A stretch of 64,000 bases of DNA from Escherichia coli (GTDB taxonomy: Bacteria; Pseudomonadota; Gammaproteobacteria; Enterobacterales; Enterobacteriaceae). The notes below the pieces were generated by a model. The model made no database searches and had not been told where the DNA came from. It worked only from the letters and a program-made list of their open reading frames with translations. Position numbers and translations under genes: made by a program. Shown here piece after piece: positions 1 through 64,000 of this stretch (position 1 is its first letter; every line of letters begins with the position of its first letter). Location of the stretch: NCBI GenBank assembly GCA_032372955.1, contig GCA_032372955.1_4725.1; one strand, given 5' to 3'.

Positions 1-16
1 GCCAGACGCCGCCAAG

Positions 17-616
17 ATGCGTGATATCTGGCCTATCATCAAAGAACGTTTCGGTCTTGGCCTTACCGCGGAAGAAATCGTCAACGACGAACTTAACTGG
101 GATACCGTTAACGGACAATTGCTTCGTGTCGCATCTAACTGCCTGGCTTGGACGGGGAGCGTTCGTATCTTGATGAAGTCGCGTGTACCGAATCTTGATG
201 ATATTATCGCGATCAAGGAGCTGGACGGCCTTAAGTTCTTCGGTCAAGGCGTACGCGCTAGCGGCGAGATTTACAGTTACAGCCGTGATACTTCTGATTA
301 CGGTGAACTGCTGGCTTCGCTGGTAACAGGTACCGTTATTAGCGATGTGGTGGTTGCCGATCTTCTGGCTGAAATGACTACCGATCGTTGGGTATTAGAC
401 GACAACGCCGCACCGTATAACCTGTATAATGCTAAAGTGGCTTTCAACGGTGAGTTAGGCGGACGTATTCCAGCAAGAGCAGGTTACCAATACGGTATCG
501 AGATCAGTCTGGATGAAAACTACTGTACTGCCGTTGGCGGTCCATTGATTTTCTATTACAATGTCGACGGACATACCGCAAGCCTCCAGGGTCGTTCTCC
601 AGAAGAACAAGGCTAA
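17..616 (+). CDS. hypothetical protein, LAWTGSV paralog family; reading frame is open to the window start so the gene may be 5'-truncated
   Basis: ORF track; shares LAWTGSV and C-terminal Y-C-T-x-x-GG motifs with 627..1478. Confidence 0.5.
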   Translation: MRDIWPIIKERFGLGLTAEEIVNDELNWDTVNGQLLRVASNCLAWTGSVRILMKSRVPNLDDIIAIKELDGLKFFGQGVRASGEIYSYSRDTSDYGELLASLVTGTVISDVVVADLLAEMTTDRWVLDDNAAPYNLYNAKVAFNGELGGRIPARAGYQYGIEISLDENYCTAVGGPLIFYYNVDGHTASLQGRSPEEQG

Positions 617-626
617 GGAATAAACA

Positions 627-1478
627 ATGAGTCAGAAATTGTTAAACAAAAGTCCTAAAGTACTGGTCGCTGAACTTATTCAGGCAGCCAATCCTGACTT
701 CGACTTTAACTTCGATGCAATTGATATCACGGATGTTGCTGAAAACGGAAACCACGCGTATAAACGGAACACGCGCGCTAAGGTATCGCCTTCGGCAACA
801 GTAACACCAGCACAATACCGTGAAAGCAGCTACGTGTGGTACGATCGTATCCCTATCCAAGACTTCTTCTTGGGGATGGAACCGAAGCTTGCTATCGATG
901 CCGGGGTTAAAACGACGCACGATCTTATCCCTCTGATTCAATCAACGTACGGAATCGTTATCGATCAGGATAGCTGCGTCGATTCTCCGATCGTACGAGG
1001 CGATGAATATCCGTTCCCGCACACCGTAGAATTGAAAACCACCGGATTGGCTTGGACGGGAAGTGTTACGTTCTATCTCCTCGATAGTGCCCACGATATT
1101 GCGGGGATGATGAAGACTTCGGTGATGACCGGTCTCAATTTCCCGTACTACACCGCAAATCGTATCCAGGCATTGGTCTACAGTTACGCCATAGACTGTA
1201 CAGCGATCCGTTCCGATCTCGCCGGATTAAAAGTTGGCGGTAACTTAAGCGCACTGGTTAGCTTATTCAACAACGTTGCGCCAACCCCGTGGGTTTATAA
1301 CGGCCGTGAAGACGAAAACAACCTTTACGGAGCCACCGTGCTTGCAACCGGTAAAACAACAGAACTTATCGCACAGGGTTATCCTGTTAACCCGGCGTTC
1401 GCTAACGCTGTCATCGTTACGCTTAGCCAAGATTACTGCACGAACTACGGCGGTATCCTGTTGATGCAATATAACTGA
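627..1478 (+). CDS. hypothetical protein, LAWTGSV paralog family
   Basis: ORF track; motifs STYGI, LAWTGSV, QDYCTNYGG shared with neighbouring paralogs; start 10 nt after previous stop. Confidence 0.55.
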   Translation: MSQKLLNKSPKVLVAELIQAANPDFDFNFDAIDITDVAENGNHAYKRNTRAKVSPSATVTPAQYRESSYVWYDRIPIQDFFLGMEPKLAIDAGVKTTHDLIPLIQSTYGIVIDQDSCVDSPIVRGDEYPFPHTVELKTTGLAWTGSVTFYLLDSAHDIAGMMKTSVMTGLNFPYYTANRIQALVYSYAIDCTAIRSDLAGLKVGGNLSALVSLFNNVAPTPWVYNGREDENNLYGATVLATGKTTELIAQGYPVNPAFANAVIVTLSQDYCTNYGGILLMQYN

Positions 1479-1494
1479 TTAAATAGGAAAAGAC

Positions 1495-2379
1495 ATGGCT
1501 TCTACACAAATCCGTGCTACCGATCGTATCGTCCGTACGATTATCGGCGGTCAAGTACAAACTAACCTTACGCTCGGTCTTCCTCATGCATGGGAAGAAC
1601 ACAGCACCTTGAATGAAAAGCTTCAGATTCAATCAAAGGTTTACCCCGAGGGTAATCCTGCTGTACGTTACTTCTGTATCGGCAACCAGGGTCACGAATT
1701 CATCCGCAACGCTAACGGTATCCCTTCCTCGATGCCGATCGCTCACGAAGCAAGCGATCTATCACCGTGGAAAATCAAACCTTTCGTAATGCGTGAAGTT
1801 GGTAACGACTTGACCACGGACGAACGCGCTAAATTTGGGTTACGTCGTATTGAGACACTGGAAAGCGGTAAAAAGTATATCTGTTATTACGGTCGTCGCA
1901 TCGATTTCGATAACGTTGTCCGCTCCATGCGTTATACCAAATACGTCGACGGTGTCGCTCAGACCATCGAATGGCATCCAACCGACGCGAACCTCAACCC
2001 CGCCCGACCAGATATTCCAACAACCGGAATTCTGGTAGCGACCGGGGAGTACTACGACTACAGCTGTAAAGTCTCTTTGGTTTGGACGCCATGGGATATT
2101 AACGAATATCTCAATGTGGCTAAACTCACCGAAGGTGGTGAAGAGTACGCGGTTATTTCTGAAATTGGGATGGTCTCTGCGGGCGATAAAATCGTTCGTG
2201 CTGATGATGGTCAAGGTTCGGCCTTCGACATGAACGAAATCGTCGGTGCGCAGGTTACCGATCTGATTTCGACTTACCACAACCTTTATACCACCAACGA
2301 TACGCTGACACTGAAATACGACCTTGGTGCGTTGGAAGCTCGTAAGGCAGGCCCGACGGGCGCAGAAATCCTACCGTAA
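1495..2379 (+). CDS. hypothetical protein
   Basis: 294-aa ORF, tightly packed in + strand operon. Confidence 0.5.
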   Translation: MASTQIRATDRIVRTIIGGQVQTNLTLGLPHAWEEHSTLNEKLQIQSKVYPEGNPAVRYFCIGNQGHEFIRNANGIPSSMPIAHEASDLSPWKIKPFVMREVGNDLTTDERAKFGLRRIETLESGKKYICYYGRRIDFDNVVRSMRYTKYVDGVAQTIEWHPTDANLNPARPDIPTTGILVATGEYYDYSCKVSLVWTPWDINEYLNVAKLTEGGEEYAVISEIGMVSAGDKIVRADDGQGSAFDMNEIVGAQVTDLISTYHNLYTTNDTLTLKYDLGALEARKAGPTGAEILP

Positions 2380-2394
2380 CCTAAGGGGTGTTAA

Positions 2395-3300
2395 ATGGAG
2401 TACAGTGAAATCCTAGGGTTAGAATCGAAAGAAATCCTCTTTCGGCTGATTCGAAAGCATAGCGATTTCGATGCTCGAGGCGTAACGCTGGATAAACTGG
2501 TTATCGGTGAGGCTTCTGAAAGCACAGGGTACAAGCGTAACAGCAAGTTAACCGTGCATCCCCAGCCGGGTTCAGGGCTGGTGAACTCTGTCGACATCTA
2601 TTATAACCGCATCGATCTTGGTAAACTGGGTACTTGGCCTGGCGGACAGCACCACTGGCCCGTCGAGATCGAAACCTTAGATGCGCTAACCAAGGTCTCT
2701 GAGATCCTACCTGTCTTAGCATCGACGTACGGTATCCTTCTCAACAAAACCGAGATTGTCGACGCAGATCTGGATAAGTCCAAGTCACCGATACAGGTTG
2801 TGATAACACCTAAACCCGGTAACCAAGTATGGGTTGGTCAGTTACTTGTCGAGTTAACTTCAGGACATAATGACCTCAACAACCTCGTTCGCAACAATAT
2901 GTTGGCTGGGTTGAATTATATCATCGATCGAGATAGCAGTAAACTCCCGGGCGCTATTGTTTCGTACAACTGGTTCGTATCTGCTGGTGTTCTGGCGTCA
3001 CTTACCGATGGTTATACGTTAACCTCAGGTGATACGCAATCGGAGGCACTAATCGCAGAAATGAACATGCTGCAATTGGGTCTCTCTGAAGAGATCGACG
3101 GCCTTATGGTCAACGATCGCTGGGTATTGTCAGCAATACCTGGACCACTCAACTTGCAGAATGCGAGAGTAATAGCCGATCCAGAGCAATTCAAAACACT
3201 ACCGTTTGGCGTGCGTACGGATGTTAGTAAAGCCGTCGTACTTCAACTTAGTGTGATGAATACGCTCATCGATGGTTATCTAACGCTATATGTAGCATAA
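2395..3300 (+). CDS. hypothetical protein, distant member of the same paralog family (ASTYGI motif)
   Basis: 301-aa ORF; RBS-like GGGGTG upstream; motif LPVLASTYGILL resembles LIPLIQSTYGIVI in 627..1478. Confidence 0.5.
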   Translation: MEYSEILGLESKEILFRLIRKHSDFDARGVTLDKLVIGEASESTGYKRNSKLTVHPQPGSGLVNSVDIYYNRIDLGKLGTWPGGQHHWPVEIETLDALTKVSEILPVLASTYGILLNKTEIVDADLDKSKSPIQVVITPKPGNQVWVGQLLVELTSGHNDLNNLVRNNMLAGLNYIIDRDSSKLPGAIVSYNWFVSAGVLASLTDGYTLTSGDTQSEALIAEMNMLQLGLSEEIDGLMVNDRWVLSAIPGPLNLQNARVIADPEQFKTLPFGVRTDVSKAVVLQLSVMNTLIDGYLTLYVA

Positions 3301-3309
3301 CAGCATATC

Positions 3310-3341
3310 CCCTCCTCCTTCCCTGTTGGGTTGGAGGAGGG
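3310..3341. terminator. GC-rich hairpin CCCTCCTCC/GGAGGAGGG between convergent genes, followed by T-rich tract; likely bidirectional terminator
   Basis: perfect 9-bp inverted repeat 3310-3318 / 3333-3341. Confidence 0.5.
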
Positions 3342-3351
3342 TTATGTTTGG

Positions 3352-4632
3352 TTATTTGTTTTTCTGACTGGAATCGATCAATTCGAGCTTGTGTACTGTC
3401 TGCAACGTCGCATGCGTTTCCAACCAGACCTGGTGAAGATAAGGCGTATCGTTAAGCCGCTTAACGCGCGTATGTTTGTACAACGTATTTTCAAACAACA
3501 TGTTCTTACGAAGTCCCCAGCGCGAGTGAAGTACCCATAACGGTTTTTCATAGGTCTGCACGTAAGCTGGTAACTCGCCGAGATCGGCTCGAATCAGTCC
3601 TTCCGGTTTCTTACCTAAGAAATACTGTCCTGGTACACCACTTCGTGGTAAAGGTTCTTGTGTAACCTGAATCGATGTTGCTTTGATGTACACCCAGAAA
3701 CTGCAAGGATGCGTCACCCACGCTTTCAATGCTTTATCAGACAATAAACGATTGGCAACAATGTCGGACTGTGGGTCTTCTTCGTTCAACAGAATACCAA
3801 GAGATGTTAGATCAAGGTATTTGCGGGAACGGAAGTATCTTTCATAGAGAAACATGTTAATGCAGTTTATTTTCGCTGTCGTGTCGCTAACGATCGTGTA
3901 ACAATCGTCAAGAAGATGTAAATATCCCCCGAACACCAGCGCGACGGTTTCATCTTCGGCGACCTTGCGCGGTAGCCGTAAATACATCTCGTCCTTATAC
4001 GGCAAGAGCTTCGTGGAATCAGCGATCATCTCTTCTGTGATAGCATGGATTTCCAAACTCCCGATACGGCTAAAATCAATCATACCGATATCGTTTTCTT
4101 GGCCACGCTGTGCTGTCTTGAACCCACCTTGGATATAGACACCAACGTCTTTACCGTAAACGTGAGGATGGACATAACCGCCTACGGTGAACAAGCAGTG
4201 TTTGCCGATATTTTCGTAATTCGTATTCGCTTTCGTCAACAGGATATCAGTGCGTTCCGACTCGGGAATCGCGTTGCTTGGATGATAGCCACTATTACCG
4301 ACTTTAGGGAGAAAGCCTACCGTAATAGCGTCATGACAATAAAGCTTGTGGGTTTTAATCGACAGCTCGCCAGGCTGTCCACGAAGGTTAGTATGCGCAT
4401 CCGATTTCGCTTTCAACCACGCATTGAGTGTATCACTGCTGTTTTGAAGCTCGGATTGAAATGTGTACAGATCAATAACTTGTTGCTGGTCAGCATAGCT
4501 TTCATGGACCTGGATCTTGAGTTTTTGATACGTTGAGAACAACGTACTCAGGACACTTTCACCCGCCTCAAGCGCTGTCCAGGCCGTGCCAGAACCCACG
4601 GGTAATCCGTAAGTTTTTACCAATGTATACAT
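3352..4632 (-). CDS. hypothetical protein
   Basis: 426-aa ORF on minus strand; GGAG-type RBS context upstream of start. Confidence 0.5.
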   Translation of the reverse strand: MYTLVKTYGLPVGSGTAWTALEAGESVLSTLFSTYQKLKIQVHESYADQQQVIDLYTFQSELQNSSDTLNAWLKAKSDAHTNLRGQPGELSIKTHKLYCHDAITVGFLPKVGNSGYHPSNAIPESERTDILLTKANTNYENIGKHCLFTVGGYVHPHVYGKDVGVYIQGGFKTAQRGQENDIGMIDFSRIGSLEIHAITEEMIADSTKLLPYKDEMYLRLPRKVAEDETVALVFGGYLHLLDDCYTIVSDTTAKINCINMFLYERYFRSRKYLDLTSLGILLNEEDPQSDIVANRLLSDKALKAWVTHPCSFWVYIKATSIQVTQEPLPRSGVPGQYFLGKKPEGLIRADLGELPAYVQTYEKPLWVLHSRWGLRKNMLFENTLYKHTRVKRLNDTPYLHQVWLETHATLQTVHKLELIDSSQKNK

Positions 4633-4686
4633 GGGAGAGGCCCCCTTATTTTATAGTTACAGTAATATTTTACCGCTGTTAACACA

Positions 4687-4704
4687 GGATACCCCAGGGT
4701 ATCC
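4687..4704. promoter_or_regulatory. perfect palindrome GGATACCC-CA-GGGTATCC in divergent intergenic region; candidate operator
   Basis: 8-nt arms with 2-nt spacer between divergent starts at 4632 and 4737. Confidence 0.3.
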
Positions 4705-4736
4705 CATACTTACTAACAACTTGTAAAGGGCGCATC

Positions 4737-6890
4737 ATGACAGATGAAATTAAACGCCTTCCGTATAACCCGCAGGGGAATTTGGATGGCGCATGGGTTC
4801 CAGAAGAACCCGTCACTGTCCGTCCTTCCACGGGGACCGGATTTAACTTTCTCGTTCCTAAATACGCGCCATATTTTCGTAATGGGTTAAAGATCTACAA
4901 CCCTGAAACAAACGCGTATCTGGAAGAAGGCGTTGACTTTTTATGCACTCACCCCTTCCGTGCCATGGCTGCGCTGACCGGCCTGGAATTATACGGTTCC
5001 ATCATGCTGTTGGACACCGCATTCAGTGGACAGTTGCAACTGAACTACTATTCACTGGGGGGTGAGTTTACACTTGATCAACAACAAATTCTTAACGTTT
5101 TAGCCAACAACCTCTACGACCCCCGCGTTACGTTCTGGGAAAAGGTTGCTGACGTTCCTTCCGTATTCCCGCCAATCAACCACCAACATAATGTCGAAAC
5201 CGACACAATGACGTGGGACGATGTGGTGGCGGCAATCGAATCATTGAAAGAACCGCTTGAAGAAGGGTTCAATAAAGCAATGACCGCATTGCTGCAGCAC
5301 GAGAATCGTCGCGATAACCCCCATGGCGTAACCAAGGCTCAAGTTGGATTGGGGAATGTTCAGAACTTCACAACGGCGACCGAGAGCGATCTGGAAACCA
5401 TCGGTGAAAATCTGTACATGACGTTGGCGATGACGCGTAAGATGATCGCTAACCTGAGTGGTGATAGTGCTGCTGCACACATCAGCAACTACAACAACCC
5501 ACACAAGGTAACTAAAGCCCAGGTGGGACTCGGAAACGTTGAGAACTACGGTACAGCCGATAGTAATGCAACCATTACCGGTACGGCCACAAATCTGTAC
5601 ACAACACCAGCGGGTGTACGTGCGGCAATCAAGGCGATCACGGACGGCTTAAGTACGCGCATCGATCATGTCAACGCTGCGTTAACAACCCATACCGGGG
5701 ATAATAACAACCCTCACGCTGTTACGAAAGCACAGGTAGGACTGGGGGACGTACAGAACTACGGTGTGGCGTCTAATGGGGAAGCCGGTGCAGGTGTTGC
5801 TAACAACAAATACATGACGCCCGCAACCACAGCAGCCGCCATCGCAGCGTTAATCACCCCAACCGTAACCGAACATATCGGTAACACCAACAACCCACAT
5901 GGGGTGACCAAAGCCCAAGTCGGTCTGGGAAGCGTGCAGAACTTTGGGGTTGCTACTACCCAAGAAGCTATCGACGGTCAGGCTAACAACAAGTACATGA
6001 CACCAATACTTGTTCGTTACGCGATCGAGCAAATGGCTGGTCAAGGGTTCAGTAGTCACATCGCAAATACCGAGAACCCGCACCAAGTATCTAAAGCACA
6101 GGTAGGGTTGGGGAGTGTTGAAAACTATCCTGTCGCTTCTGATGTGGAAGCACAAACAGGTGTAGCGACCAACCGCTATATGACACCGGCTGCGACAAAA
6201 GCGGCAATCATCGCTTTAGCGGGTGATGGTTTTGCGGCACACGTTGTCGATAAGAGCAACCCGCATGAAGTAACAAAATCTCAAGTTGGGTTAGGGAACG
6301 TACAGGACTTTGCTGTCGCCACCGACACGCAAGCTGCCGACAAGACTAACCAGACGACGTACATGACACCGTACTCGACTTACAAGTCAATTGCGGCGTT
6401 TGCGGCGTTAGCCGATCATACGCACACAGCCGAACAAGTCGGTGCGCTCCCCATCAATGGGGGTAAGTTAACCGGACCAATCGATCTTTCAGCAACGTCT
6501 ATCACGGGTACCGGACTCGGTATCGATGGTGCTAATGGTTCAATCAACGTCAATAAGTTGACCATCAACCAGCTTCTGGAAGCTTACGGTGGCATTGAAT
6601 CCAGTGATACGATTAAAATCCTGAACGACGATGAGACGCCCGCTAACTTCCTTGCCGATGGCGATCTCGAAGGGATCAAATGGGTTAACATCAACAGCCA
6701 AGAACCTGGAGAGAACCAAGACGGCGAGAAGATGCAGAAGATCGGTAAGCTGAGCGATTACCTTAAGAACGATTATTTAACCAGCTTGAAGACGAACACA
6801 GCGTTCCGTGATGTCTTCCAAGCACTGCTTAGGGAATTCCTTGCTAACTTCAACGCGGTTATCAAAGCAACCGACTTCGAGACGTTATAA
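4737..6890 (+). CDS. tail fibre protein with six tandem NPHxVTKAQVGLGNVxN[YF] repeat units
   Basis: 717-aa ORF; six copies of the repeat; N-terminal region and repeat shared with 10577..12625. Confidence 0.7.
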   Translation: MTDEIKRLPYNPQGNLDGAWVPEEPVTVRPSTGTGFNFLVPKYAPYFRNGLKIYNPETNAYLEEGVDFLCTHPFRAMAALTGLELYGSIMLLDTAFSGQLQLNYYSLGGEFTLDQQQILNVLANNLYDPRVTFWEKVADVPSVFPPINHQHNVETDTMTWDDVVAAIESLKEPLEEGFNKAMTALLQHENRRDNPHGVTKAQVGLGNVQNFTTATESDLETIGENLYMTLAMTRKMIANLSGDSAAAHISNYNNPHKVTKAQVGLGNVENYGTADSNATITGTATNLYTTPAGVRAAIKAITDGLSTRIDHVNAALTTHTGDNNNPHAVTKAQVGLGDVQNYGVASNGEAGAGVANNKYMTPATTAAAIAALITPTVTEHIGNTNNPHGVTKAQVGLGSVQNFGVATTQEAIDGQANNKYMTPILVRYAIEQMAGQGFSSHIANTENPHQVSKAQVGLGSVENYPVASDVEAQTGVATNRYMTPAATKAAIIALAGDGFAAHVVDKSNPHEVTKSQVGLGNVQDFAVATDTQAADKTNQTTYMTPYSTYKSIAAFAALADHTHTAEQVGALPINGGKLTGPIDLSATSITGTGLGIDGANGSINVNKLTINQLLEAYGGIESSDTIKILNDDETPANFLADGDLEGIKWVNINSQEPGENQDGEKMQKIGKLSDYLKNDYLTSLKTNTAFRDVFQALLREFLANFNAVIKATDFETL

Positions 6891-6895
6891 CGGAT

Positions 6896-6930
6896 GGGTG
6901 GGTTCTACCCACCTTTCCTTCTTTTTATTT
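6896..6930 (+). terminator. intrinsic terminator (GGGTGGGT stem, T-rich tail)
   Basis: stem 6896-6913 followed by TTTCCTTCTTTTTATTTTT. Confidence 0.55.
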
Positions 6931-6941
6931 TTCGATAGGAT

Positions 6942-7457
6942 GTGAAAATGGGCACAAAAATGAGTGAATTGGGTGCTCGCATGACGGCATGGTACGCAAG
7001 GAAGGATAACCCTAACCAAGTCACCGCAGCACAAATCGACGCACCCGATAAAAACACGATCGATACGAGAATCGGCAAAAAGCTCCCTAAGGGGATACTC
7101 CCCGTAGCGTATTTCGGTGATTGTACTGATATCCGTAGCGAACGCATCAGCAACGTTACCGCCAGCGGTACGGTAATCTCGTATCCTGAAATACCCGTCA
7201 TGATCGCCGGTACCGACTATATTCTGGCGAAGGGAACGCTAGACATCAAAAAACTTACTTCCGACTGGGCGAACAAAACCGGTTATCTTTTCATTCGTCA
7301 GAAAGACGGATCGATCGATTGGATCTGGCAGAGTAGTGCTGGGGTCGATACGTCAACAGCAATTCGCGTCGGGCAGGTGAGCTGTAACGCAACAGGAATC
7401 ACTTCGGTGGTCTTTAACAAAGTCTTCATCCTCGGCCAAAAACGTTACATGGGGTAA
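6942..7457 (+). CDS. small tail-fibre-associated protein (degenerate NP[NH]xVT N-terminal motif)
   Basis: 171-aa ORF; N-terminus DNPNQVTAAQ resembles the fibre repeat. Confidence 0.4.
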   Translation: MKMGTKMSELGARMTAWYARKDNPNQVTAAQIDAPDKNTIDTRIGKKLPKGILPVAYFGDCTDIRSERISNVTASGTVISYPEIPVMIAGTDYILAKGTLDIKKLTSDWANKTGYLFIRQKDGSIDWIWQSSAGVDTSTAIRVGQVSCNATGITSVVFNKVFILGQKRYMG

Positions 7458-7461
7458 CCGC

Positions 7462-7947
7462 ATGAAGCTATCAACACTGCTTTCTGAATGGGGGACGTAT
7501 CTTACCCAAAAGAACCCTCACGAGGTAACGCCAACACAAACAGATGTCTACGTTAAGACCGAAGTGGCTTCTAAACTTGCACCGCTTGTTACCCAGTGTT
7601 ACCTTCCCTTTCTTTTTTTCAGTCGCGATCGTATCGTACCGTCTGGTTCTTACAACAACGGAAGAATAAGTTTGTCGGAAGGTGTTGCCGAATACAATAC
7701 CAAAGAGGGTGTTGTTCCTGCAACGACGTTGGATGTGTCTGGTGTAAGTGAATCTGTTGGCTGGGTTTATCTTGCTGTCACCGATAGCGGTTTCGCCTAT
7801 ACGTTAACGGATAGCAACAGTAGTTACAAAAACGTGATGCGTATCGGGACATGGAACAAAGTTCAGGGTACCGTGCACCTCGCGGCAACACGTAAGATCG
7901 GCACCGTTGAAATCGACGACGGACAGCTTCCTGACTCGCCTATTTAA
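7462..7947 (+). CDS. small tail-fibre-associated protein, paralog of 6942..7457
   Basis: 161-aa ORF; N-terminus KNPHEVTPTQ; start 5 nt after previous stop. Confidence 0.4.
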   Translation: MKLSTLLSEWGTYLTQKNPHEVTPTQTDVYVKTEVASKLAPLVTQCYLPFLFFSRDRIVPSGSYNNGRISLSEGVAEYNTKEGVVPATTLDVSGVSESVGWVYLAVTDSGFAYTLTDSNSSYKNVMRIGTWNKVQGTVHLAATRKIGTVEIDDGQLPDSPI

Positions 7948-7959
7948 TCGAGGTGAATA

Positions 7960-10563
7960 ATGGCAATGAAAAAGTTCAGCGAACTGGTGAATAGCGTTAC
8001 TACGCGTATCGCCAGTCGCAACAATCCAACAGGACTAAACGCGAGCGATCTCGGTGCCTACAGTACCGCTGAGTTCAACACTGAGATGGAAAAATACATC
8101 GATATTGGCGTAACCGATATCGAACAGGTTGGGGACCAAAGTTATTTTCCTCTGGCAATCGAAGGCTCCGCTGACGGTGCTATCTCCCTAAACGACAGAT
8201 ACCGTCGTTACGGCGTATGTCGTGAATCAGACGGTACTATCGTGTTATTGCGTTCAGCAACGAACAGCGTAAAGAAAGGGGTTTACTACGTTATCTGTAA
8301 AACAGATCAAAACGGGCAAATCACCGAAGTTATCCCAACCAGTCGTCGTTATGAACCCGCGACGCTCGACCGTATTCCTACGGCGATATACTGTCACCAG
8401 AACGGTATCATGTTAGGTCAAGCTGCTTTTGAAGACGGTAGCAGCCCTAAAATGTTTATCGCGTTGACAGACGGAACGTTTGACGCATCCAAACATGTCG
8501 CCATGTATCTTGATGGTAGTCTTGCCAACTTTGTTGATACATCACCGCATATCTGCTGTTGGGAAATTAACGGTAAAATCTACATCGCTATCGCTGGCAC
8601 TAACAGTTATAAACTCTACTTAAATGTTTATACCGTAACTAAATCTTCCATCGGTCCCAGCGGTGGCAGCGTAGCGGCTACGCAGCTTACGAATATTAGC
8701 GGTAGAACGATAGAAGGAACAGCGATAAGCAACAGTGCCGAGATGATTGTCTGCAACCGCATATCTGCGAACGATTTCCCTTCTGACGGGATCGGTCAAA
8801 TCGTCTGGCGCGCTCAGATTCGTCTGCATGCGGCAACCAAAGGCACGAAAGCACGTATTCTGATTGCTTCGTCGTGGTGGACAAACAACCGCAAAAATCA
8901 GCAAAAGAACGGGGTACATCAGTTCTATCTGGATTTTGAAACCACCAACAACAGTTATAGCATGAATCCAGGCGCTGGACAATCCACGTACGTGTCAACC
9001 GATAGCGGAATAGACTGGGTAGGACCTTCCAACACAACGGCGGGGACAAGCGGGTATAACGACGGTTTCTGGCAGTGGGGTTCGGGTAACAGTACGGGAA
9101 ATATTGAAATCGATGAACGTGGTCAAGTCGCTGTGATTCAAAACGACAACTTATCCGCTCCCTACGCACGATCGTACACTATCAGAGGTTTCTCTGGAAA
9201 CGTGTTTGACGAACTTGCCAAACTTGGTCCAACCAGTGGAATACAGCACGACTCAAACTGGAAAAGCGTTGACGATCGTGTCGTTGGTGCACTTGCGTCC
9301 CATGGTTACCTGGGTTTCTTTGCTAAAAACAAGGTTTTCGTTAACTCGCGTACGGCTGGTGGGCAAGGTAATTTCGAAGCCCGTTTGGTGACTTACGATT
9401 GGAACCTTAGCTATCGTTATCGAGGTGAGGGTATAGACGTTTACGGTTTTCCACCTTCCAACAACGTGGTGGTTAGCGCAGGTCAACTATCGCGACCTTT
9501 CCTAACCGTACATTTAAGCGATGACAATACGGTAGTTAGCGGGTCTTATTTAACTGATTCAAACTTATCCGGTAAAATCGGATACGACGCCACCAAACTC
9601 GCACCTTCCGGTGAAGACATCAGTATAACCGCAGCCAACCTGCAAGCGGGCGGACAGCTCGTGTGGAACGCGTATACTGGAACCAAGGTGTCTGGTGTTA
9701 GTCAGTGGCAGCATGCGTTAGCCGTACCTCCAGATGGTACAAACGCACCCTGTATTCTGTTTGTTGCTGGCTGTAATAACAGCACGCGCGTACATGGACG
9801 AATCGCTGCGGAAGTTACCGTATCCGCACGTAAAGGTGCTATTACGGTGACGGGCGTAACCAAACTGCTGGGTTATGTCGAGGAAGCCGATACAACAACT
9901 ATCGGTAGTCAGTATGCTGCCTGGGGTGCATTAGCTTACAAGAAGGTGAGTGATGGATGGCTTGTTGCGGGACATGTTCCGTACTCCCGTCAGTCTGCAG
10001 GGAACCAGAACACCTATCAGTTCCGAGCTGGACGACAAAACGATGGGAACTGGACAACCATCGCATTTGAAGGTATGTATGCTTACCTACAGACAAGCGG
10101 CTGGCGCTGGAACGTGCATCCGGTGTGGGGAATCGGTTATGTTGATACCGCAGTCTCTACGGTGATGGGTAATGGCGGTCAAGTCTTTAGCGCTGTCGGT
10201 AATTCCGTTGCGGAATATAAAGCTCTCGCTGTTAAAAACCGTTACATGGTTTCTACGGTCGTTGCTGCTTCCGGTTACGATATCTACATCAACGAAGACA
10301 TCACTTGCTTGTTTGCCGGTAAAGTCATGACCCTACCTAAAGGCCATTATAACCTAAAAGACTATAATAGCTCACCAGGTAATAAAACATGGTACGTTTC
10401 CGTTGTTCCTAATGGCGACCAGTTAGAACTGGAGTTAACCATCTACAAGCAAGAGGATGATAAAGGACAGCGCGTTAATATCGGAACGATTACGACCAGC
10501 GATACCCAGATCTCTGTCATTAATCTCAATAAGACAACCAAATTAGGTACAGTCACGTTATAA
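7960..10563 (+). CDS. large putative tail fibre / receptor-binding protein
   Basis: 867-aa ORF inside the fibre cluster; GAGGTG RBS; Ser/Thr/Gly/Asn-rich composition typical of fibre proteins. Confidence 0.45.
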   Translation: MAMKKFSELVNSVTTRIASRNNPTGLNASDLGAYSTAEFNTEMEKYIDIGVTDIEQVGDQSYFPLAIEGSADGAISLNDRYRRYGVCRESDGTIVLLRSATNSVKKGVYYVICKTDQNGQITEVIPTSRRYEPATLDRIPTAIYCHQNGIMLGQAAFEDGSSPKMFIALTDGTFDASKHVAMYLDGSLANFVDTSPHICCWEINGKIYIAIAGTNSYKLYLNVYTVTKSSIGPSGGSVAATQLTNISGRTIEGTAISNSAEMIVCNRISANDFPSDGIGQIVWRAQIRLHAATKGTKARILIASSWWTNNRKNQQKNGVHQFYLDFETTNNSYSMNPGAGQSTYVSTDSGIDWVGPSNTTAGTSGYNDGFWQWGSGNSTGNIEIDERGQVAVIQNDNLSAPYARSYTIRGFSGNVFDELAKLGPTSGIQHDSNWKSVDDRVVGALASHGYLGFFAKNKVFVNSRTAGGQGNFEARLVTYDWNLSYRYRGEGIDVYGFPPSNNVVVSAGQLSRPFLTVHLSDDNTVVSGSYLTDSNLSGKIGYDATKLAPSGEDISITAANLQAGGQLVWNAYTGTKVSGVSQWQHALAVPPDGTNAPCILFVAGCNNSTRVHGRIAAEVTVSARKGAITVTGVTKLLGYVEEADTTTIGSQYAAWGALAYKKVSDGWLVAGHVPYSRQSAGNQNTYQFRAGRQNDGNWTTIAFEGMYAYLQTSGWRWNVHPVWGIGYVDTAVSTVMGNGGQVFSAVGNSVAEYKALAVKNRYMVSTVVAASGYDIYINEDITCLFAGKVMTLPKGHYNLKDYNSSPGNKTWYVSVVPNGDQLELELTIYKQEDDKGQRVNIGTITTSDTQISVINLNKTTKLGTVTL

Positions 10564-10576
10564 GGACCTCCAGGTT

Positions 10577-12625
10577 ATGTCGACACCAATTACCCTGAAG
10601 TACCCCGAGGACTGGACCGGTACACTCGCCAGCAACCACATCGTTGGTGAAGAGCATACCGTTCCACGAACCGAGAATAAATGTTACGCCCTTGATGGCG
10701 GACCGTTCTTCACCGAAAGTCTGGTCATCACTGAAAAGCTTACCGGTAAGACACTGGTACGAGGCGTGGATTATAAACCCATTTTCTTGTATCAGGATGC
10801 AACGCTTTACGCAGGTAAAGAAATCTGTGCAGCCATCGCCATCATCAACGATGATATCGAGGGGACATTAGTTAACGACTATTGTATCATCGGTGGTGTT
10901 TACGTAAGTCTTATTGACGCGTTATATCAGGCTATCGAAGAACTCAAACTTGACGATCGTCCGATCAACTGGGACGACATCAAGAACAAACCGGAACTTT
11001 ATCCGCCTGAACCACACATCCACCACGTTAGCGCCATCTACGGTACCGAACATCTTTGCTTAGCGATCTATTCACTGAAAGCCGCAATACTTATCGGTGA
11101 TGCTGCGTCCGATAACCGTCTCTGGGCAGCAATCGATCAGTTACGCAAAGACATGCAAGCAGCGGATAAAGATCTGACCGATCTGCATTACGCTCACGCT
11201 AACCGTACCGATAACCCGCACGAAACCACAAAAGCCCAAGTCGGACTAGGTAACGTACAGAACTATCCTACCGCAAACAAGGCGGAGGCAGAAGCCGGTA
11301 CTGCACCTGACCGATACATGACCGCACAAACGGTTGGTTGGGCGATTGCTAAACTGGCGGGCGATCTAGTCGATGCGCACGCTAACCGTCGGGATAACCC
11401 GCACAGCGTCACCAAAGCGCAGGTTAACCTTGGGAACGTTGATAACTTCCCGACCGCTTCGGATGATGAGGCGAAAGCCGGGACAGCGAACAACCGTTTC
11501 ATGACGCCGCTACGTACCGTTGCCGCGATCGAACAGTTCGCGTTGATTCCACTTAACGCGCATAAAGCCGATTATAACAACCCACACAGGGTAACGAAAG
11601 CCCAGGTGGGATTAGGGAATGTGCAAGACTATCCGATGGCTTCTGAAGAAGAAGCGCGTGCCGGTGTTGCAGCTAACCGATTAATGGCACCGAACACAAC
11701 CAAAGCGTCCATTGAGACCTTTGCGTTAGTTCCGCTTAATGCACACATCGCTGACAAGAATAACCCACACCAAGTGTCTAAAGCACAAGTAGGGTTAGGA
11801 AGTGTTGAGAACTACCCAACCGCTAACCAAGCTGAGGCGCAAGGTGGTTCTGCGACGAACCGTTACATGACGCCACAGTCTACCAACTGGGCAATTCAGA
11901 AATTAGCGGGTGATCTGGTTAACGCTCACGCTAACCGTCGAGACAACCCGCACGCTGTTACGAAAGCGCAGGTAGGGTTAGGGAACGTACAGAACTATGG
12001 TATCGCTTCCGATGCGCATGCGCAGCAAGATGTTAACACCGTGTATTCTACACCACGTAACGCCCGTCTCGCTGCAACGCACATCATCGACACACGCTTG
12101 TTCTGGGGTTCTTACAGCGGAAACAAACTGGTCTTCGTTGATGGTAATGGTGGTACGCGTTTAGGTAAACATGTCATCATCACGGAGAATGGCGGCGGTG
12201 AGATCACACGCTTCTATTGGGGGAACTCTGCGGGCGGTGGTAGTGCGCTATACTTCAACAGCAATATCGATGTTCCTAACGCTTACATTCGCTCGGATGA
12301 GCGTAGTAAACACGACATCCGTTATCTGAAAGACCATCCAGAATCTCTCAGTGAACGTTTACGTGAAATGGCGCGCAATGGGCTTGCCCGCTTCCGTCAC
12401 AACTACGATCCTGATGTCGAGAAGATCGGTGTTATCGCACAGCGTGTTCAAGAACAGTTCCCTGAAATGATCAACGTATCAGATAAAGGACTGTTAAGTC
12501 TTGACACCATGGTGTATAGCGGGGTTCTGTTAGGCGGTTGGTACGAACACGACCAACAGCTTCGTGCTCTGCGTGCAATGGTTGAAGAAATTGCACATCA
12601 CGTGAAAGGAACCAAGGGTATTTAA
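10577..12625 (+). CDS. tail fibre protein with five NPH repeats and C-terminal intramolecular chaperone (peptidase S74-like) domain
   Basis: 682-aa ORF; five repeat copies; C-terminal SDERSK motif about 115 aa from the end. Confidence 0.7.
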   Translation: MSTPITLKYPEDWTGTLASNHIVGEEHTVPRTENKCYALDGGPFFTESLVITEKLTGKTLVRGVDYKPIFLYQDATLYAGKEICAAIAIINDDIEGTLVNDYCIIGGVYVSLIDALYQAIEELKLDDRPINWDDIKNKPELYPPEPHIHHVSAIYGTEHLCLAIYSLKAAILIGDAASDNRLWAAIDQLRKDMQAADKDLTDLHYAHANRTDNPHETTKAQVGLGNVQNYPTANKAEAEAGTAPDRYMTAQTVGWAIAKLAGDLVDAHANRRDNPHSVTKAQVNLGNVDNFPTASDDEAKAGTANNRFMTPLRTVAAIEQFALIPLNAHKADYNNPHRVTKAQVGLGNVQDYPMASEEEARAGVAANRLMAPNTTKASIETFALVPLNAHIADKNNPHQVSKAQVGLGSVENYPTANQAEAQGGSATNRYMTPQSTNWAIQKLAGDLVNAHANRRDNPHAVTKAQVGLGNVQNYGIASDAHAQQDVNTVYSTPRNARLAATHIIDTRLFWGSYSGNKLVFVDGNGGTRLGKHVIITENGGGEITRFYWGNSAGGGSALYFNSNIDVPNAYIRSDERSKHDIRYLKDHPESLSERLREMARNGLARFRHNYDPDVEKIGVIAQRVQEQFPEMINVSDKGLLSLDTMVYSGVLLGGWYEHDQQLRALRAMVEEIAHHVKGTKGI

Positions 12626-12752
12626 TTCAACGTTCTAGAACGCGTTGTAACGCTTCGAAAAGTTTAACCTGGGGTTTGCCTGGATTAAATCGTTTATCGC
12701 GTTCTAGACCCTTCCTTGTTCCTCTAAATCGTTATTCCGACGAGGAGTTCTA

Positions 12753-13388
12753 ATGGCTAAGATTACTGAAAAAGATTTTACCTGCGAATTCATCATTCGC
12801 GACAAAACCGATGTTGAAGGTGGGTATATTGATGACCCGGATGACAGCGGGAAATGTACAAACCACGGCATCACGCAAGCGCTTGCTAATCAATACAAAA
12901 CCACGCTGAAAACGAAATTCGGCTGGAACGGTAACATGCGTAACCTTACCACGGAAATGGCGTTCTTTATCTACAAGACTCATTTCTGGGATAAGATGAA
13001 GCTTGACGAAGTCATGAAACGTTCTGTGTTCTTAGCTGACCGTCTCTTTGACCTGGGTATCAATGCAGGTAAAACGGTTGCGGTTAAGAACCTTCAGCGT
13101 TACCTGAACGTCATGAACAACCGTCAAACTTACTGGAAAGATATCAACGCCGACGGTTTGATGGGACCTGCGACGTTAGGCGTACTCGACGCTTACATCG
13201 CTAAACGCGGAGAAACCGGTAAAGATTATCTCATCGACGCGATGCTAGATATGCAGAGCACTTACTACATCGAATTAGCTGAACGTCGTGAGAAAGACGA
13301 GAAGTTCATTTACGGTTGGCAGGCACGTAAACGTCGTGAGCGTAAGCGTTATGAAGCGATCATCTTGAACGGGTTCAGTGCTGAGTAA
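12753..13388 (+). CDS. endolysin, GH108-type lysozyme domain plus C-terminal peptidoglycan-binding domain
   Basis: N-terminal EGGYIDDPDDSGKCTNHGIT matches the GH108 EGGY catalytic signature; basic C-terminal tail. Confidence 0.8.
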   Translation: MAKITEKDFTCEFIIRDKTDVEGGYIDDPDDSGKCTNHGITQALANQYKTTLKTKFGWNGNMRNLTTEMAFFIYKTHFWDKMKLDEVMKRSVFLADRLFDLGINAGKTVAVKNLQRYLNVMNNRQTYWKDINADGLMGPATLGVLDAYIAKRGETGKDYLIDAMLDMQSTYYIELAERREKDEKFIYGWQARKRRERKRYEAIILNGFSAE

Positions 13389-13452
13389 AACCCTGCCGTA
13401 AACCGTCATAAAACGCTCCAGAACGAACGGAACGCATAAAGACGTATAAGAC

Positions 13453-13483
13453 CCCTCCTCACCCAATAACGGATGAGGAGGGG
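13453..13483 (+). terminator. hairpin CCCCTCCTCA/TGAGGAGGGG downstream of endolysin
   Basis: perfect 10-bp inverted repeat; no clean T-run. Confidence 0.35.
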
Positions 13484-13682
13484 CTTAACAGGTGTTCGTG
13501 TTTATTCAGGTTGGTCTGGGTCCCTGGCCGCTTGAGGAGATCCACAACCCTTTCAACACCACGCTTCATACGAAGCGCTCAATGAGAAAGATAAGCGTGC
13601 AACCACGCAGATTGTTACAACCAAATTGTAGAAGAGCAATAGCCGAGCTGTACAAAACCCATACTATTGCTCTTTATGCTTA

Positions 13683-14225
13683 TTAGCCAACAACGCTAAC
13701 GGTCGGTTTCACGAAGCCATCAGCTACGTTATCCGCCAGAACGGTTGCCAGGTCATCTTTCGGTGCAGCTGCGTAGGTCAGTGCAACCTGCAGAGTGCCG
13801 GTATATACCAGGCCATTCTCGATCGCATTCAGAGTTACCTGACCAACAGTACCTGCAGACAGCTGGAAGGTTTCTTCATTGATTTCACCGGTCAGGGAAG
13901 CCAGACCGAATTTGGTGACCAGCTTGCTTACCAGCTCGGAAGCCTTAATGCTGTCGGTACCGTGCGGCAGTTCGAAAGTAACATCGCCAGTTACATCAGC
14001 GAAAACTTCGGACAGAGCCAGACGATCGTAGTAGAACTGCTGAGTACCCTGCAGGTTAGCTGCTTCAGCTGCAGCATCCAGCTGAATAACGGTGTTCTTT
14101 TCATGTTCGGAAGACGTCTGCGGAGTACCGAACTGCAGTTCTTCTTCGGTCAGCGTGCGGGTTGCTTTGGTGTTGATAAGATCAAGCAGAAGGGATTTCG
14201 CTGCTTTGTTAAAGTCTAAGGCCAT
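13683..14225 (-). CDS. hypothetical protein with host-optimal codon usage, probably highly expressed (structural?)
   Basis: in-frame ATG at 14225 preceded by AGAGGA RBS; the ORF-track start at 14324 is probably an over-extension. Confidence 0.5.
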   Translation of the reverse strand: MALDFNKAAKSLLLDLINTKATRTLTEEELQFGTPQTSSEHEKNTVIQLDAAAEAANLQGTQQFYYDRLALSEVFADVTGDVTFELPHGTDSIKASELVSKLVTKFGLASLTGEINEETFQLSAGTVGQVTLNAIENGLVYTGTLQVALTYAAAPKDDLATVLADNVADGFVKPTVSVVG

Positions 14226-14366
14226 GATAATGTGTCCTCTGATTTTTGATGGTCGAAAAGGAGATTCGGAGTCGTTCTCCATAATATTTACATTAATATA
14301 AAATATATTAATTTCTGTAAACACTTACATCTTTTGAGAGTGATGTAACAACCATAGAGGTAGAAA

Positions 14367-15260
14367 ATGGCAACTCAAGTTTCGCTTACTTTAAAAACAC
14401 CTTGGCAACTTATCGTTGATGAGATTAACAAACTCAACGCCGACACTGGTGCCAGCTTCCAATACACCGACCTTAAATACGTTCTTAAAGAAAAGAATCC
14501 TTCTGCTCCAGAAGCAACTTTAACGCTTAGCCCTGGTGATGGTACCCCTTACTTCAATAACCGTGATGTTACCTACCATCGTCTGGATCTGGCTAAATGG
14601 TTCCAGAAAATCGCTGTACGTGTTAACGTTACTGCTGACACCACCATCGGTGATGTGGTTGACCTTGTAGCTCAACGCTACGGTATGATCACACCGACCG
14701 GTGAGAAGTTCCTGGATAAAGATAAAGACATCAAAGCCGATACGTTATCTAATCCGGTTACCTTCAACGAGCATGGTATCCAGACGATCACCCTGGAAGC
14801 TAAAGAAGATTCGTTGGCGTGGTACGGCTCTGTTCAAGTTAAAGTTTATAACACCACGCTGGATCTGGCTAACATCATCAAGGTTACCAATCTGGGTAAC
14901 TTAACCTACGTTGATGAAGGCGACGGCACCAAAACGTCAGCACGTCTGTTAACCTATCCGTTAGACTTCAGTACTTACACCGCAGGTTTACAAGCTATTA
15001 CCAGCAACGATACCAAGATCGATGCAGGCTTAGCAGGTAACCTGACTACCCTGATCAAAGAGCAGACTGGTGTAAGTGATGATATCATCAATGAACTGAA
15101 AACCAATCTGCAAACAGCTACCTTTGTCTATAACGGTGCTACCACCGGGTCTACTGACAAAGGTGTTAACGCTACGTACAGCAATGTGCTGGTGCTGTCG
15201 TTAGCTGACGGTACTCACACCTACGGTAAAGCAGTATTCGGTTATAACGTTTCCGAATAA
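14367..15260 (+). CDS. hypothetical protein, LAWYGSV paralog family member with strongly optimal codon usage
   Basis: 297-aa ORF; GAGG RBS; motif LAWYGSVQV; codons dominated by CTG/GGT/CGT/AAC/TTC. Confidence 0.55.
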   Translation: MATQVSLTLKTPWQLIVDEINKLNADTGASFQYTDLKYVLKEKNPSAPEATLTLSPGDGTPYFNNRDVTYHRLDLAKWFQKIAVRVNVTADTTIGDVVDLVAQRYGMITPTGEKFLDKDKDIKADTLSNPVTFNEHGIQTITLEAKEDSLAWYGSVQVKVYNTTLDLANIIKVTNLGNLTYVDEGDGTKTSARLLTYPLDFSTYTAGLQAITSNDTKIDAGLAGNLTTLIKEQTGVSDDIINELKTNLQTATFVYNGATTGSTDKGVNATYSNVLVLSLADGTHTYGKAVFGYNVSE

Positions 15261-15276
15261 TTTTAATTAATCTCTC

Positions 15277-15308
15277 CCTTCCTCCTTCCCTGTTGGGTTG
15301 GAGGAAGG
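15277..15308 (+). terminator. hairpin CCTTCCTCC/GGAGGAAGG, near-copy of the 3310 element, followed by TTTATGTTTG
   Basis: 9-bp perfect stem, 14-nt loop. Confidence 0.5.
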
Positions 15309-15475
15309 TTTATGTTTGTGATTATTCTTCTCTTTTATAATTTCTAATGATAAGATTAAGTACCTGGAGTAAAAGTTTACAGATGTTGTAAATGTATTTG
15401 GAAAGTAAAATTTCCACGACCTCGGCCCCTTCGGGGGACGGGGGAGGAGCGAAGTCCTTTAGAGACGAGCAACAG

Positions 15476-15542
15476 GATAACTCTAAGAAAAAGAAAAACT
15501 AAACGAGCGAAGCGAGTTTATGTTTTTATCCTTAGAGTTATC
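15476..15542 (+). other. long inverted repeat (12-bp perfect arms GATAACTCTAAG / CTTAGAGTTATC) enclosing an A-run/T-run interior; candidate structured RNA or protein-binding site
   Basis: direct reading of the sequence in the non-coding hub. Confidence 0.35.
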
Positions 15543-15995
15543 AAGCTATAAGCGTAGCGTTAGCGTATAACGGTTATGTCGTATACGAATGCAATGAGTA
15601 TAGACGAGATACTCTGATGAACAACGTGAAGAAGAGTATCACAAATGTTTTTTGAGTTATCCGGATTTAACTAGCATGTAACGAAGTGTAATGCACAGAT
15701 GACATGTGTTACCGTTAAGGTAGTAAACACATGTTATCCATTGTTTTGAAGATAAGCTTATTAACTTACTTTTAAATCAATTTAAATATACAAACAACTT
15801 AAACATACCAAGATAAAACAATTGAACCTAAGATAAACAAGATAACTTAGACAATACACTTTTAACGAATACAGATAACATCTTACTTAAATCAAAATAC
15901 CTATCCTCGTTTACCTTCCTTGCTTGCAACACCTCTTCTAAATCCATCCCTTCTTAAGAAACAACAAAACCCTTACTGTAACACAAATCCTTTCA

Positions 15996-16015
15996 CGACT
16001 ATATTACCTAAGTGA
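15996..16015 (+). promoter_or_regulatory. phage-specific promoter-like element CGACTATATTACCTAAGTGA (copy 1 of 3)
   Basis: 23 of 25 nt identical to the copy at 28497..28520; lies about 85 nt upstream of the first early-type gene. Confidence 0.45.
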
Positions 16016-16097
16016 TGCGTACGTACGATGTTCGTATTGCGTCAAATAGAACTCAATACGTTGTTTAATTAACGTGAAAAACAGAGGAACTTTTTAA

Positions 16098-16880
16098 ATG
16101 AACGATGAAATCATTTTTGATACCATGTTTACTGGAGATGAATACCTGGCGTTACCGAGCGATGTTCAAAACGAATGCGTGAAGGTAGCATGCTACAGCG
16201 GCGGTCAGGCTGGGATGCGTGTACGTTGCGTTGACGGGACGAACGGGAAAGTTGTTTGGCGTGGTGCTCACACGTACCCTTACCTGCTTACCGGCAACAA
16301 GAATTGGTACGCTCATCGCAGCCAGCATCCTGCACGGATGAGCGCGAGCGGATTCGTGGTACGTGGTGCGTTGGATGAACGGGTGGAACGCATCGAGATC
16401 ACCGATCGCGCGTTCATCGATCAGCTTGCACAGGTTGCTTACGATGAGGGACGTGCAACAGGGCGATACGGTTGGTTGAAGGTGAACAGCGATACGCAAT
16501 TACAGGTAGGATTCCATCACGCGCTTCCTGGGTGGGCGAACCATACCGTTGGAACGTATTACACCAAAAAGCTTACCATGGTGAAACCTTACATGGCGGA
16601 TGCGAGCTTGGAGGCAACGGATCAGATGCATCAATTGCTTCGCATGTATTATCCACGGGTGGTGCATCCACTTGGGTTCGCTTGGGTCAGCGAAGTGCGC
16701 TACAACCCACGCAAGAAACGCGTTGAAGCGAAGGTGCTTAACGAACGTTGGTTACCGGTTGTGCAACCAGGGCTTGACGATGAATCCATCATGATGCGGG
16801 TAAGCCGAAGCCGGTTCGTACAATGGGATGCTACCATGCTACAACGCCCACAACACGTTACAGGAGAAACGTTCGCATGA
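16098..16880 (+). CDS. hypothetical early-type protein
   Basis: 260-aa ORF; GAGGAA RBS. Confidence 0.5.
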   Translation: MNDEIIFDTMFTGDEYLALPSDVQNECVKVACYSGGQAGMRVRCVDGTNGKVVWRGAHTYPYLLTGNKNWYAHRSQHPARMSASGFVVRGALDERVERIEITDRAFIDQLAQVAYDEGRATGRYGWLKVNSDTQLQVGFHHALPGWANHTVGTYYTKKLTMVKPYMADASLEATDQMHQLLRMYYPRVVHPLGFAWVSEVRYNPRKKRVEAKVLNERWLPVVQPGLDDESIMMRVSRSRFVQWDATMLQRPQHVTGETFA

Positions 16881-17176
16881 TACGCGCAACAGGATACGAA
16901 AACAAAGGCAAGAACAGCGTGCAGCGTTACGTTGCCGACGAGGAAGGGAAAGCAGAATACCTGGATTGGTTCAACCGTTACAGCGCAAGCAAGGTACGTG
17001 ATCCTAGCATCCTGAGGTTACAGAGCAGTTTCCAATGGCAGGCTTCCGAACAACGCTGGTACATCACGTTGGAAATCGGAACGGTACGGGAAGACCAGCT
17101 TCCTGCATACTTAAAAGAACAACGGGAGCAGATCAACACATTACTCGCACAACACAAAACGGAACCTAAACCTTAA
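16877..17176 (+). CDS. hypothetical protein
   Basis: ATGA start/stop overlap with previous gene; the ORF-track start at 16823 is probably an over-extension. Confidence 0.45.
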   Translation: MIRATGYENKGKNSVQRYVADEEGKAEYLDWFNRYSASKVRDPSILRLQSSFQWQASEQRWYITLEIGTVREDQLPAYLKEQREQINTLLAQHKTEPKP

Positions 17177-17216
17177 TCCAACACCAACAAGCGAAAAGGA
17201 AAGTACAACAGAAATC

Positions 17217-17492
17217 ATGTTGATGAAACCGACAGCAAAGAACAAGGTTTATAAAGCAATCTACGCGTCAGACACAGTCAGCCTGACGAAGATCATCAAA
17301 TACAAACTTGAGAAGGTGCTACGTGTTGAACCGAGCATAGGCTTAGTCCGTTATCGCCTGATTACCGAGAACGGTGAAGGGTATTACGCACCGTCGTCTC
17401 GAAGCGATAACGCCGTTGTGTTAACCCGGGATGTGGTTGAAGCAATCAACAACGGAACGAAGGCGTTCTACGCGCACAGAAAAGCCGTATAA
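17217..17492 (+). CDS. hypothetical protein
   Basis: 91-aa ORF. Confidence 0.45.
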   Translation: MLMKPTAKNKVYKAIYASDTVSLTKIIKYKLEKVLRVEPSIGLVRYRLITENGEGYYAPSSRSDNAVVLTRDVVEAINNGTKAFYAHRKAV

Positions 17493-17569
17493 CGCAATAA
17501 ACGAATCCAAAGAAGGGAAACTATACCTTAACTTAAAACGACGCTTAGAGAGCGTTACAGGAGCTTAGA

Positions 17570-17977
17570 ATGCAACATGATCAAACGAACACCACCGCAA
17601 CGTCAATAGCCCTTGCCGATGCCGTCCAGGCGTGGAACGAGAACCCAGCCTGTCGAGCAAAGATGGAATTGGTGTACGAAGGATCAACCCGTGTCAGGAC
17701 GGCTGATGATGTTCTGGTCGTACGAGGTGAATTCTTCGCCTTAGGTGTCACGGACCGTGGTCCGTTAGATGCGCTTTGGATCGAGTTACAAACCTGCCCG
17801 CAGAGACCACGCTACGTGACCCGTGACCATCGTCCTGAGAACGCGTTGGTCGGAACCGGTTCCGTGGATATTTTCATCTGGCAGGATACCCTCGACAACA
17901 TGAACAAGATGATCGACGTTGAGAACATCGTTGCAAATAAGTTAACCCAACTTAAAGAACGTCTGATGCCGCTATAA
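17570..17977 (+). CDS. hypothetical protein
   Basis: 135-aa ORF; AGGAG RBS. Confidence 0.5.
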   Translation: MQHDQTNTTATSIALADAVQAWNENPACRAKMELVYEGSTRVRTADDVLVVRGEFFALGVTDRGPLDALWIELQTCPQRPRYVTRDHRPENALVGTGSVDIFIWQDTLDNMNKMIDVENIVANKLTQLKERLMPL

Positions 17978-17990
17978 CGCATCAACATCA

Positions 17991-18053
17991 CCCGCCTGTA
18001 CCTCATCGTGTTCGGGCGGGGCAATAAGAAACCAAGGGGACATCGCCGTCCCC
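17991..18053 (+). terminator. two tandem GC-rich hairpins (CCCGCC..GGCGGG and GGGGAC..GTCCCC)
   Basis: inverted repeats directly after the stop at 17977. Confidence 0.35.
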
Positions 18054-18089
18054 GTTACTATCATCAACCACTATCAAGAGGAACCTACC

Positions 18090-18533
18090 ATGGAAATTAA
18101 ATTCTGTAAATCGATCGCGATTGTACCTGAACAACCTGCGGATGATCTCGAAAAGCTCGATCATCCCACACTGCAACATGCGCTGGAACGTTTAGCCTCT
18201 TTTGCGCCGTTAGAGAATCATCTTCACTGCGTTAATCTTGAAGCATCCGACTTCGACGTGAAGCTTGGGTTCGTGTTTTCACAAACGGGGAAGGATGTGT
18301 TAGAAAACATATTCTGGTCTGCTGAGCATAAGGCGAGAAATGTGATGACGAAGTTAGTTTATAACGTTAGCCTTAGTGAAGACGGCACCTATTGGACGTC
18401 AGAGGCTTGCTGGACGATTTCTGCGATTTCACGAATGGACAAAATACACTATTTGCATCGTGTTGCTGATAGCATTGTACACCAACTGGATCGTTTTGAT
18501 ACCACCCGCTTATCGAATGGAACACAGTGTTAA
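18090..18533 (+). CDS. hypothetical protein
   Basis: 147-aa ORF; AGAGGAA RBS. Confidence 0.5.
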   Translation: MEIKFCKSIAIVPEQPADDLEKLDHPTLQHALERLASFAPLENHLHCVNLEASDFDVKLGFVFSQTGKDVLENIFWSAEHKARNVMTKLVYNVSLSEDGTYWTSEACWTISAISRMDKIHYLHRVADSIVHQLDRFDTTRLSNGTQC

Positions 18534-18548
18534 TACGAGGAATCGAAC

Positions 18549-18977
18549 ATGCAAATTAAATGGCCTGAATCAGCAGTAACTGCAGCGCGCGTTGGTCTTT
18601 ATCATTCGCTGGTTGCTCAGCATACCAGCTTACATCGCACCCTATCACTTTTACGCGAAGACGAAAAACTACGTGAACACATTCAGCCGATCTCAGCATC
18701 AATGAATGCGAACACGTTGTCTATGCGTTGCGTTCGATTGACTTTTGTGTGTACCACGTTAGGAAAGACGTTGCTTGAGGCTGCCTATCTTCGTTGTTGC
18801 GAAAGCACGACGTTCACCGACGATATGGTGTTGTCGATCGAGATGTATTGTCAGACAAATGGAATACGTCAACCGCAGATAGTTTGGAAAATATACGGAT
18901 TGACACCAAAAGTAATCAGCACGAAGTTAGATGCGGTTGCTAATAGCCTTAATGAAATTTTGAAAGAAGGAATTTGA
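18549..18977 (+). CDS. hypothetical protein
   Basis: 142-aa ORF; GAGGAA RBS. Confidence 0.5.
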   Translation: MQIKWPESAVTAARVGLYHSLVAQHTSLHRTLSLLREDEKLREHIQPISASMNANTLSMRCVRLTFVCTTLGKTLLEAAYLRCCESTTFTDDMVLSIEMYCQTNGIRQPQIVWKIYGLTPKVISTKLDAVANSLNEILKEGI

Positions 18978-18978
18978 T

Positions 18979-19341
18979 ATGCAACAACGTATCGGTTTAT
19001 CGCTCGCCATTGACCGACTGATCAAAGTCTCATCGTTACGAAGTGAATTTGTTGGCGTCCGTGAAGAAGCGGCGAATAACCGCTGTATTTTAACGTTTAC
19101 GTGTACCAAGAAAGGCGTGACGGTTATCCGTGATGTTTGGGACGCTGTGAACAAACGTGAACCCCGCTGCTCGGTATCTGTCGTTGATTACAAAAACCTG
19201 GATAATACTTACACTATCCGTTTAGAATGGGAGCATCGCCTCAGGACATTCGTTGAAGTTCGGTCGAAGCTGTTAGCTGAATTGTTGAACGAAGCCTGTT
19301 TACGTGACGAGAACGCTACAGAACTCTTCAGAACGCTTTAA
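18979..19341 (+). CDS. hypothetical protein
   Basis: 120-aa ORF; start 2 nt after previous stop. Confidence 0.45.
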   Translation: MQQRIGLSLAIDRLIKVSSLRSEFVGVREEAANNRCILTFTCTKKGVTVIRDVWDAVNKREPRCSVSVVDYKNLDNTYTIRLEWEHRLRTFVEVRSKLLAELLNEACLRDENATELFRTL

Positions 19342-19399
19342 TTCAATCTTAGATAAGGAAACCCCTTAGAAATTAAAACAAACCGTTATACGTCGTTCT

Positions 19400-19837
19400 G
19401 TGACGTTTAAGCTATACATTGAACTCATGGCAATCGAGGAAAGAAAAATGTTAAATTCAACTTTTACCCACTATCTCCACACCTATGCAAAATTATGCTG
19501 CGTTGACATGGAAGAGCTCGCGAACGATAATACTGTTCGCGATTGTGAGATGCTTCCTAAGCGACAAGGTTTTCTACCCGGTTCGCGGTCAGCGGCGTTC
19601 TTCTTAATCGCTTACTTCATCGTTAGTCATAGTGCGGCGCTGTTGAGCCAAACCAAGAAACAGCGAAAGGATTACGCTACCGCAATCACTCAAGTTTATT
19701 TCGATCGTCTTCACGGACGTGCAGTGAGTATCGATACCGCGTTAACGACCGCGTTTCGTCATCGAGGCGCAACCGCGGTACAGCTACCTGCTTTGGTTAA
19801 GATCGGAAAAGAAATCATCCAGAATGCAACGCGTTAA
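19400..19837 (+). CDS. hypothetical protein (track start is GTG; an in-frame ATG at 19427 is an alternative start)
   Basis: 145-aa ORF. Confidence 0.4.
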   Translation: MTFKLYIELMAIEERKMLNSTFTHYLHTYAKLCCVDMEELANDNTVRDCEMLPKRQGFLPGSRSAAFFLIAYFIVSHSAALLSQTKKQRKDYATAITQVYFDRLHGRAVSIDTALTTAFRHRGATAVQLPALVKIGKEIIQNATR

Positions 19838-19853
19838 TAAATAAACCATAAAC

Positions 19854-19888
19854 CTTCCTTCCCCGGCCTTTACGGCTAGGGAAGGAGG
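19854..19888. terminator. C-rich/G-rich hairpin between convergent genes
   Basis: CCTTCCTTCCC ... GGGAAGGAGG, followed by a T-run at 19902-19909. Confidence 0.4.
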
Positions 19889-19907
19889 TTGTATAGCATT
19901 TCTTTTT

Positions 19908-20996
19908 TTATTGGAACGGGTCTGTACGACCGCTGCCACGATCTACACCACCGTGATCGTGGGTGTATACGTTTGTTCCGGTTGGTGAACGCCAAGAGCC
20001 TGCGATGTGTATGAAGTTCCCATTCAACGTCATCGTGTTCCCGTCTTCACCTGTGAAGCTTACAGCTCCAGTGAATACCGTATTAGGACATTTGAACGTG
20101 GTCTGTCCTGATACTTGCGCGGTGTAGCGATCACACTTCAAAGAAACATTCTGGCTCGTAACGCTTTCTGTTTTACTGGTACGCTCGAAGTTCTCACATT
20201 CGGTATAAATGTTTTTTGCTTTCATTCGGATATCGTTCTTAGCAATTGCTTTGAGCGTATCCTCGCATTGGAATGTGATGTTCTTTTTTGTCACGTCGAT
20301 GATGCTGTCGTCCTGGTTTTGATAACGCAGCATATGCTCGACAAAATGGAGTAACAGCAGATTTTGATGGACGCTGTCCGCAACCTGTAGGTAACCCTCG
20401 TCCAGATTAAGTTCCATGTAGACTTGGGTAACTTCACCAAGCTGTGCGCTGGTGCCGATAACCGCTTTCTTGAGGAAAGTATCAACCATTAGGTAATAGC
20501 AGTCTTCCGTTGAAATCGATTTACGGTCCTTCTTGGCGCTAGGACGTGCGCTGATGGTGAGGATAACCGATTCCATGGTCATCAGCTCGCTATCCCCTCC
20601 TTTGGGCTGCCAGTATAGCTGTTCTTCATCGGCGGTACGCCAGACCACCACACGCTGACCTTTCCTCAAGTTAGGTGCTGTCATCCGGTTACTGCCGAAG
20701 GGTAACCAGTAACACTGTACGCTGGTTGTTGTTGCCGCTTTCGCCGTATAACTGTTCCCTTGAGCGTCTGTTGCACTGACTTCTTTCACGCTTCCCGCCG
20801 CTTCAACTTTCCCGTCAGCACCTGACATCATCTCATCAAGAAAGACCTCCAGCGCCTGGTTAGGATCTTCTTCCAGACTTTTATTGGAAAAGTCGGCAGC
20901 AACAGTACCCAAGGCAAAGATACGGAAAACGCTTACGTTGTTGTCTGGAGCTAGCTGACTCCCTTTTGTGCGATTGTCTGTTGCCAGATCGCTCAT
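19908..20996 (-). CDS. hypothetical protein
   Basis: 362-aa ORF; GGAG-type RBS before start. Confidence 0.5.
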   Translation of the reverse strand: MSDLATDNRTKGSQLAPDNNVSVFRIFALGTVAADFSNKSLEEDPNQALEVFLDEMMSGADGKVEAAGSVKEVSATDAQGNSYTAKAATTTSVQCYWLPFGSNRMTAPNLRKGQRVVVWRTADEEQLYWQPKGGDSELMTMESVILTISARPSAKKDRKSISTEDCYYLMVDTFLKKAVIGTSAQLGEVTQVYMELNLDEGYLQVADSVHQNLLLLHFVEHMLRYQNQDDSIIDVTKKNITFQCEDTLKAIAKNDIRMKAKNIYTECENFERTSKTESVTSQNVSLKCDRYTAQVSGQTTFKCPNTVFTGAVSFTGEDGNTMTLNGNFIHIAGSWRSPTGTNVYTHDHGGVDRGSGRTDPFQ

Positions 20997-21047
20997 GCTG
21001 TAATCTCCTACTGATTTAAATAACGATATAGAAAATAACGCTGAAGT

Positions 21048-23567
21048 ATGGCTTCAGCTTCGCATTCTGAACCCGTGGTTCAGAAGGTATCGAAGAAGGA
21101 TTATCATAGCATGCGATGCACCTATCTCCACTTACGTGGATTCAATCGTTTTGATACCGGGATGATTCGGGAGCTGGTCATCCGGCCAGATAATCCCGTA
21201 CAACTCATTTTAGGCAGTAATGGTTCCGGTAAGAGTAGTCTACTGCCTTTGCTGTATCCAACCGTTCCTGAGCGTGCCGATTTTGATAAAGATGGGTATT
21301 ACGAGTACCGCTGCGAACACCGTAATAAGCAATACCGTCTTATCAGTCGTTTAGAAAAAGGGTTTAAGCACGAGTTCTACGTTAACGATAGCGAGAACCT
21401 GAATGGTGGTGGTACACAACCAGCCCAGTGGAAACTAATCGAGGAACATTTTGAACTTAATGACGACACCATTCGTTTGTTGTTAGGTTACGAAACGGCT
21501 TACCAGTTCACCGAAATGGGGCCGATGAAACGTCGCGAACGATTAACGCAGATATGTCCGGTTAACGTCGATTATGCGCTTGAGTTGTTTCAGGTGGTTA
21601 AGCAACAAGTACGTTCACTGAAAGCGGTGAATGAACATACACTGAATAAGTTGGTTGAAACATCACAGCGCATTGAAGCGAAATACACCGGCACCGACCA
21701 CCAGGGATTGGAAGCAGAGTTAAAGCAGCAACGCTCAGCGCTCGAAGCGATGATGGGGTTGCCGTTATTCGATAGTGATGTCGATCAACGACAGCTTCTG
21801 GAATCCGCACAACGTGCCCATCATTTTAATCGCGAGCTTCTTCGTGCGGTTGTTCGTTACCAAGGAGGAACATCGCAACAAGAACAGCAGAATCTGGCTG
21901 GACTAAGAGAACAACTCGCGAATGCGAATGCAAAACTCGAAAGTCAGGTTGACGAGCTGTTGGGTATCGATAACATTCTTGACCAGTTGAAACAGTCTGG
22001 AGAAGGTGATATCGATCAAATTAAAGCCCGCATTGCACGTTTGGACGAACAACTTCAGCAAGATCATCCAGGTGAGCTTTTAACAATGAATCTGGACGCT
22101 GCGGTTTGTTTACAACAGCTCATGCAAGTTCAGGCTCCGTTAACGGAATTGCTGCAAGAATGGATTGATACCGACAACACCTATCACGTCTACGATGCTG
22201 AAGCTTACATCAAGGAGGAAGAGGCGGCAAGAATGCGTTTGCGTAACGCGAAACATGCGTTAGCCGATTTGGAAGCGCATCTCGACCATCTTAACCATCA
22301 ACCCCAGACCAGCTGTCCAAAATGCAATTATCGCTTTCACGTTGGTGAAACGGAAAAGACCAGCAAAGCGAGTATTGAACAGCGTATTCAGAAAGGCCGT
22401 GCTTGGGTTGAAGAACAAGAGAAATCGTTAGCTGAGCTTAGCGAGAAGGTTCAGCGCTATACGCTCTGGATGGAACAGCATCGTCAGTTAACACGTTGGA
22501 CGAAGGATTATTACGCCATTAAACCCATGTGGGACAATCTGCTGGAAGAAGGACGTAAAAACGGTTTAGGATTCCGCAGCATTGGAATCATTAACGACTG
22601 GTTGCTTGCGTTTGAGAAACTTGCGCGTTACACACAAGCCGAGCAAGAACGGAAGCATCTTCAAGGCATGCTCGAACGTGTACAAGCGGTTGATGTTGAA
22701 CCGTTACAGCAACGTCGAGAATTGCTTTATAAGAACAGGACAGAGTTGTTAACAACCGTTGAGCGGTTAACACAAGCCATCACAGCTACGGAAGGCAGAT
22801 TGGAAACCATTACGACGATTATGGAAGATCAGGTGCGTTCTGATAACAGCGATAAAGCGTTAACGCAACTGTGGTTAGAGTATCTGCAACACCTCTACAC
22901 GAAATCGTTACGTGCTGCGATGTCTGATACGGTTCGCCGAATAAGTCATGTCGAACAGCAACTACAGGAAGCTAAAACCGACCAGCAGCTTCTGGCTCAG
23001 TTGGAAACGACACAAAAAGAGGTGGAAGAACAGCTCAGTTACGCACAACTTGTTTTGGATGAGTTGAGTCCATCCAACGGATTGATTGCCGAAACAATTG
23101 CTGGCCCAATCAACGCATTCGTTGAATACATGAACGGTATCATTTCGAGTATTTGGGAATACCAACTTCAGATACTCCCGTGTGCTATCGACGCGCAAGG
23201 ATTGAACTATCGTTTTCCGCTTTTAACTGAGAAGTATCCGACACCGCGAAAAGATATTGTTTATGGGAGTAAGGGACAAAAGGAAATTATCAACATCGCG
23301 TTCATCATCGCGATGATGCATTACAAAGGGTTTACGGATTATCCGTTGATGTTAGATGAATTCGCATCAACATTCGATCCGCAGCACCAATCTAATGCCA
23401 TGGATTTTGTTCGTCGTCTGGTTGATGGTCACCGCGTAAGCCAGGTGTGGTTTATCAGTCACTATGTAATCAACCATGCATCATTCCGTAAAGCCGAGTG
23501 TATGGTTCTTGATAAAACGAACATCATTCTCCCTGAAACATATAACGAACACGTCACGATTATTTAA
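21048..23567 (+). CDS. SbcC/Rad50-like SMC-type ATPase (recombination/repair nuclease subunit); alternative start at 21111
   Basis: Walker A GSNGSGKSS, long coiled-coil middle, CPKCNY zinc-hook-like CxxC, C-terminal LMLDEFAS Walker B/D-loop. Confidence 0.7.
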   Translation: MASASHSEPVVQKVSKKDYHSMRCTYLHLRGFNRFDTGMIRELVIRPDNPVQLILGSNGSGKSSLLPLLYPTVPERADFDKDGYYEYRCEHRNKQYRLISRLEKGFKHEFYVNDSENLNGGGTQPAQWKLIEEHFELNDDTIRLLLGYETAYQFTEMGPMKRRERLTQICPVNVDYALELFQVVKQQVRSLKAVNEHTLNKLVETSQRIEAKYTGTDHQGLEAELKQQRSALEAMMGLPLFDSDVDQRQLLESAQRAHHFNRELLRAVVRYQGGTSQQEQQNLAGLREQLANANAKLESQVDELLGIDNILDQLKQSGEGDIDQIKARIARLDEQLQQDHPGELLTMNLDAAVCLQQLMQVQAPLTELLQEWIDTDNTYHVYDAEAYIKEEEAARMRLRNAKHALADLEAHLDHLNHQPQTSCPKCNYRFHVGETEKTSKASIEQRIQKGRAWVEEQEKSLAELSEKVQRYTLWMEQHRQLTRWTKDYYAIKPMWDNLLEEGRKNGLGFRSIGIINDWLLAFEKLARYTQAEQERKHLQGMLERVQAVDVEPLQQRRELLYKNRTELLTTVERLTQAITATEGRLETITTIMEDQVRSDNSDKALTQLWLEYLQHLYTKSLRAAMSDTVRRISHVEQQLQEAKTDQQLLAQLETTQKEVEEQLSYAQLVLDELSPSNGLIAETIAGPINAFVEYMNGIISSIWEYQLQILPCAIDAQGLNYRFPLLTEKYPTPRKDIVYGSKGQKEIINIAFIIAMMHYKGFTDYPLMLDEFASTFDPQHQSNAMDFVRRLVDGHRVSQVWFISHYVINHASFRKAECMVLDKTNIILPETYNEHVTII

Positions 23568-23588
23568 GACAAATAAGGATTTCTGTTG

Positions 23589-24401
23589 ATGAAAAAGCCC
23601 ATGAAGAAGCTAGGCCATGCACGCAAGCATCGCTATTCCGATCTGGAGAAAATGTTTTTAACGCAGCAGCCGTTTCTCCAGACTTATTTTAACGGGATGG
23701 CGAAGAAGTTAGCCGATGAGTACCAGGAGCGTGGTACGCCAGCACGAATTACAATCACCGTAATTCCAACGTTCGCTGAAAAGATCTATAACGTCATGAC
23801 GGAGATTATTCCCGAAGACGCAAAATCCCAGGATGAAGTTCTGCGATTAACACGCTACATCCGTTTTAAAGAACATCTGGACGCACAAGCCACCATCATT
23901 CTGGAAAACGAAAAACCTGAACCCGACGTTGAGCTTATTGCTTCTCTCCTCCCTGACCGTTTATTACACGATTTTGTTACCGTGAAACGTATCGACGAAC
24001 AAGGAAAAGAGGTTGAGGTTCAGCTACGCCAAGAAACCGTGGTTGCGTTGGATTGGATTGAAGACCGTTGTAAAGCGCTGAGCAAGCTTCTGGATGATGA
24101 AGGGACGAATGCTCGTGTCGCTATCGATTTCGGTTATGAACCGGATGATGCAGTAACCATGATGCGCGTGCTGTACGATCCTAAGGTTAATGACCACGCG
24201 ATCATCGTTAAACGCGAAGGCGTTAAAGGCGAAGTTAGCCTGGTTAAAGACCTGGGTCCTATTCACACGGTAGGTTTAACCGAAGACCAAACGCCGTTCG
24301 AAAAGCTTTCGGTGTATGAGCAATCGGAAGTTGAACGCTTCCTGGAAGGTGTTGTTGCGAAAACCTTCCCATGGTCAGTAGAGGCTGTTGTAACATCATG
24401 A
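23589..24401 (+). CDS. hypothetical protein (no Mre11/SbcD phosphoesterase motifs seen)
   Basis: ATG at 23589 with AAGGA RBS; acidic protein. Confidence 0.45.
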   Translation: MKKPMKKLGHARKHRYSDLEKMFLTQQPFLQTYFNGMAKKLADEYQERGTPARITITVIPTFAEKIYNVMTEIIPEDAKSQDEVLRLTRYIRFKEHLDAQATIILENEKPEPDVELIASLLPDRLLHDFVTVKRIDEQGKEVEVQLRQETVVALDWIEDRCKALSKLLDDEGTNARVAIDFGYEPDDAVTMMRVLYDPKVNDHAIIVKREGVKGEVSLVKDLGPIHTVGLTEDQTPFEKLSVYEQSEVERFLEGVVAKTFPWSVEAVVTS

Positions 24402-25012
24402 TCCCACCAGAATACGCTTACGATATTCTGGCAATCGACCCTGGCACCGATACACTCGGTGCGTCGTTACTACGTTTGGACGTGCGTGTCGAAGATATTG
24501 AACTGCTGTATGCGGGGACATGGCACGCCTCACGTCGATACGATCCCGATGGCGATATTGCGCTTGGATACGGTAATCGTGCCGCGCGTATCCAAGAACA
24601 CCGTCGTTCGCTGACAACGTTATTGCAAGAGTACCAGCCGCAAGCGGTTGCTTGTGAGACACCGTTCATCGGTCGTTTCAAGCAAAGCGGTATGGCGCTC
24701 AGCGAGCTGTTTTCAGCGATTCAGACAACGGTTATCGACTTTGATCCTACGGTATCTTTCTTAGGGGTTGATAACCGAAGCGCAAAACGCGCTGTTGGGA
24801 TTATGACGTCCCGTGTTGGTAAGGACGATGTTCGCCAGAAAGTGCTGAACCTCATGAACATCACACCCAGAAACGGTGTCGTGTTAGCGAATCTTGATGA
24901 GCATGCGATAGACAGCATCGCCGTGGGTTATTTCGCAGCTGAACTCCTGTTCGAAGAATGGCGTATTCTTGATGACCATCGAAACGGGAAGGTCGGTACA
25001 AAACGCCGTTAG
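24398..25012 (+). CDS. RuvC-like Holliday junction resolvase
   Basis: ILAIDPGTDTLG (first catalytic Asp), AVACETPF (Glu), HAIDSIAVG (C-terminal acidic residues); ATGA overlap with upstream gene. Confidence 0.55.
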   Translation: MIPPEYAYDILAIDPGTDTLGASLLRLDVRVEDIELLYAGTWHASRRYDPDGDIALGYGNRAARIQEHRRSLTTLLQEYQPQAVACETPFIGRFKQSGMALSELFSAIQTTVIDFDPTVSFLGVDNRSAKRAVGIMTSRVGKDDVRQKVLNLMNITPRNGVVLANLDEHAIDSIAVGYFAAELLFEEWRILDDHRNGKVGTKRR

Positions 25013-25044
25013 CAACTCGTACAAAACCCAAGAAGGAAAACGTT

Positions 25045-26226
25045 ATGAATACGGTTGAATGGGGCCTAGTTGATTATTGTCCTCAAGTCCCGGTTATCTG
25101 TGGTGCAGAGAAATACAGCGAAGATCGTTTTATCGTACCGTTGGTCAGTACGACGACAAAACGTCCGGTTAGTGAAGGTGCAATAACCGGTCTGTTGGCG
25201 CATCTTAACGACGGTAAGGTGCCCGTCATTAGCAGTAAAATCGAAGCGGTGCTTGATGGCGCTGAAGTGCTCTTCCCGATTCGTGACGTGAACGATATCG
25301 TCGGTCGCGTTTTAACAGGATGGTTGGAAGACGACGGTGTGGTAAAAGCCTTGATTCATATTGACCGCGATACTCCTAATGCGGAACGTGTGAAACAGGC
25401 ATTGAATTCGGATGCTACGCGTTTGCAGATCACCGTCATGGACGTTGGTGCTGAAAACAAGTATTTAGTTGAATACTTCGTTCCCATGGTGTCCATCGAA
25501 CCTTTTGACCGCATTGTTGAGCAACCTGAACCTACCGCAGATAAAATAGTGACGCCAGCGGTAATGCGAAGTATCACTGCAGACAACTCGGTATTGAACA
25601 ATGAATCTATCATCCTACGTGGTATTGTTCCTACCGGATACAACGGTGAAGCATTATTAGTCAGAATTCCGGAACTTAATAACCGTCGTGTGTTTATCGG
25701 ATGTGTTGGGTATGAAGTTCTGTACTTCGACGCCGAAGGTCGTGCTGTGATTGCGACAAAATCAAAGTTATTTAACCAGCATAAAGCGCAAGCGTCCGCA
25801 ACCCAACCGTACCGGCTGGTGTATTCCGAAGATAAAGTAACGATCTGGTTCGTGAATGGAAACGATACCCTTAATAGTGCTTTTCCAGAGAAAACATTCA
25901 AACCAGTGACATTAATAGAAATGTTCGGTGGTGAGGCATACGTAGCTAATTGTGTTAATGGTCAGTTCCGTCTACCCTCCTGTTGTGAATTCAAGACGGA
26001 TGACACCATTACCGTAAACAATGTGCGTGTAAGTCTAATAAGAATCGACGCTAGTTCCGGTTTTGCGGTGTTTGAACCCCACGGCATGATTCTCGAAAAT
26101 CTTAAAGAGGCTTGTAAGGTCTCAGAACCATTCGGTGATGAACGCAGCCTTATCATCGTTAAACGTACCGATGTTGATCGGGTGGAGATTACAGTATCGC
26201 AGCCGATGTCGGCGAAAACGAAGTAG
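25045..26226 (+). CDS. hypothetical protein
   Basis: 393-aa ORF; AAGGAA RBS. Confidence 0.5.
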   Translation: MNTVEWGLVDYCPQVPVICGAEKYSEDRFIVPLVSTTTKRPVSEGAITGLLAHLNDGKVPVISSKIEAVLDGAEVLFPIRDVNDIVGRVLTGWLEDDGVVKALIHIDRDTPNAERVKQALNSDATRLQITVMDVGAENKYLVEYFVPMVSIEPFDRIVEQPEPTADKIVTPAVMRSITADNSVLNNESIILRGIVPTGYNGEALLVRIPELNNRRVFIGCVGYEVLYFDAEGRAVIATKSKLFNQHKAQASATQPYRLVYSEDKVTIWFVNGNDTLNSAFPEKTFKPVTLIEMFGGEAYVANCVNGQFRLPSCCEFKTDDTITVNNVRVSLIRIDASSGFAVFEPHGMILENLKEACKVSEPFGDERSLIIVKRTDVDRVEITVSQPMSAKTK

Positions 26227-26242
26227 TTAATTGGAGCGGGGA

Positions 26243-26872
26243 ATGTCTCGTAATAAATATATCGTTATTGAAGGCCTGGATTATTCAGGAAAGAGTTCGG
26301 TTATCTCGTCTTTACACAGTCGTTTAAACAACGTCTGTGTCGTACGTGAGCCGGGTGGTACGCTCTACGGAGAAGCCATTCGTAAACTTATCCTGGAAGA
26401 TCAGACGCCAACGAACAGATTCGATCCAGAAACTGAACTATTGGCGATGATGTCGCAACGCAATCATCTCTTCAACAAGGTGATTCATCCAGCCCTTAAC
26501 GAAGGGAAGACTGTGCTTAGCGATCGTTCGATTGCTTCGACGTATGTTTATCAGGTTAATGACGCTAACGTTAAGTTGTTTGATGCGTTGTTGCCGAACT
26601 TACCGTCTATTATCATGCCGTCTTACTACGTTTATCTGGATATTGACTATCCTACGTATTTAAGACGGTTCCGTGTTCGCCACGCTAAACATCAGATGTT
26701 TGATAACATCGATGAAGCGACATTCAATAAACGACGTTATCGTTACATGGATTTTATGGACTATCTCGGCGATGCGAAAACGTTGTGTATAGATACCAGT
26801 AACACACATTCTCCTGTTGATGTCGCTAATCGTGTTTACGACAATCTGTTGAATGCAGGGTTTGTTGAATAA
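26243..26872 (+). CDS. tmk: thymidylate kinase
   Basis: P-loop IVIEGLDYSGKSS, REPGGT, DRS motif; GGAG RBS 8 nt upstream of ATG 26243. Confidence 0.85.
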   Translation: MSRNKYIVIEGLDYSGKSSVISSLHSRLNNVCVVREPGGTLYGEAIRKLILEDQTPTNRFDPETELLAMMSQRNHLFNKVIHPALNEGKTVLSDRSIASTYVYQVNDANVKLFDALLPNLPSIIMPSYYVYLDIDYPTYLRRFRVRHAKHQMFDNIDEATFNKRRYRYMDFMDYLGDAKTLCIDTSNTHSPVDVANRVYDNLLNAGFVE

Positions 26873-26890
26873 CGTTTAACGGCATATTTC

Positions 26891-26927
26891 ATCCTCCCTT
26901 CCCTTACGGGTTGGGAGGATGGTTTTT
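26891..26927 (+). terminator. intrinsic terminator ATCCTCCC/GGGAGGAT plus TTTTT
   Basis: 8-bp stem with T5 tail directly after tmk. Confidence 0.6.
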
Positions 26928-27339
26928 ATGCGCTTTCTACTTCAACGATAAAACGACGGATTTCACCATCAGAGGCTTTCAATGTTTGCGTGTAGGTGAA
27001 TTTTGCGATCCCTGACGGCAGCAATACATGATCGGTATTTTCTGTATCGTGTTGGAAATCTTTATTGGAATCAAGATCGATACTGTTTAAGGCCTTCCGT
27101 ATACGTGGCATCAGTGGATAAAAATCACCGAGATCGCGTAACCCTGGAATGGGTTCTAATACGATTTTGGTTTCAGTGCCAACACCATTCATGACAGGCG
27201 TTGTTGAAGTAAATTCAACGTTCAAATTGCTCATGTTTATAACCTTTTGTTTAACAGACGATGAATAATCATGCATAGGTGTTGGCCCTCGTGAAGACGG
27301 GGGCCTCGACGATTTCTCGTCATACACTAATGCACACAT
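26926..27339 (-). CDS. hypothetical protein (true start may be the internal ATG at 27234)
   Basis: 137-aa ORF; better RBS precedes the internal ATG. Confidence 0.4.
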   Translation of the reverse strand: MCALVYDEKSSRPPSSRGPTPMHDYSSSVKQKVINMSNLNVEFTSTTPVMNGVGTETKIVLEPIPGLRDLGDFYPLMPRIRKALNSIDLDSNKDFQHDTENTDHVLLPSGIAKFTYTQTLKASDGEIRRFIVEVESA

Positions 27340-27344
27340 TGTTT

Positions 27345-27467
27345 TCAGCGTAATACATTATGCGTATTACGCCTTTCTTCAGCCATGATAGCAACAGCGT
27401 GTTTAACAGAGAATGCGCAGATACCCGCCAGCAATGCTCTCTCCATTAGAATGAGTAACATGTTCAT
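27345..27467 (-). CDS. small hydrophobic protein, 40 aa, not in ORF track
   Basis: AAAGGAGGGAG RBS directly upstream; translation MNMLLILMERALLAGICAFSVKHAVAIMAEERRNTHNVLR. Confidence 0.35.
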   Translation of the reverse strand: MNMLLILMERALLAGICAFSVKHAVAIMAEERRNTHNVLR

Positions 27468-27535
27468 CTCCCTCCTTTGTGTTATATTCACACCATTTTC
27501 CTATTTTGTTAATTCTTATTCCTGATATTTAACAG

Positions 27536-27564
27536 CATAAAAGCCTGCCCCGAAGGACAGGCTT
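27536..27564 (-). terminator. intrinsic terminator on minus strand (tetraloop hairpin plus U-run)
   Basis: AAGCCTGCC-CCGAAG-GACAGGCTT, with an A-run on the + strand (U-run on the minus-strand transcript). Confidence 0.5.
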
Positions 27565-27569
27565 GATGA

Positions 27570-28409
27570 TTAGTAACGACGTAAGCTATCTACGGTGTTG
27601 CCATAACAGTCAGTAATGTACACACTTTCATTGGGATAGATGAAAATGAAACACGTGGTGTGCGTTGTTGTCGATGTATAATCGTCTACAACGGTTGGTT
27701 CGGTATAGCGTAGAACACCAATCGCTTGACTTAAACGGTAATTGTTTTCATCGTTCATCATAGCGTAATGTTCATCGCATCCATCAGATTTAACGACGAG
27801 GTTGTGATGTACCGCCCGAACCCCAGTAGGCTCTTGTTCTTTTAATGGGCCATCCAATTCGATATCATAACCACCATCGGTGGTGGGTGTTGCCGTAGCA
27901 AGAACCGATCCGTATTTCTTTACCAGGGGCGATAAGCTGGTATTGATCTTCGTATTTGGATCGATGTCATCAAAAAGTAACTGATACGTTAACTTAGCGA
28001 ATTCGGGATGAATATCTTTACCCAGCTGGTTGTTCAGGGCGGCAAGGTATTGTTCAAACGTGTTCTCTGGATTAAACACGCAAACGTCATTAAAATCAAC
28101 CAAAACGTTTGATAAAATTTCTGCGTTTTCGCGCACAACGATAGTCGTGAGACTGATTTCCCGTTTTCTTGCGTCCCGAACGAAGTGTCTAACAGCATCA
28201 CCGAATAACTCTGCCCACGTGATACCGTTGATACAGTCATCGGACGTCAGTGTTCTCACGGCTTTATTTTTAGCGTATTCGATAGCTTCTTTGAATACGG
28301 TACTGTTTCGATTACCTAGAACTGGATCGGTCAGGTACATTGGTTGGCTATTGCCGTTAGTAAACAACTTACAAACAAATACTTTTTCCATGATAGGTTC
28401 CTGTTTCAA
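27570..28409 (-). CDS. hypothetical protein
   Basis: 279-aa ORF; AGGAA RBS. Confidence 0.5.
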   Translation of the reverse strand: MKQEPIMEKVFVCKLFTNGNSQPMYLTDPVLGNRNSTVFKEAIEYAKNKAVRTLTSDDCINGITWAELFGDAVRHFVRDARKREISLTTIVVRENAEILSNVLVDFNDVCVFNPENTFEQYLAALNNQLGKDIHPEFAKLTYQLLFDDIDPNTKINTSLSPLVKKYGSVLATATPTTDGGYDIELDGPLKEQEPTGVRAVHHNLVVKSDGCDEHYAMMNDENNYRLSQAIGVLRYTEPTVVDDYTSTTTHTTCFIFIYPNESVYITDCYGNTVDSLRRY

Positions 28410-28496
28410 AGATGATGATTCCGAAGATGATTGGTTTAGGCTAAAAGCCTATAAAATTAGTTGCGGATGCCGTATTTATCTTAATCCAACATTTTT

Positions 28497-28520
28497 CACG
28501 GCTATATTACTTAAGTGAAG
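28497..28520 (+). promoter_or_regulatory. phage-specific promoter-like element CACGGCTATATTACTTAAGTGAAG (copy 2 of 3)
   Basis: near-identical to 15991..16015; about 20 nt upstream of ATG 28542. Confidence 0.45.
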
Positions 28521-28541
28521 TAAGCCAGCGAGATTTCAATC

Positions 28542-29198
28542 ATGGATAAGACTTTCAGTCTCACCGATGTGGAACAACAATGGTTTCCTATCGAAGTGAT
28601 TGAAAGATACTTTCGCTTGGCTAGGAAACTCGACATACCGCAACAGCTACACCGTTTGAGTGCTCGTGGATGGGTAATGCTGAAAGCCTTACGTGTAGGC
28701 GCAAAACGTTTTTACGCTTTCCTGCACGAGAAACTTAACTGCACATGTAAAACCGAATACCGCCATCCACGATGGTTTAAATCAATTTCATCTCAAAAAT
28801 CGAAGGAGTCTATCATGACCAATAAAGATCAGAAAATGAACAACCAGCCGTTTGAACCATCTGAAACGACTGTTGACCAAGAATCCATTAAGCAATCAAC
28901 TTCCAAACAAGAGGAAACCACCATGAACGTACGTTATGATAACCTTGACCGCGATACCTTAGCCCGCTTGGCTGAATCCGAAATTCATCGGAATGAAGCA
29001 GAGGCTGAATACATGCGTCGTATGGCGCTTGATCAAAAGCCTGACCGTAAATGGCAGTATCGTGCTGGGGTTGCGTTAACGGCGACGAGCGCAGCAGCAA
29101 TGGGCGCTATCGCTCTCTTCTACCTGAAACATACGGGTCTGTTTGACGGTTTGTTAGGGGGAAGCAAACCTGATACAAATGAAGAAGCTGCAAGCTAA
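28542..29198 (+). CDS. hypothetical protein with C-terminal transmembrane segment; possibly two genes (internal ATG at 28815 has a strong AAGGAG RBS)
   Basis: 218-aa ORF; C-terminal hydrophobic stretch GVALTATSAAAMGAIALFYL. Confidence 0.45.
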   Translation: MDKTFSLTDVEQQWFPIEVIERYFRLARKLDIPQQLHRLSARGWVMLKALRVGAKRFYAFLHEKLNCTCKTEYRHPRWFKSISSQKSKESIMTNKDQKMNNQPFEPSETTVDQESIKQSTSKQEETTMNVRYDNLDRDTLARLAESEIHRNEAEAEYMRRMALDQKPDRKWQYRAGVALTATSAAAMGAIALFYLKHTGLFDGLLGGSKPDTNEEAAS

Positions 29199-29205
29199 TT
29201 GATCC

Positions 29206-29250
29206 AAGGTCCTCTGATATCAGAGGACCTTGCTTTATATCGTTTTTTCT
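29206..29250 (+). terminator. intrinsic terminator: perfect palindrome GGTCCTCTGATATCAGAGGACC plus T-rich tract
   Basis: direct reading. Confidence 0.6.
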
Positions 29251-29299
29251 TTTGTTGTTTTTAACCGATCTTCAAGATGCGTATGTAGGGGAGATGACA

Positions 29300-29827
29300 A
29301 TGCAATACACGTTAATGATTTCTGTTTTGGCTATACTTAGTATCGTTGTTGTTTATGGCGCTTTTGCGCTTCTGAATAGCATGCAGACAACCCTACGGGT
29401 TACCCAATTACATTCTGATGGAGCGAGTACTATGACAACACCACTCATCGATTTGCATGAGCATATTTCCCGTAAACCTGCTGAACGTTTCGTATCACGC
29501 CCTGATCCAATCAGTGACGAGGATAAAGGCTATATCACCGCAACGGTTCAACGTACCGTAGAACGTATGTTACGCCCAGTGGAACAACGTGCTGAGTGGT
29601 CAAACGACTTAGACATTGCAACACTGATGCCTGCTTGGTTGTCTGTATTAACACAACAGGTTACTGCGTCTCTTGAACAGGGTAATCTTCTTCCTAGCCG
29701 ATTTACTATTCGTTGGGAAAGAGACGATGATAAAATTGTTCTCTACGCGGATGCGGATGTAGAGAACATCGGTAAAGTACAGTTGCCCATTAATAAGGTA
29801 AAACCGCTTGCCGACTATTGGGTATAA
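29300..29827 (+). CDS. hypothetical membrane protein (N-terminal TM helix)
   Basis: GGGGAG RBS before ATG 29300; the ORF-track start at 29252 is TTG. Confidence 0.45.
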   Translation: MQYTLMISVLAILSIVVVYGAFALLNSMQTTLRVTQLHSDGASTMTTPLIDLHEHISRKPAERFVSRPDPISDEDKGYITATVQRTVERMLRPVEQRAEWSNDLDIATLMPAWLSVLTQQVTASLEQGNLLPSRFTIRWERDDDKIVLYADADVENIGKVQLPINKVKPLADYWV

Positions 29828-29838
29828 GTGAGGTCGTT

Positions 29839-30252
29839 ATGGATACTTACTATTGGTATATTGGTATCGGTACGATAATTTTTGTTGCTGCAGCTTTTGT
29901 CGCTGGCTTTTATCTCGGTCGTGGGTCACGAGAGTTCATCGTTATTGATACAAGCGATAACGGAACGGCAACGGGTATCTCTGAGTGTTTGATTGAATCA
30001 TTACGTCAGCTACATCGTCGTGGTCGTGGGGTTCCAATGAACCCCGGTAAAATTCAGCGTAAGTTTAATGAACTGTACGGTGCTTGGTTACGGTTACCTG
30101 AAGACGCGCATCTCGACCTGCGGATCGAACAGTCTAACAAAAATTACTATTTCCATTTTCTCAATCATTACACCCATAACACGATAACAACGATTGTCCT
30201 TCCCATCGGCTGGATTACCGAGGGGATTGACGATGTGCATATTAAAACATAA
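29839..30252 (+). CDS. hypothetical membrane protein (N-terminal TM helix)
   Basis: GAGG RBS before ATG 29839. Confidence 0.45.
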   Translation: MDTYYWYIGIGTIIFVAAAFVAGFYLGRGSREFIVIDTSDNGTATGISECLIESLRQLHRRGRGVPMNPGKIQRKFNELYGAWLRLPEDAHLDLRIEQSNKNYYFHFLNHYTHNTITTIVLPIGWITEGIDDVHIKT

Positions 30253-30266
30253 GAAGGATCCTTTCG

Positions 30267-30968
30267 ATGAACCCGTTAAAACGCGCAGTGAGTATTATTC
30301 TTAATTTTATCCCAAACTACCAACGTACCGAAAGATACCGTCATTGGTATAATTTCGTTTACCAGCCGGTGGTAGAAGGACATATTGCTAATCTCGAGAA
30401 AGTGGGAGGCGATAAGAAATACTTGACGGTTACGATTCCGGATATTATCCGCAAGATATACGAAGACCAGGAAGAATTTCCTAACGTCGCTGATATTCTG
30501 TTGTTTATACAAGCGTATCGCTTTCGTCTTACACCACCGAAATCTGTAGTACGTCCGTGGTTTGGAACAAAAACAGATGGTGTGGAACAAGCGATGAAAC
30601 AACGTTTTAACGACCAGTTCGCTCGTCATACTCCTCGCGCGTTACGGGTGATGATGGAAATCCTCAATCGTCCTGATATATGCGTCATTCCGATGATCAT
30701 TGAATCGGAACTGTTTTATTTGTTCGATAAACGATTCGAAGTTACCATCATTGAATACGGTGATGGCCTTTTGGTATTCAGTTACGTTGATTGCGATGGC
30801 GTTGGTGATGTTCGTTACGTTGTTCTGGACGTAGAAGACCGCTCGTCAACGATGACGGCAGCGCAGTTACGTCGATTCGTTGCTTACCTCGAATGGCGCG
30901 ACGAGGATGACGAAGTTCGCCGTAAGAACCATGTTCGCCAGAAGTACGCGAGATTATCTGCATCTTAA
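30267..30968 (+). CDS. hypothetical protein
   Basis: 233-aa ORF; AAGGA RBS. Confidence 0.5.
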   Translation: MNPLKRAVSIILNFIPNYQRTERYRHWYNFVYQPVVEGHIANLEKVGGDKKYLTVTIPDIIRKIYEDQEEFPNVADILLFIQAYRFRLTPPKSVVRPWFGTKTDGVEQAMKQRFNDQFARHTPRALRVMMEILNRPDICVIPMIIESELFYLFDKRFEVTIIEYGDGLLVFSYVDCDGVGDVRYVVLDVEDRSSTMTAAQLRRFVAYLEWRDEDDEVRRKNHVRQKYARLSAS

Positions 30969-30976
30969 ACCGACGG

Positions 30977-31026
30977 TCACGGCTCTCCTTCATTGGAGAG
31001 CCTGTGACTATCGTTTTTTTTTTTTT
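30977..31026 (+). terminator. intrinsic terminator (12-bp stem plus T13)
   Basis: TCACGGCTCTCC ... GGAGAGCCTGTGA followed by 13 T. Confidence 0.65.
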
Positions 31027-31040
31027 GCTTGACGGCATAA

Positions 31041-31072
31041 CCCTCCTCCAACCCAACAGGGAAGGAGGAGGG
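31041..31072 (-). terminator. hairpin CCCTCCTCC/GGAGGAGGG, exact reverse complement of the 3310..3341 element
   Basis: 32-nt identity to the element at 3310 in inverted orientation. Confidence 0.5.
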
Positions 31073-31078
31073 AATATG

Positions 31079-31711
31079 TTAAGGTGTTGGATTGATTCCG
31101 GCGTCCTGAAGCAATTTGATAAGTTGCTTTTGGGTTGCAAGTAAAGCTGTTATCTGCTTCTCTTGCGTTTCACAGCGTGCGTAAATGGTATCTCGCTCTT
31201 TTATCGCAGCCTGACGACGGGCTTCGTTTATCTGATGTTGTTCCTGAGTAACGGTATCATCGAGCGTGATTTCCATTATTTTAACTTCAGGTTCGACACC
31301 GAGAATATCACTGGCCTTACCTTTCAATATCGTTGTTAAATACGAAAGGTCAAGACCTGGAGGAAGAGGCCCGAAATCGATACCCAGAATAATGCGACGA
31401 TACCGCAATGAATCGTTCTTTGGGTACGACGTGATATACGTATCAGGTACCAGTACGGGCGCACCGTAATCCGGTTGCAACGTAACGAGATAAGCATTCG
31501 CTTCGAGATGCGCATCGAATGTGGATTTGTCTATCGATAACGGTTCGTACAGTTCCGTAAATAGATCGATTCCGCTACCGATGACTTCGCTAAATCTTCG
31601 CAACGCTGTAACGGTATATAGCGTCGACGCACCAACGGTAAACGGCGCTGATACTGTGAATACCCCGACCGCACCGGGACTCGGCGTCATGCGTGTTACA
31701 GCCATAATCAA
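31079..31711 (-). CDS. hypothetical protein
   Basis: 210-aa ORF. Confidence 0.5.
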   Translation of the reverse strand: MIMAVTRMTPSPGAVGVFTVSAPFTVGASTLYTVTALRRFSEVIGSGIDLFTELYEPLSIDKSTFDAHLEANAYLVTLQPDYGAPVLVPDTYITSYPKNDSLRYRRIILGIDFGPLPPGLDLSYLTTILKGKASDILGVEPEVKIMEITLDDTVTQEQHQINEARRQAAIKERDTIYARCETQEKQITALLATQKQLIKLLQDAGINPTP

Positions 31712-33084
31712 CCTCCAACAGGCGTGTCGGCTTCATCCGGCATTTTCTTCAGGAACGCTTCTTTTGTTAAGAAGAGATACTGAACATCGTTGTGGCTTTT
31801 CGCTAAGAAGCTATTGCTACCACGCGTAACACGACTATAACCCAACGGTACCGGGTCGTCTTCGGTGAGCGATTCTGCCAGTTTCAGCATTTCGTAAGTG
31901 AACGTGATGAATTCACGTGTCGCATCGTCGATACGGTTAATGTCGATGCTGGTTGTGCTGATGAGCGCGTATTGCGGCCAACGATCGTAGAACTTAAGTT
32001 TACCGTCACGGTTACGTGAGTTACCAACGCTTAAGAAACCGATCGAGCGCCACAACGTCGGCACCGCTTGAAGCGACTTACGGACTTCGGCGGTTTCACC
32101 GTAACCATCAGCAAAGTTTTTCAGGTAGGTATCCATCAACGAATCATCGAAGATAGGACTATAGATACGTGCCTGATTGGTCATTTCTGGCGCACTGTGG
32201 CGGTTCCAGATCGGGATGAAGATGTGTTCTGTCGGGATAAAAAGATCCGGCAGAACGATTTCCCAGTCTGGACGTCCGTGTGTGCTATTGCTAAGAATCC
32301 AGTTTTGCAGGAACTCCTTGATATTATCAATGTTGTTACCTGCCGCACCGTAGATAATCACCGTCCAATCGGTATTAATGTATTTCGAATCGTCGGTGTA
32401 ATCGTACGCTTTATAGGTTTTCGTCCACAATTGTGTGTCTGGGAATTGGTCGCGCACCTCGTTGATTTCTTCGGTCAGTTTCTCGCTGCTTCGACTGTCA
32501 ACCAGTTTCTTCAATGTTGCCAGATCTTCGAAGAAGGTATCTAACTGATCCTTAGGAACAGGGGGAACGACTTCATATTCGTATTTTGGATATTGACTTT
32601 GGAATACGCTATCAGACAACCAAATCTTAACAACATCACCCGTGGCGGTTATCTTGAAACTGATCCACGCCGGTAGATAGACTGTACCATCGGTGGTGGG
32701 TGTTGGGATGTCGATAGAATCCAGATACGTTGTGAAGTCGTCTTTTAGGTAACTGATAACTTGGTCTCGGTCTTCCTGGATTTCGCCCGATGCGGCTTTT
32801 TCCAGCAACCATTGACCAACCTGAAGAATACGGCCTGCGGTGTCGTCATTCAGCGTTTGTGCTTCACCAGCTTCGTTTTCGGCATTCAATACTAATAAGG
32901 TCGTACGTGCGTACGCCGTGTTGGAATAGATGCCGATTTCGCGACTGAACGTAGCACTGTGCTGACTGAACTCACCGAATTTCGCCGTGGTTTTTGGGTG
33001 GTTATTAGCGTACCCTTTGTACGTATAAAAACCAAAAATACTAATCATTCGACGTCCTCGGTTAAGTTGTATTGGAAATTTCAT
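31708..33084 (-). CDS. hypothetical protein
   Basis: 458-aa ORF; 4-nt overlap with downstream gene. Confidence 0.5.
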   Translation of the reverse strand: MKFPIQLNRGRRMISIFGFYTYKGYANNHPKTTAKFGEFSQHSATFSREIGIYSNTAYARTTLLVLNAENEAGEAQTLNDDTAGRILQVGQWLLEKAASGEIQEDRDQVISYLKDDFTTYLDSIDIPTPTTDGTVYLPAWISFKITATGDVVKIWLSDSVFQSQYPKYEYEVVPPVPKDQLDTFFEDLATLKKLVDSRSSEKLTEEINEVRDQFPDTQLWTKTYKAYDYTDDSKYINTDWTVIIYGAAGNNIDNIKEFLQNWILSNSTHGRPDWEIVLPDLFIPTEHIFIPIWNRHSAPEMTNQARIYSPIFDDSLMDTYLKNFADGYGETAEVRKSLQAVPTLWRSIGFLSVGNSRNRDGKLKFYDRWPQYALISTTSIDINRIDDATREFITFTYEMLKLAESLTEDDPVPLGYSRVTRGSNSFLAKSHNDVQYLFLTKEAFLKKMPDEADTPVGG

Positions 33085-33102
33085 ACTATCAAGGACACAC
33101 GC

Positions 33103-33654
33103 ATGTTTACTACACTCAAGGCGTTGCCCTGGCTTTTCCCTTTTCTTCGCGAGTTGTTTCGGCGAAGTAAGCGACCGCCCACACGCTATCGTCGAGATGG
33201 AGCTCGACAGTCCTCGATATTCTTGATTACGGGCTTTTTCATCGTATTGGGTATCGTGACGTTATTCGCTGGCGAAAAAATCATTACCTTGATGGCTGAC
33301 GTGAGTAGTTTACGTCAGGAAAATGCAACATTGCGTTATGCGCGAGACACCAACCGAGAACTGATTCGTCAACTTTACACATCGAACGAAGTACGAGGCC
33401 GTTTAATCGACAGTATGGTTGAACAGAACCGGATTCTCCAGGGTGAGGTTGATCGAGCGTTACGAACTTTTGAAAAAGAGAAAGTTGACGAGAGGGAGTT
33501 TCAAGAACGCGTTGAACGTTTTATCGATACCTATTACGTCTGTAATAGTCTGACCTCCGCCAAACAACGCAATCAATGTGTAATTAACGGCGGAAAACTG
33601 CGGTCAATGAAAGTCGATCGCGATCAACCAACGTCAACCGACGGTAATCGGTAA
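33103..33654 (+). CDS. hypothetical membrane/coiled-coil protein
   Basis: ATG 33103 with AAGGA RBS; TM segment SIFLITGFFIVLGIVTLFAG. Confidence 0.45.
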   Translation: MFTTLKALPWLFPFLRELFRRSKRPPTRYRRDGARQSSIFLITGFFIVLGIVTLFAGEKIITLMADVSSLRQENATLRYARDTNRELIRQLYTSNEVRGRLIDSMVEQNRILQGEVDRALRTFEKEKVDEREFQERVERFIDTYYVCNSLTSAKQRNQCVINGGKLRSMKVDRDQPTSTDGNR

Positions 33655-33704
33655 TACCGTACAACTTTGGGCTATCATACGGACAATGATTAATGAGGTT
33701 TACA

Positions 33705-35231
33705 ATGGCAGGAAATACTGAGCTCGGTGCCGTTTTCTACTGCGATGGAGGATCCCGTCCAACATCGAGTGGGTATGGTGGCTACGGCGTGCACGGCTAC
33801 ACCTACGATATGGTGAAAGAGATAAAAGGCACCTTGGAACCTTCAAAAAGCGGGAAGCCCAAACCAACGCAATACGGTTATGTTGACCCTAAACTCGACT
33901 TTCCTAAAGACGCTGTGCTGGTCGAACCCAAGGAATACGTGGATGAGTTAGAGGCTTTGGGTTTCAACGTAACGAACAATCAGGCTGAGTTGGATGCCGC
34001 AATACGTGCGATTGAACTTGGAAAAGCAAAGGGGGCAAAACGGATCCAGCTGTTGTCGGACAGCCAATATGTTGTTGTAGGTGCCACCAACCATCTTGCT
34101 AACTGGCGAGAGAACAACTGGGTTAAATCCGACAATAAACCGTTAATGAATGCGGAACGGTGGCGGAAACTCGATAGCGCGATAAGGGATGCGAAGCGCG
34201 ACGCTATCGATATTTCGCTGCGCTACGTTCCTGGACATGAGGGCAATGTTGGTAACGAACGTGCGGATATGCTGGCAACGCGTGGAACATATCTGTCACA
34301 AAACCAGGACTGGGCTGTAAGAACCCAAATACGCCGCGAACTTCCGGCTAAGGGGTATTGGAGCCCTGAACCGGAAATAAGCCCGTTCTTTACGTTCTCA
34401 CGCTGCTACTTTACCACCAACCAGCAGCAAGAGCGTGCGAAAGATGGCCGCTACATCTATTTCGGTGGTAACACCGATAAAGACAACAAGGGACGTCTTG
34501 AGTTAGGGAAAAGGATTAGCGATAGTGCGTACAGTGTTATCTATTTAAGCAAGCCGGATGATGCTGTTGAGATTATGCGTACGCATGCATCTCGGGTATT
34601 AGAGCACGGGACAACGGAGTCAGTGTATATCGCATACACGGATAACCTTCATCATCGTCAATATCATCGCGATATTCTTGAGGGTGAGTGCGATCTTACG
34701 ATGCGTCCGACAGGCCTCGGTAAGAGCGTGCATCTTCCGCTAGGTGGATCGAACACAGCCATTTTAATGGAAGCATGTAATCCGCCTAACCTTGCTTGGC
34801 GTGCGATTGATTCCTTGAACTTCTTAAAGACGTTACTGGATGAATGGCTTGACGCTAACCGCGAATCCACACCGCGTCTGGTCGTAACCGAAATTACCGA
34901 CGTTCTTTTCGAAACAGAAAAGGATAAGAAAGGCAAAACGGTTACCAAAGTGCATAGTGCGATTACGCAGGTTACGAAAAGCTTGAAGGTGGACGTGAAT
35001 TACAGACTGACCCCCGATAAGCAGGGCGTTACGTCTTGTACCATGTCCTTGGGGTTAGACCTGCCTCAACGCCTGAACTTGAGCTATTTAGCATCACCGG
35101 AAACGAAAGCGTACGCGGTAACATATCGCGAGTCTGATGTTGCGTTTCGTTTCGCTGTGATTATTGAGTCGGGGGACGACGTTGGTATATGGGCTAACAT
35201 ATACAGTAACCCACGTTATGTGTTGGAGTAA
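33705..35231 (+). CDS. RNase HI-domain protein with about 300-aa C-terminal extension of unknown function
   Basis: FYCDGGSR...GYGGYG (Asp), NNQAELDAAIRAIE (Glu), LLSDSQYVV (Asp), GHEGNVGNERADMLA (His/Asp) in RNase HI order. Confidence 0.75.
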   Translation: MAGNTELGAVFYCDGGSRPTSSGYGGYGVHGYTYDMVKEIKGTLEPSKSGKPKPTQYGYVDPKLDFPKDAVLVEPKEYVDELEALGFNVTNNQAELDAAIRAIELGKAKGAKRIQLLSDSQYVVVGATNHLANWRENNWVKSDNKPLMNAERWRKLDSAIRDAKRDAIDISLRYVPGHEGNVGNERADMLATRGTYLSQNQDWAVRTQIRRELPAKGYWSPEPEISPFFTFSRCYFTTNQQQERAKDGRYIYFGGNTDKDNKGRLELGKRISDSAYSVIYLSKPDDAVEIMRTHASRVLEHGTTESVYIAYTDNLHHRQYHRDILEGECDLTMRPTGLGKSVHLPLGGSNTAILMEACNPPNLAWRAIDSLNFLKTLLDEWLDANRESTPRLVVTEITDVLFETEKDKKGKTVTKVHSAITQVTKSLKVDVNYRLTPDKQGVTSCTMSLGLDLPQRLNLSYLASPETKAYAVTYRESDVAFRFAVIIESGDDVGIWANIYSNPRYVLE

Positions 35232-35234
35232 TCA

Positions 35235-35666
35235 ATGGTGATGGTCGAACAGGTAGAACGTGAGAAACAACCGTTGAAACACGCTCTCCTATCGTTCCTC
35301 TTAACCGCAAAAGCTAAACGCATACTTCTCTTCGGAAGTTTGTATGGCACCTTACATCAGCATGATGATAATTACATCATGCTAAAAGGTCTTGCGGATA
35401 TGAATGAGCGATTGGAGATAGCTGAGTCGGTTTCAGCGTTGATGTTTGCTGCGCGACTTGGTATTACTGCATGGAAAGATCTGGATAGTGAGACGTTACT
35501 TAATGAGACGACGAACTACGATGAAGCCGTGCAGTGCATAATGCAACGCGTTCCACCATGGCTTTATTATGATGATAAAGCAACGATTCGTCAGGAGATT
35601 AAAAAGCTTCTGGTAAGAGTCTGCGTTCCTACGACACAACGAGTGGTACATCTATACGGCAAATAA
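35235..35666 (+). CDS. hypothetical protein
   Basis: 143-aa ORF. Confidence 0.45.
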   Translation: MVMVEQVEREKQPLKHALLSFLLTAKAKRILLFGSLYGTLHQHDDNYIMLKGLADMNERLEIAESVSALMFAARLGITAWKDLDSETLLNETTNYDEAVQCIMQRVPPWLYYDDKATIRQEIKKLLVRVCVPTTQRVVHLYGK

Positions 35667-35673
35667 ACCTTAT

Positions 35674-35709
35674 CCCACCCTACCGCCCTTAACGGGGTAG
35701 TAGGGTGGG
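35674..35709. terminator. hairpin CCCACCCTA/TAGGGTGGG between convergent genes
   Basis: 9-bp perfect stem. Confidence 0.45.
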
Positions 35710-35717
35710 TTATTATG

Positions 35718-36560
35718 TTATTTTTTCGCGTTCTTTTTAACGGCGTCCCAGGTATCGTTATATGCGATGATCGCCTCAGCCAAAGCGTTCACGAGAAACG
35801 CATACAGTTCAGCCTGCTTGGCTGTTTGGTAGATAGCGTCGCTAATATCGCGAATCATCGCGTTGCTCACCGCACCTTCATTGTAGTCTTGAACCAGGAT
35901 TTCGGTTAAACGGTCAGCCACCTCCATGAAACGTTCGATTGCCTTCTTCACGTCTTTAGGATTAACGTCAAGCGCACGGATACGAGAAGCATCCAGATCT
36001 TTTCCGATCTGACGAATATCGTCTTCGTTCTTATATGCACGGCCTACAGTGGTCTGTGTTACCGTCCCTTGTTTGAACATCGCACGTAACGTCTCTAGAA
36101 CGTTCTCTGGGTCGTTTTTAGGTAGCGTCTGAGCCATACCACTACTGCGACGGAAGTTAACGTCGTTGACGGCTTTAGCGCACGTTACGGTCAACTTATC
36201 CAAATCAGGTAGGATGGTGCCAATTACGCTATCCAGACTCTGGGTTAAAGCAACAACATAATCTGACATCGGCGCATTTAAACCATTCGGAATAAAAGCG
36301 CGATACCCAATGAGATCGCTGTAAGCGTTGTTGCTAAAAATCGGATCGAGGTCATCGAAGACTTTAGGATAAACCGTCACATCACGTTTCTTAAGCCAAT
36401 CGGTAACAAACTTCTTACCGTTGGTAAACATACTACGAAGATTCGTTACCGCGGTAAGTGAAGCGAAGTCTTGCGCAAAGCCTTCCATTGATAAAGCACG
36501 GTGTGAATCCCAAAGGGTCTGCAGTGTAATAGGGTCTTCAGGAATGGTAAATTTATGCAT
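35718..36560 (-). CDS. hypothetical protein
   Basis: 280-aa ORF. Confidence 0.5.
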   Translation of the reverse strand: MHKFTIPEDPITLQTLWDSHRALSMEGFAQDFASLTAVTNLRSMFTNGKKFVTDWLKKRDVTVYPKVFDDLDPIFSNNAYSDLIGYRAFIPNGLNAPMSDYVVALTQSLDSVIGTILPDLDKLTVTCAKAVNDVNFRRSSGMAQTLPKNDPENVLETLRAMFKQGTVTQTTVGRAYKNEDDIRQIGKDLDASRIRALDVNPKDVKKAIERFMEVADRLTEILVQDYNEGAVSNAMIRDISDAIYQTAKQAELYAFLVNALAEAIIAYNDTWDAVKKNAKK

Positions 36561-36658
36561 GATTGTCCTCGTGGAAATAGCGGTTGTCAGTCTTAACTAA
36601 AAATAGTTATTCTCTGAACACTAAGAATTAGTCGAAGAATCGAAGGAGTCTTTACCCA

Positions 36659-38149
36659 ATGAATCTTAATAAGTACCTTTCTCCCGGTGAAGAGATGCGT
36701 TTTAATCTCAACATTGGTTGCTTAATGGATATTCCCACATCTGGTGGTCGGTACTATGTCGGTAAACACGGTGAAAGCATTTGTAACGGCGGCATGATGC
36801 TTGTTGAGGGCGCAGGCGCTCGCGGCAACATGAACAAAACCACGTTCATAATGTTTCGCTTGTTACGCGTTATCGATCGTTACGCAAACAGCAATAGTAG
36901 CGTTTACGACACAGAAATGTCGTTAACAACAACACGTATCTTAACGCTTGCGATGAACATGTCTAATATCGCAGGTGTCGATCTTTTCGAAGAAGAACGT
37001 GTGTTTATCACCGATGCTGTTCAGATGAGCGGTAACATTTGGTTTGATGCGATTAAGAAATTCCGTGACGACAAGGTCAAAGATAAATCTCAACGCAAAG
37101 CCGTTCCGTTTATTAATAAACATGGTGAGAACTATACCTGGTGGTTGCCGACCGTCGTACTCATCGACAGTTTCTCTGGGTTACCAATCGATGCCGTTGA
37201 TGCACTGTTCGATAAAGAAACCGCGGGTGGCGCAAAACTGAATGCCGAAGCGATGCGTTCAGCAGCAGCGAAAAGCCAGATTCTATCACAGATGCCAGTA
37301 CTCACAGCGTCGGCGGGTATCTACATTACCATGACCGCCCACCTTGGTGACGGTGTAAACGTTGGTGGTATGCCGGGACAGCAGCCGGTACGAAAACTGA
37401 AAGGGTTTAAGGGCGATGAGAAGTTTAAGAACGTCCCGGAACGCTTCACGTTTTATACGAATAACCTCTGGAAAATCGATAAACTGACGATTCTTCAGAA
37501 CGCCGATAAACGCGTCCTTTATCCGCGCGGGCCTGGTGACAACCTTATCGGGGATACCGATCTGCAGTTGATTCAAGTCTTCAACATGCGCGCTAAAAAC
37601 GGACCCACCGGCTTACCGTTCCCGATTGTGGTTAGTCAGAGCGAAGGGGTTAAACCATCATTAACGGAATACCACTACCTGCGTGATAAAGATTGGATGC
37701 GTGGTTGGGGTATGCATGCGTCAGGTGGTAAATCAGCTGATGGTGCTTCAACGGTATATTTGGATATTTATCCGGATGTTGCGTTGCAGCGTACGACCAT
37801 TCGTTCTCTTTGCGAAGAGGATGAGTATTTACAGCGTGCTCTGGAAATTACGTCGGAGCTGTGTCAGATGCATAATCTCTGGCGTCAAGAGGTTTACGAA
37901 AACCCACAACTGTATTGCACCCCACAGGAACTGTACGACGATCTTAAAGCAAAAGGTTTCGATTGGGATGTATTGTTAAACACGCGTGGTTACTGGACGT
38001 ATTTGGACGATCCTAACCCACTGCCGTTCCTGTCTACAATGGACTTATTGCGTATGCGCACCGGTGAGTACTTTCCGTACTGGATGGATGAAAAGACAAA
38101 ACAACCAAAGAACCCGGTACCCGCATTGAATCGTCCGAGTAAAAAATAA
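36659..38149 (+). CDS. UvsX/RecA-like recombinase (divergent)
   Basis: VVLIDSFSGL ... RSAAAKSQILSQMPVLTASAGIYITMTAH parallels the UvsX VVFIDSLGNL ... RAKTMKSLFRIVTPYF...IAINH core; P-loop region degenerate (GAGARGNMNKTT). Confidence 0.5.
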   Translation: MNLNKYLSPGEEMRFNLNIGCLMDIPTSGGRYYVGKHGESICNGGMMLVEGAGARGNMNKTTFIMFRLLRVIDRYANSNSSVYDTEMSLTTTRILTLAMNMSNIAGVDLFEEERVFITDAVQMSGNIWFDAIKKFRDDKVKDKSQRKAVPFINKHGENYTWWLPTVVLIDSFSGLPIDAVDALFDKETAGGAKLNAEAMRSAAAKSQILSQMPVLTASAGIYITMTAHLGDGVNVGGMPGQQPVRKLKGFKGDEKFKNVPERFTFYTNNLWKIDKLTILQNADKRVLYPRGPGDNLIGDTDLQLIQVFNMRAKNGPTGLPFPIVVSQSEGVKPSLTEYHYLRDKDWMRGWGMHASGGKSADGASTVYLDIYPDVALQRTTIRSLCEEDEYLQRALEITSELCQMHNLWRQEVYENPQLYCTPQELYDDLKAKGFDWDVLLNTRGYWTYLDDPNPLPFLSTMDLLRMRTGEYFPYWMDEKTKQPKNPVPALNRPSKK

Positions 38150-38161
38150 AAGGCTAAATAA

Positions 38162-38482
38162 ATGACCGCACCTGCTATCAAGCATGCACATGAACTGATT
38201 GATGTTATCACGCAGACAATTGCGTCACATCAACCAGCGATTGCTGAGCAATTTAAACACGACCTATTGGCTCGTGTTCCTGAGTACATGACATTAGAAC
38301 ATACCCAAGCTGAAATCAACCGCTATTGGCGACTACAGTTTGGTGTATTAGAAGTAAGTACGTTTTCGGTACGTGAGTGCTTACTCGACAACCAACCCAT
38401 TAAAGGATGGATCCATAATTTCCGTGATTACGTTGCACCCTTTATTGCACGCAACGTAAAGTCATTGCGCGGTGGAAGATAA
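38162..38482 (+). CDS. hypothetical protein
   Basis: 106-aa ORF. Confidence 0.45.
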   Translation: MTAPAIKHAHELIDVITQTIASHQPAIAEQFKHDLLARVPEYMTLEHTQAEINRYWRLQFGVLEVSTFSVRECLLDNQPIKGWIHNFRDYVAPFIARNVKSLRGGR

Positions 38483-38535
38483 GCGAACCCTATCGTGTAG
38501 GGGTATCAGGATCACGCTACTGGGATGATTATCCC

Positions 38536-38877
38536 TTGTTCGAAAAGCGTATGAACCAGATGTTACACAACCTTCCTCACGACAAAGTTCATCTCATTGC
38601 TGGCGGTGCGCATTCAGGCGCTGATTTGCATGTGCGCCGCTACGCGAAGGATTACGGGTTTAAATACACCACGTTTCCTGCCGATTGGGATGGTCCTTAT
38701 CGTAAAGGTGCTGGATTCAGACGCAATGAGTGGATGGGCGATGTCATTACGCATCTAATTGCGTTCTGGGATTTCAAAAGTCCTGGAACAAAACACATGA
38801 TCGACATCGCCAACCGCGAGGACAAGAACATCATTGTCCAGGTGTTTCGGGTATTTCCGCAACAGACACGACAATAG
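38536..38877 (+). CDS. hypothetical protein, possible Rossmann-like nucleotide-binding fold (LIAGGAHSGAD)
   Basis: 113-aa ORF; motif-level only. Confidence 0.35.
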   Translation: MFEKRMNQMLHNLPHDKVHLIAGGAHSGADLHVRRYAKDYGFKYTTFPADWDGPYRKGAGFRRNEWMGDVITHLIAFWDFKSPGTKHMIDIANREDKNIIVQVFRVFPQQTRQ

Positions 38878-38886
38878 GAGACGTTT

Positions 38887-39561
38887 ATGTCCAACCGCGC
38901 TGCAGCAGAAAAATTCATTCTTGGGTATATCAAAGACCTGGTGGGTGAATCGAGCCCGACTTACGCTATTTACAAAAAACGTTTTGCTGAAATCGATGAT
39001 GAGACGTTTGATGCGTATATGCGTTTATGTCGGGATAAGAAAGAGATTCTACCCATCTGGGTACCCAACATGAACAAAAACGAGGTGACGATAAAACGGG
39101 CGTTGGAAGTCGGTAAGAAATACGGTTTCCCTTTCTTCCAACGCATTTATCTCACCGACCAGAAAACAGGACAATTGGTGCTTCGTGACCGCCCAACCAG
39201 ATTGTACCTGATTCCAAACCGCCGACAAGCCGAAACGTTGAGTGCTAAAATATCGATTCCGAAAAACAACAACACCAAGGACCAGCTCACCAATCAGCCG
39301 ACGGGTGATAGTAAAGGTTCCACTTGGAGCCAGCCGGAAATGCAGGCGACGTTAGGACGGTCGATGCCGAACGTGAACCGAGAGTTGATGCAGGCTCGTG
39401 GTGGCGACGATAAGAAGTTCAACGCGATGAACCGCATGCTGTTAGAAACAGGTACCGTAAGCTTGGAGCAGCTCCCTGAAGACAGCAAGGCAAAATCGGT
39501 TTCGGCGGTTGGTGTTATCCTCACCGCGATGCATCTCCAGAATAACCTTGATGAGGGCTAA
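38887..39561 (+). CDS. hypothetical protein
   Basis: 224-aa ORF; GGAG RBS. Confidence 0.5.
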   Translation: MSNRAAAEKFILGYIKDLVGESSPTYAIYKKRFAEIDDETFDAYMRLCRDKKEILPIWVPNMNKNEVTIKRALEVGKKYGFPFFQRIYLTDQKTGQLVLRDRPTRLYLIPNRRQAETLSAKISIPKNNNTKDQLTNQPTGDSKGSTWSQPEMQATLGRSMPNVNRELMQARGGDDKKFNAMNRMLLETGTVSLEQLPEDSKAKSVSAVGVILTAMHLQNNLDEG

Positions 39562-39563
39562 TT

Positions 39564-40271
39564 ATGTTACGTGGTCGGTTATCACGTCGTATCGCAGAAA
39601 TAAAACGATCGTTCTCCCCAGAGAGTGATGATGCGTTCGAGCTTTTATTAGAAGAGCTTGCTTCCGATCGTTACGTGCTTGTTTTAGATGCGGTGATGCG
39701 AAAGGAAGTTATCGCGTACACAAAACGCTGGGTGTATTTGTATTCCCCACCGCAACAATATTCCAAAGGTGCAACAATTCGTGACTGGGTTACGAAATTC
39801 AGTGTGACGTTCATCCATGATTTGTTTATCCCTGAAAACATGATCCGTCTTTGGCGTGAACTCCGTTCTGAGGAAACCCCTTCGTTAATGGGTTTTACGA
39901 TGGACCTCACAACGCATGTTCGCCGTACAGTGTTCTCAACGGACGATGACATCGATATGCTTATCGATCATCTTGCTGGAAGTTTTGCATGGATCCATGA
40001 AAGCAACCATAAACTGGTGGATGGTATCGCCCGGGATTTATTCGCGGTAGACGAACAGTTCTTTACGGAATTACCCACTGTTGATGATATTCGGGATATG
40101 CTTCGTGCGAATACCTGGTTTATTCCGTTGCTCTATTTGCATACCGTCACCGTTGAAGAATTGGAAGAAATCGGTGAATTGGTATTCAAACAAACAAAAG
40201 AGTACGAGAAGAAAATTAAAACGTCTCCCGATATGCAGATGTTAACCGGTGAAGCTGGAGAGCAACGATGA
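39564..40271 (+). CDS. hypothetical protein
   Basis: 235-aa ORF; start 2 nt after previous stop. Confidence 0.5.
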   Translation: MLRGRLSRRIAEIKRSFSPESDDAFELLLEELASDRYVLVLDAVMRKEVIAYTKRWVYLYSPPQQYSKGATIRDWVTKFSVTFIHDLFIPENMIRLWRELRSEETPSLMGFTMDLTTHVRRTVFSTDDDIDMLIDHLAGSFAWIHESNHKLVDGIARDLFAVDEQFFTELPTVDDIRDMLRANTWFIPLLYLHTVTVEELEEIGELVFKQTKEYEKKIKTSPDMQMLTGEAGEQR

Positions 40272-41056
40272 CTGGAAATGCGGCGTTAGTGACGGTGTAC
40301 GTAGAACTCGAGGCGCTGCTTGATATCGAAATGGCGGTAGCAACAACGTTGGATCCGGAGGCTATCAGAAAGTGGGGGAAGAAATGGCACTACCGACCCT
40401 ATAACCTGGAGCCGGAGAAGCAGGCGGGTGTTACTTACACTTACGAAGAGTTTAAGGGTGCGTTGGCAAATATCGATGAAACCATTCTCGATAAATGCAT
40501 TCCGACGGAGTTGATGTGGCGATTATGTTACGTGGTCGCGGACTACATGAAAGACCGCTTGACAGGGATTGCTGCACCGGATTTTTCGGTTCATGTGAAT
40601 ACGTACCCGTTTGAATTTGTGGGAGATGCAGCGACGGCGTTAAAAGAAGGCATCCAGCAATATCTCGGCGCGCAAGATAGCGTTGAGATTATTTACCGTC
40701 ATCCGGCCACACTGCATCCATCAGAAATCCGTAAGACGTATAATGCGATGTTCTTTTACGATTTCAAACGCTGGCACCTCCCCAATCAGATGCTGTTAGA
40801 AGACAATCCGATTTGTAACGTATTGGTGGTAGCCAGACGAATCAGCGAAACCATCCCTGATTCCGATCTGGCTTACGACAAACTTTACGAAGCAATCGAA
40901 CTTTCTAACGCACCTGTGATGTTCATGCGGTTCTTTGGTATAAAATGGTTCAGTTATTTTATTCCTCCTCGTGTGACGCCTCCGAAGATTGATGATCTGC
41001 AGCCATCTTCTGAGATACCTCCTCACGAACCGACGCCGTCAGTTGAGCCATTCTAG
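40268..41056 (+). CDS. hypothetical protein
   Basis: 262-aa ORF; ATGA overlap with upstream gene. Confidence 0.5.
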   Translation: MTGNAALVTVYVELEALLDIEMAVATTLDPEAIRKWGKKWHYRPYNLEPEKQAGVTYTYEEFKGALANIDETILDKCIPTELMWRLCYVVADYMKDRLTGIAAPDFSVHVNTYPFEFVGDAATALKEGIQQYLGAQDSVEIIYRHPATLHPSEIRKTYNAMFFYDFKRWHLPNQMLLEDNPICNVLVVARRISETIPDSDLAYDKLYEAIELSNAPVMFMRFFGIKWFSYFIPPRVTPPKIDDLQPSSEIPPHEPTPSVEPF

Positions 41057-41588
41057 CATAGAAAGCATCACTTGTTTCTTCGACACGTCCCTGGATGAGA
41101 ACGCCTGGTGAAAACTCCTTGCTGTCGAACTCTTCCAATGACGCAAAACCAAGTCGACGATCACGTTCTTCAGGCGTGACTGGCTTCACGACTTCGCCTT
41201 CATAAACAGCCCCTGCTGCGAGAGGATGTTGATCCATCTGACCTAAGCGGCGCAGCATGGTTTCGGTTAGGGCCTGTGCTGTTTTCAATGCGCTGTCGTT
41301 CATGGCCTGGTCGGCGCTGATACGTTTCAACGTTAAGTCGACTTTGTCGTTATCACCCAACGATTTCAATAACAGCTTACCTATGCGGTCGACGTTTTCG
41401 ACGTCAACGATGGCTTTATTATCAGCACCGGGGTTATGCTCAAATTCTTTGAATTCGCTATCTAACAGCATTTCAAGGCGTTGAATAAATCGTTGGCGGA
41501 TATTACGGGTTTCGTCAAGACGGACCTCGAATTTATCAGGTGCTTCTTGCGGTTCATCATCTACGGGGGCAACACCATATTCGCTCAT
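40959..41588 (-). CDS. hypothetical acidic protein
   Basis: 209-aa ORF; GGAG RBS; 3' end overlaps the convergent + gene by 98 nt. Confidence 0.45.
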   Translation of the reverse strand: MSEYGVAPVDDEPQEAPDKFEVRLDETRNIRQRFIQRLEMLLDSEFKEFEHNPGADNKAIVDVENVDRIGKLLLKSLGDNDKVDLTLKRISADQAMNDSALKTAQALTETMLRRLGQMDQHPLAAGAVYEGEVVKPVTPEERDRRLGFASLEEFDSKEFSPGVLIQGRVEETSDAFYARMAQLTASVREEVSQKMAADHQSSEASHEEE

Positions 41589-41617
41589 TTTACATTCTCC
41601 GTATTGAAAAAAATAAC

Positions 41618-41637
41618 AGGACTATATTACCTTCATG
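41618..41637 (+). promoter_or_regulatory. phage-specific promoter-like element GGACTATATTACCTTCATGA (copy 3 of 3), immediately followed by a 9-6-9 palindrome
   Basis: matches the core of the copies at 15996 and 28497. Confidence 0.4.
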
Positions 41638-41721
41638 ATGACAGTCATGAAGGCGACGTATAACGTTACCTTCTTGTGATGGCTTCATTGATGCCTGCAA
41701 GAATGATACATAGGTGATGCC

Positions 41722-42237
41722 ATGTTACATCGCTTTTTCTTGAGGCGTGCGTTCCAACGTTATAAAAGGAAGACGTTTCAAGATGATAGGCAACGGTTAA
41801 ACGAACTCTTGTTGCTTTACAAAACAACGTCCTGGGTTCACAACATCTACGATATACGCGTTGCACGTAAAACGTATTTACCGTTGTGGTATATGGACGC
41901 TGAGTCGTTGATGCTTGACCTTCGCCGTTGGCATCAAGCGTTCGATAACGAAGGCAACATAAACATAATCGCATTAGAGGAGAGAACATATGCAATACTA
42001 GCACCACAAATCACATTCAATCGTTGGCTTGCTGATGCCGATGGTCGTGTTATCCAGTTCGACGTTCTCATGCGTGACGTTATCGAGTATGGACGCATAC
42101 TTGCGACGTGGTTAGACGCGCTGGCGGAACGTGACGATTTGGATGCGGCTTATGGATTACGCAAAACAAGGAAACTAGCGAGAGACTGTTGCGAACTCCT
42201 AACCTTCGCACTCAGTCAGTACACTGGTGTATTATGA
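41722..42237 (+). CDS. hypothetical protein
   Basis: 171-aa ORF. Confidence 0.45.
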   Translation: MLHRFFLRRAFQRYKRKTFQDDRQRLNELLLLYKTTSWVHNIYDIRVARKTYLPLWYMDAESLMLDLRRWHQAFDNEGNINIIALEERTYAILAPQITFNRWLADADGRVIQFDVLMRDVIEYGRILATWLDALAERDDLDAAYGLRKTRKLARDCCELLTFALSQYTGVL

Positions 42238-42746
42238 CAAATAAATATAATGAAGTCTCTTTTCGCGCGCGCATTAATCCGCTTAAGCGTCGTGACGAAA
42301 GCGATGATGAAAATCCTCAAAGCAATCGAGGACGAGCGACTAACTACAATCACGGTAACAATTTCTGGACGCCTACGGGTAGACAGGATTTCCTTACGGA
42401 GTTCCTGTTGCAGATTTATACGGAGAGAGGGATCGGCGCAAATCAGCTCAATTCGTATATTACCCGACACATGCGTGATGTGAAGAAACGACATCCTGAT
42501 AAAACGAATAAAGACATTTCCAGTATTCGGGGAAACGTCATTAAGGAGTTGAATCGGGGATCGATGCCGTTCCGTAACTTCATGAATAAACTACGCTTAA
42601 TCCGTGCAAGGGAAGTCACGTTTACGATTTCCATCACAGATAGCGTAGGTTATACAACCACGCATACGAAACGGTATTTTGACGCAACTATTCCTGTTGA
42701 CGATCCAGATGCTGAATCATTAGGTTCAGAAAACGAAGAAGTTTAA
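42234..42746 (+). CDS. hypothetical protein
   Basis: ATGA overlap with upstream gene; the ORF-track start at 42189 is probably an over-extension. Confidence 0.45.
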   Translation: MTNKYNEVSFRARINPLKRRDESDDENPQSNRGRATNYNHGNNFWTPTGRQDFLTEFLLQIYTERGIGANQLNSYITRHMRDVKKRHPDKTNKDISSIRGNVIKELNRGSMPFRNFMNKLRLIRAREVTFTISITDSVGYTTTHTKRYFDATIPVDDPDAESLGSENEEV

Positions 42747-42828
42747 CATCGATGTTGATCTTAGCCTACCCACCATTGTGTGGGTAGGCTTTATGCCGTA
42801 TTTCTTTTTTCTTTTTCAGGAGGACGTG

Positions 42829-43896
42829 ATGAGTCTTTACGACAAACTGCCGAGTATAGATACGTCCAAGATCAAAACCATCACCAGCGATTTTTCGACA
42901 GGGCGTGATACGCTCCTTAAAGCGGTTAGCGGTACTGCTGTTTCAGCGGCGGATGCGTTAACCAGTTTTCGTAGCAGTATTACGAACAGTATCAATAGTA
43001 CATTATCGGCGTTAACAGGAAACCTGATTTCCATAAGCGATCTTAATTCTTTCATCGATATCAGCGGAGGCAAAATCTCCCTGAATGAAAACGCGTTGAT
43101 GAATAAGATCAAAGATGTTACTGGCCTGAATATATCGTCAACCGATAACATCCTATCGCAAGTAAAAGACCAGATTTACAGCACCATTAACCAGCAATCC
43201 AATGGTGCGTTAGGGAAGCTTATCGATAAAGATGGAAATGTTAAGCTTCTCGATAGTCTGATGTCTGGCGATGAGTATTATAAACTGTCGACGATTGTTG
43301 ATCGGTATCTCGAGGATCAAGGGAAAACGCGAACCGAATTCAGCTACAACGACTATAAGACGAACCGGACGGTTGTCACATCGTTGATTCGTCAAGCCGC
43401 ATTAGCGGGCAACTATATCGACGTACGTAGTCTGTATGACTCTGGGTCAGCGGAGGATAAAGTGGCGATGGCAACCACTTTAGCGGAATCGTTAAGCAGC
43501 GTTGGCCTTAACGGCGATTTCCGTACAGCTGCCGTTATCACCGAACTCATTACGGCTGAACGTGCCCGTAGCGTTGTCCCTGAACTTATTACGTTACTAT
43601 TTCGTAACTACCGTATCCCATCGTACCTTACCCTTAAAGAATACGACGCTGAAGCCTCGCGTTTAATTGATTTTGCCGACGCGTTTAAACCCGGATGGGG
43701 TAAAACGAACTATCACGGTAAGGATGCAGAACTCCTCACGATGTGGATGGAAACATCCAGTGGGTTTTATTCCCTTTTCTCCCGCAGTAGGAAATACGCA
43801 TCTCTTGCTGTGATGGGTAAGAATTATACAACTACCATCACGATGGCAGGCTTGAAGAAACTTTATCCTGATTTACCGACGGTGACGTTAGGTTAA
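42829..43896 (+). CDS. hypothetical protein
   Basis: CAGGAGGA RBS before ATG 42829. Confidence 0.5.
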   Translation: MSLYDKLPSIDTSKIKTITSDFSTGRDTLLKAVSGTAVSAADALTSFRSSITNSINSTLSALTGNLISISDLNSFIDISGGKISLNENALMNKIKDVTGLNISSTDNILSQVKDQIYSTINQQSNGALGKLIDKDGNVKLLDSLMSGDEYYKLSTIVDRYLEDQGKTRTEFSYNDYKTNRTVVTSLIRQAALAGNYIDVRSLYDSGSAEDKVAMATTLAESLSSVGLNGDFRTAAVITELITAERARSVVPELITLLFRNYRIPSYLTLKEYDAEASRLIDFADAFKPGWGKTNYHGKDAELLTMWMETSSGFYSLFSRSRKYASLAVMGKNYTTTITMAGLKKLYPDLPTVTLG

Positions 43897-43902
43897 CATA
43901 AT

Positions 43903-43934
43903 CCCTCTCCCAACCCGTAAGGGAAGGGAGAGGG
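43903..43934. terminator. hairpin CCCTCTCCC/GGGAGAGGG between convergent genes
   Basis: 9-bp perfect stem. Confidence 0.45.
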
Positions 43935-43951
43935 GGTTTATGCAGTGAATA

Positions 43952-46093
43952 TCAGAACGGTCGTTCTGTGCGTTTCCATAACAGCCCTGATGCTATCCTG
44001 CCAGGCATGGTGTCAGACAACCAGCTAGCAAAATTACCTTTGCTCCAGAAACTATCGATATCAGCCATGGTTTTATGCATGCGACGACTTAAATCAGGAA
44101 TCATGTAAACTTGTTCCGTAAGTGTCAATGCCGATAATACAGCAAGATAGTTGTTGAGCGGAGTATCGTCAGCAAGAAGATCGCTTAAGAAGCCACGAGG
44201 ATCCAATTTTGCGATCGATGCGGCCGTCGTTGTGATCGGCATTGCGACGATGGACGACAGGTCATAAACACTGAAGCTGACGTCGATACCCAACGGTAAT
44301 CGCTCGCGTGTTGATGGCACGTTCCCAACATGACGCGTCACAGTGATGTTATCGATAAGACCCATTTTAATCTGGACTTTACCGGGAATATAACACTCAC
44401 ACATGAATGGCATCCCGTAGGACGATTTACCGGTAGCCTGAGGCAAACCACCTGCGAGGATCGCTAAAAGAGGTACCATGAGGTTCGTAAAGATCGACCA
44501 GCGGTCCCCACTCCAGGAACGCAATTCCATCGTCAGATCGGCACGCGGTAGACTTACTGACGACCCAGAATAGAATTTCGGAATGTCTGCGAAGCCGGAA
44601 CCCATGAAGGCACCAAAAATACCATCCAGACCCATTCCGGAAATAGCACCATTAACGAGATCGGAACCGGCTTTGATGGCTTCGTCCAGTACAGCCCAAC
44701 CTGTATTACCACCGGAGAGGGTGAAACGACGTTCGATGTTCGCTTGCGCGCGGCTGTTCATCGTCTGTGCGATAGAACTTTCTGAAGCACTGTTTGAAAA
44801 CGTTTCGGTTACACTGGTGACAGAATCGACTCGAAAACTGATAAACTGAGCACCGTCAGCCAATTCAGCATCCATCAGATCAAGAAACGTAGCTTCTTCG
44901 GCCGCGTTCGTTTGACCGATTCCTTTGCTCTGTACGTTCGCGCCTCCAGCCGTGGATGCCGCTGTTGAAGCTTGTGTTGTCCCCGACGTTGAATTACCGA
45001 CATTGGCTGTTGTACCCTGACTCTGTGTTGACGTACCGCCGTCGGAGGTAGCCGCTGAGACATTGAAGTTGGCATCGGCATCTTTATTGGTGTACGAGGC
45101 CCTTCCGAATAAAAGGTCGTCCATCGTTTGTTTATTATCACCAGCTGTCGCACTGTAAACAGCAGACTTCTGTGTGTCGGCGAGATACTGCGTTAGCGTA
45201 CGACCGGTTACATCCGATGGAAACGCTCCGCTATCAAGTCGTTTATCAAGATCGTTCCAGAACTCCTCGTAAGACGAGTAATCGTTTTCCATCATGGATT
45301 GAATACGGCGTACCCATGCGTTTTGTATACGCTGACGACGTGTTGCAATCTGGTAGATATCGATCCCACCACCTTTCTTATAAATCCCCGGTAGCGTCTT
45401 AGAGGCGTAGTTGATGAATTCTTCAACGTTCTGACCACCGATTGAATATTGGTGGAGTACGGTACCCCCTTCTTCCACGTATCCTTTATCTTTACCAGCA
45501 CCGGCGATAAGACCCATGTTTATCGCTGTTTGGTTTACCAGCGTCTGGAAAGACGCCCAATACACGTGCATGGTTGGTACTTGATAGTAATATTGACTGG
45601 TAGGCTTACCCAGGAAATATCGACCAATACGTCCAACCATATACAAGTAAGGTAGAGGTGTGAGGTAAGAAAGAACGGTGGTATACGCTTTGGCTGCGTA
45701 ATAAAGAATACCGGGATCGCGACCGGTTTTAACCGTTACGGCGACATCGGCGTCGTAGAAATCGGTAAAGAAGATACTTGCGCCTGTAAAGCGAGGTTTA
45801 CCGAATCGTAAGGTAACGACTTCTTTAAAGCTGTTGATGCTTTCACTATAGCCTCGGCCCATGCCCGTTGATCCCGGCATAACCGCACGTCGCCGTTCTT
45901 TGATGTCGGCAAATTTCGTATATTGCGGTGGTGGGTTAAGCACCCAGTTCCCACCTAAGGTGGTATCATCGACGTTATCGTAGGAATACGGTGTATGTCT
46001 CGCTTTAATCATGTCGGCACTCAGCGTGCTGCTATCGCCTGGTAATAAAAACGCTTGTTTGGTAATTAGGGCGTTTTGAACAAGAATACCCAT
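43952..46093 (-). CDS. hypothetical large protein, probably virion-associated (Thr/Ser/Gly-rich low-complexity segment)
   Basis: 713-aa ORF immediately downstream of the giant gene on the same strand. Confidence 0.5.
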   Translation of the reverse strand: MGILVQNALITKQAFLLPGDSSTLSADMIKARHTPYSYDNVDDTTLGGNWVLNPPPQYTKFADIKERRRAVMPGSTGMGRGYSESINSFKEVVTLRFGKPRFTGASIFFTDFYDADVAVTVKTGRDPGILYYAAKAYTTVLSYLTPLPYLYMVGRIGRYFLGKPTSQYYYQVPTMHVYWASFQTLVNQTAINMGLIAGAGKDKGYVEEGGTVLHQYSIGGQNVEEFINYASKTLPGIYKKGGGIDIYQIATRRQRIQNAWVRRIQSMMENDYSSYEEFWNDLDKRLDSGAFPSDVTGRTLTQYLADTQKSAVYSATAGDNKQTMDDLLFGRASYTNKDADANFNVSAATSDGGTSTQSQGTTANVGNSTSGTTQASTAASTAGGANVQSKGIGQTNAAEEATFLDLMDAELADGAQFISFRVDSVTSVTETFSNSASESSIAQTMNSRAQANIERRFTLSGGNTGWAVLDEAIKAGSDLVNGAISGMGLDGIFGAFMGSGFADIPKFYSGSSVSLPRADLTMELRSWSGDRWSIFTNLMVPLLAILAGGLPQATGKSSYGMPFMCECYIPGKVQIKMGLIDNITVTRHVGNVPSTRERLPLGIDVSFSVYDLSSIVAMPITTTAASIAKLDPRGFLSDLLADDTPLNNYLAVLSALTLTEQVYMIPDLSRRMHKTMADIDSFWSKGNFASWLSDTMPGRIASGLLWKRTERPF

Positions 46094-46111
46094 GTAACAT
46101 TCCTCAAGAAG

Positions 46112-46132
46112 AGGGCGGGAATCTCCCGCCCT
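46112..46132 (-). terminator. GC hairpin AGGGCGGGA-ATC-TCCCGCCCT between the two large minus-strand genes
   Basis: 9-bp stem; weak U-tract. Confidence 0.35.
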
Positions 46133-46142
46133 TAACTAATGA

Positions 46143-49100
46143 CTACTGTGCGTACCTTGTCCGTGTTGGAGAGATTCCTTGCGGACGATTAGGTAGTGAC
46201 ATCGTCTGTTGTTGAGAAGGACCTGCAGAACCCTTACCGATAGAAGAACCCTTAACGGCTTGGATTAATTCCGAAATAAGTTCATTCGTTCTACCGGTGT
46301 TCTTTTCGATGTTCTGCTGTGTGGTCAGCTGCTGTCGGAGAATTTCACCTGCGCTACCGTAGAAGTTCTCACTTGCAACCGATGTTTGTGTCGCAGACTG
46401 CGCAACCTGTGCAGGCGTATTCGGAACCGATATCCCTCGATTTGCACCCGGGTTTGACGGCAAATCGCTAGGTGCTGGAGTTGATGTCGGTTGTCCTGCC
46501 GCGGCTTTTGCTGTTTCGAAACTTCCGGGCGTTGGTGATGCTTCTCCAGGTGCTGGGGCCGTCCCGGCAGCCGCAGACGGTTTAGATTCAGGGATAGTAG
46601 AAGATACCGGGGCTTGCGGATCGTTGCTTACAGCAGGTGTTCCGTTTGCCTCTTGTGCTGCTTCGTTCTTCACCTGTTCGGCGGTGGTCGGTCCTTCAGC
46701 TTGATCGTCTGATGTTGATCCCGATAACTCGTCCATCATTTTCTTCAGGGTGCCATTCTTAGCCGCCTGAATCCAATAAGCAGAACGTTGTTCAACATCA
46801 CGTAATCCGTTAAAACCACCGTTAACCAGATAACGAACTTGGCGCACATCACCCCGTTTTGCGGGATCGCGTAACACGTTACCTCGGTTGAGCCACCATG
46901 CAACACTACCTTCCGCCGCACCTTCCGGCGTTTCCAGGTATGTCGGATCGCTGACAAGATCCTTGTTCAAGGTCTTGGACAGACGAGCGTAGTTAGCTTT
47001 ACCGGTAACCTGAATGAAGCCACGTCCTAAATACTTCGCCCCGTCTCCTTTCTGTGTGTTTCCTAGATCTTTACGATTACCATACACACGTTCGAATACC
47101 GCTTCCGGCCCCATGCTGATCGTCTGTGCGGCATCCTGCACATCACGGAATTTGTAAGGGAAGACCTGTTTAAGACGCTCTGGTGTCTTATAGTTCCCCT
47201 CACGTACGTGAGTGTAGTTCCCCGATTCATGTTCGATGTTCGCAAGGAACATCGCCATTTCCATTGGATCGGTAATGCCGCGTTTTACAGCGGATTTAAC
47301 AAGCGCACGACGTCCAGCTTCAGGACCTGGTCCCATTGCAGGTTTCTGTAAGCCCATGTTAGGCAATCCAGTAAGATCGCCGGTTGACCCTAATCCCGCA
47401 TTGGAAGTAGCCGAAGCAGTAAAGCTGCTTGCACCTACCCTATTCCCATTGGGGTTGTAATTCGCTTCGGCGTTACTCATCCCACCGGTAATGCGTGATT
47501 TCTTCTGCCAGACACCGTCTTTCTTCTCGTACCCAGCCTGCTTCATCATCAGCTCTTGGATCTTCGATAATTTATCGGTATCCTCTTGCGATGCTTCCGC
47601 GTTCTTCTCACGAACCTTCTCTTTATCCGCATATTCTTTTAACAGATCGAGCTGGCTCTTTGTTGAACTGCTGGTGGTGTTAGCTTCAGTACCGGAGAAA
47701 CCACAACTATTCCAGGACCATACAGGCTGCAGTGTACCTTTCTCATCACGGTATTGCGTTGCGACAAGTGCTTCACCGATTTCCCAACGTTGGCTGTCTT
47801 TCAGGTTCTGTACCACGTCGGACAGAAGTCCTTGACCGCCCATGTCGCTAACGTGTTGGTAATAGGTTAAAAAGACGGGCAGGAAACGGTTATTCATCCA
47901 AGCAAACCAGATATCCTGATCCCGCTTGCTGTTAACGTCCCGTCCGAACTTCGTCGCGAATTTCTTGTAGAGCGCGACAAGATCGCCACCGTATTTAACA
48001 CCTTTACCTTCAGCGACAACGCCAGGTTCTACAGCGTCTTCGAGTTCCATCAGCACTTTTATCTGACTTAGCAACGGAACCTTAATACCGTACGCACGAA
48101 CACGGAGACTGGTGAGTTCATCGATGTATCCACCGGCAACCCATTTTCTACCACGACGGTCTACGCTTTCAATAACCGCGGTCGCGTCAAGCTTCTGTCG
48201 TCCTTTAGCGCCAGCGCTGTTGTAACGTTTATCGTTAAAACGTAACGACGCTTTCTGACCGCGTAATGCGTTAGGCGCAACGGATTTACGTTGTGTGTCA
48301 GACATCCGTGACCAATCAGCAATAGCCTCATCATGAGAGTATTGCTTAATCTGATTCTGGTACTCTTTCTTGATGGCTTCGAGTTGTTTCAGCATCAAGG
48401 TTTTGACGTCTTGACCAGCAATATAACGCGTCGCACCAGAAGAACCCAACGGGTTAGCTTCGACGTAATACGGACCATCAGGACTATCGGAAGGCCAGAT
48501 AAACGCTTCCGACCATTTCACTTTGTTCTCACCGTTCGGATATTTATCCATTTCCATGTATTTCTTCTCGTCCGGCATATGCTCTTTCCAGAGTTTGTAC
48601 GCACGAGCGAAAACAGGAATAAAACGATGCAGATACCAGCGTTTCCATTCGTTCATTCGGTCGGAATCTTCCAGGGACAATTCCCAGATTTCGAGAATCT
48701 TTTCAGAATCCGCTTTCGGATCGAATCCGATGGTATCCCCGGTCATGACCACATGGTCGGTGAGGTATGTTTCTGTCGCAAGCAGCTTCTTATTGAAGTC
48801 TTTATCGTCCCCTTTTGCACCGTATGCAATAAGACGGAGCTTCTGCATCGGGTCAGGCTTCTCAGCGAAATGCTGATAGATCTTCCATCCAGCATAAGCA
48901 GCCAACGCACCACCTGCAATAGCAAGCCCAACAGGTGAGATAAGGAATGCACCTAATCCCGATAACCCACCAACAGCGTTCAATGCGGCCCCGCCCGCCA
49001 TTAACGCACCACGTCCTAACCATCCTGCTGCACTTAGTCCTCCCTTGACTAGCGCGCCGGTTCCACTAATGAGACCCTTGCCTAACAACCCGGTTAACGA

Positions 49101-52100
49101 TGCACCGCCGCTTAACACCGCCCCAAGACCGCCTAGAATTTTTCCAAGCGGACTCGCCATGAGTCGTTTACCTAATGCGGTATCGCCGAGCATATCGAAA
49201 AGGCTTCCGAGTAATCCCCGTTTCTTCTCCTTTTCTTCTCCTTTATTGGAATCTTTGCCGGTGTCGTCCTTACCGTTTTCCTTGGCTGCACGCTTACGTT
49301 TCAGGTCTTCCAACGATCCTTCTCGAACACCATCGCCATTCCAATCGCGGTAATCCTTATCGCCACCCGGCATACGCTGGTCAAGAAGCTGGTAAATAGC
49401 ATCGAGGCGATCTACCATGCTCGACGTTGTTCCCACCAGTAATGCGTCAGGTGATTGGAAATTTAATCCCATCCGTCGTAGACCGTTAACGGTTTTACCT
49501 GGAAGGGCTTTAAGGATGTCCTTTGTCTTACGTAGCAGCGTTAACGGTAACGTAAAAGCTTTTACGCCGAAGTTGATGAGCTTTTCTTTTAAACGACGAA
49601 TCGCTTTACCGTATTTATCGACAAGTCCTTTCTGCATGTCGGCAAGCGTAAGTACGACGTTACCTTGTGCATCAACAACATCACCATCGATGTCTTCAAG
49701 ATTTTTGATGACTTGTCCATCAGAGCGACGGAAATACCCGCCAGCTGCTAACACCATGGACAACAGACGAGGCGTTGATTCTCCCTTGACGTAAACGTCG
49801 GGTGTTTTGTCAAGCTGTTTGTAGATCTCGACCGCACCGCGTTTTAACATCCGTGGCAGACTTAATACCGTCGTGATTCCATTAAGACCTTCACGTGCCC
49901 ACGCCTTAAGTCCTGAATTCTCAAAGGCACGACCAGCGCGAGTGACCAACCCTTTCTCGATATCCTCGTTGCTGATTACGATGTTTCCATCCGCATCAAC
50001 GAGTGGGCCTTTGATATCCTTCATCCGTTTTACGGCTTTTCCTGTCGCTTCGTCGAAGTATAACCCCTGACGAAGTTTGGCAGCCAGTATGCGTGGTTGG
50101 GATTCCCCTTTAACGTAAATGTCAAACGGAACCTGATCAACCTTGGATAATGCGCCGAACACAAAACGGTTGAAATTGATAATGCGTCGGCCGGAATTTA
50201 CCAAACTACCCAACGTGCGTTCTGCACCCCAGCGTGCGCCTTTAACACCCAAACGTGCGGTATTTTTAATTCCTTTCCAGAGGAGATTACGGCCACCTTT
50301 AAAGAGGTTGCGTGCACCGAGTTTTTGTTTGGCACGATCGATAAATGAAATGGGTGCTGTACCTTCAGGTACATCTTCACCATCCAGTGAAACGTTATTA
50401 GACCAGTCTTTCTCAGAAATGGCTTTCAGCAACGCAAGCATTTCAGTACGTTGTTCGGATGCTTCAGATAACGCTTCGAGATAAAGCTCTTGCCACGCTC
50501 GATTCTGTTCTTCAAGCGATGTGGTGATAACACCCGTGTCGTTCCACCATTTATCATAGCCGATGTTTTCATCAACGGTTACTGTTCCAACAGCCTTGCG
50601 ATCGATGTTCGGCAGACCCGCATTTTGGACGTCATCAACTGATGGTTTTGCGTCACGATAACCTAGCGCCAGCGCTCTTGTTTCCTGAGCGGTTAATCGC
50701 GTATTAACATCACTACGTTCAGCGTACTCCGGTCGGTCGATGTATCGATCGATTTCAGAGAAATACCGATCGTGATTAACCGAGTAGCTTCCGTCGCTAT
50801 TTCTCGTTACGATACCGATACGTTCCAGATATTGGACGTCACCAGTACGTTTCAGTAGGTTAAGGTTACGCTGGATATCCGGTTGTAACGATTTCAGATT
50901 TCCGTAGCGAAGATCCGCTCGGTTACGTTCCGTGTAATATTGCCCGCGGTTTCCAATGACCTGATGACGTTCGCCCTTATCGTTGACATCATCACGAATA
51001 CCGTAACGGTCACGAAAGTACGTGGAAAGTTCCTTAATAGCGTCGCGGTCAATACTACGATCGAAGTTGCTTTCATCCGTAAAACGAGCCGGGTCGAATG
51101 CGATGTTTGCGTCGCTATCTCGTGCCAGCTGCTTAGCCAGTGCCTTCCTGGCTTTTTCCGATAATTGTTTATCGGGATCGACGACCGAGATAACCTCATT
51201 GAAACGGCTGGCGTAATAACCAAATGAACGTTTGTTAAACAGGGTGTCGTTGACGCTTTGTTCGCGCGTGCGCTGAGCCACGAATTGCCCGCTGATGCCG
51301 TCATAGACCTCGTAGTCGGGATCGCTGTTTCCCGTGCGGATGCCTTCACTGCTTTTCAGAATGCGAGCAAGAAAACCAGGAATAACTTCATTGATGCTGC
51401 GGTAAGTTAAACCGTCGAAAGACGTCTGCTCCGCCAATGTTTCAGCGGTGTCGTTCATCACACGGAAGTTACGTCCGCTGTCCATGTTGAACGCCCAACG
51501 CCCTGCGCCGCGTAACAATTGCTTGTAAAACGGATCGTTAAGATTGAATTCGTTTTTACGAATATCTTCCTGGAGCAGTTTACCGAGATTACGCGTCGTG
51601 TAAGCGGCAGCCTCACCACCTTGATCCACGGCTTTTAACGCGCTAGCGAATTTAGCGTTGGGGTGACGTTTTGCTAAATCGCGTAACGCCATCCTGCCTT
51701 TATTAGCCATCCATGGTGCGACAGTTGAGCCAATGAACTGACCCAACATCTTTCCTTGCATTTCCTTAATATCGCCTTCTGACCCCATCCCATCCATCAT
51801 GGACATCGAGTCACGTGCTTCGTTTAAACCGTATAACGCATCGTTTGCGCCAGACACGACGCCTTTTAAAGCACCTAATGCGTTGGTGGCAAGGTTCTTC
51901 TTAACATCGGCAAAGAAACGGTTCTCGAAAGAACTCATCGCATCTAACGCGTTACCAAAGAAACGTTGGTACGCGCTACGGCGGAATTCTTCCGACATTT
52001 TTGCTTTAGCTGCATCAGGTAAAGCCGTATTCTTCTGGATGTTTTGTAATAAACCGATATAGACTTCGGCTAACTTTTTATGCTGATCAAAACTTGCACG

Positions 52101-52808
52101 TTGAATCGCTAAGGAACGATATTTCAGTTCCAGGCTTTTACGCATGTAGCGCGCGGCGAATTCATTGTTGAAACCAACCATCTTGGCGACGCCTTCTTGC
52201 ATCGCACTCATTTGTTTGTTGGTTACAGCGTACCGTTTGTCAGCGATATCGTCACGGATACTCTCTTTCGCTTGCTGCTCAGCAAACTGATCCGCGTTTT
52301 GGTTTGCTGATTCGCCTAATGCCTCGGCAACCTTGCGGGCGATCTCATCGTCCCCCGCGCTCGCCATGCGTTGACGAAGGGTTTCTTCAGCATGTTTACG
52401 TTCGTCTTCTTCCTTGGCTTCTCGCTCCCACTGCTCGAGAATTTTCTTCGAGAAATCGGGCATGCTCGCGCGGTATTTCTTGGTCAGTTGTGCAGCTAAC
52501 CGTTTTGAGCTTTGGACCTTAGGAAGAACGTCACGAACGGCTTCATTGTATAGTTCCTTCGTGGATCCGACGGCGGAATCGATAAGATCCATACCGTCGC
52601 TGTAGCCCTTAGGCAATGCGTTTCTGGCGATCTCCTTCATTCTTTCGTAGGAAGTAAGATCTTCAGCAGCACCTTTAACCGCGCCTATCGCAAAGCGTGT
52701 TATCGGTTTACGATCGTCTTTGGGTTCGTTAAAATCGAGATCCAGGGAGAAGTCATCATCCCAGTTATCCCAATTATCATCACCCTCAACACGGGTTTTA
52801 TCTACCAT
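46143..52808 (-). CDS. giant virion-type protein (2221 aa) with glycine-rich hydrophobic segment and embedded lysozyme/muramidase-like domain
   Basis: GGAGG RBS before ATG 52808; EHESGNY and GRGFIQVTG lysozyme-like motifs encoded around 46800..47290; Gly-rich TM-like tract; Pro/Ala/Ser/Thr-rich C-terminus. Confidence 0.7.
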   Translation of the reverse strand: MVDKTRVEGDDNWDNWDDDFSLDLDFNEPKDDRKPITRFAIGAVKGAAEDLTSYERMKEIARNALPKGYSDGMDLIDSAVGSTKELYNEAVRDVLPKVQSSKRLAAQLTKKYRASMPDFSKKILEQWEREAKEEDERKHAEETLRQRMASAGDDEIARKVAEALGESANQNADQFAEQQAKESIRDDIADKRYAVTNKQMSAMQEGVAKMVGFNNEFAARYMRKSLELKYRSLAIQRASFDQHKKLAEVYIGLLQNIQKNTALPDAAKAKMSEEFRRSAYQRFFGNALDAMSSFENRFFADVKKNLATNALGALKGVVSGANDALYGLNEARDSMSMMDGMGSEGDIKEMQGKMLGQFIGSTVAPWMANKGRMALRDLAKRHPNAKFASALKAVDQGGEAAAYTTRNLGKLLQEDIRKNEFNLNDPFYKQLLRGAGRWAFNMDSGRNFRVMNDTAETLAEQTSFDGLTYRSINEVIPGFLARILKSSEGIRTGNSDPDYEVYDGISGQFVAQRTREQSVNDTLFNKRSFGYYASRFNEVISVVDPDKQLSEKARKALAKQLARDSDANIAFDPARFTDESNFDRSIDRDAIKELSTYFRDRYGIRDDVNDKGERHQVIGNRGQYYTERNRADLRYGNLKSLQPDIQRNLNLLKRTGDVQYLERIGIVTRNSDGSYSVNHDRYFSEIDRYIDRPEYAERSDVNTRLTAQETRALALGYRDAKPSVDDVQNAGLPNIDRKAVGTVTVDENIGYDKWWNDTGVITTSLEEQNRAWQELYLEALSEASEQRTEMLALLKAISEKDWSNNVSLDGEDVPEGTAPISFIDRAKQKLGARNLFKGGRNLLWKGIKNTARLGVKGARWGAERTLGSLVNSGRRIINFNRFVFGALSKVDQVPFDIYVKGESQPRILAAKLRQGLYFDEATGKAVKRMKDIKGPLVDADGNIVISNEDIEKGLVTRAGRAFENSGLKAWAREGLNGITTVLSLPRMLKRGAVEIYKQLDKTPDVYVKGESTPRLLSMVLAAGGYFRRSDGQVIKNLEDIDGDVVDAQGNVVLTLADMQKGLVDKYGKAIRRLKEKLINFGVKAFTLPLTLLRKTKDILKALPGKTVNGLRRMGLNFQSPDALLVGTTSSMVDRLDAIYQLLDQRMPGGDKDYRDWNGDGVREGSLEDLKRKRAAKENGKDDTGKDSNKGEEKEKKRGLLGSLFDMLGDTALGKRLMASPLGKILGGLGAVLSGGASLTGLLGKGLISGTGALVKGGLSAAGWLGRGALMAGGAALNAVGGLSGLGAFLISPVGLAIAGGALAAYAGWKIYQHFAEKPDPMQKLRLIAYGAKGDDKDFNKKLLATETYLTDHVVMTGDTIGFDPKADSEKILEIWELSLEDSDRMNEWKRWYLHRFIPVFARAYKLWKEHMPDEKKYMEMDKYPNGENKVKWSEAFIWPSDSPDGPYYVEANPLGSSGATRYIAGQDVKTLMLKQLEAIKKEYQNQIKQYSHDEAIADWSRMSDTQRKSVAPNALRGQKASLRFNDKRYNSAGAKGRQKLDATAVIESVDRRGRKWVAGGYIDELTSLRVRAYGIKVPLLSQIKVLMELEDAVEPGVVAEGKGVKYGGDLVALYKKFATKFGRDVNSKRDQDIWFAWMNNRFLPVFLTYYQHVSDMGGQGLLSDVVQNLKDSQRWEIGEALVATQYRDEKGTLQPVWSWNSCGFSGTEANTTSSSTKSQLDLLKEYADKEKVREKNAEASQEDTDKLSKIQELMMKQAGYEKKDGVWQKKSRITGGMSNAEANYNPNGNRVGASSFTASATSNAGLGSTGDLTGLPNMGLQKPAMGPGPEAGRRALVKSAVKRGITDPMEMAMFLANIEHESGNYTHVREGNYKTPERLKQVFPYKFRDVQDAAQTISMGPEAVFERVYGNRKDLGNTQKGDGAKYLGRGFIQVTGKANYARLSKTLNKDLVSDPTYLETPEGAAEGSVAWWLNRGNVLRDPAKRGDVRQVRYLVNGGFNGLRDVEQRSAYWIQAAKNGTLKKMMDELSGSTSDDQAEGPTTAEQVKNEAAQEANGTPAVSNDPQAPVSSTIPESKPSAAAGTAPAPGEASPTPGSFETAKAAAGQPTSTPAPSDLPSNPGANRGISVPNTPAQVAQSATQTSVASENFYGSAGEILRQQLTTQQNIEKNTGRTNELISELIQAVKGSSIGKGSAGPSQQQTMSLPNRPQGISPTRTRYAQ

Positions 52809-53053
52809 GTATACCTCCAGTTCGATACGTTCCCATGTTACGTTGGAACGTGATGCACGAAGTTTACCTTCGGCATTGATAATGTTGAAGCGTAACTTCA
52901 CACATCGCCCGCTTGATTTTATCAAGCAGGTACGTAACCTAATAACTTCCTCGCCTCAAGCAAGGAAGCGATGGGTGACGCCATCACCCATTACGTCTCT
53001 CGTGTGTTCAGATGATACCGCCGCAGCCGGTGGTGGTAAAGAGGAGTGTCTCC

Positions 53054-54520
53054 ATGGCTAAAGTCAGAGAGCCGTTTAATATTAGCATTTTGCGCCTCGA
53101 TAAACAGCAGTTACGTTTTCTCCCCAAGATCACGAGCATGAGCATCCGTGACCCAAGCACCGGTAATTTCCACGATGATGGTTTCTATTCTTACACCATC
53201 TTTGGTAGTGCGGGTAGTGAAGATCGAGACCGTCGATTTGCGGTGATCGAATGCAAGGTTGAAATCCTACACCCCGTCATTTACGACCGCCTCATTCGAC
53301 TAAAACACCTCTATGGCGATATCATGTCGGGGAAGGCGTACGCTCGGTGGGATCCTGAACAACGCGACTTCGTTGCGTCTGATGCGTTAACAGGACAAAC
53401 AGGATACGGGTTCTTTGCACAACACGTCGCGGATATCAAGTTCGTTTCAACGGGTTCAGCTCAACGAGAGCTACGAATTAAAGTTGTCGAAGAGAACATG
53501 TTCAAAGCGATGACCCGTCACTTACTGGTATTGCCTGCGGGCTTACGCGAAATAGAAGTAAAAGAAGGCGGGTATGAAAGCGAGCAAGAAATCACGGAGT
53601 TGTATCGTCGTTTCCTTGCAATTTCTAACACCGTCCCTGATGGATTAAAAGATTATTCTGATCCCGTTTACGACGGTCAACGTTGGAGCTTACAGAGAAC
53701 ATTTAACGATATCTACGCTTTGTTGTTGGATATGTTCCAAGGTAAGAAAGGGATCTTCCAAGGTAAGTTCGGTTCACGTCGCGTTTGGAACTCAACCCGT
53801 AACGTTATTTCGGCAATTAACCCCACAACAGAGGTACTAGGGTCGCCCAACCAGCCTTCCTGTACCGCAGTTCAGTTAGGGTTATACCAGATGAGCAAAG
53901 CCGCCCTACCCGTGACGCAACATGCGTTACGTACGGGGATTTTGCAGGAAATATTTGTCCGTGATGTTACAGAAGTTGAACTTATCGATACCGAAACGAT
54001 GGAACGTGAACGTGTCACGCTTGATCCAGACACCATCGATGACTTTACAACATGGGACGGAATAGAACGTTTATTGAACACCTTAAGCGATCCTGGTGTA
54101 CGTAACGAACCCATCATGGTTAATGGGCGTTATCTTTGTCTCGTCTATGTGAACAATGATTCGTTTCGGTTATTCCGTGGTATGAGTGAATTACCCCCGG
54201 AGATGCTGAATAAGCCTGGTGCGGATGTTCACCCCATCACGTACACCGAGCTTATCTATATTGCCGGATATAAGTACTGGAATAACCTGGCTGCGATGGT
54301 AACACGTTATCCGGTATCGGGTATGCAATCCGTTATCCCGTTAACCTGTTACGCGCGTACAACCGTTGCAGCAAAACCGAAAACCGAACTGGATAGTAAC
54401 TGGGAACCAATAACGGATGAACGATTTATCGCATGGGAATACCCCGACTGGTTACCTAATGCCTCGTTCGTAGAAACTACTATTGTTCCTGCGCCATACC
54501 TCGCCGGTTTAGGCGGTGAT
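53054..54520 (+). CDS. RNA polymerase beta-prime-like subunit, N-terminal module, exon 1 (predicted 3' boundary)
   Basis: AAGAGGAG RBS; beta-prime-like segments ELYRRFL and GKKGIFQGKFGSRRVWNSTRNVI; boundary placed after U54520 by homology and frame. Confidence 0.6.
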
Positions 54521-55002
54521 AAGTCCTTGAAAAATAAAGACTTTTTTCAATGGAAGTTGTCCGGTATTCCCGAAAGGGAGTGCTTGAAAAACCTACGAAT
54601 TGCTGGGAACCCCTAAAGCTCAACGACCCATGAGGTGCCGAAAGGCAGAAACAACAGTTGAGATGCACTACCTCCCACGGAGGCTTAGGCTGAAAGAAAA
54701 GCCGCGTAAGCGGTGCTAAGGTGCGCGATAATGGGCAATCAGCAGCCTGGTTGTTGCGTAGTAATACGGCATTCTTGAAAACAAGAATGTGAAACAACGC
54801 AGGTTCAACGACTAAGGGATTTACCACCCTGTAGAGGACAAGCGTCTTCGAAGTGTAGGTTACCGTAACAGGTGTTGCTGAAGTATTCTTCAGCGAAGCT
54901 GACGGTTTGATATAGTCTCCTCTTGCATGAAAGTGCAAGCAGCCTGTGATGTACGTATCCATGCAGGCGGTCTCAGCGTAGCGACCTGAGGCGAAGACAA
55001 GG
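54521..55002 (+). ncRNA. group I intron (ORF-less), intron 1, boundaries predicted
   Basis: Q-like AATCAGCAGC 54737-54746, R GTTCAACGACTAAGGG 54793-54808, S GATATAGTCT 54909-54918, P8-like hairpin CTTGCA/TGCAAG; flanked by two halves of one conserved protein motif. Confidence 0.7.
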
Positions 55003-55182
55003 TTCGACGGTGATACGGTCTCGGTTAACGTTCTTTATTCCATGGAAGCCATTGACGAAATTACCAACTCGCACAAGAAGCGAGCTTTCTGGGTAAGTGG
55101 TAAAAATAAATTCAACATCGATATTGGTTACGATACGGTTGCGTTTCTATTACGCAACTTAACGGGACCTCGTGGAGCCTAA
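55003..55182 (+). CDS. RNA polymerase beta-prime-like subunit, exon 2 (begins FDGDTVSVNV...)
   Basis: frame encodes FDGDTVSVNVLYSMEAIDEI...IGYDTVAFLLRNLT, matching bacterial [20 protein letters not shown]...SQDVVLGLYYMT; stop at 55180. Confidence 0.6.
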   Translation, partial: FDGDTVSVNVLYSMEAIDEITNSHKKRAFWVSGKNKFNIDIGYDTVAFLLRNLTGPRGA

Positions 55183-55185
55183 CCC

Positions 55186-58100
55186 ATGGCAAAACTTAAA
55201 TACCTTGATTACTACCGACAGTTTGGTGTCAGACGCTACCAAGAGCTACTATCACCAAGATTACGTTTAGTGCAGCTACTGCAGCTGCCGCGTTATGCTG
55301 TCTATCATTACACCGCAACGGATCCTTCATTGATAGGTCCTCCAGAAAACGAATACATGCTGAGCAAAGAAAGTGCTCAACTATGGATTTCGTTTGCTGA
55401 TGATCTCGCAACCAAACAGGGTGCACCCCGACGTGATCAACGATTCCAACTCCCACGAGCGAAATTGGATTATCGTGCATCACATCGTCGTTTTCGTTTG
55501 GTTACCGATCTAAGCGCGGTGGAGAAAAACATCAACGCTCAGATCGTTGCTAACTACGCGCATCTTAACCACATGTACATTTATCGTCCAACGCTCACCC
55601 GTTGGTATGATGAATGGTTCAACGTACGTAAAACAATTTGGTCGAAAGCCAACGAAATCGCACAGCAAAGCGATCGTCAACACTTTTTGTTGTTCCGTAT
55701 ACCGTCAAAATTGCCGAAGATTTCGTTGATGCGTACCACGCAACAGGCACCGACCCGTAACAACCTCATGAATTTCGCCACGCCGGAGGAGCTGTCGTTC
55801 TTTGACTTCTTCCGCTGGTTGGGCGTCGATCGTGAGAACAGCACGATGGCTTCGTTAGACAGGGCCATGCTGGATAAGCTTAACGTCGTATTTACAGACG
55901 GTGTGTACTTCTTTACGCTGAATCTCGGCCTGCTGGAGGAATGGCGTACCGGACTTGTGAAGGAAGGGGAAGAACTCGATAAAACGACGCTTGAAACCTT
56001 CCAACGACGTTGGATGATGGCGGTAACACGTCTGTGGTCGCAGAGTGCGAATGAAGAAGAACAGAAACAAGAAGAGGAACAGGTTCTTCGTCAAGAGCGA
56101 GATATTCTTGCAGCCAGCCCGGATGCGGAGTACGATGATCGTGACGTCGTGCTTCCTAACGGTGAGGATCTGGCTACCGTTCTCGATCCCGATGAGTTAG
56201 AAGCGGAGTTGGTCGGTGGGTCGGATGAAGACGATGATGCTGATGCATGGAACGCCATCGTAGAACGCTCGTTCGAAGATGTCCGTGAAGTACCTGGGGT
56301 AGAAGTACAACCGGATTTCCAACCTGATGAAGATCAGGACATTACCGACGATCTCTTCGAAGTCGTTACCGACGATACCGAAGAAGAAAAGGTTGATGTC
56401 TTTGACGCGGCAACGTTACCAAAAACGCATGGCGAATATATTCAGTCGCTATCGGATGCGGTGTTGGTACGCGCGAGTGATCTGGCGGATGCGGGTCAGT
56501 TAAGCGGTGTCCAGTATAAAGCAGCGATGCGTAACGCCGACGCCATTCACGAAATCGAAGCACCCGACGGTTCTGGATTAACACTTGCTGAGTATGTCGA
56601 AGTTAAACCAAAAGCCGCAAAATTAGCTCCCGCAAAGGTTATGCCGGAAGCGGATGTTATCGTCGACAAGAGCTTATGTAAATCGACGCTCGCGGTGTGG
56701 GATAAACATTACGTCGAACACGTAATGCAAAAGGACATCGCAGCTGCCGTTGTTGCGGTACAGCAGGCGGGTTACCCTGTTACGGGATATAAAGTTGAAG
56801 ATGTTGTTGACGTGATGGGGGACTATCAAGTCATCACGATTAAACTGGCCCCTGTAGGCGGTGTCCCGACCACGTTCCCGGTGATGTTGCCGAAGGTTCG
56901 TAAGGACGGCATTTATGTCGTTAACGGTATCAAGTACCGGATGCGTAAACAACGCGTCGATAAACCTATTAGAAAGGTATCGTCATCTGAAGTCGCATTG
57001 AGTACCGCCTACGGTAAGGTGTTTGTTAAACGTTCAGAGCGCGTCGTTAATAACGCCGGTCGTTGGTTAACACGCCAACTTACGGCGATGTATTACGATA
57101 AGTCCTCGCCCTTAACAACGTTAAAACGCGGTAACGTCTTTGATCCGGCTGTCAAAGTTCCGTATTACTTCGCTGTGCTTGCACGCAACTATACCCAAAT
57201 CCAATTTGCTGATTGGGATATACGTCTCGATATAAAAACATTGCCGGAGTTCATCGGGGAAGATCGGTTCAACGAACAGTTAGCCGAAGGACTCCTGACG
57301 TTCGCGCGTAACACGTTGGGTGAATTCTTAGCAATCGATAAACGCAATCAGCTCTATATCTGTCAGTCGGGACAAACACCAACACCTGTAGGGACGTTCC
57401 CTGATTTCTTCGGCATTAATGCGGCTAAGATGCCGATCGAAGCCGCCGATCTTGAATTCATGGGTGTACGTATTCCGGTCGGTGTTGTTCTAAGTTATCT
57501 GGGTGGGCTTACCCCGTTATTAGAACATCTTAAAGCGAACTATCGTACGGTACCTCGCGGCTCTCGTATGGGGTTAGCACCCGATGAATTCGCAGTGAGC
57601 TTTGACGACGAAAGTCTGATCTTCAGTAAAGACGATCGCATGACGACGTTGTTGCTGGGTGGGTTTAACGAATACCGTAACTACATTGGTTACGCTCGCG
57701 GTGCTTTCGACAATCGAGATATCTATTTTAACGTTGTTGATGGTGCTGGACTTAAGGTTCGCCATTTGCGCGAACTTGAACTCATGGAGCGTCTTTTCAT
57801 CGATCCGGTAAGCCGTACGTTGTTGCAGAACATGGGAGAACCTACCGATTTCGCCATGTTGTTACTGCGTGCTGTTGAACTGCTTCTGGATGATTGGGCA
57901 CCTAACACGAACGATGTGAACTACCAACGTTTTAAAACGTACGATAAGTTCGCTGAATTGGTGTATAAGGACCTGGTTGGCGCTATTCGTCAGAATGAGA
58001 ACAGCAGTCAAGGGAACCGCCAGAAAATCTCAATCAGTCCGGTAAGCGTCTGGAACCAAATTCTCGACGATAGCGCTTCCATCGTGATCGATGAAACCAA

Positions 58101-58335
58101 CCCGATGCTGGATATCAAGCAGGGTGAAGAAGCAACGATGACCGGTATCGGGGGTCGTTCAAAGACATCGCTTCGACGCGCACGTGATCGCGAATACGAC
58201 AAGTCGGACATTGGTGTTGTATCCGAAGGTACGAAGGATAGTGGGGACGTAGGTATTTCTGCTTACCTCGCACCTAACGCAAACATTGTGTCTGTATACG
58301 GTGAAACGAAACCTTACGACGAGAAAACGGATGGT
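55186..58335 (+). CDS. RNA polymerase beta-like subunit, N-terminal module, exon 1 (3' boundary approximate)
   Basis: ATG 3 nt after the beta-prime stop; C-terminal part DETNPM...TGIGGRS...RRARDRE...SEGTKDSGDVGISAYLAPNANIVSVYGETKPYDEKTDG parallels E. coli beta DQNNPL...LGPGGLTRERAGFEVRDVH...[36 protein letters not shown]. Confidence 0.55.
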
Positions 58336-58874
58336 AGCTCGTCAATAATGAGTACATCAGCACTTGCAGTACCTGCTGCTGATAGAGATGATTAACGCTT
58401 TTAATAGCAGGGTCCGTCTATGTGGCGACATGTAGATGAGATTCACTGAATTGCGAAGACATCCGTCGCTGTTATCGACCAAAACGGATTCTGAAAAGAA
58501 AGACGGTACGGTATAAAAACAGATAATAGCTTAAGGACAATCCGCAGCCAAGTACCTAAGGATCGCTGTGAAGCGTTCTAAGGTAAAGGTTCAACGACTA
58601 AGGGATTCATCCCCCTGTACCCCTCGAGTGAGGCATTCTCCTTGGATAAGAGAATGGTGCTGGATGCGCTGGGAAGAAGTGAACTCTCGTTGAGGTGCTG
58701 AAGAAGCACCGTTTGAAACGAGATGTGATATAGTCTGCTCTTGCGTGAGAGCGCAAGCGGGAGGTGGTGCGCCTATCATCGCCTCCGGGATAAGACTAAC
58801 GACCTTATCTGAACAATCTAATCTCAGTCTTATTTCGGTAACGGTATGTTAATACTGAATAAGAACTAAATTCG
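58336..58874 (+). ncRNA. group I intron (ORF-less), intron 2, boundaries approximate
   Basis: P-like AATTGCGAAG 58449-58458, Q AATCCGCAGC 58539-58548, R GTTCAACGACTAAGGG 58589-58604, S GATATAGTCT 58727-58736; homologous to intron 1 with a compensatory change in the P8-like stem. Confidence 0.7.
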
Positions 58875-60014
58875 CCCAAGAGATTGGTATTTATAGGTAT
58901 CCAACACAACCGCATGATTGCTGCTGAAGGTTACGATGTACAGCCGTGGCGTACGGGTGGTGAGACTGTTATCGCGCATCGTGTTGGTAAGCTCTTCGCA
59001 GCAGCTGCCCAAGGCGATGGTGTTGTGAAGAAGGTCACTAAAACTGCGCTGACGATACAGTACGACGACCCAGAGTTAGGGGAAGAGGTTTTCCAGCTCG
59101 GTACGATAATCGGGAAAGGACCAGGTAAGTATTATCCTCACGATCTCATTACCGATTATAAAGTCGGGGATCGCGTTAAGGATCAGGATGTGGTGGTTTT
59201 CCACCGCCTTTATTTTAAACGCGATTGGTGGAACCCAGGTCAGGTTGTTTGGCGCGCAGGTGTTCTGTCTCTTGTCGGTATTCTGGATATTCCAGAGACC
59301 CACGAGGACAGCTCGTATATCTTCGACAATCTTGCTGATCGTCTCGTAACACCATCGATTAAGAGTCGTACGCTTATCGTTGACGCTCATCTCAACATTC
59401 GTGGTCTCGTGAAAATCGGTGATCATGTTGAACCGCGAACGATTCTTGCAACACTGGAAGAACCGATTGCAACCGATCTGAGTGATGAGAGTCAGGAAGC
59501 CGTTGAAGCATTACGTCGTATGAGTCAGTATAACCCACGTGCTGATGTTCATGGTGAAGTTGTACAGATCGATGTACTGTACCGCGCTCAGATTGAAGAC
59601 ATGAGTGAAACCATGGCAGCGCTCGTCGGTGAGGCAGATAAAGCACGAGCTAAACGCGTCAAGGAACTGAAACTCAACGAAGCAACAACGGGGCGTATCA
59701 ATAACAGTAACGTGAGAATAGACGGTAATCCGTTAGGCGAGAACCAGATCGCCATCCGTATTTTCATGCGTTACGACCTTGGTGCGGGGATGGGTGATAA
59801 AGGTACCTTCGCAGCTCAAGCGAAATCCGTTGTCTCTTCCGTGGGTCATGGTGTGAACAAAACCGAAGACGGGCACACCCTTGATGCTATCTTCAGTGGC
59901 ACCAGTATCGCTAACCGTATCATCGGTTCACCGGAAGTGGTTGGGACTGTGAATCTTGGTCTCCTCTACGCAACGGAACGAGCTGTTGATATTTACTTTA
60001 ACGACGCTAAATAA
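58875..60014 (+). CDS. RNA polymerase beta-like subunit, exon 2 (5' boundary approximate)
   Basis: open frame extends upstream of the track start (TTG at 58884) to 58863; IGIQHNRMIAAEGYDV parallels E. coli beta IHYLSAIEEGNYV directly after the TDG motif. Confidence 0.55.
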   Translation, partial: PKRLVFIGIQHNRMIAAEGYDVQPWRTGGETVIAHRVGKLFAAAAQGDGVVKKVTKTALTIQYDDPELGEEVFQLGTIIGKGPGKYYPHDLITDYKVGDRVKDQDVVVFHRLYFKRDWWNPGQVVWRAGVLSLVGILDIPETHEDSSYIFDNLADRLVTPSIKSRTLIVDAHLNIRGLVKIGDHVEPRTILATLEEPIATDLSDESQEAVEALRRMSQYNPRADVHGEVVQIDVLYRAQIEDMSETMAALVGEADKARAKRVKELKLNEATTGRINNSNVRIDGNPLGENQIAIRIFMRYDLGAGMGDKGTFAAQAKSVVSSVGHGVNKTEDGHTLDAIFSGTSIANRIIGSPEVVGTVNLGLLYATERAVDIYFNDAK

Positions 60015-60048
60015 GAGCAGGGGGCGTCATGCCCCTGCTCATTTATTT
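60015..60048 (+). terminator. intrinsic terminator GAGCAGGGGC/GCCCCTGCTC plus T-rich tail
   Basis: 10-bp perfect stem, then ATTTATTTCG. Confidence 0.6.
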
Positions 60049-60115
60049 CGCTGAACGCAATACCTTCTTGACATGCGTCAAGAATGCGATGCTTTGACAT
60101 TAAAAGGAAAAGTGA

Positions 60116-60349
60116 ATGAACCAAGAACAACTTAACACGGCTCGGGCAGCGAGCTTTGTTGCGCTGACGAACGCGGTAACGTTGGTTGCTGAGGTCGTAC
60201 GTCAAACCGTTGGTAATGATGCCGCCGATCCTGACGTGAACAAAAAGGTTATGCCGTTGGGATTGGAAGATGCGGTTGCTGCGCGCTTAAACAGCCGTCT
60301 GGAAACCAAAGAACCCGTAGGTAGTAATGCGTTGGAGGGAGCGCAGTAA
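60116..60349 (+). CDS. hypothetical small protein
   Basis: 77-aa ORF; AAAGGAAAAG RBS; stop overlaps next start (TAATG). Confidence 0.45.
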   Translation: MNQEQLNTARAASFVALTNAVTLVAEVVRQTVGNDAADPDVNKKVMPLGLEDAVAARLNSRLETKEPVGSNALEGAQ

Positions 60350-61872
60350 TGATCACCAATAAAACCGTCTATGCTGTTGAGCCCATTGTCGAAGGGTTTA
60401 TCAAACGTAATCAAATCGTCGCAGCCATTCCGGGCACGCCGTTAGCCGCGGTTTGTGAAACCATGCATTGGAACCAGCCACCGGAAGACGCGGATGCGTT
60501 GGTGCAGCTTAGTGCCGAACGTATGGTTGTTGCTGAAACACTTGATGAAACCGAAGATGGCGCTGTAGCACCTGCCAGCGAACGCGAGGTTTATATCCAC
60601 GATGAAGTTTTACAGACCGCAGTTCAAGACGTGGTGGAAAAAGTGGTGTATGCCAAAGAGTTGGCGCGTAACACCATCCTGCCGAAATGCCGTGCGCTGT
60701 ACCCGGAACTGGAAAAACGTATCGATTCGATCATCCTGGCACCGAAACTGATCCCGACAGTAAGTCTGAGTTACTACCCTGAGTTTTATAACTCCGAAGA
60801 GTACCAGGCGTTAGTTAGTGATTACGATCTCAATGGCTTGATTTCGATTAATAACGATTTCACCCCAACCGGAAAGCTTGCGTTTATCACCGGCGATAAG
60901 CTGCGTACGTTACTGTATACCGGTAATGAAAACCTGGATCGTTTTGTACAGCAAGCAACGGAAGGGATGAGCGATCAGGCACTGGAAGACATCTACAACT
61001 ATTTCTTCCGTGGTTCCGCTCCTTCTTCGAACAACACCGCTTATCTGATTACGTATCCGGATAGCGATAACGTTGCATTCCACGGTTCCAGCGCTGCGGC
61101 AACTCCTGCATTCCTCTGCTATATGTGGGCCGTTAACCTGCTGGAAGATATCCAGGACGGCAACGACATGATGCTTGAAAACTACCGCGCTAAAATGCAG
61201 CAAGCTCGTGCTGCGGCGATCAACGGGATGGCACGCGTCGGTCGTGATCGTATTCTGCGTATGGAGCGTGGTGAACTGATTCTTTCTGCGCCGTCAGCTT
61301 CTCAGATTCAACGTGCTGAAGACGCGTCAACGATGACGATTTTCGTTAACGCGGATGTCTACATGGGTTATCTGCAAGAAGGTGGTTCACCGGAAGCGTT
61401 AACCGCAGCCGTCCTGTTAGAACGCGAACTCATCAGTAAAGATGAACTGTTGGCTAACGGTGCAGGCTTCATGCAGCATTATCGTAACTACATCAACATG
61501 AAAGCCAGCCAGCAAGCCGCAAACCGCTTACGTGCATACGCGTTGGCATTGCAGGGCGTATTTGCTGACCTTATTACGGCGGACCTCGATGAAGATACCC
61601 GTAAGAAGGTTATGGAAATCGTACGTGGTGAAGTTGCTATCCTTACCGATACCGATGTAGCTAACTTCCAGCAGTATTTCCGTACACTGTACGTGAAAAC
61701 GATGCATCATGAAGACGCTCAAGGCGTTAACCGTCTCATCGATGAGATCGATTTGATTATGCGTGAACGTCCTGAACTCACGGTATTCGAAGCAGCAACC
61801 ATCGCAACGATGCATCTGACCACCGATTACGTGGCCCAGCAGCTTTACGTTATCCAGATTAGCGAGGTGTAA
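60349..61872 (+). CDS. hypothetical protein
   Basis: 507-aa ORF; GGAGGGAG RBS. Confidence 0.5.
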   Translation: MITNKTVYAVEPIVEGFIKRNQIVAAIPGTPLAAVCETMHWNQPPEDADALVQLSAERMVVAETLDETEDGAVAPASEREVYIHDEVLQTAVQDVVEKVVYAKELARNTILPKCRALYPELEKRIDSIILAPKLIPTVSLSYYPEFYNSEEYQALVSDYDLNGLISINNDFTPTGKLAFITGDKLRTLLYTGNENLDRFVQQATEGMSDQALEDIYNYFFRGSAPSSNNTAYLITYPDSDNVAFHGSSAAATPAFLCYMWAVNLLEDIQDGNDMMLENYRAKMQQARAAAINGMARVGRDRILRMERGELILSAPSASQIQRAEDASTMTIFVNADVYMGYLQEGGSPEALTAAVLLERELISKDELLANGAGFMQHYRNYINMKASQQAANRLRAYALALQGVFADLITADLDEDTRKKVMEIVRGEVAILTDTDVANFQQYFRTLYVKTMHHEDAQGVNRLIDEIDLIMRERPELTVFEAATIATMHLTTDYVAQQLYVIQISEV

Positions 61873-62583
61873 ATGGCGCTTGTCCGCAACGGTGCTGCGG
61901 TGCTTGCGGACTGGGACATACAAGAAGATAAATCTGTTGTTACTCGTGGCGGGTGTTCGATTCTGACGCCCGTCCGTTACGAGGGATTGGGTTTATCTAT
62001 CATCGGGAGTGAGAACCGGGTTTGTGCGTGCTGCCCGATTATTCTTCCTGATGGACAGTATGGTGTCAGCCACGCATTGACCCAGCTCCATATCGACCCA
62101 TCTGACATCCGTGAGATTACCATGGATGGTCAGCCGTTTTATGAATTTGTGTTTCTTCCCGGCGACACGGTGTTGGTGTCAACCGATGTCGTGATGCGAA
62201 ACTCTTTCCCGTGGCTGATGTATAACGAGATCTATACGCTCGGTAAAGTGCCATGGTGGTATACCGAAAAAGAAAAATATCAATTGCTGTACACGTCAGC
62301 GAAATTGGCGGGCGTTAAATTGAATGCGGATAGCAGCATCTATTCTGTTCTGGCGTCTATCACCACACGTGACCCCAACGATCGTCGTCGGGCGTGGCGT
62401 CTGCTTTCGGATGAAGAACGCAGCACCTTAAAAGCCATCGACATCGGATTACGAAACATTATCGATAGTGGTACAAACACCATCACCAACTTAATGGGTG
62501 GTTACGTGAATAACGCAATCGATAGTAGTTTGGTTTATCCTGCGGATACGATCAGCGAAACAGAAGCGATTCTGAGGGGGTGA
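61873..62583 (+). CDS. hypothetical protein
   Basis: 236-aa ORF; GAGGTG RBS; abuts previous stop. Confidence 0.5.
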   Translation: MALVRNGAAVLADWDIQEDKSVVTRGGCSILTPVRYEGLGLSIIGSENRVCACCPIILPDGQYGVSHALTQLHIDPSDIREITMDGQPFYEFVFLPGDTVLVSTDVVMRNSFPWLMYNEIYTLGKVPWWYTEKEKYQLLYTSAKLAGVKLNADSSIYSVLASITTRDPNDRRRAWRLLSDEERSTLKAIDIGLRNIIDSGTNTITNLMGGYVNNAIDSSLVYPADTISETEAILRG

Positions 62584-62584
62584 T

Positions 62585-63316
62585 ATGTTATCGTCTATCG
62601 AGACTATTGTCCCAAGAGCGATTATGGAACGTTGTGCGTGGGTGCCGAGTAAAACGCTTCCTTTCGGTTTATTGCATATTAGCACCGATACCGAACTGAA
62701 AACGATGATGCCGCGTATCCCTCAACGTACCTTGCGTATGGAAGACGGGTCGTTTCCAAGGATCTGTGTATCCAGCAGTTTGATGGGTTGTATATACGGT
62801 TACAGTACCGCAATCAAGCAGTACTATTCTGGTGGTCACTTAGCCCATTGGTTAGGCGGGTACGTTATTTATCGTGTTCCGTTTGATATCGCCTTACGTC
62901 CGCATCGTACGTTGTTATCCGATGTTGATATTAGCGACGAACATTGGTTATTTCACGATCCACGCTATCCAAACGGGTATCAAACCGAGCGTATCGGAGA
63001 ATGTTTTATCGCGGCTGTTCCCAAAGGGAAGATTACAGATAGCGATGGGAAGGAAAACTCCGTTACGACAGAATGCCCGGTGTTTTATATCCATGCGGAG
63101 GTTGATAACGTTCCGCTATGGTTGCGTCAAGGTGAGTTTCTGGTGGTAAAGAAAGGTTATTACCGGATGCAAATTAACCATTACGATCATCGCTTAGGTG
63201 TGATGGATTTCTCTAATGTGTCTGTTTCACGGATAACGTTAGAGAAATACCTAGCTGCCAAAGACGACGCGTTGGTACTATTGGGACATCAGTGCGCTGG
63301 ATCGTATGAATGGTGA
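62585..63316 (+). CDS. hypothetical protein
   Basis: 243-aa ORF; GAGGGGG RBS. Confidence 0.5.
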   Translation: MLSSIETIVPRAIMERCAWVPSKTLPFGLLHISTDTELKTMMPRIPQRTLRMEDGSFPRICVSSSLMGCIYGYSTAIKQYYSGGHLAHWLGGYVIYRVPFDIALRPHRTLLSDVDISDEHWLFHDPRYPNGYQTERIGECFIAAVPKGKITDSDGKENSVTTECPVFYIHAEVDNVPLWLRQGEFLVVKKGYYRMQINHYDHRLGVMDFSNVSVSRITLEKYLAAKDDALVLLGHQCAGSYEW

Positions 63317-63396
63317 TATAACGCTTACGCGTCACCTTCTTGACGTAAAAGCGGGAATGTAACGCTTTTTTTCATTCAGTTGCTTATAAAGGGGTT

Positions 63397-64000
63397 ATGA
63401 TGCAACCACCAATTAGTAATCTTGTTTGCACCAGTTATCTTGGTGTGAATAAGAAAGGTATTATCCGTCCTAATGCTGACGGTGCCTACACCTGTGTTAT
63501 AGGCGGATTTAACTGTTTTAACAATACCGAAGAATATTACGAACTTGAGCGTTCGAAACCGCTGTTCCTGGAAAACAGTTTATTGCAAACAAACGCACGC
63601 AATCGTTCGTTGAAAGGGGAATACGGTCACCCTAAACCAGAGATCGGTCAGGATGCAACCAGCTTTTTGCAGCGAGCATTACGAATCGAAGAAACGAAGG
63701 TAAGCCATTGTTTTTCTAAGATTTGGTTAGAAGAAGCTGGACGTGATCGTCGCGGTCGTCCTGTCGTGATGGTGATGGGGGATGTTATTCCTTGCGGACC
63801 GTACGGTGATCCATTACGTAAAGATTTTGAAACGCCGCTGGTGAACGTGTGTTTTTCTGTTCGCGCGTTAACCGATCCTCAGATCTGGCAACGTGAGCGC
63901 CGTCGTGTTATGACCCGCGTCATGACTTACGATTACGTTAACTTGCCGGGGATCGAGTTTGCAACCAAATACGACTCTCCGACGATGGAAGGGTTCCAGA
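63397..64000 (+). CDS. hypothetical protein, 3'-truncated by window end
   Basis: ATG 63397 with AAAGGGG RBS; frame open to the last base. Confidence 0.45.
   Translation, partial: MMQPPISNLVCTSYLGVNKKGIIRPNADGAYTCVIGGFNCFNNTEEYYELERSKPLFLENSLLQTNARNRSLKGEYGHPKPEIGQDATSFLQRALRIEETKVSHCFSKIWLEEAGRDRRGRPVVMVMGDVIPCGPYGDPLRKDFETPLVNVCFSVRALTDPQIWQRERRRVMTRVMTYDYVNLPGIEFATKYDSPTMEGFQ

Follow-up and report, generated by a model that had tools for sequence, protein, structure and literature searches.

A gene resembling that of the RNA polymerase β subunit appears in two pieces in the 64-kb stretch of DNA analysed here (the window), and the locus raises the question of whether these pieces are separate genes, the remains of a broken one or the exons of a gene made whole by splicing and, in the last case, of where its transcript would be cut. 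The two open reading frames lie at 55186..58395 and 58884..60014, as the sequence-only reading of this DNA had listed them, and the frame of the second is open from 58863, the preceding stop being at 58860-58862. That reading had proposed an ORF-less group I intron splitting the gene, and the covariance model, an intron-less homolog and covariation all agree with it. We consider it very probable, judging from sequence comparisons, that 58393-58874 is an ORF-less group I intron of apparently td-like (IA-type) architecture, predicted to be self-splicing, in the virion RNA polymerase (vRNAP) β gene of a Goslar-like E. coli chimallivirus (Table 1). If the intron is overlooked, a truncated β subunit and an orphan C-terminal fragment are annotated in place of what is probably the true product, one protein of 1448 aa.

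Table 1. Coordinates of the gene, the predicted intron and its structural elements in the window.
Feature	Coordinates	Strand	Basis
Exon 1, virion RNA polymerase β subunit gene (homolog of phiKZ gp178 and Goslar gp207)	55186..58392	+	ORF list, PHROG 3148, collinearity with Goslar
Exon-1 co-conversion tract	58206..58392	+	dense, mostly synonymous differences from Goslar
Predicted ORF-less group I intron, 482 nt, starting with an in-frame UAA and ending in G58874 (omega-G)	58393..58874	+	RF00028, comparison with Goslar, length of spliced CDS
P1	58388..58417	+	read from sequence; guide invariance, covariation of the +1 pair
P2 hairpin, 7 bp, GCGA tetraloop	58418..58435	+	7/7 pairs compensatory; 98% of cells paired, 8 introns
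P3 5' strand UUCAC, partner GUGAA 58679-58683	58442..58446	+	Rfam alignment
P4, P5 and variable P5 extension	58449..58548	+	Rfam alignment, compensatory changes
P6, P6a, P6b (GUGA tetraloop)	58547..58590	+	Rfam alignment, RNAalifold, pair counts
R element, with P7 5' strand GACUA 58596-58600	58589..58604	+	Rfam alignment, motif search
P7.1 (58601-04 / 58613-16) and enlarged P7.2 domain	58601..58678	+	located as in subgroup IA introns, after P7 and ahead of P3'
P8 (58686-91 / 58717-22) and inner stem (58694-99 / 58705-10)	58686..58722	+	Rfam, pair counts, MFE
P9 (GAGA tetraloop), P9.1 (58760-69 / 58777-86), P9.2 (58789-94 / 58804-09)	58740..58809	+	pair counts
3' tail particular to this intron, with extra hairpin, ending UUCG	58817..58874	+	alignment, MFE fold
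Exon 2, opening PKRLVFIGIQHNRM... and running to the stop	58875..60014	+	PHROG 3148, comparison with Goslar

One gene in two exons

Escherichia phage vB_EcoM_Goslar, with 94-95% identity to the window, has in gp207 a single uninterrupted CDS of 4347 nt, and both BLAST and direct translation find the gene studied here to be collinear with gp207 apart from 482 extra nucleotides. Removal of the predicted intron yields a CDS of 4347 nt (1448 aa), equal in length to Goslar gp207, from two intact exons that are 94-96% identical to Goslar. On the profile of PHROG 3148 (RNAP β, 1424 positions), the first ORF covers positions 2-1050 and the second 1055-1420, and the two are hence consecutive pieces of one protein. 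The protein encoded by the two exons around the junction is 46% identical to PHIKZ178 over 232 aa. A Pfam scan of both ORFs gave no match, a phmmer search of PDB with the last 839 aa of the spliced protein returned nothing meaningful, and an exact-protein look-up of the exon-2 ORF found no record.

Placement of the splice sites

The feature had been described as starting at 58336, after a 5' splice site at 58335, with 20 unrelated codons following ...EKTDG. This is 57 nt too far upstream. The codons in question are in fact 19 conserved ones (SSSIMSTSALAVPAADRDD, where Goslar has ISSVMSTSALAVPAVDRDD), and their conservation extends to phiKZ gp178 and to more distant homologs; they are conserved exon sequence ending in two aspartates, and the 5' splice site is therefore to be placed at 58392/58393 (a slash marks a splice boundary). 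Exon 1 ends in ...AADRDD, with codons GAU GAU. At the junction the Goslar protein reads ...STSALAVPAVDRDD-GKRLVFVGIQHNRM, where exon 1 of this gene reads ...STSALAVPAADRDD and then a stop, and the downstream frame ...PKRLVFIGIQHNRM. At the 3' end, the proposed boundary 58874/58875 holds, and the other option, 58881, does not, for it would delete the PK of DDPKR.

Alignment of candidate spliced products to β homologs, a check suggested together with the original proposal, picks 58392/58875. This is the sole junction that combines a U before the 5' site, an intron-final G, the right frame and the length of the Goslar protein, and no G in the open exon-2 frame other than G58874 yields an in-frame junction of the right length. 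The product would read ...AADRDD/PKRLVFIGIQ, to be compared with EHDDPKRINF in the intron-less phiKZ gp178, which identifies the proline codon at the junction as a natural residue. Other junctions tried, with boundaries at 58335, 58389, 58393, 58863 or 58881, fail on conservation, on frame, through a new stop codon or through the loss of invariant residues. The predicted junction is GAGAUGAU/CCCAAGAG, and the cDNA across it is predicted to read ...GCTGATAGAGATGAT/CCCAAGAGATTGGTA...

Aligned by hhalign to E. coli RpoB (probability 93.7%, E 2e-7), the phage protein profile has its DRDD opposite EHDD, that is, E672-H673-D674-D675. The intron would accordingly fall, by this alignment, between the codons equivalent to RpoB D675 and A676, within a conserved active-site motif. 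The same alignment corrects the second E. coli anchor of the sequence-only reading (IGIQHNRMIAAEGYDV versus IHYLSAIEEGNYV), because it puts IGIQHNRM opposite GANMQRQA.

A group I ribozyme between the exons

The covariance-model search that had been recommended for this region finds RF00028 (group I catalytic intron, Rfam) at 58391-58757, with 52.8 bits against a gathering score of 50 and an E-value of 1.5e-10 that refers to the whole 64 kb on both strands. The match is full-length (model positions 1-253 of 253) and the result is the same under laxer filters. Only two Rfam matches in the window exceed the gathering score, both of them to RF00028; the other one, at 54535-54939 (64.1 bits), lies in the first intron of the window, and a permissive Rfam scan by E-value threshold detected no third group I intron in the 64 kb. 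The P-like element AATTGCGAAG (58449-58458) and the Q AATCCGCAGC (58539-58548), R GTTCAACGACTAAGGG (58589-58604) and S GATATAGTCT (58727-58736) elements are all placed exactly as claimed from the letters, and R and S each have one further copy in the window, within the first intron. A foldable group I core is found here, together with compensatory changes, and computation thus reveals a complete group I fold under evolutionary maintenance. As a side note on the Rfam match, its score is only 2.8 bits over the gathering score, and Rfam's own alignment of P1 is poor.

Introns at the same site in related phages

The DD/ site of the vRNAP β gene is a recurrent landing place for introns, which are found there in PhiPA3, 201phi2-1, HPP-Temi and four uncultured relatives designated here L004, L005, L008 and L012; Goslar has no intron at this site. 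Exon 1 ends in GAU GAU right before the insertion in all seven. An HNH ORF of about 330-403 aa resides in the L1 loop in PhiPA3, L005 and L004, and the introns of 201phi2-1, HPP-Temi, L008 and L012 are ORF-less. The same applies to the intron described here, since no ORF longer than 62 aa exists on either strand of 58393-58874, and no homing endonuclease is encoded. The ORF of 62 aa is on the minus strand, where a 19-nt insertion in L012 would break it, and minus-strand ORFs were discarded as candidate genes on account of being short and not kept in L012.

L005 comes from a 237.5-kb IMG/VR contig with exons near-identical to those of this gene. Its intron ORF encodes an HNH/NUMOD1/I-TevI-DNA-binding-like protein of 403 aa, whose best phage homolog is PhiPA3 gp210 (36% identity, E 5e-46). 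L004, which is more distantly related (66% aa identity) and has an HNH_3 ORF, was reached from a protein search, among the matches listed. Scanning metagenomes for the string made up of the exact 5' splice site and L1 gave 0 matches. In the phage collection, 23 of 290 records had no one place at which 80% or more of the query was covered.

Secondary structure of the ribozyme

Helices were assigned by hand from the Rfam alignment, the sequence and the relatives, giving 83 pairs that include the P3/P7 pseudoknot, P8, P9.1 and P9.2. They were evaluated on a structure alignment of eight introns: this one, those of L005, L004, 201phi2-1 and HPP-Temi, the first intron as it occurs in the window and in Goslar, and a Vibrio phage intron. 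Across these eight, 84.8% of cells are paired in the hand-drawn P2-P9.2 structure, as compared with 36-42% when partners are slid by 1-3 columns, and 48 of the 83 pairs are changed on both sides, a count that drops to 12-21 once the partners are slid; none of 500 shuffles reaches the observed values. RNAalifold independently finds P2, P4, P5, P6, P6a, P7.1 and P9, with compensatory changes in 24 of 39 pairs; a pairing that it draws between the guide GUC and the GAC of P7 was set aside as an artefact of folding without the exon. The unconstrained MFE fold (z = -2.82) reproduces most hairpins and misses P1, P3 and P7, the latter two forming a pseudoknot.

In P2, U58423-A58430 becomes C-G in L005. 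Double changes affect three of the five pairs of P3, the alignment shows two double-compensatory changes with respect to L004, and the low proportion of paired cells in this helix (just 58%) is due in part to misalignment. P4 (58452-57 / 58541-46), which lies within the P and Q elements, and P5 (58462-64 / 58535-37) have 96% of cells paired each. An A58456/C58542 mismatch occurs in P4 here, the pair being G-C in L005 and A-U in L012. The P5 extension includes a GAAA-tetraloop hairpin at 58489-58500, and an alternative P5 (AUCCGU 58461-66 / ACGGAU 58484-89) was rejected because relatives conserve UCC/GGA at 58462-64 / 58535-37. P6b carries a U.U mismatch in this intron, and its C58566-G58573 pair becomes U-A in L005 and L012.

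Further along the core, P7 is nearly invariant, with 92.5% of cells paired and its partner strand UAGUC (58731-58735) inside the S element. P7.1 is paired in 100% of cells, with two pairs changed on both sides, and the MFE fold shows hairpins in 58601-58678. The P8 region tolerates the 19-nt insertion in L012. In P9, and likewise in the outer part of P9.1, 94% of cells are paired, and A58762-U58784 of P9.1 becomes U-A in L008. The hairpins occur at the places expected of P7.1/P7.2 and P9.1/P9.2 in IA2 introns, a subgroup judged here by layout and likeness; the architecture appears td-like (IA-type), except in the P5 extension and in an extra hairpin near the 3' end. This last hairpin is formed, in the MFE fold, by 58829-35 / 58857-63 with an inner stem 58843-47 / 58852-56. 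The tail that contains it, which has 0 exact matches in viral contigs, can pair with both the end of the 5' exon and the 5' strand of P9.2, and it can compete with P9.2.

The internal guide

The P1 pairing with the internal guide for which a search had been advised was found at GUC 58412-58414. The exon-end GAU (58390-92) and U58393 pair with G58411-G58412-U58413-C58414, leaving the U58392.G58412 wobble at the splice site, and an extension GCU 58397-99 / AGC 58406-08 closes the 6-nt L1 loop; optional outer pairs reach to 58415-58417. P1 is weak here, consisting of GAU/U with GGUC, an internal loop and the 3-bp GCU/AGC extension, and the exon by itself contributes three base pairs. The unconstrained MFE fold recovers the extension and not the exon helix, the 5' exon pairing with the 3' tail instead. 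The accompanying suggestion of a P10 fared less well: only 2 bp (CC/GG) can be formed, and they are not conserved in distant relatives. All four Goslar-like intron alleles (this one, L005, L008 and L012) end in CG directly before CC.

Comparison among introns lends weight to the guide. No variation is seen in GUC across the eight aligned introns, and the upstream exons that were read end in GAU. The pair between intron position +1 and guide position -1 is U.G in this intron, L005, L008, L012 and HPP-Temi, C-G in L004 and Goslar intron 1, U-A in PhiPA3 and 201phi2-1, and A-U in the first intron of the window. The P1 of L005 has the same extension, and its loop holds the 403-aa ORF, closed by a perfect 10-bp helix (UUGUAAACAG/CUGUUUACAA).

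Comparison with known systems

A group I intron at this codon of chimallivirus vRNAP β is already known both with an endonuclease (PhiPA3) and without one (201phi2-1). What is new is a member in a Goslarvirus-like E. coli phage, with a large P5 extension of its own, an enlarged P7.2 and a unique 3' hairpin. The PhiPA3 intron interrupts the same host gene (gp211/209, the phiKZ gp178 homolog) at the same RpoB-equivalent residue (Birkholz et al. 2024, Science; PMC11620839). It reads ...MNDD/MKRVGF where the present gene reads ...DRDD/PKRLVF, the insertion point in both being after two conserved aspartates, and its parts follow one another as exon 1 (GAU GAU/), the HNH gene gp210, the ribozyme core (67.8 bits with Rfam) and exon 2 (MKRVGF). 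RF00028, the GUC guide and an R element beginning with GTTCAACGACTAA are common to both introns. The ribozyme sequences are nonetheless divergent, the peripheries at P5, P7.2 and P9 differ, and the L1 of PhiPA3, a phage of Pseudomonas and not E. coli, carries the HNH nicking endonuclease, whereas L1 here is 6 nt long and has no ORF.

In 201phi2-1 (gp273/274) and HPP-Temi, both Pseudomonas chimalliviruses, ORF-less group I introns occupy the same DD/ site, and HPP-Temi, which reads DD/PKRINF, shares DD/PKR with this gene. The 201phi2-1 intron scores 87.4 bits with Rfam, and its GenBank record is a joined CDS noted as "interrupted by a mobile ...". Splicing of this intron was reported in a 2024 transcriptome paper, on the basis of earlier proteomics and two spliced long RNA reads (PMC11512511). 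The interruption is shorter in these two phages, where the region is about 340 nt longer than in phiKZ, as opposed to 482 nt here, and neither of them has the large P5 extension, an enlarged P7.2 or the additional hairpin at the 3' end. Their P1 is a continuous helix of 6-8 bp, whereas the one described here has 4 bp, an internal loop and 3 bp.

The T4-type td intron (subgroup IA2, I-TevI) has a similar 3' layout, with the S element, P9, P9.1, P9.2 and UCUGAAC. Positions 58784-58815 match the td introns of many T-even phages at their 3' end, with 97% identity (31 of 32 nt, in P9.2), although td ends 5 nt past the shared stretch and this intron runs on for 59 nt. The td host gene is that of thymidylate synthase, and the td ORF (I-TevI, GIY-YIG) is not in L1 but deeper in the intron, usually placed in P6. 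As here, an in-frame stop comes right after the 5' splice site in td.

Closer at hand, the first intron of the window (54521-55002) belongs to the same family. It shares identical R and S elements and the GUC guide, its upstream exon ends in GAU and, like the second, it is ORF-less, 482 nt long and inserted in an active-site motif. It sits in the neighbouring β'-like gene, splitting GGD/FDGD, and has a Goslar / phiKZ gp180-gp179 counterpart; its Goslar copy is 62% identical to the intron described here over the 3' 225 nt. Goslar has this first intron, with an HNH ORF (gp206), and lacks the second.

Proposed splicing mechanism and alternative explanations

In the mechanism that we propose, the GAU at the end of the 5' exon would pair with the guide GUC (58412-58414), a pairing which implies that U58392.G58412 marks the 5' splice site. 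As in group I introns generally, an external guanosine bound in P7 would attack after U58392, G58874 would then take the place of the guanosine, and the exons would be joined at 58392/58875 to give a continuous protein of 1448 aa (...AADRDD/PKRLVF...). A ribosome on the unspliced transcript would stop at the in-frame UAA, 58393-58395. We deem it very unlikely that the intron is real and spliced at 58335/58875, 58335/58881 or 58389/58875 instead. U58335 and U58389 are uridines, G58874 and G58880 guanosines and the frames compatible, and for 58389/58875 the extended P1 offers another wobble, U58389.G58416, as AGAU(G) at 58386-90 can pair with (C)GUCU at 58415-19. Yet a junction at 58335 loses 19 codons conserved in Goslar, phiKZ and distant homologs, two aspartates among them, one at 58389 loses an aspartate and leaves the protein shorter than those of Goslar and phiKZ, one at 58881 loses the PK of the conserved DDPKR, and seven relatives with the intron have GAU GAU directly before the insertion.

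RNA polymerases of phiKZ-like phages are built of split β/β' fragments, and together with the stop right after exon 1 and a TTG at 58884 this might suggest a β subunit that is naturally split, with polypeptides from 55186-58395 and, starting at the TTG, 58884-60014, and with no splicing at all. Such an arrangement seems extremely improbable given the full group I core between the ORFs, with its compensatory evolution, and a break inside a DD/PKR motif that is continuous in Goslar and phiKZ. The TTG at 58884, moreover, has no credible ribosome-binding site, since AAGAG ends 1 nt before it, and the orthologous interruption in 201phi2-1 is reported to be spliced (PMC11512511). Next to no credence is due, likewise, to a decaying, splicing-defective relic, with the gene as a pseudogene in a defective genome or a product of misassembly, in spite of the marginal Rfam score, the mismatches in P4 and P6b and the unusual, unique 3' tail. 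In phiKZ the host gene is essential (PMC11620839), and alleles vary in ways that keep pairing, both of which make a dead relic unlikely: three other Goslar-like genomes carry intron alleles that are 96-97% identical from P7 to P9.2, with differences that preserve the pairs, and the exons are intact and as close to Goslar as stated above. Most likely, the group I intron splices at 58392/58875 and is not autonomously mobile.

Mobility, co-conversion and significance

The exon flanks preserve a record of how the intron would have arrived. The last 100 nt of exon 1 show 0 differences to L005 and 30 to Goslar, set against a background of 0-7 per 100 nt, the same 30-position gap separating L005 from Goslar, and 58270-58392 is identical to L005. 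In the preceding 100 nt, this gene and L005 have 16-17 differences from Goslar, whereas elsewhere in the final 1000 nt of this exon the three diverge from one another by 0-13 per 100 nt. The excess in exon 2 is confined to the first 24 nt, with 8-11 differences, a short co-conversion tract. Homing from a divergent donor, with asymmetric co-conversion, would be expected to leave such a footprint, and the co-conversion of the flanks leads us to infer that the intron arrived by homing-type recombination. The site itself is polymorphic for presence and absence, Goslar being without the intron and this phage, L005, L008 and L012 with it. The alleles are mosaic: from P7 to P9.2, those of the four phages are 96-97% identical, while from the guide through the P5 extension this intron is closest to L008 (96% identity), followed by L012 (87%) and L005 (67%). 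Its last 58 nt and the first 12 nt of exon 2 are 58-67% identical to L005, L008 and L012, which have another, shorter 3' tail in common; for 58817-58874 by itself the figure is 64-67%.

Co-converted flanks in an intron with no homing endonuclease gene (HEG) of its own point to either a HEG-less stage of the homing cycle or mobilisation in trans by an HNH nickase of the gp210 kind, for example that of L005. The ORF-less form may have come about through loss of the HEG or may be older than HEG insertion. In PhiPA3, gp210 nicks the intron-less phiKZ gp178 gene and gives PhiPA3 a competitive advantage (PMC11620839). Extrapolating from the PhiPA3 work, the intron described here would spread only when a co-infecting relative supplies a gp210-type enzyme in trans, and its allele should resist the enzyme because the intron splits the endonuclease target. 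We tentatively suggest, as a scenario that falls somewhat short of probable, that Goslar-like chimalliviruses of E. coli are midway through a homing cycle at the DD/ site, that the ORF-less intron persists as an immunity allele against gp210-type endonucleases and that the 3' tail could modulate splicing.

The insertion site is also the target of an intron-encoded nickase that a giant phage uses against a co-infecting relative (PMC11620839), and the intron-less (Goslar), ORF-less (this one, L008 and L012) and endonuclease-bearing (L005) alleles occur in genomes otherwise about 95-97% identical. They make up a natural allele series among phages very closely related to Goslar, an E. coli model that is genetically tractable, and this series could serve to test the protection afforded by an ORF-less intron against endonucleases and homing within the phage nucleus. 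The kind of element would not surprise a specialist, and its modest extra value lies in this series around Goslar. The Goslar record itself contains an annotation error of the same sort as the one considered at the outset, at the first intron.

Mosaic composition of the second intron

The group I intron interrupting the vRNAP beta gene of the window appears to have been assembled from segments with different histories. From P7 to P9.2, this second intron shares 96-97% identity with the introns found at the same site in three uncultured Goslar-like relatives (L005, L008 and L012), but across the adjoining window positions 58817-58886, which take in the intron's final 58 nt together with the initial 12 nt of exon 2, identity is 58-67%, and the three relatives have in common one different, shorter tail. 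The juxtaposition of a divergent tail and a nearly identical P7-P9.2 segment suggests, from sequence comparison, that the tail region is a separate recombination patch. An exact match to the window-specific 3' tail was sought in IMG/VR and none was found. Within the tail, AGTCTTATTTCGG (58826-58838) is complementary to the 5' strand of P9.2 (58785-58797) over 13 nt (85%), and AAUCUAAUCUC (58815-58825) is complementary to positions 58385-58393, that is, to the final 8 nt of exon 1 and the first intron nucleotide; the unconstrained minimum free energy fold favours this latter pairing over P1. These complementarities could be due to chance or could reflect an alternative conformation with an effect on splicing.

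A further likeness is seen at P9.2: more than 200 records of T4-like phages have a td intron whose 3' end matches a 32-nt stretch here (58784-58815; P9.2 plus UCUGAAC) at 97% identity, while no nucleotide-level match to the td introns of those records was obtained for the second intron outside this stretch. The similarity could correspond to a conserved tertiary-contact module or, alternatively, to exchange between introns of phages sharing E. coli as a host.

In the L005 allele, the ribozyme 5' half is only 67% identical to that of the window, yet the exon flank is identical. Its endonuclease ORF overlaps the ribozyme by some 220 nt, from P1' as far as the P5 extension, and the final ~60 aa of the product have no counterpart in the HNH nicking endonuclease gp210 of PhiPA3. 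A perfect 10-bp helix (L005 2986-2995/4045-4054) closes the kilobase-long L1 loop.

Related introns in RNA polymerase genes

Coordinates of introns and neighbouring features
Feature	Sequence	Position	Strand	Remarks
Endonuclease ORF	L005	3054-4265
Group I intron	L003 (Vibrio phage vB_pir03)	4806-5185		Rfam 54.7 bits
First intron	window	54521-55002		482 nt, ORF-less
Exons of first-intron gene	window	53012-54520 and 55003-55182
2260-aa ORF	window	46143-52925	(-)	lysozyme-like C-terminal region
Locus segments	Goslar (L001, NC_048170)	492-2000, 2046-3518, 3511-3939, ~4000-4185

On each side of the vB_pir03 intron is a fragment whose annotation reads RNA polymerase beta prime subunit, and the intron is 79% identical to the second intron across the Q-P6-R region. 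Hence, RNAP genes of jumbo vibriophages also host introns of this family.

The first intron of the window resides in the upstream beta'-like vRNAP gene (phiKZ gp180-like, PHROG 2986), with a predicted 3' splice site at GACAAGG/TTC. Its removal yields a predicted product of 562 aa with the junction ...YLAGLGGD/FDGDTVSVNV.... The insertion interrupts the universal, Mg-binding motif of the NADFDGD type behind the first of its aspartates. Goslar also has this intron, with a 490-aa HNH/NUMOD1 ORF (gp206) in L1. Since gp205 as annotated terminates within the intron and the second exon is unannotated, the deposited Goslar beta'-like protein lacks the FDGD-containing C-terminal 59 aa, in what looks like an annotation gap.

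Divergent from the RNAP gene cluster, and upstream of it, lies the 2260-aa ORF. In Goslar, the counterpart gp204 is annotated as a tail fiber protein and as having a lysozyme domain (COG3179). Inside the window's 2260-aa ORF, positions 51972-52077 (-) match the Rfam ribosomal S15 leader below threshold, probably by chance: the score is 28.3 bits (E 0.016), where the gathering score is 39.5.
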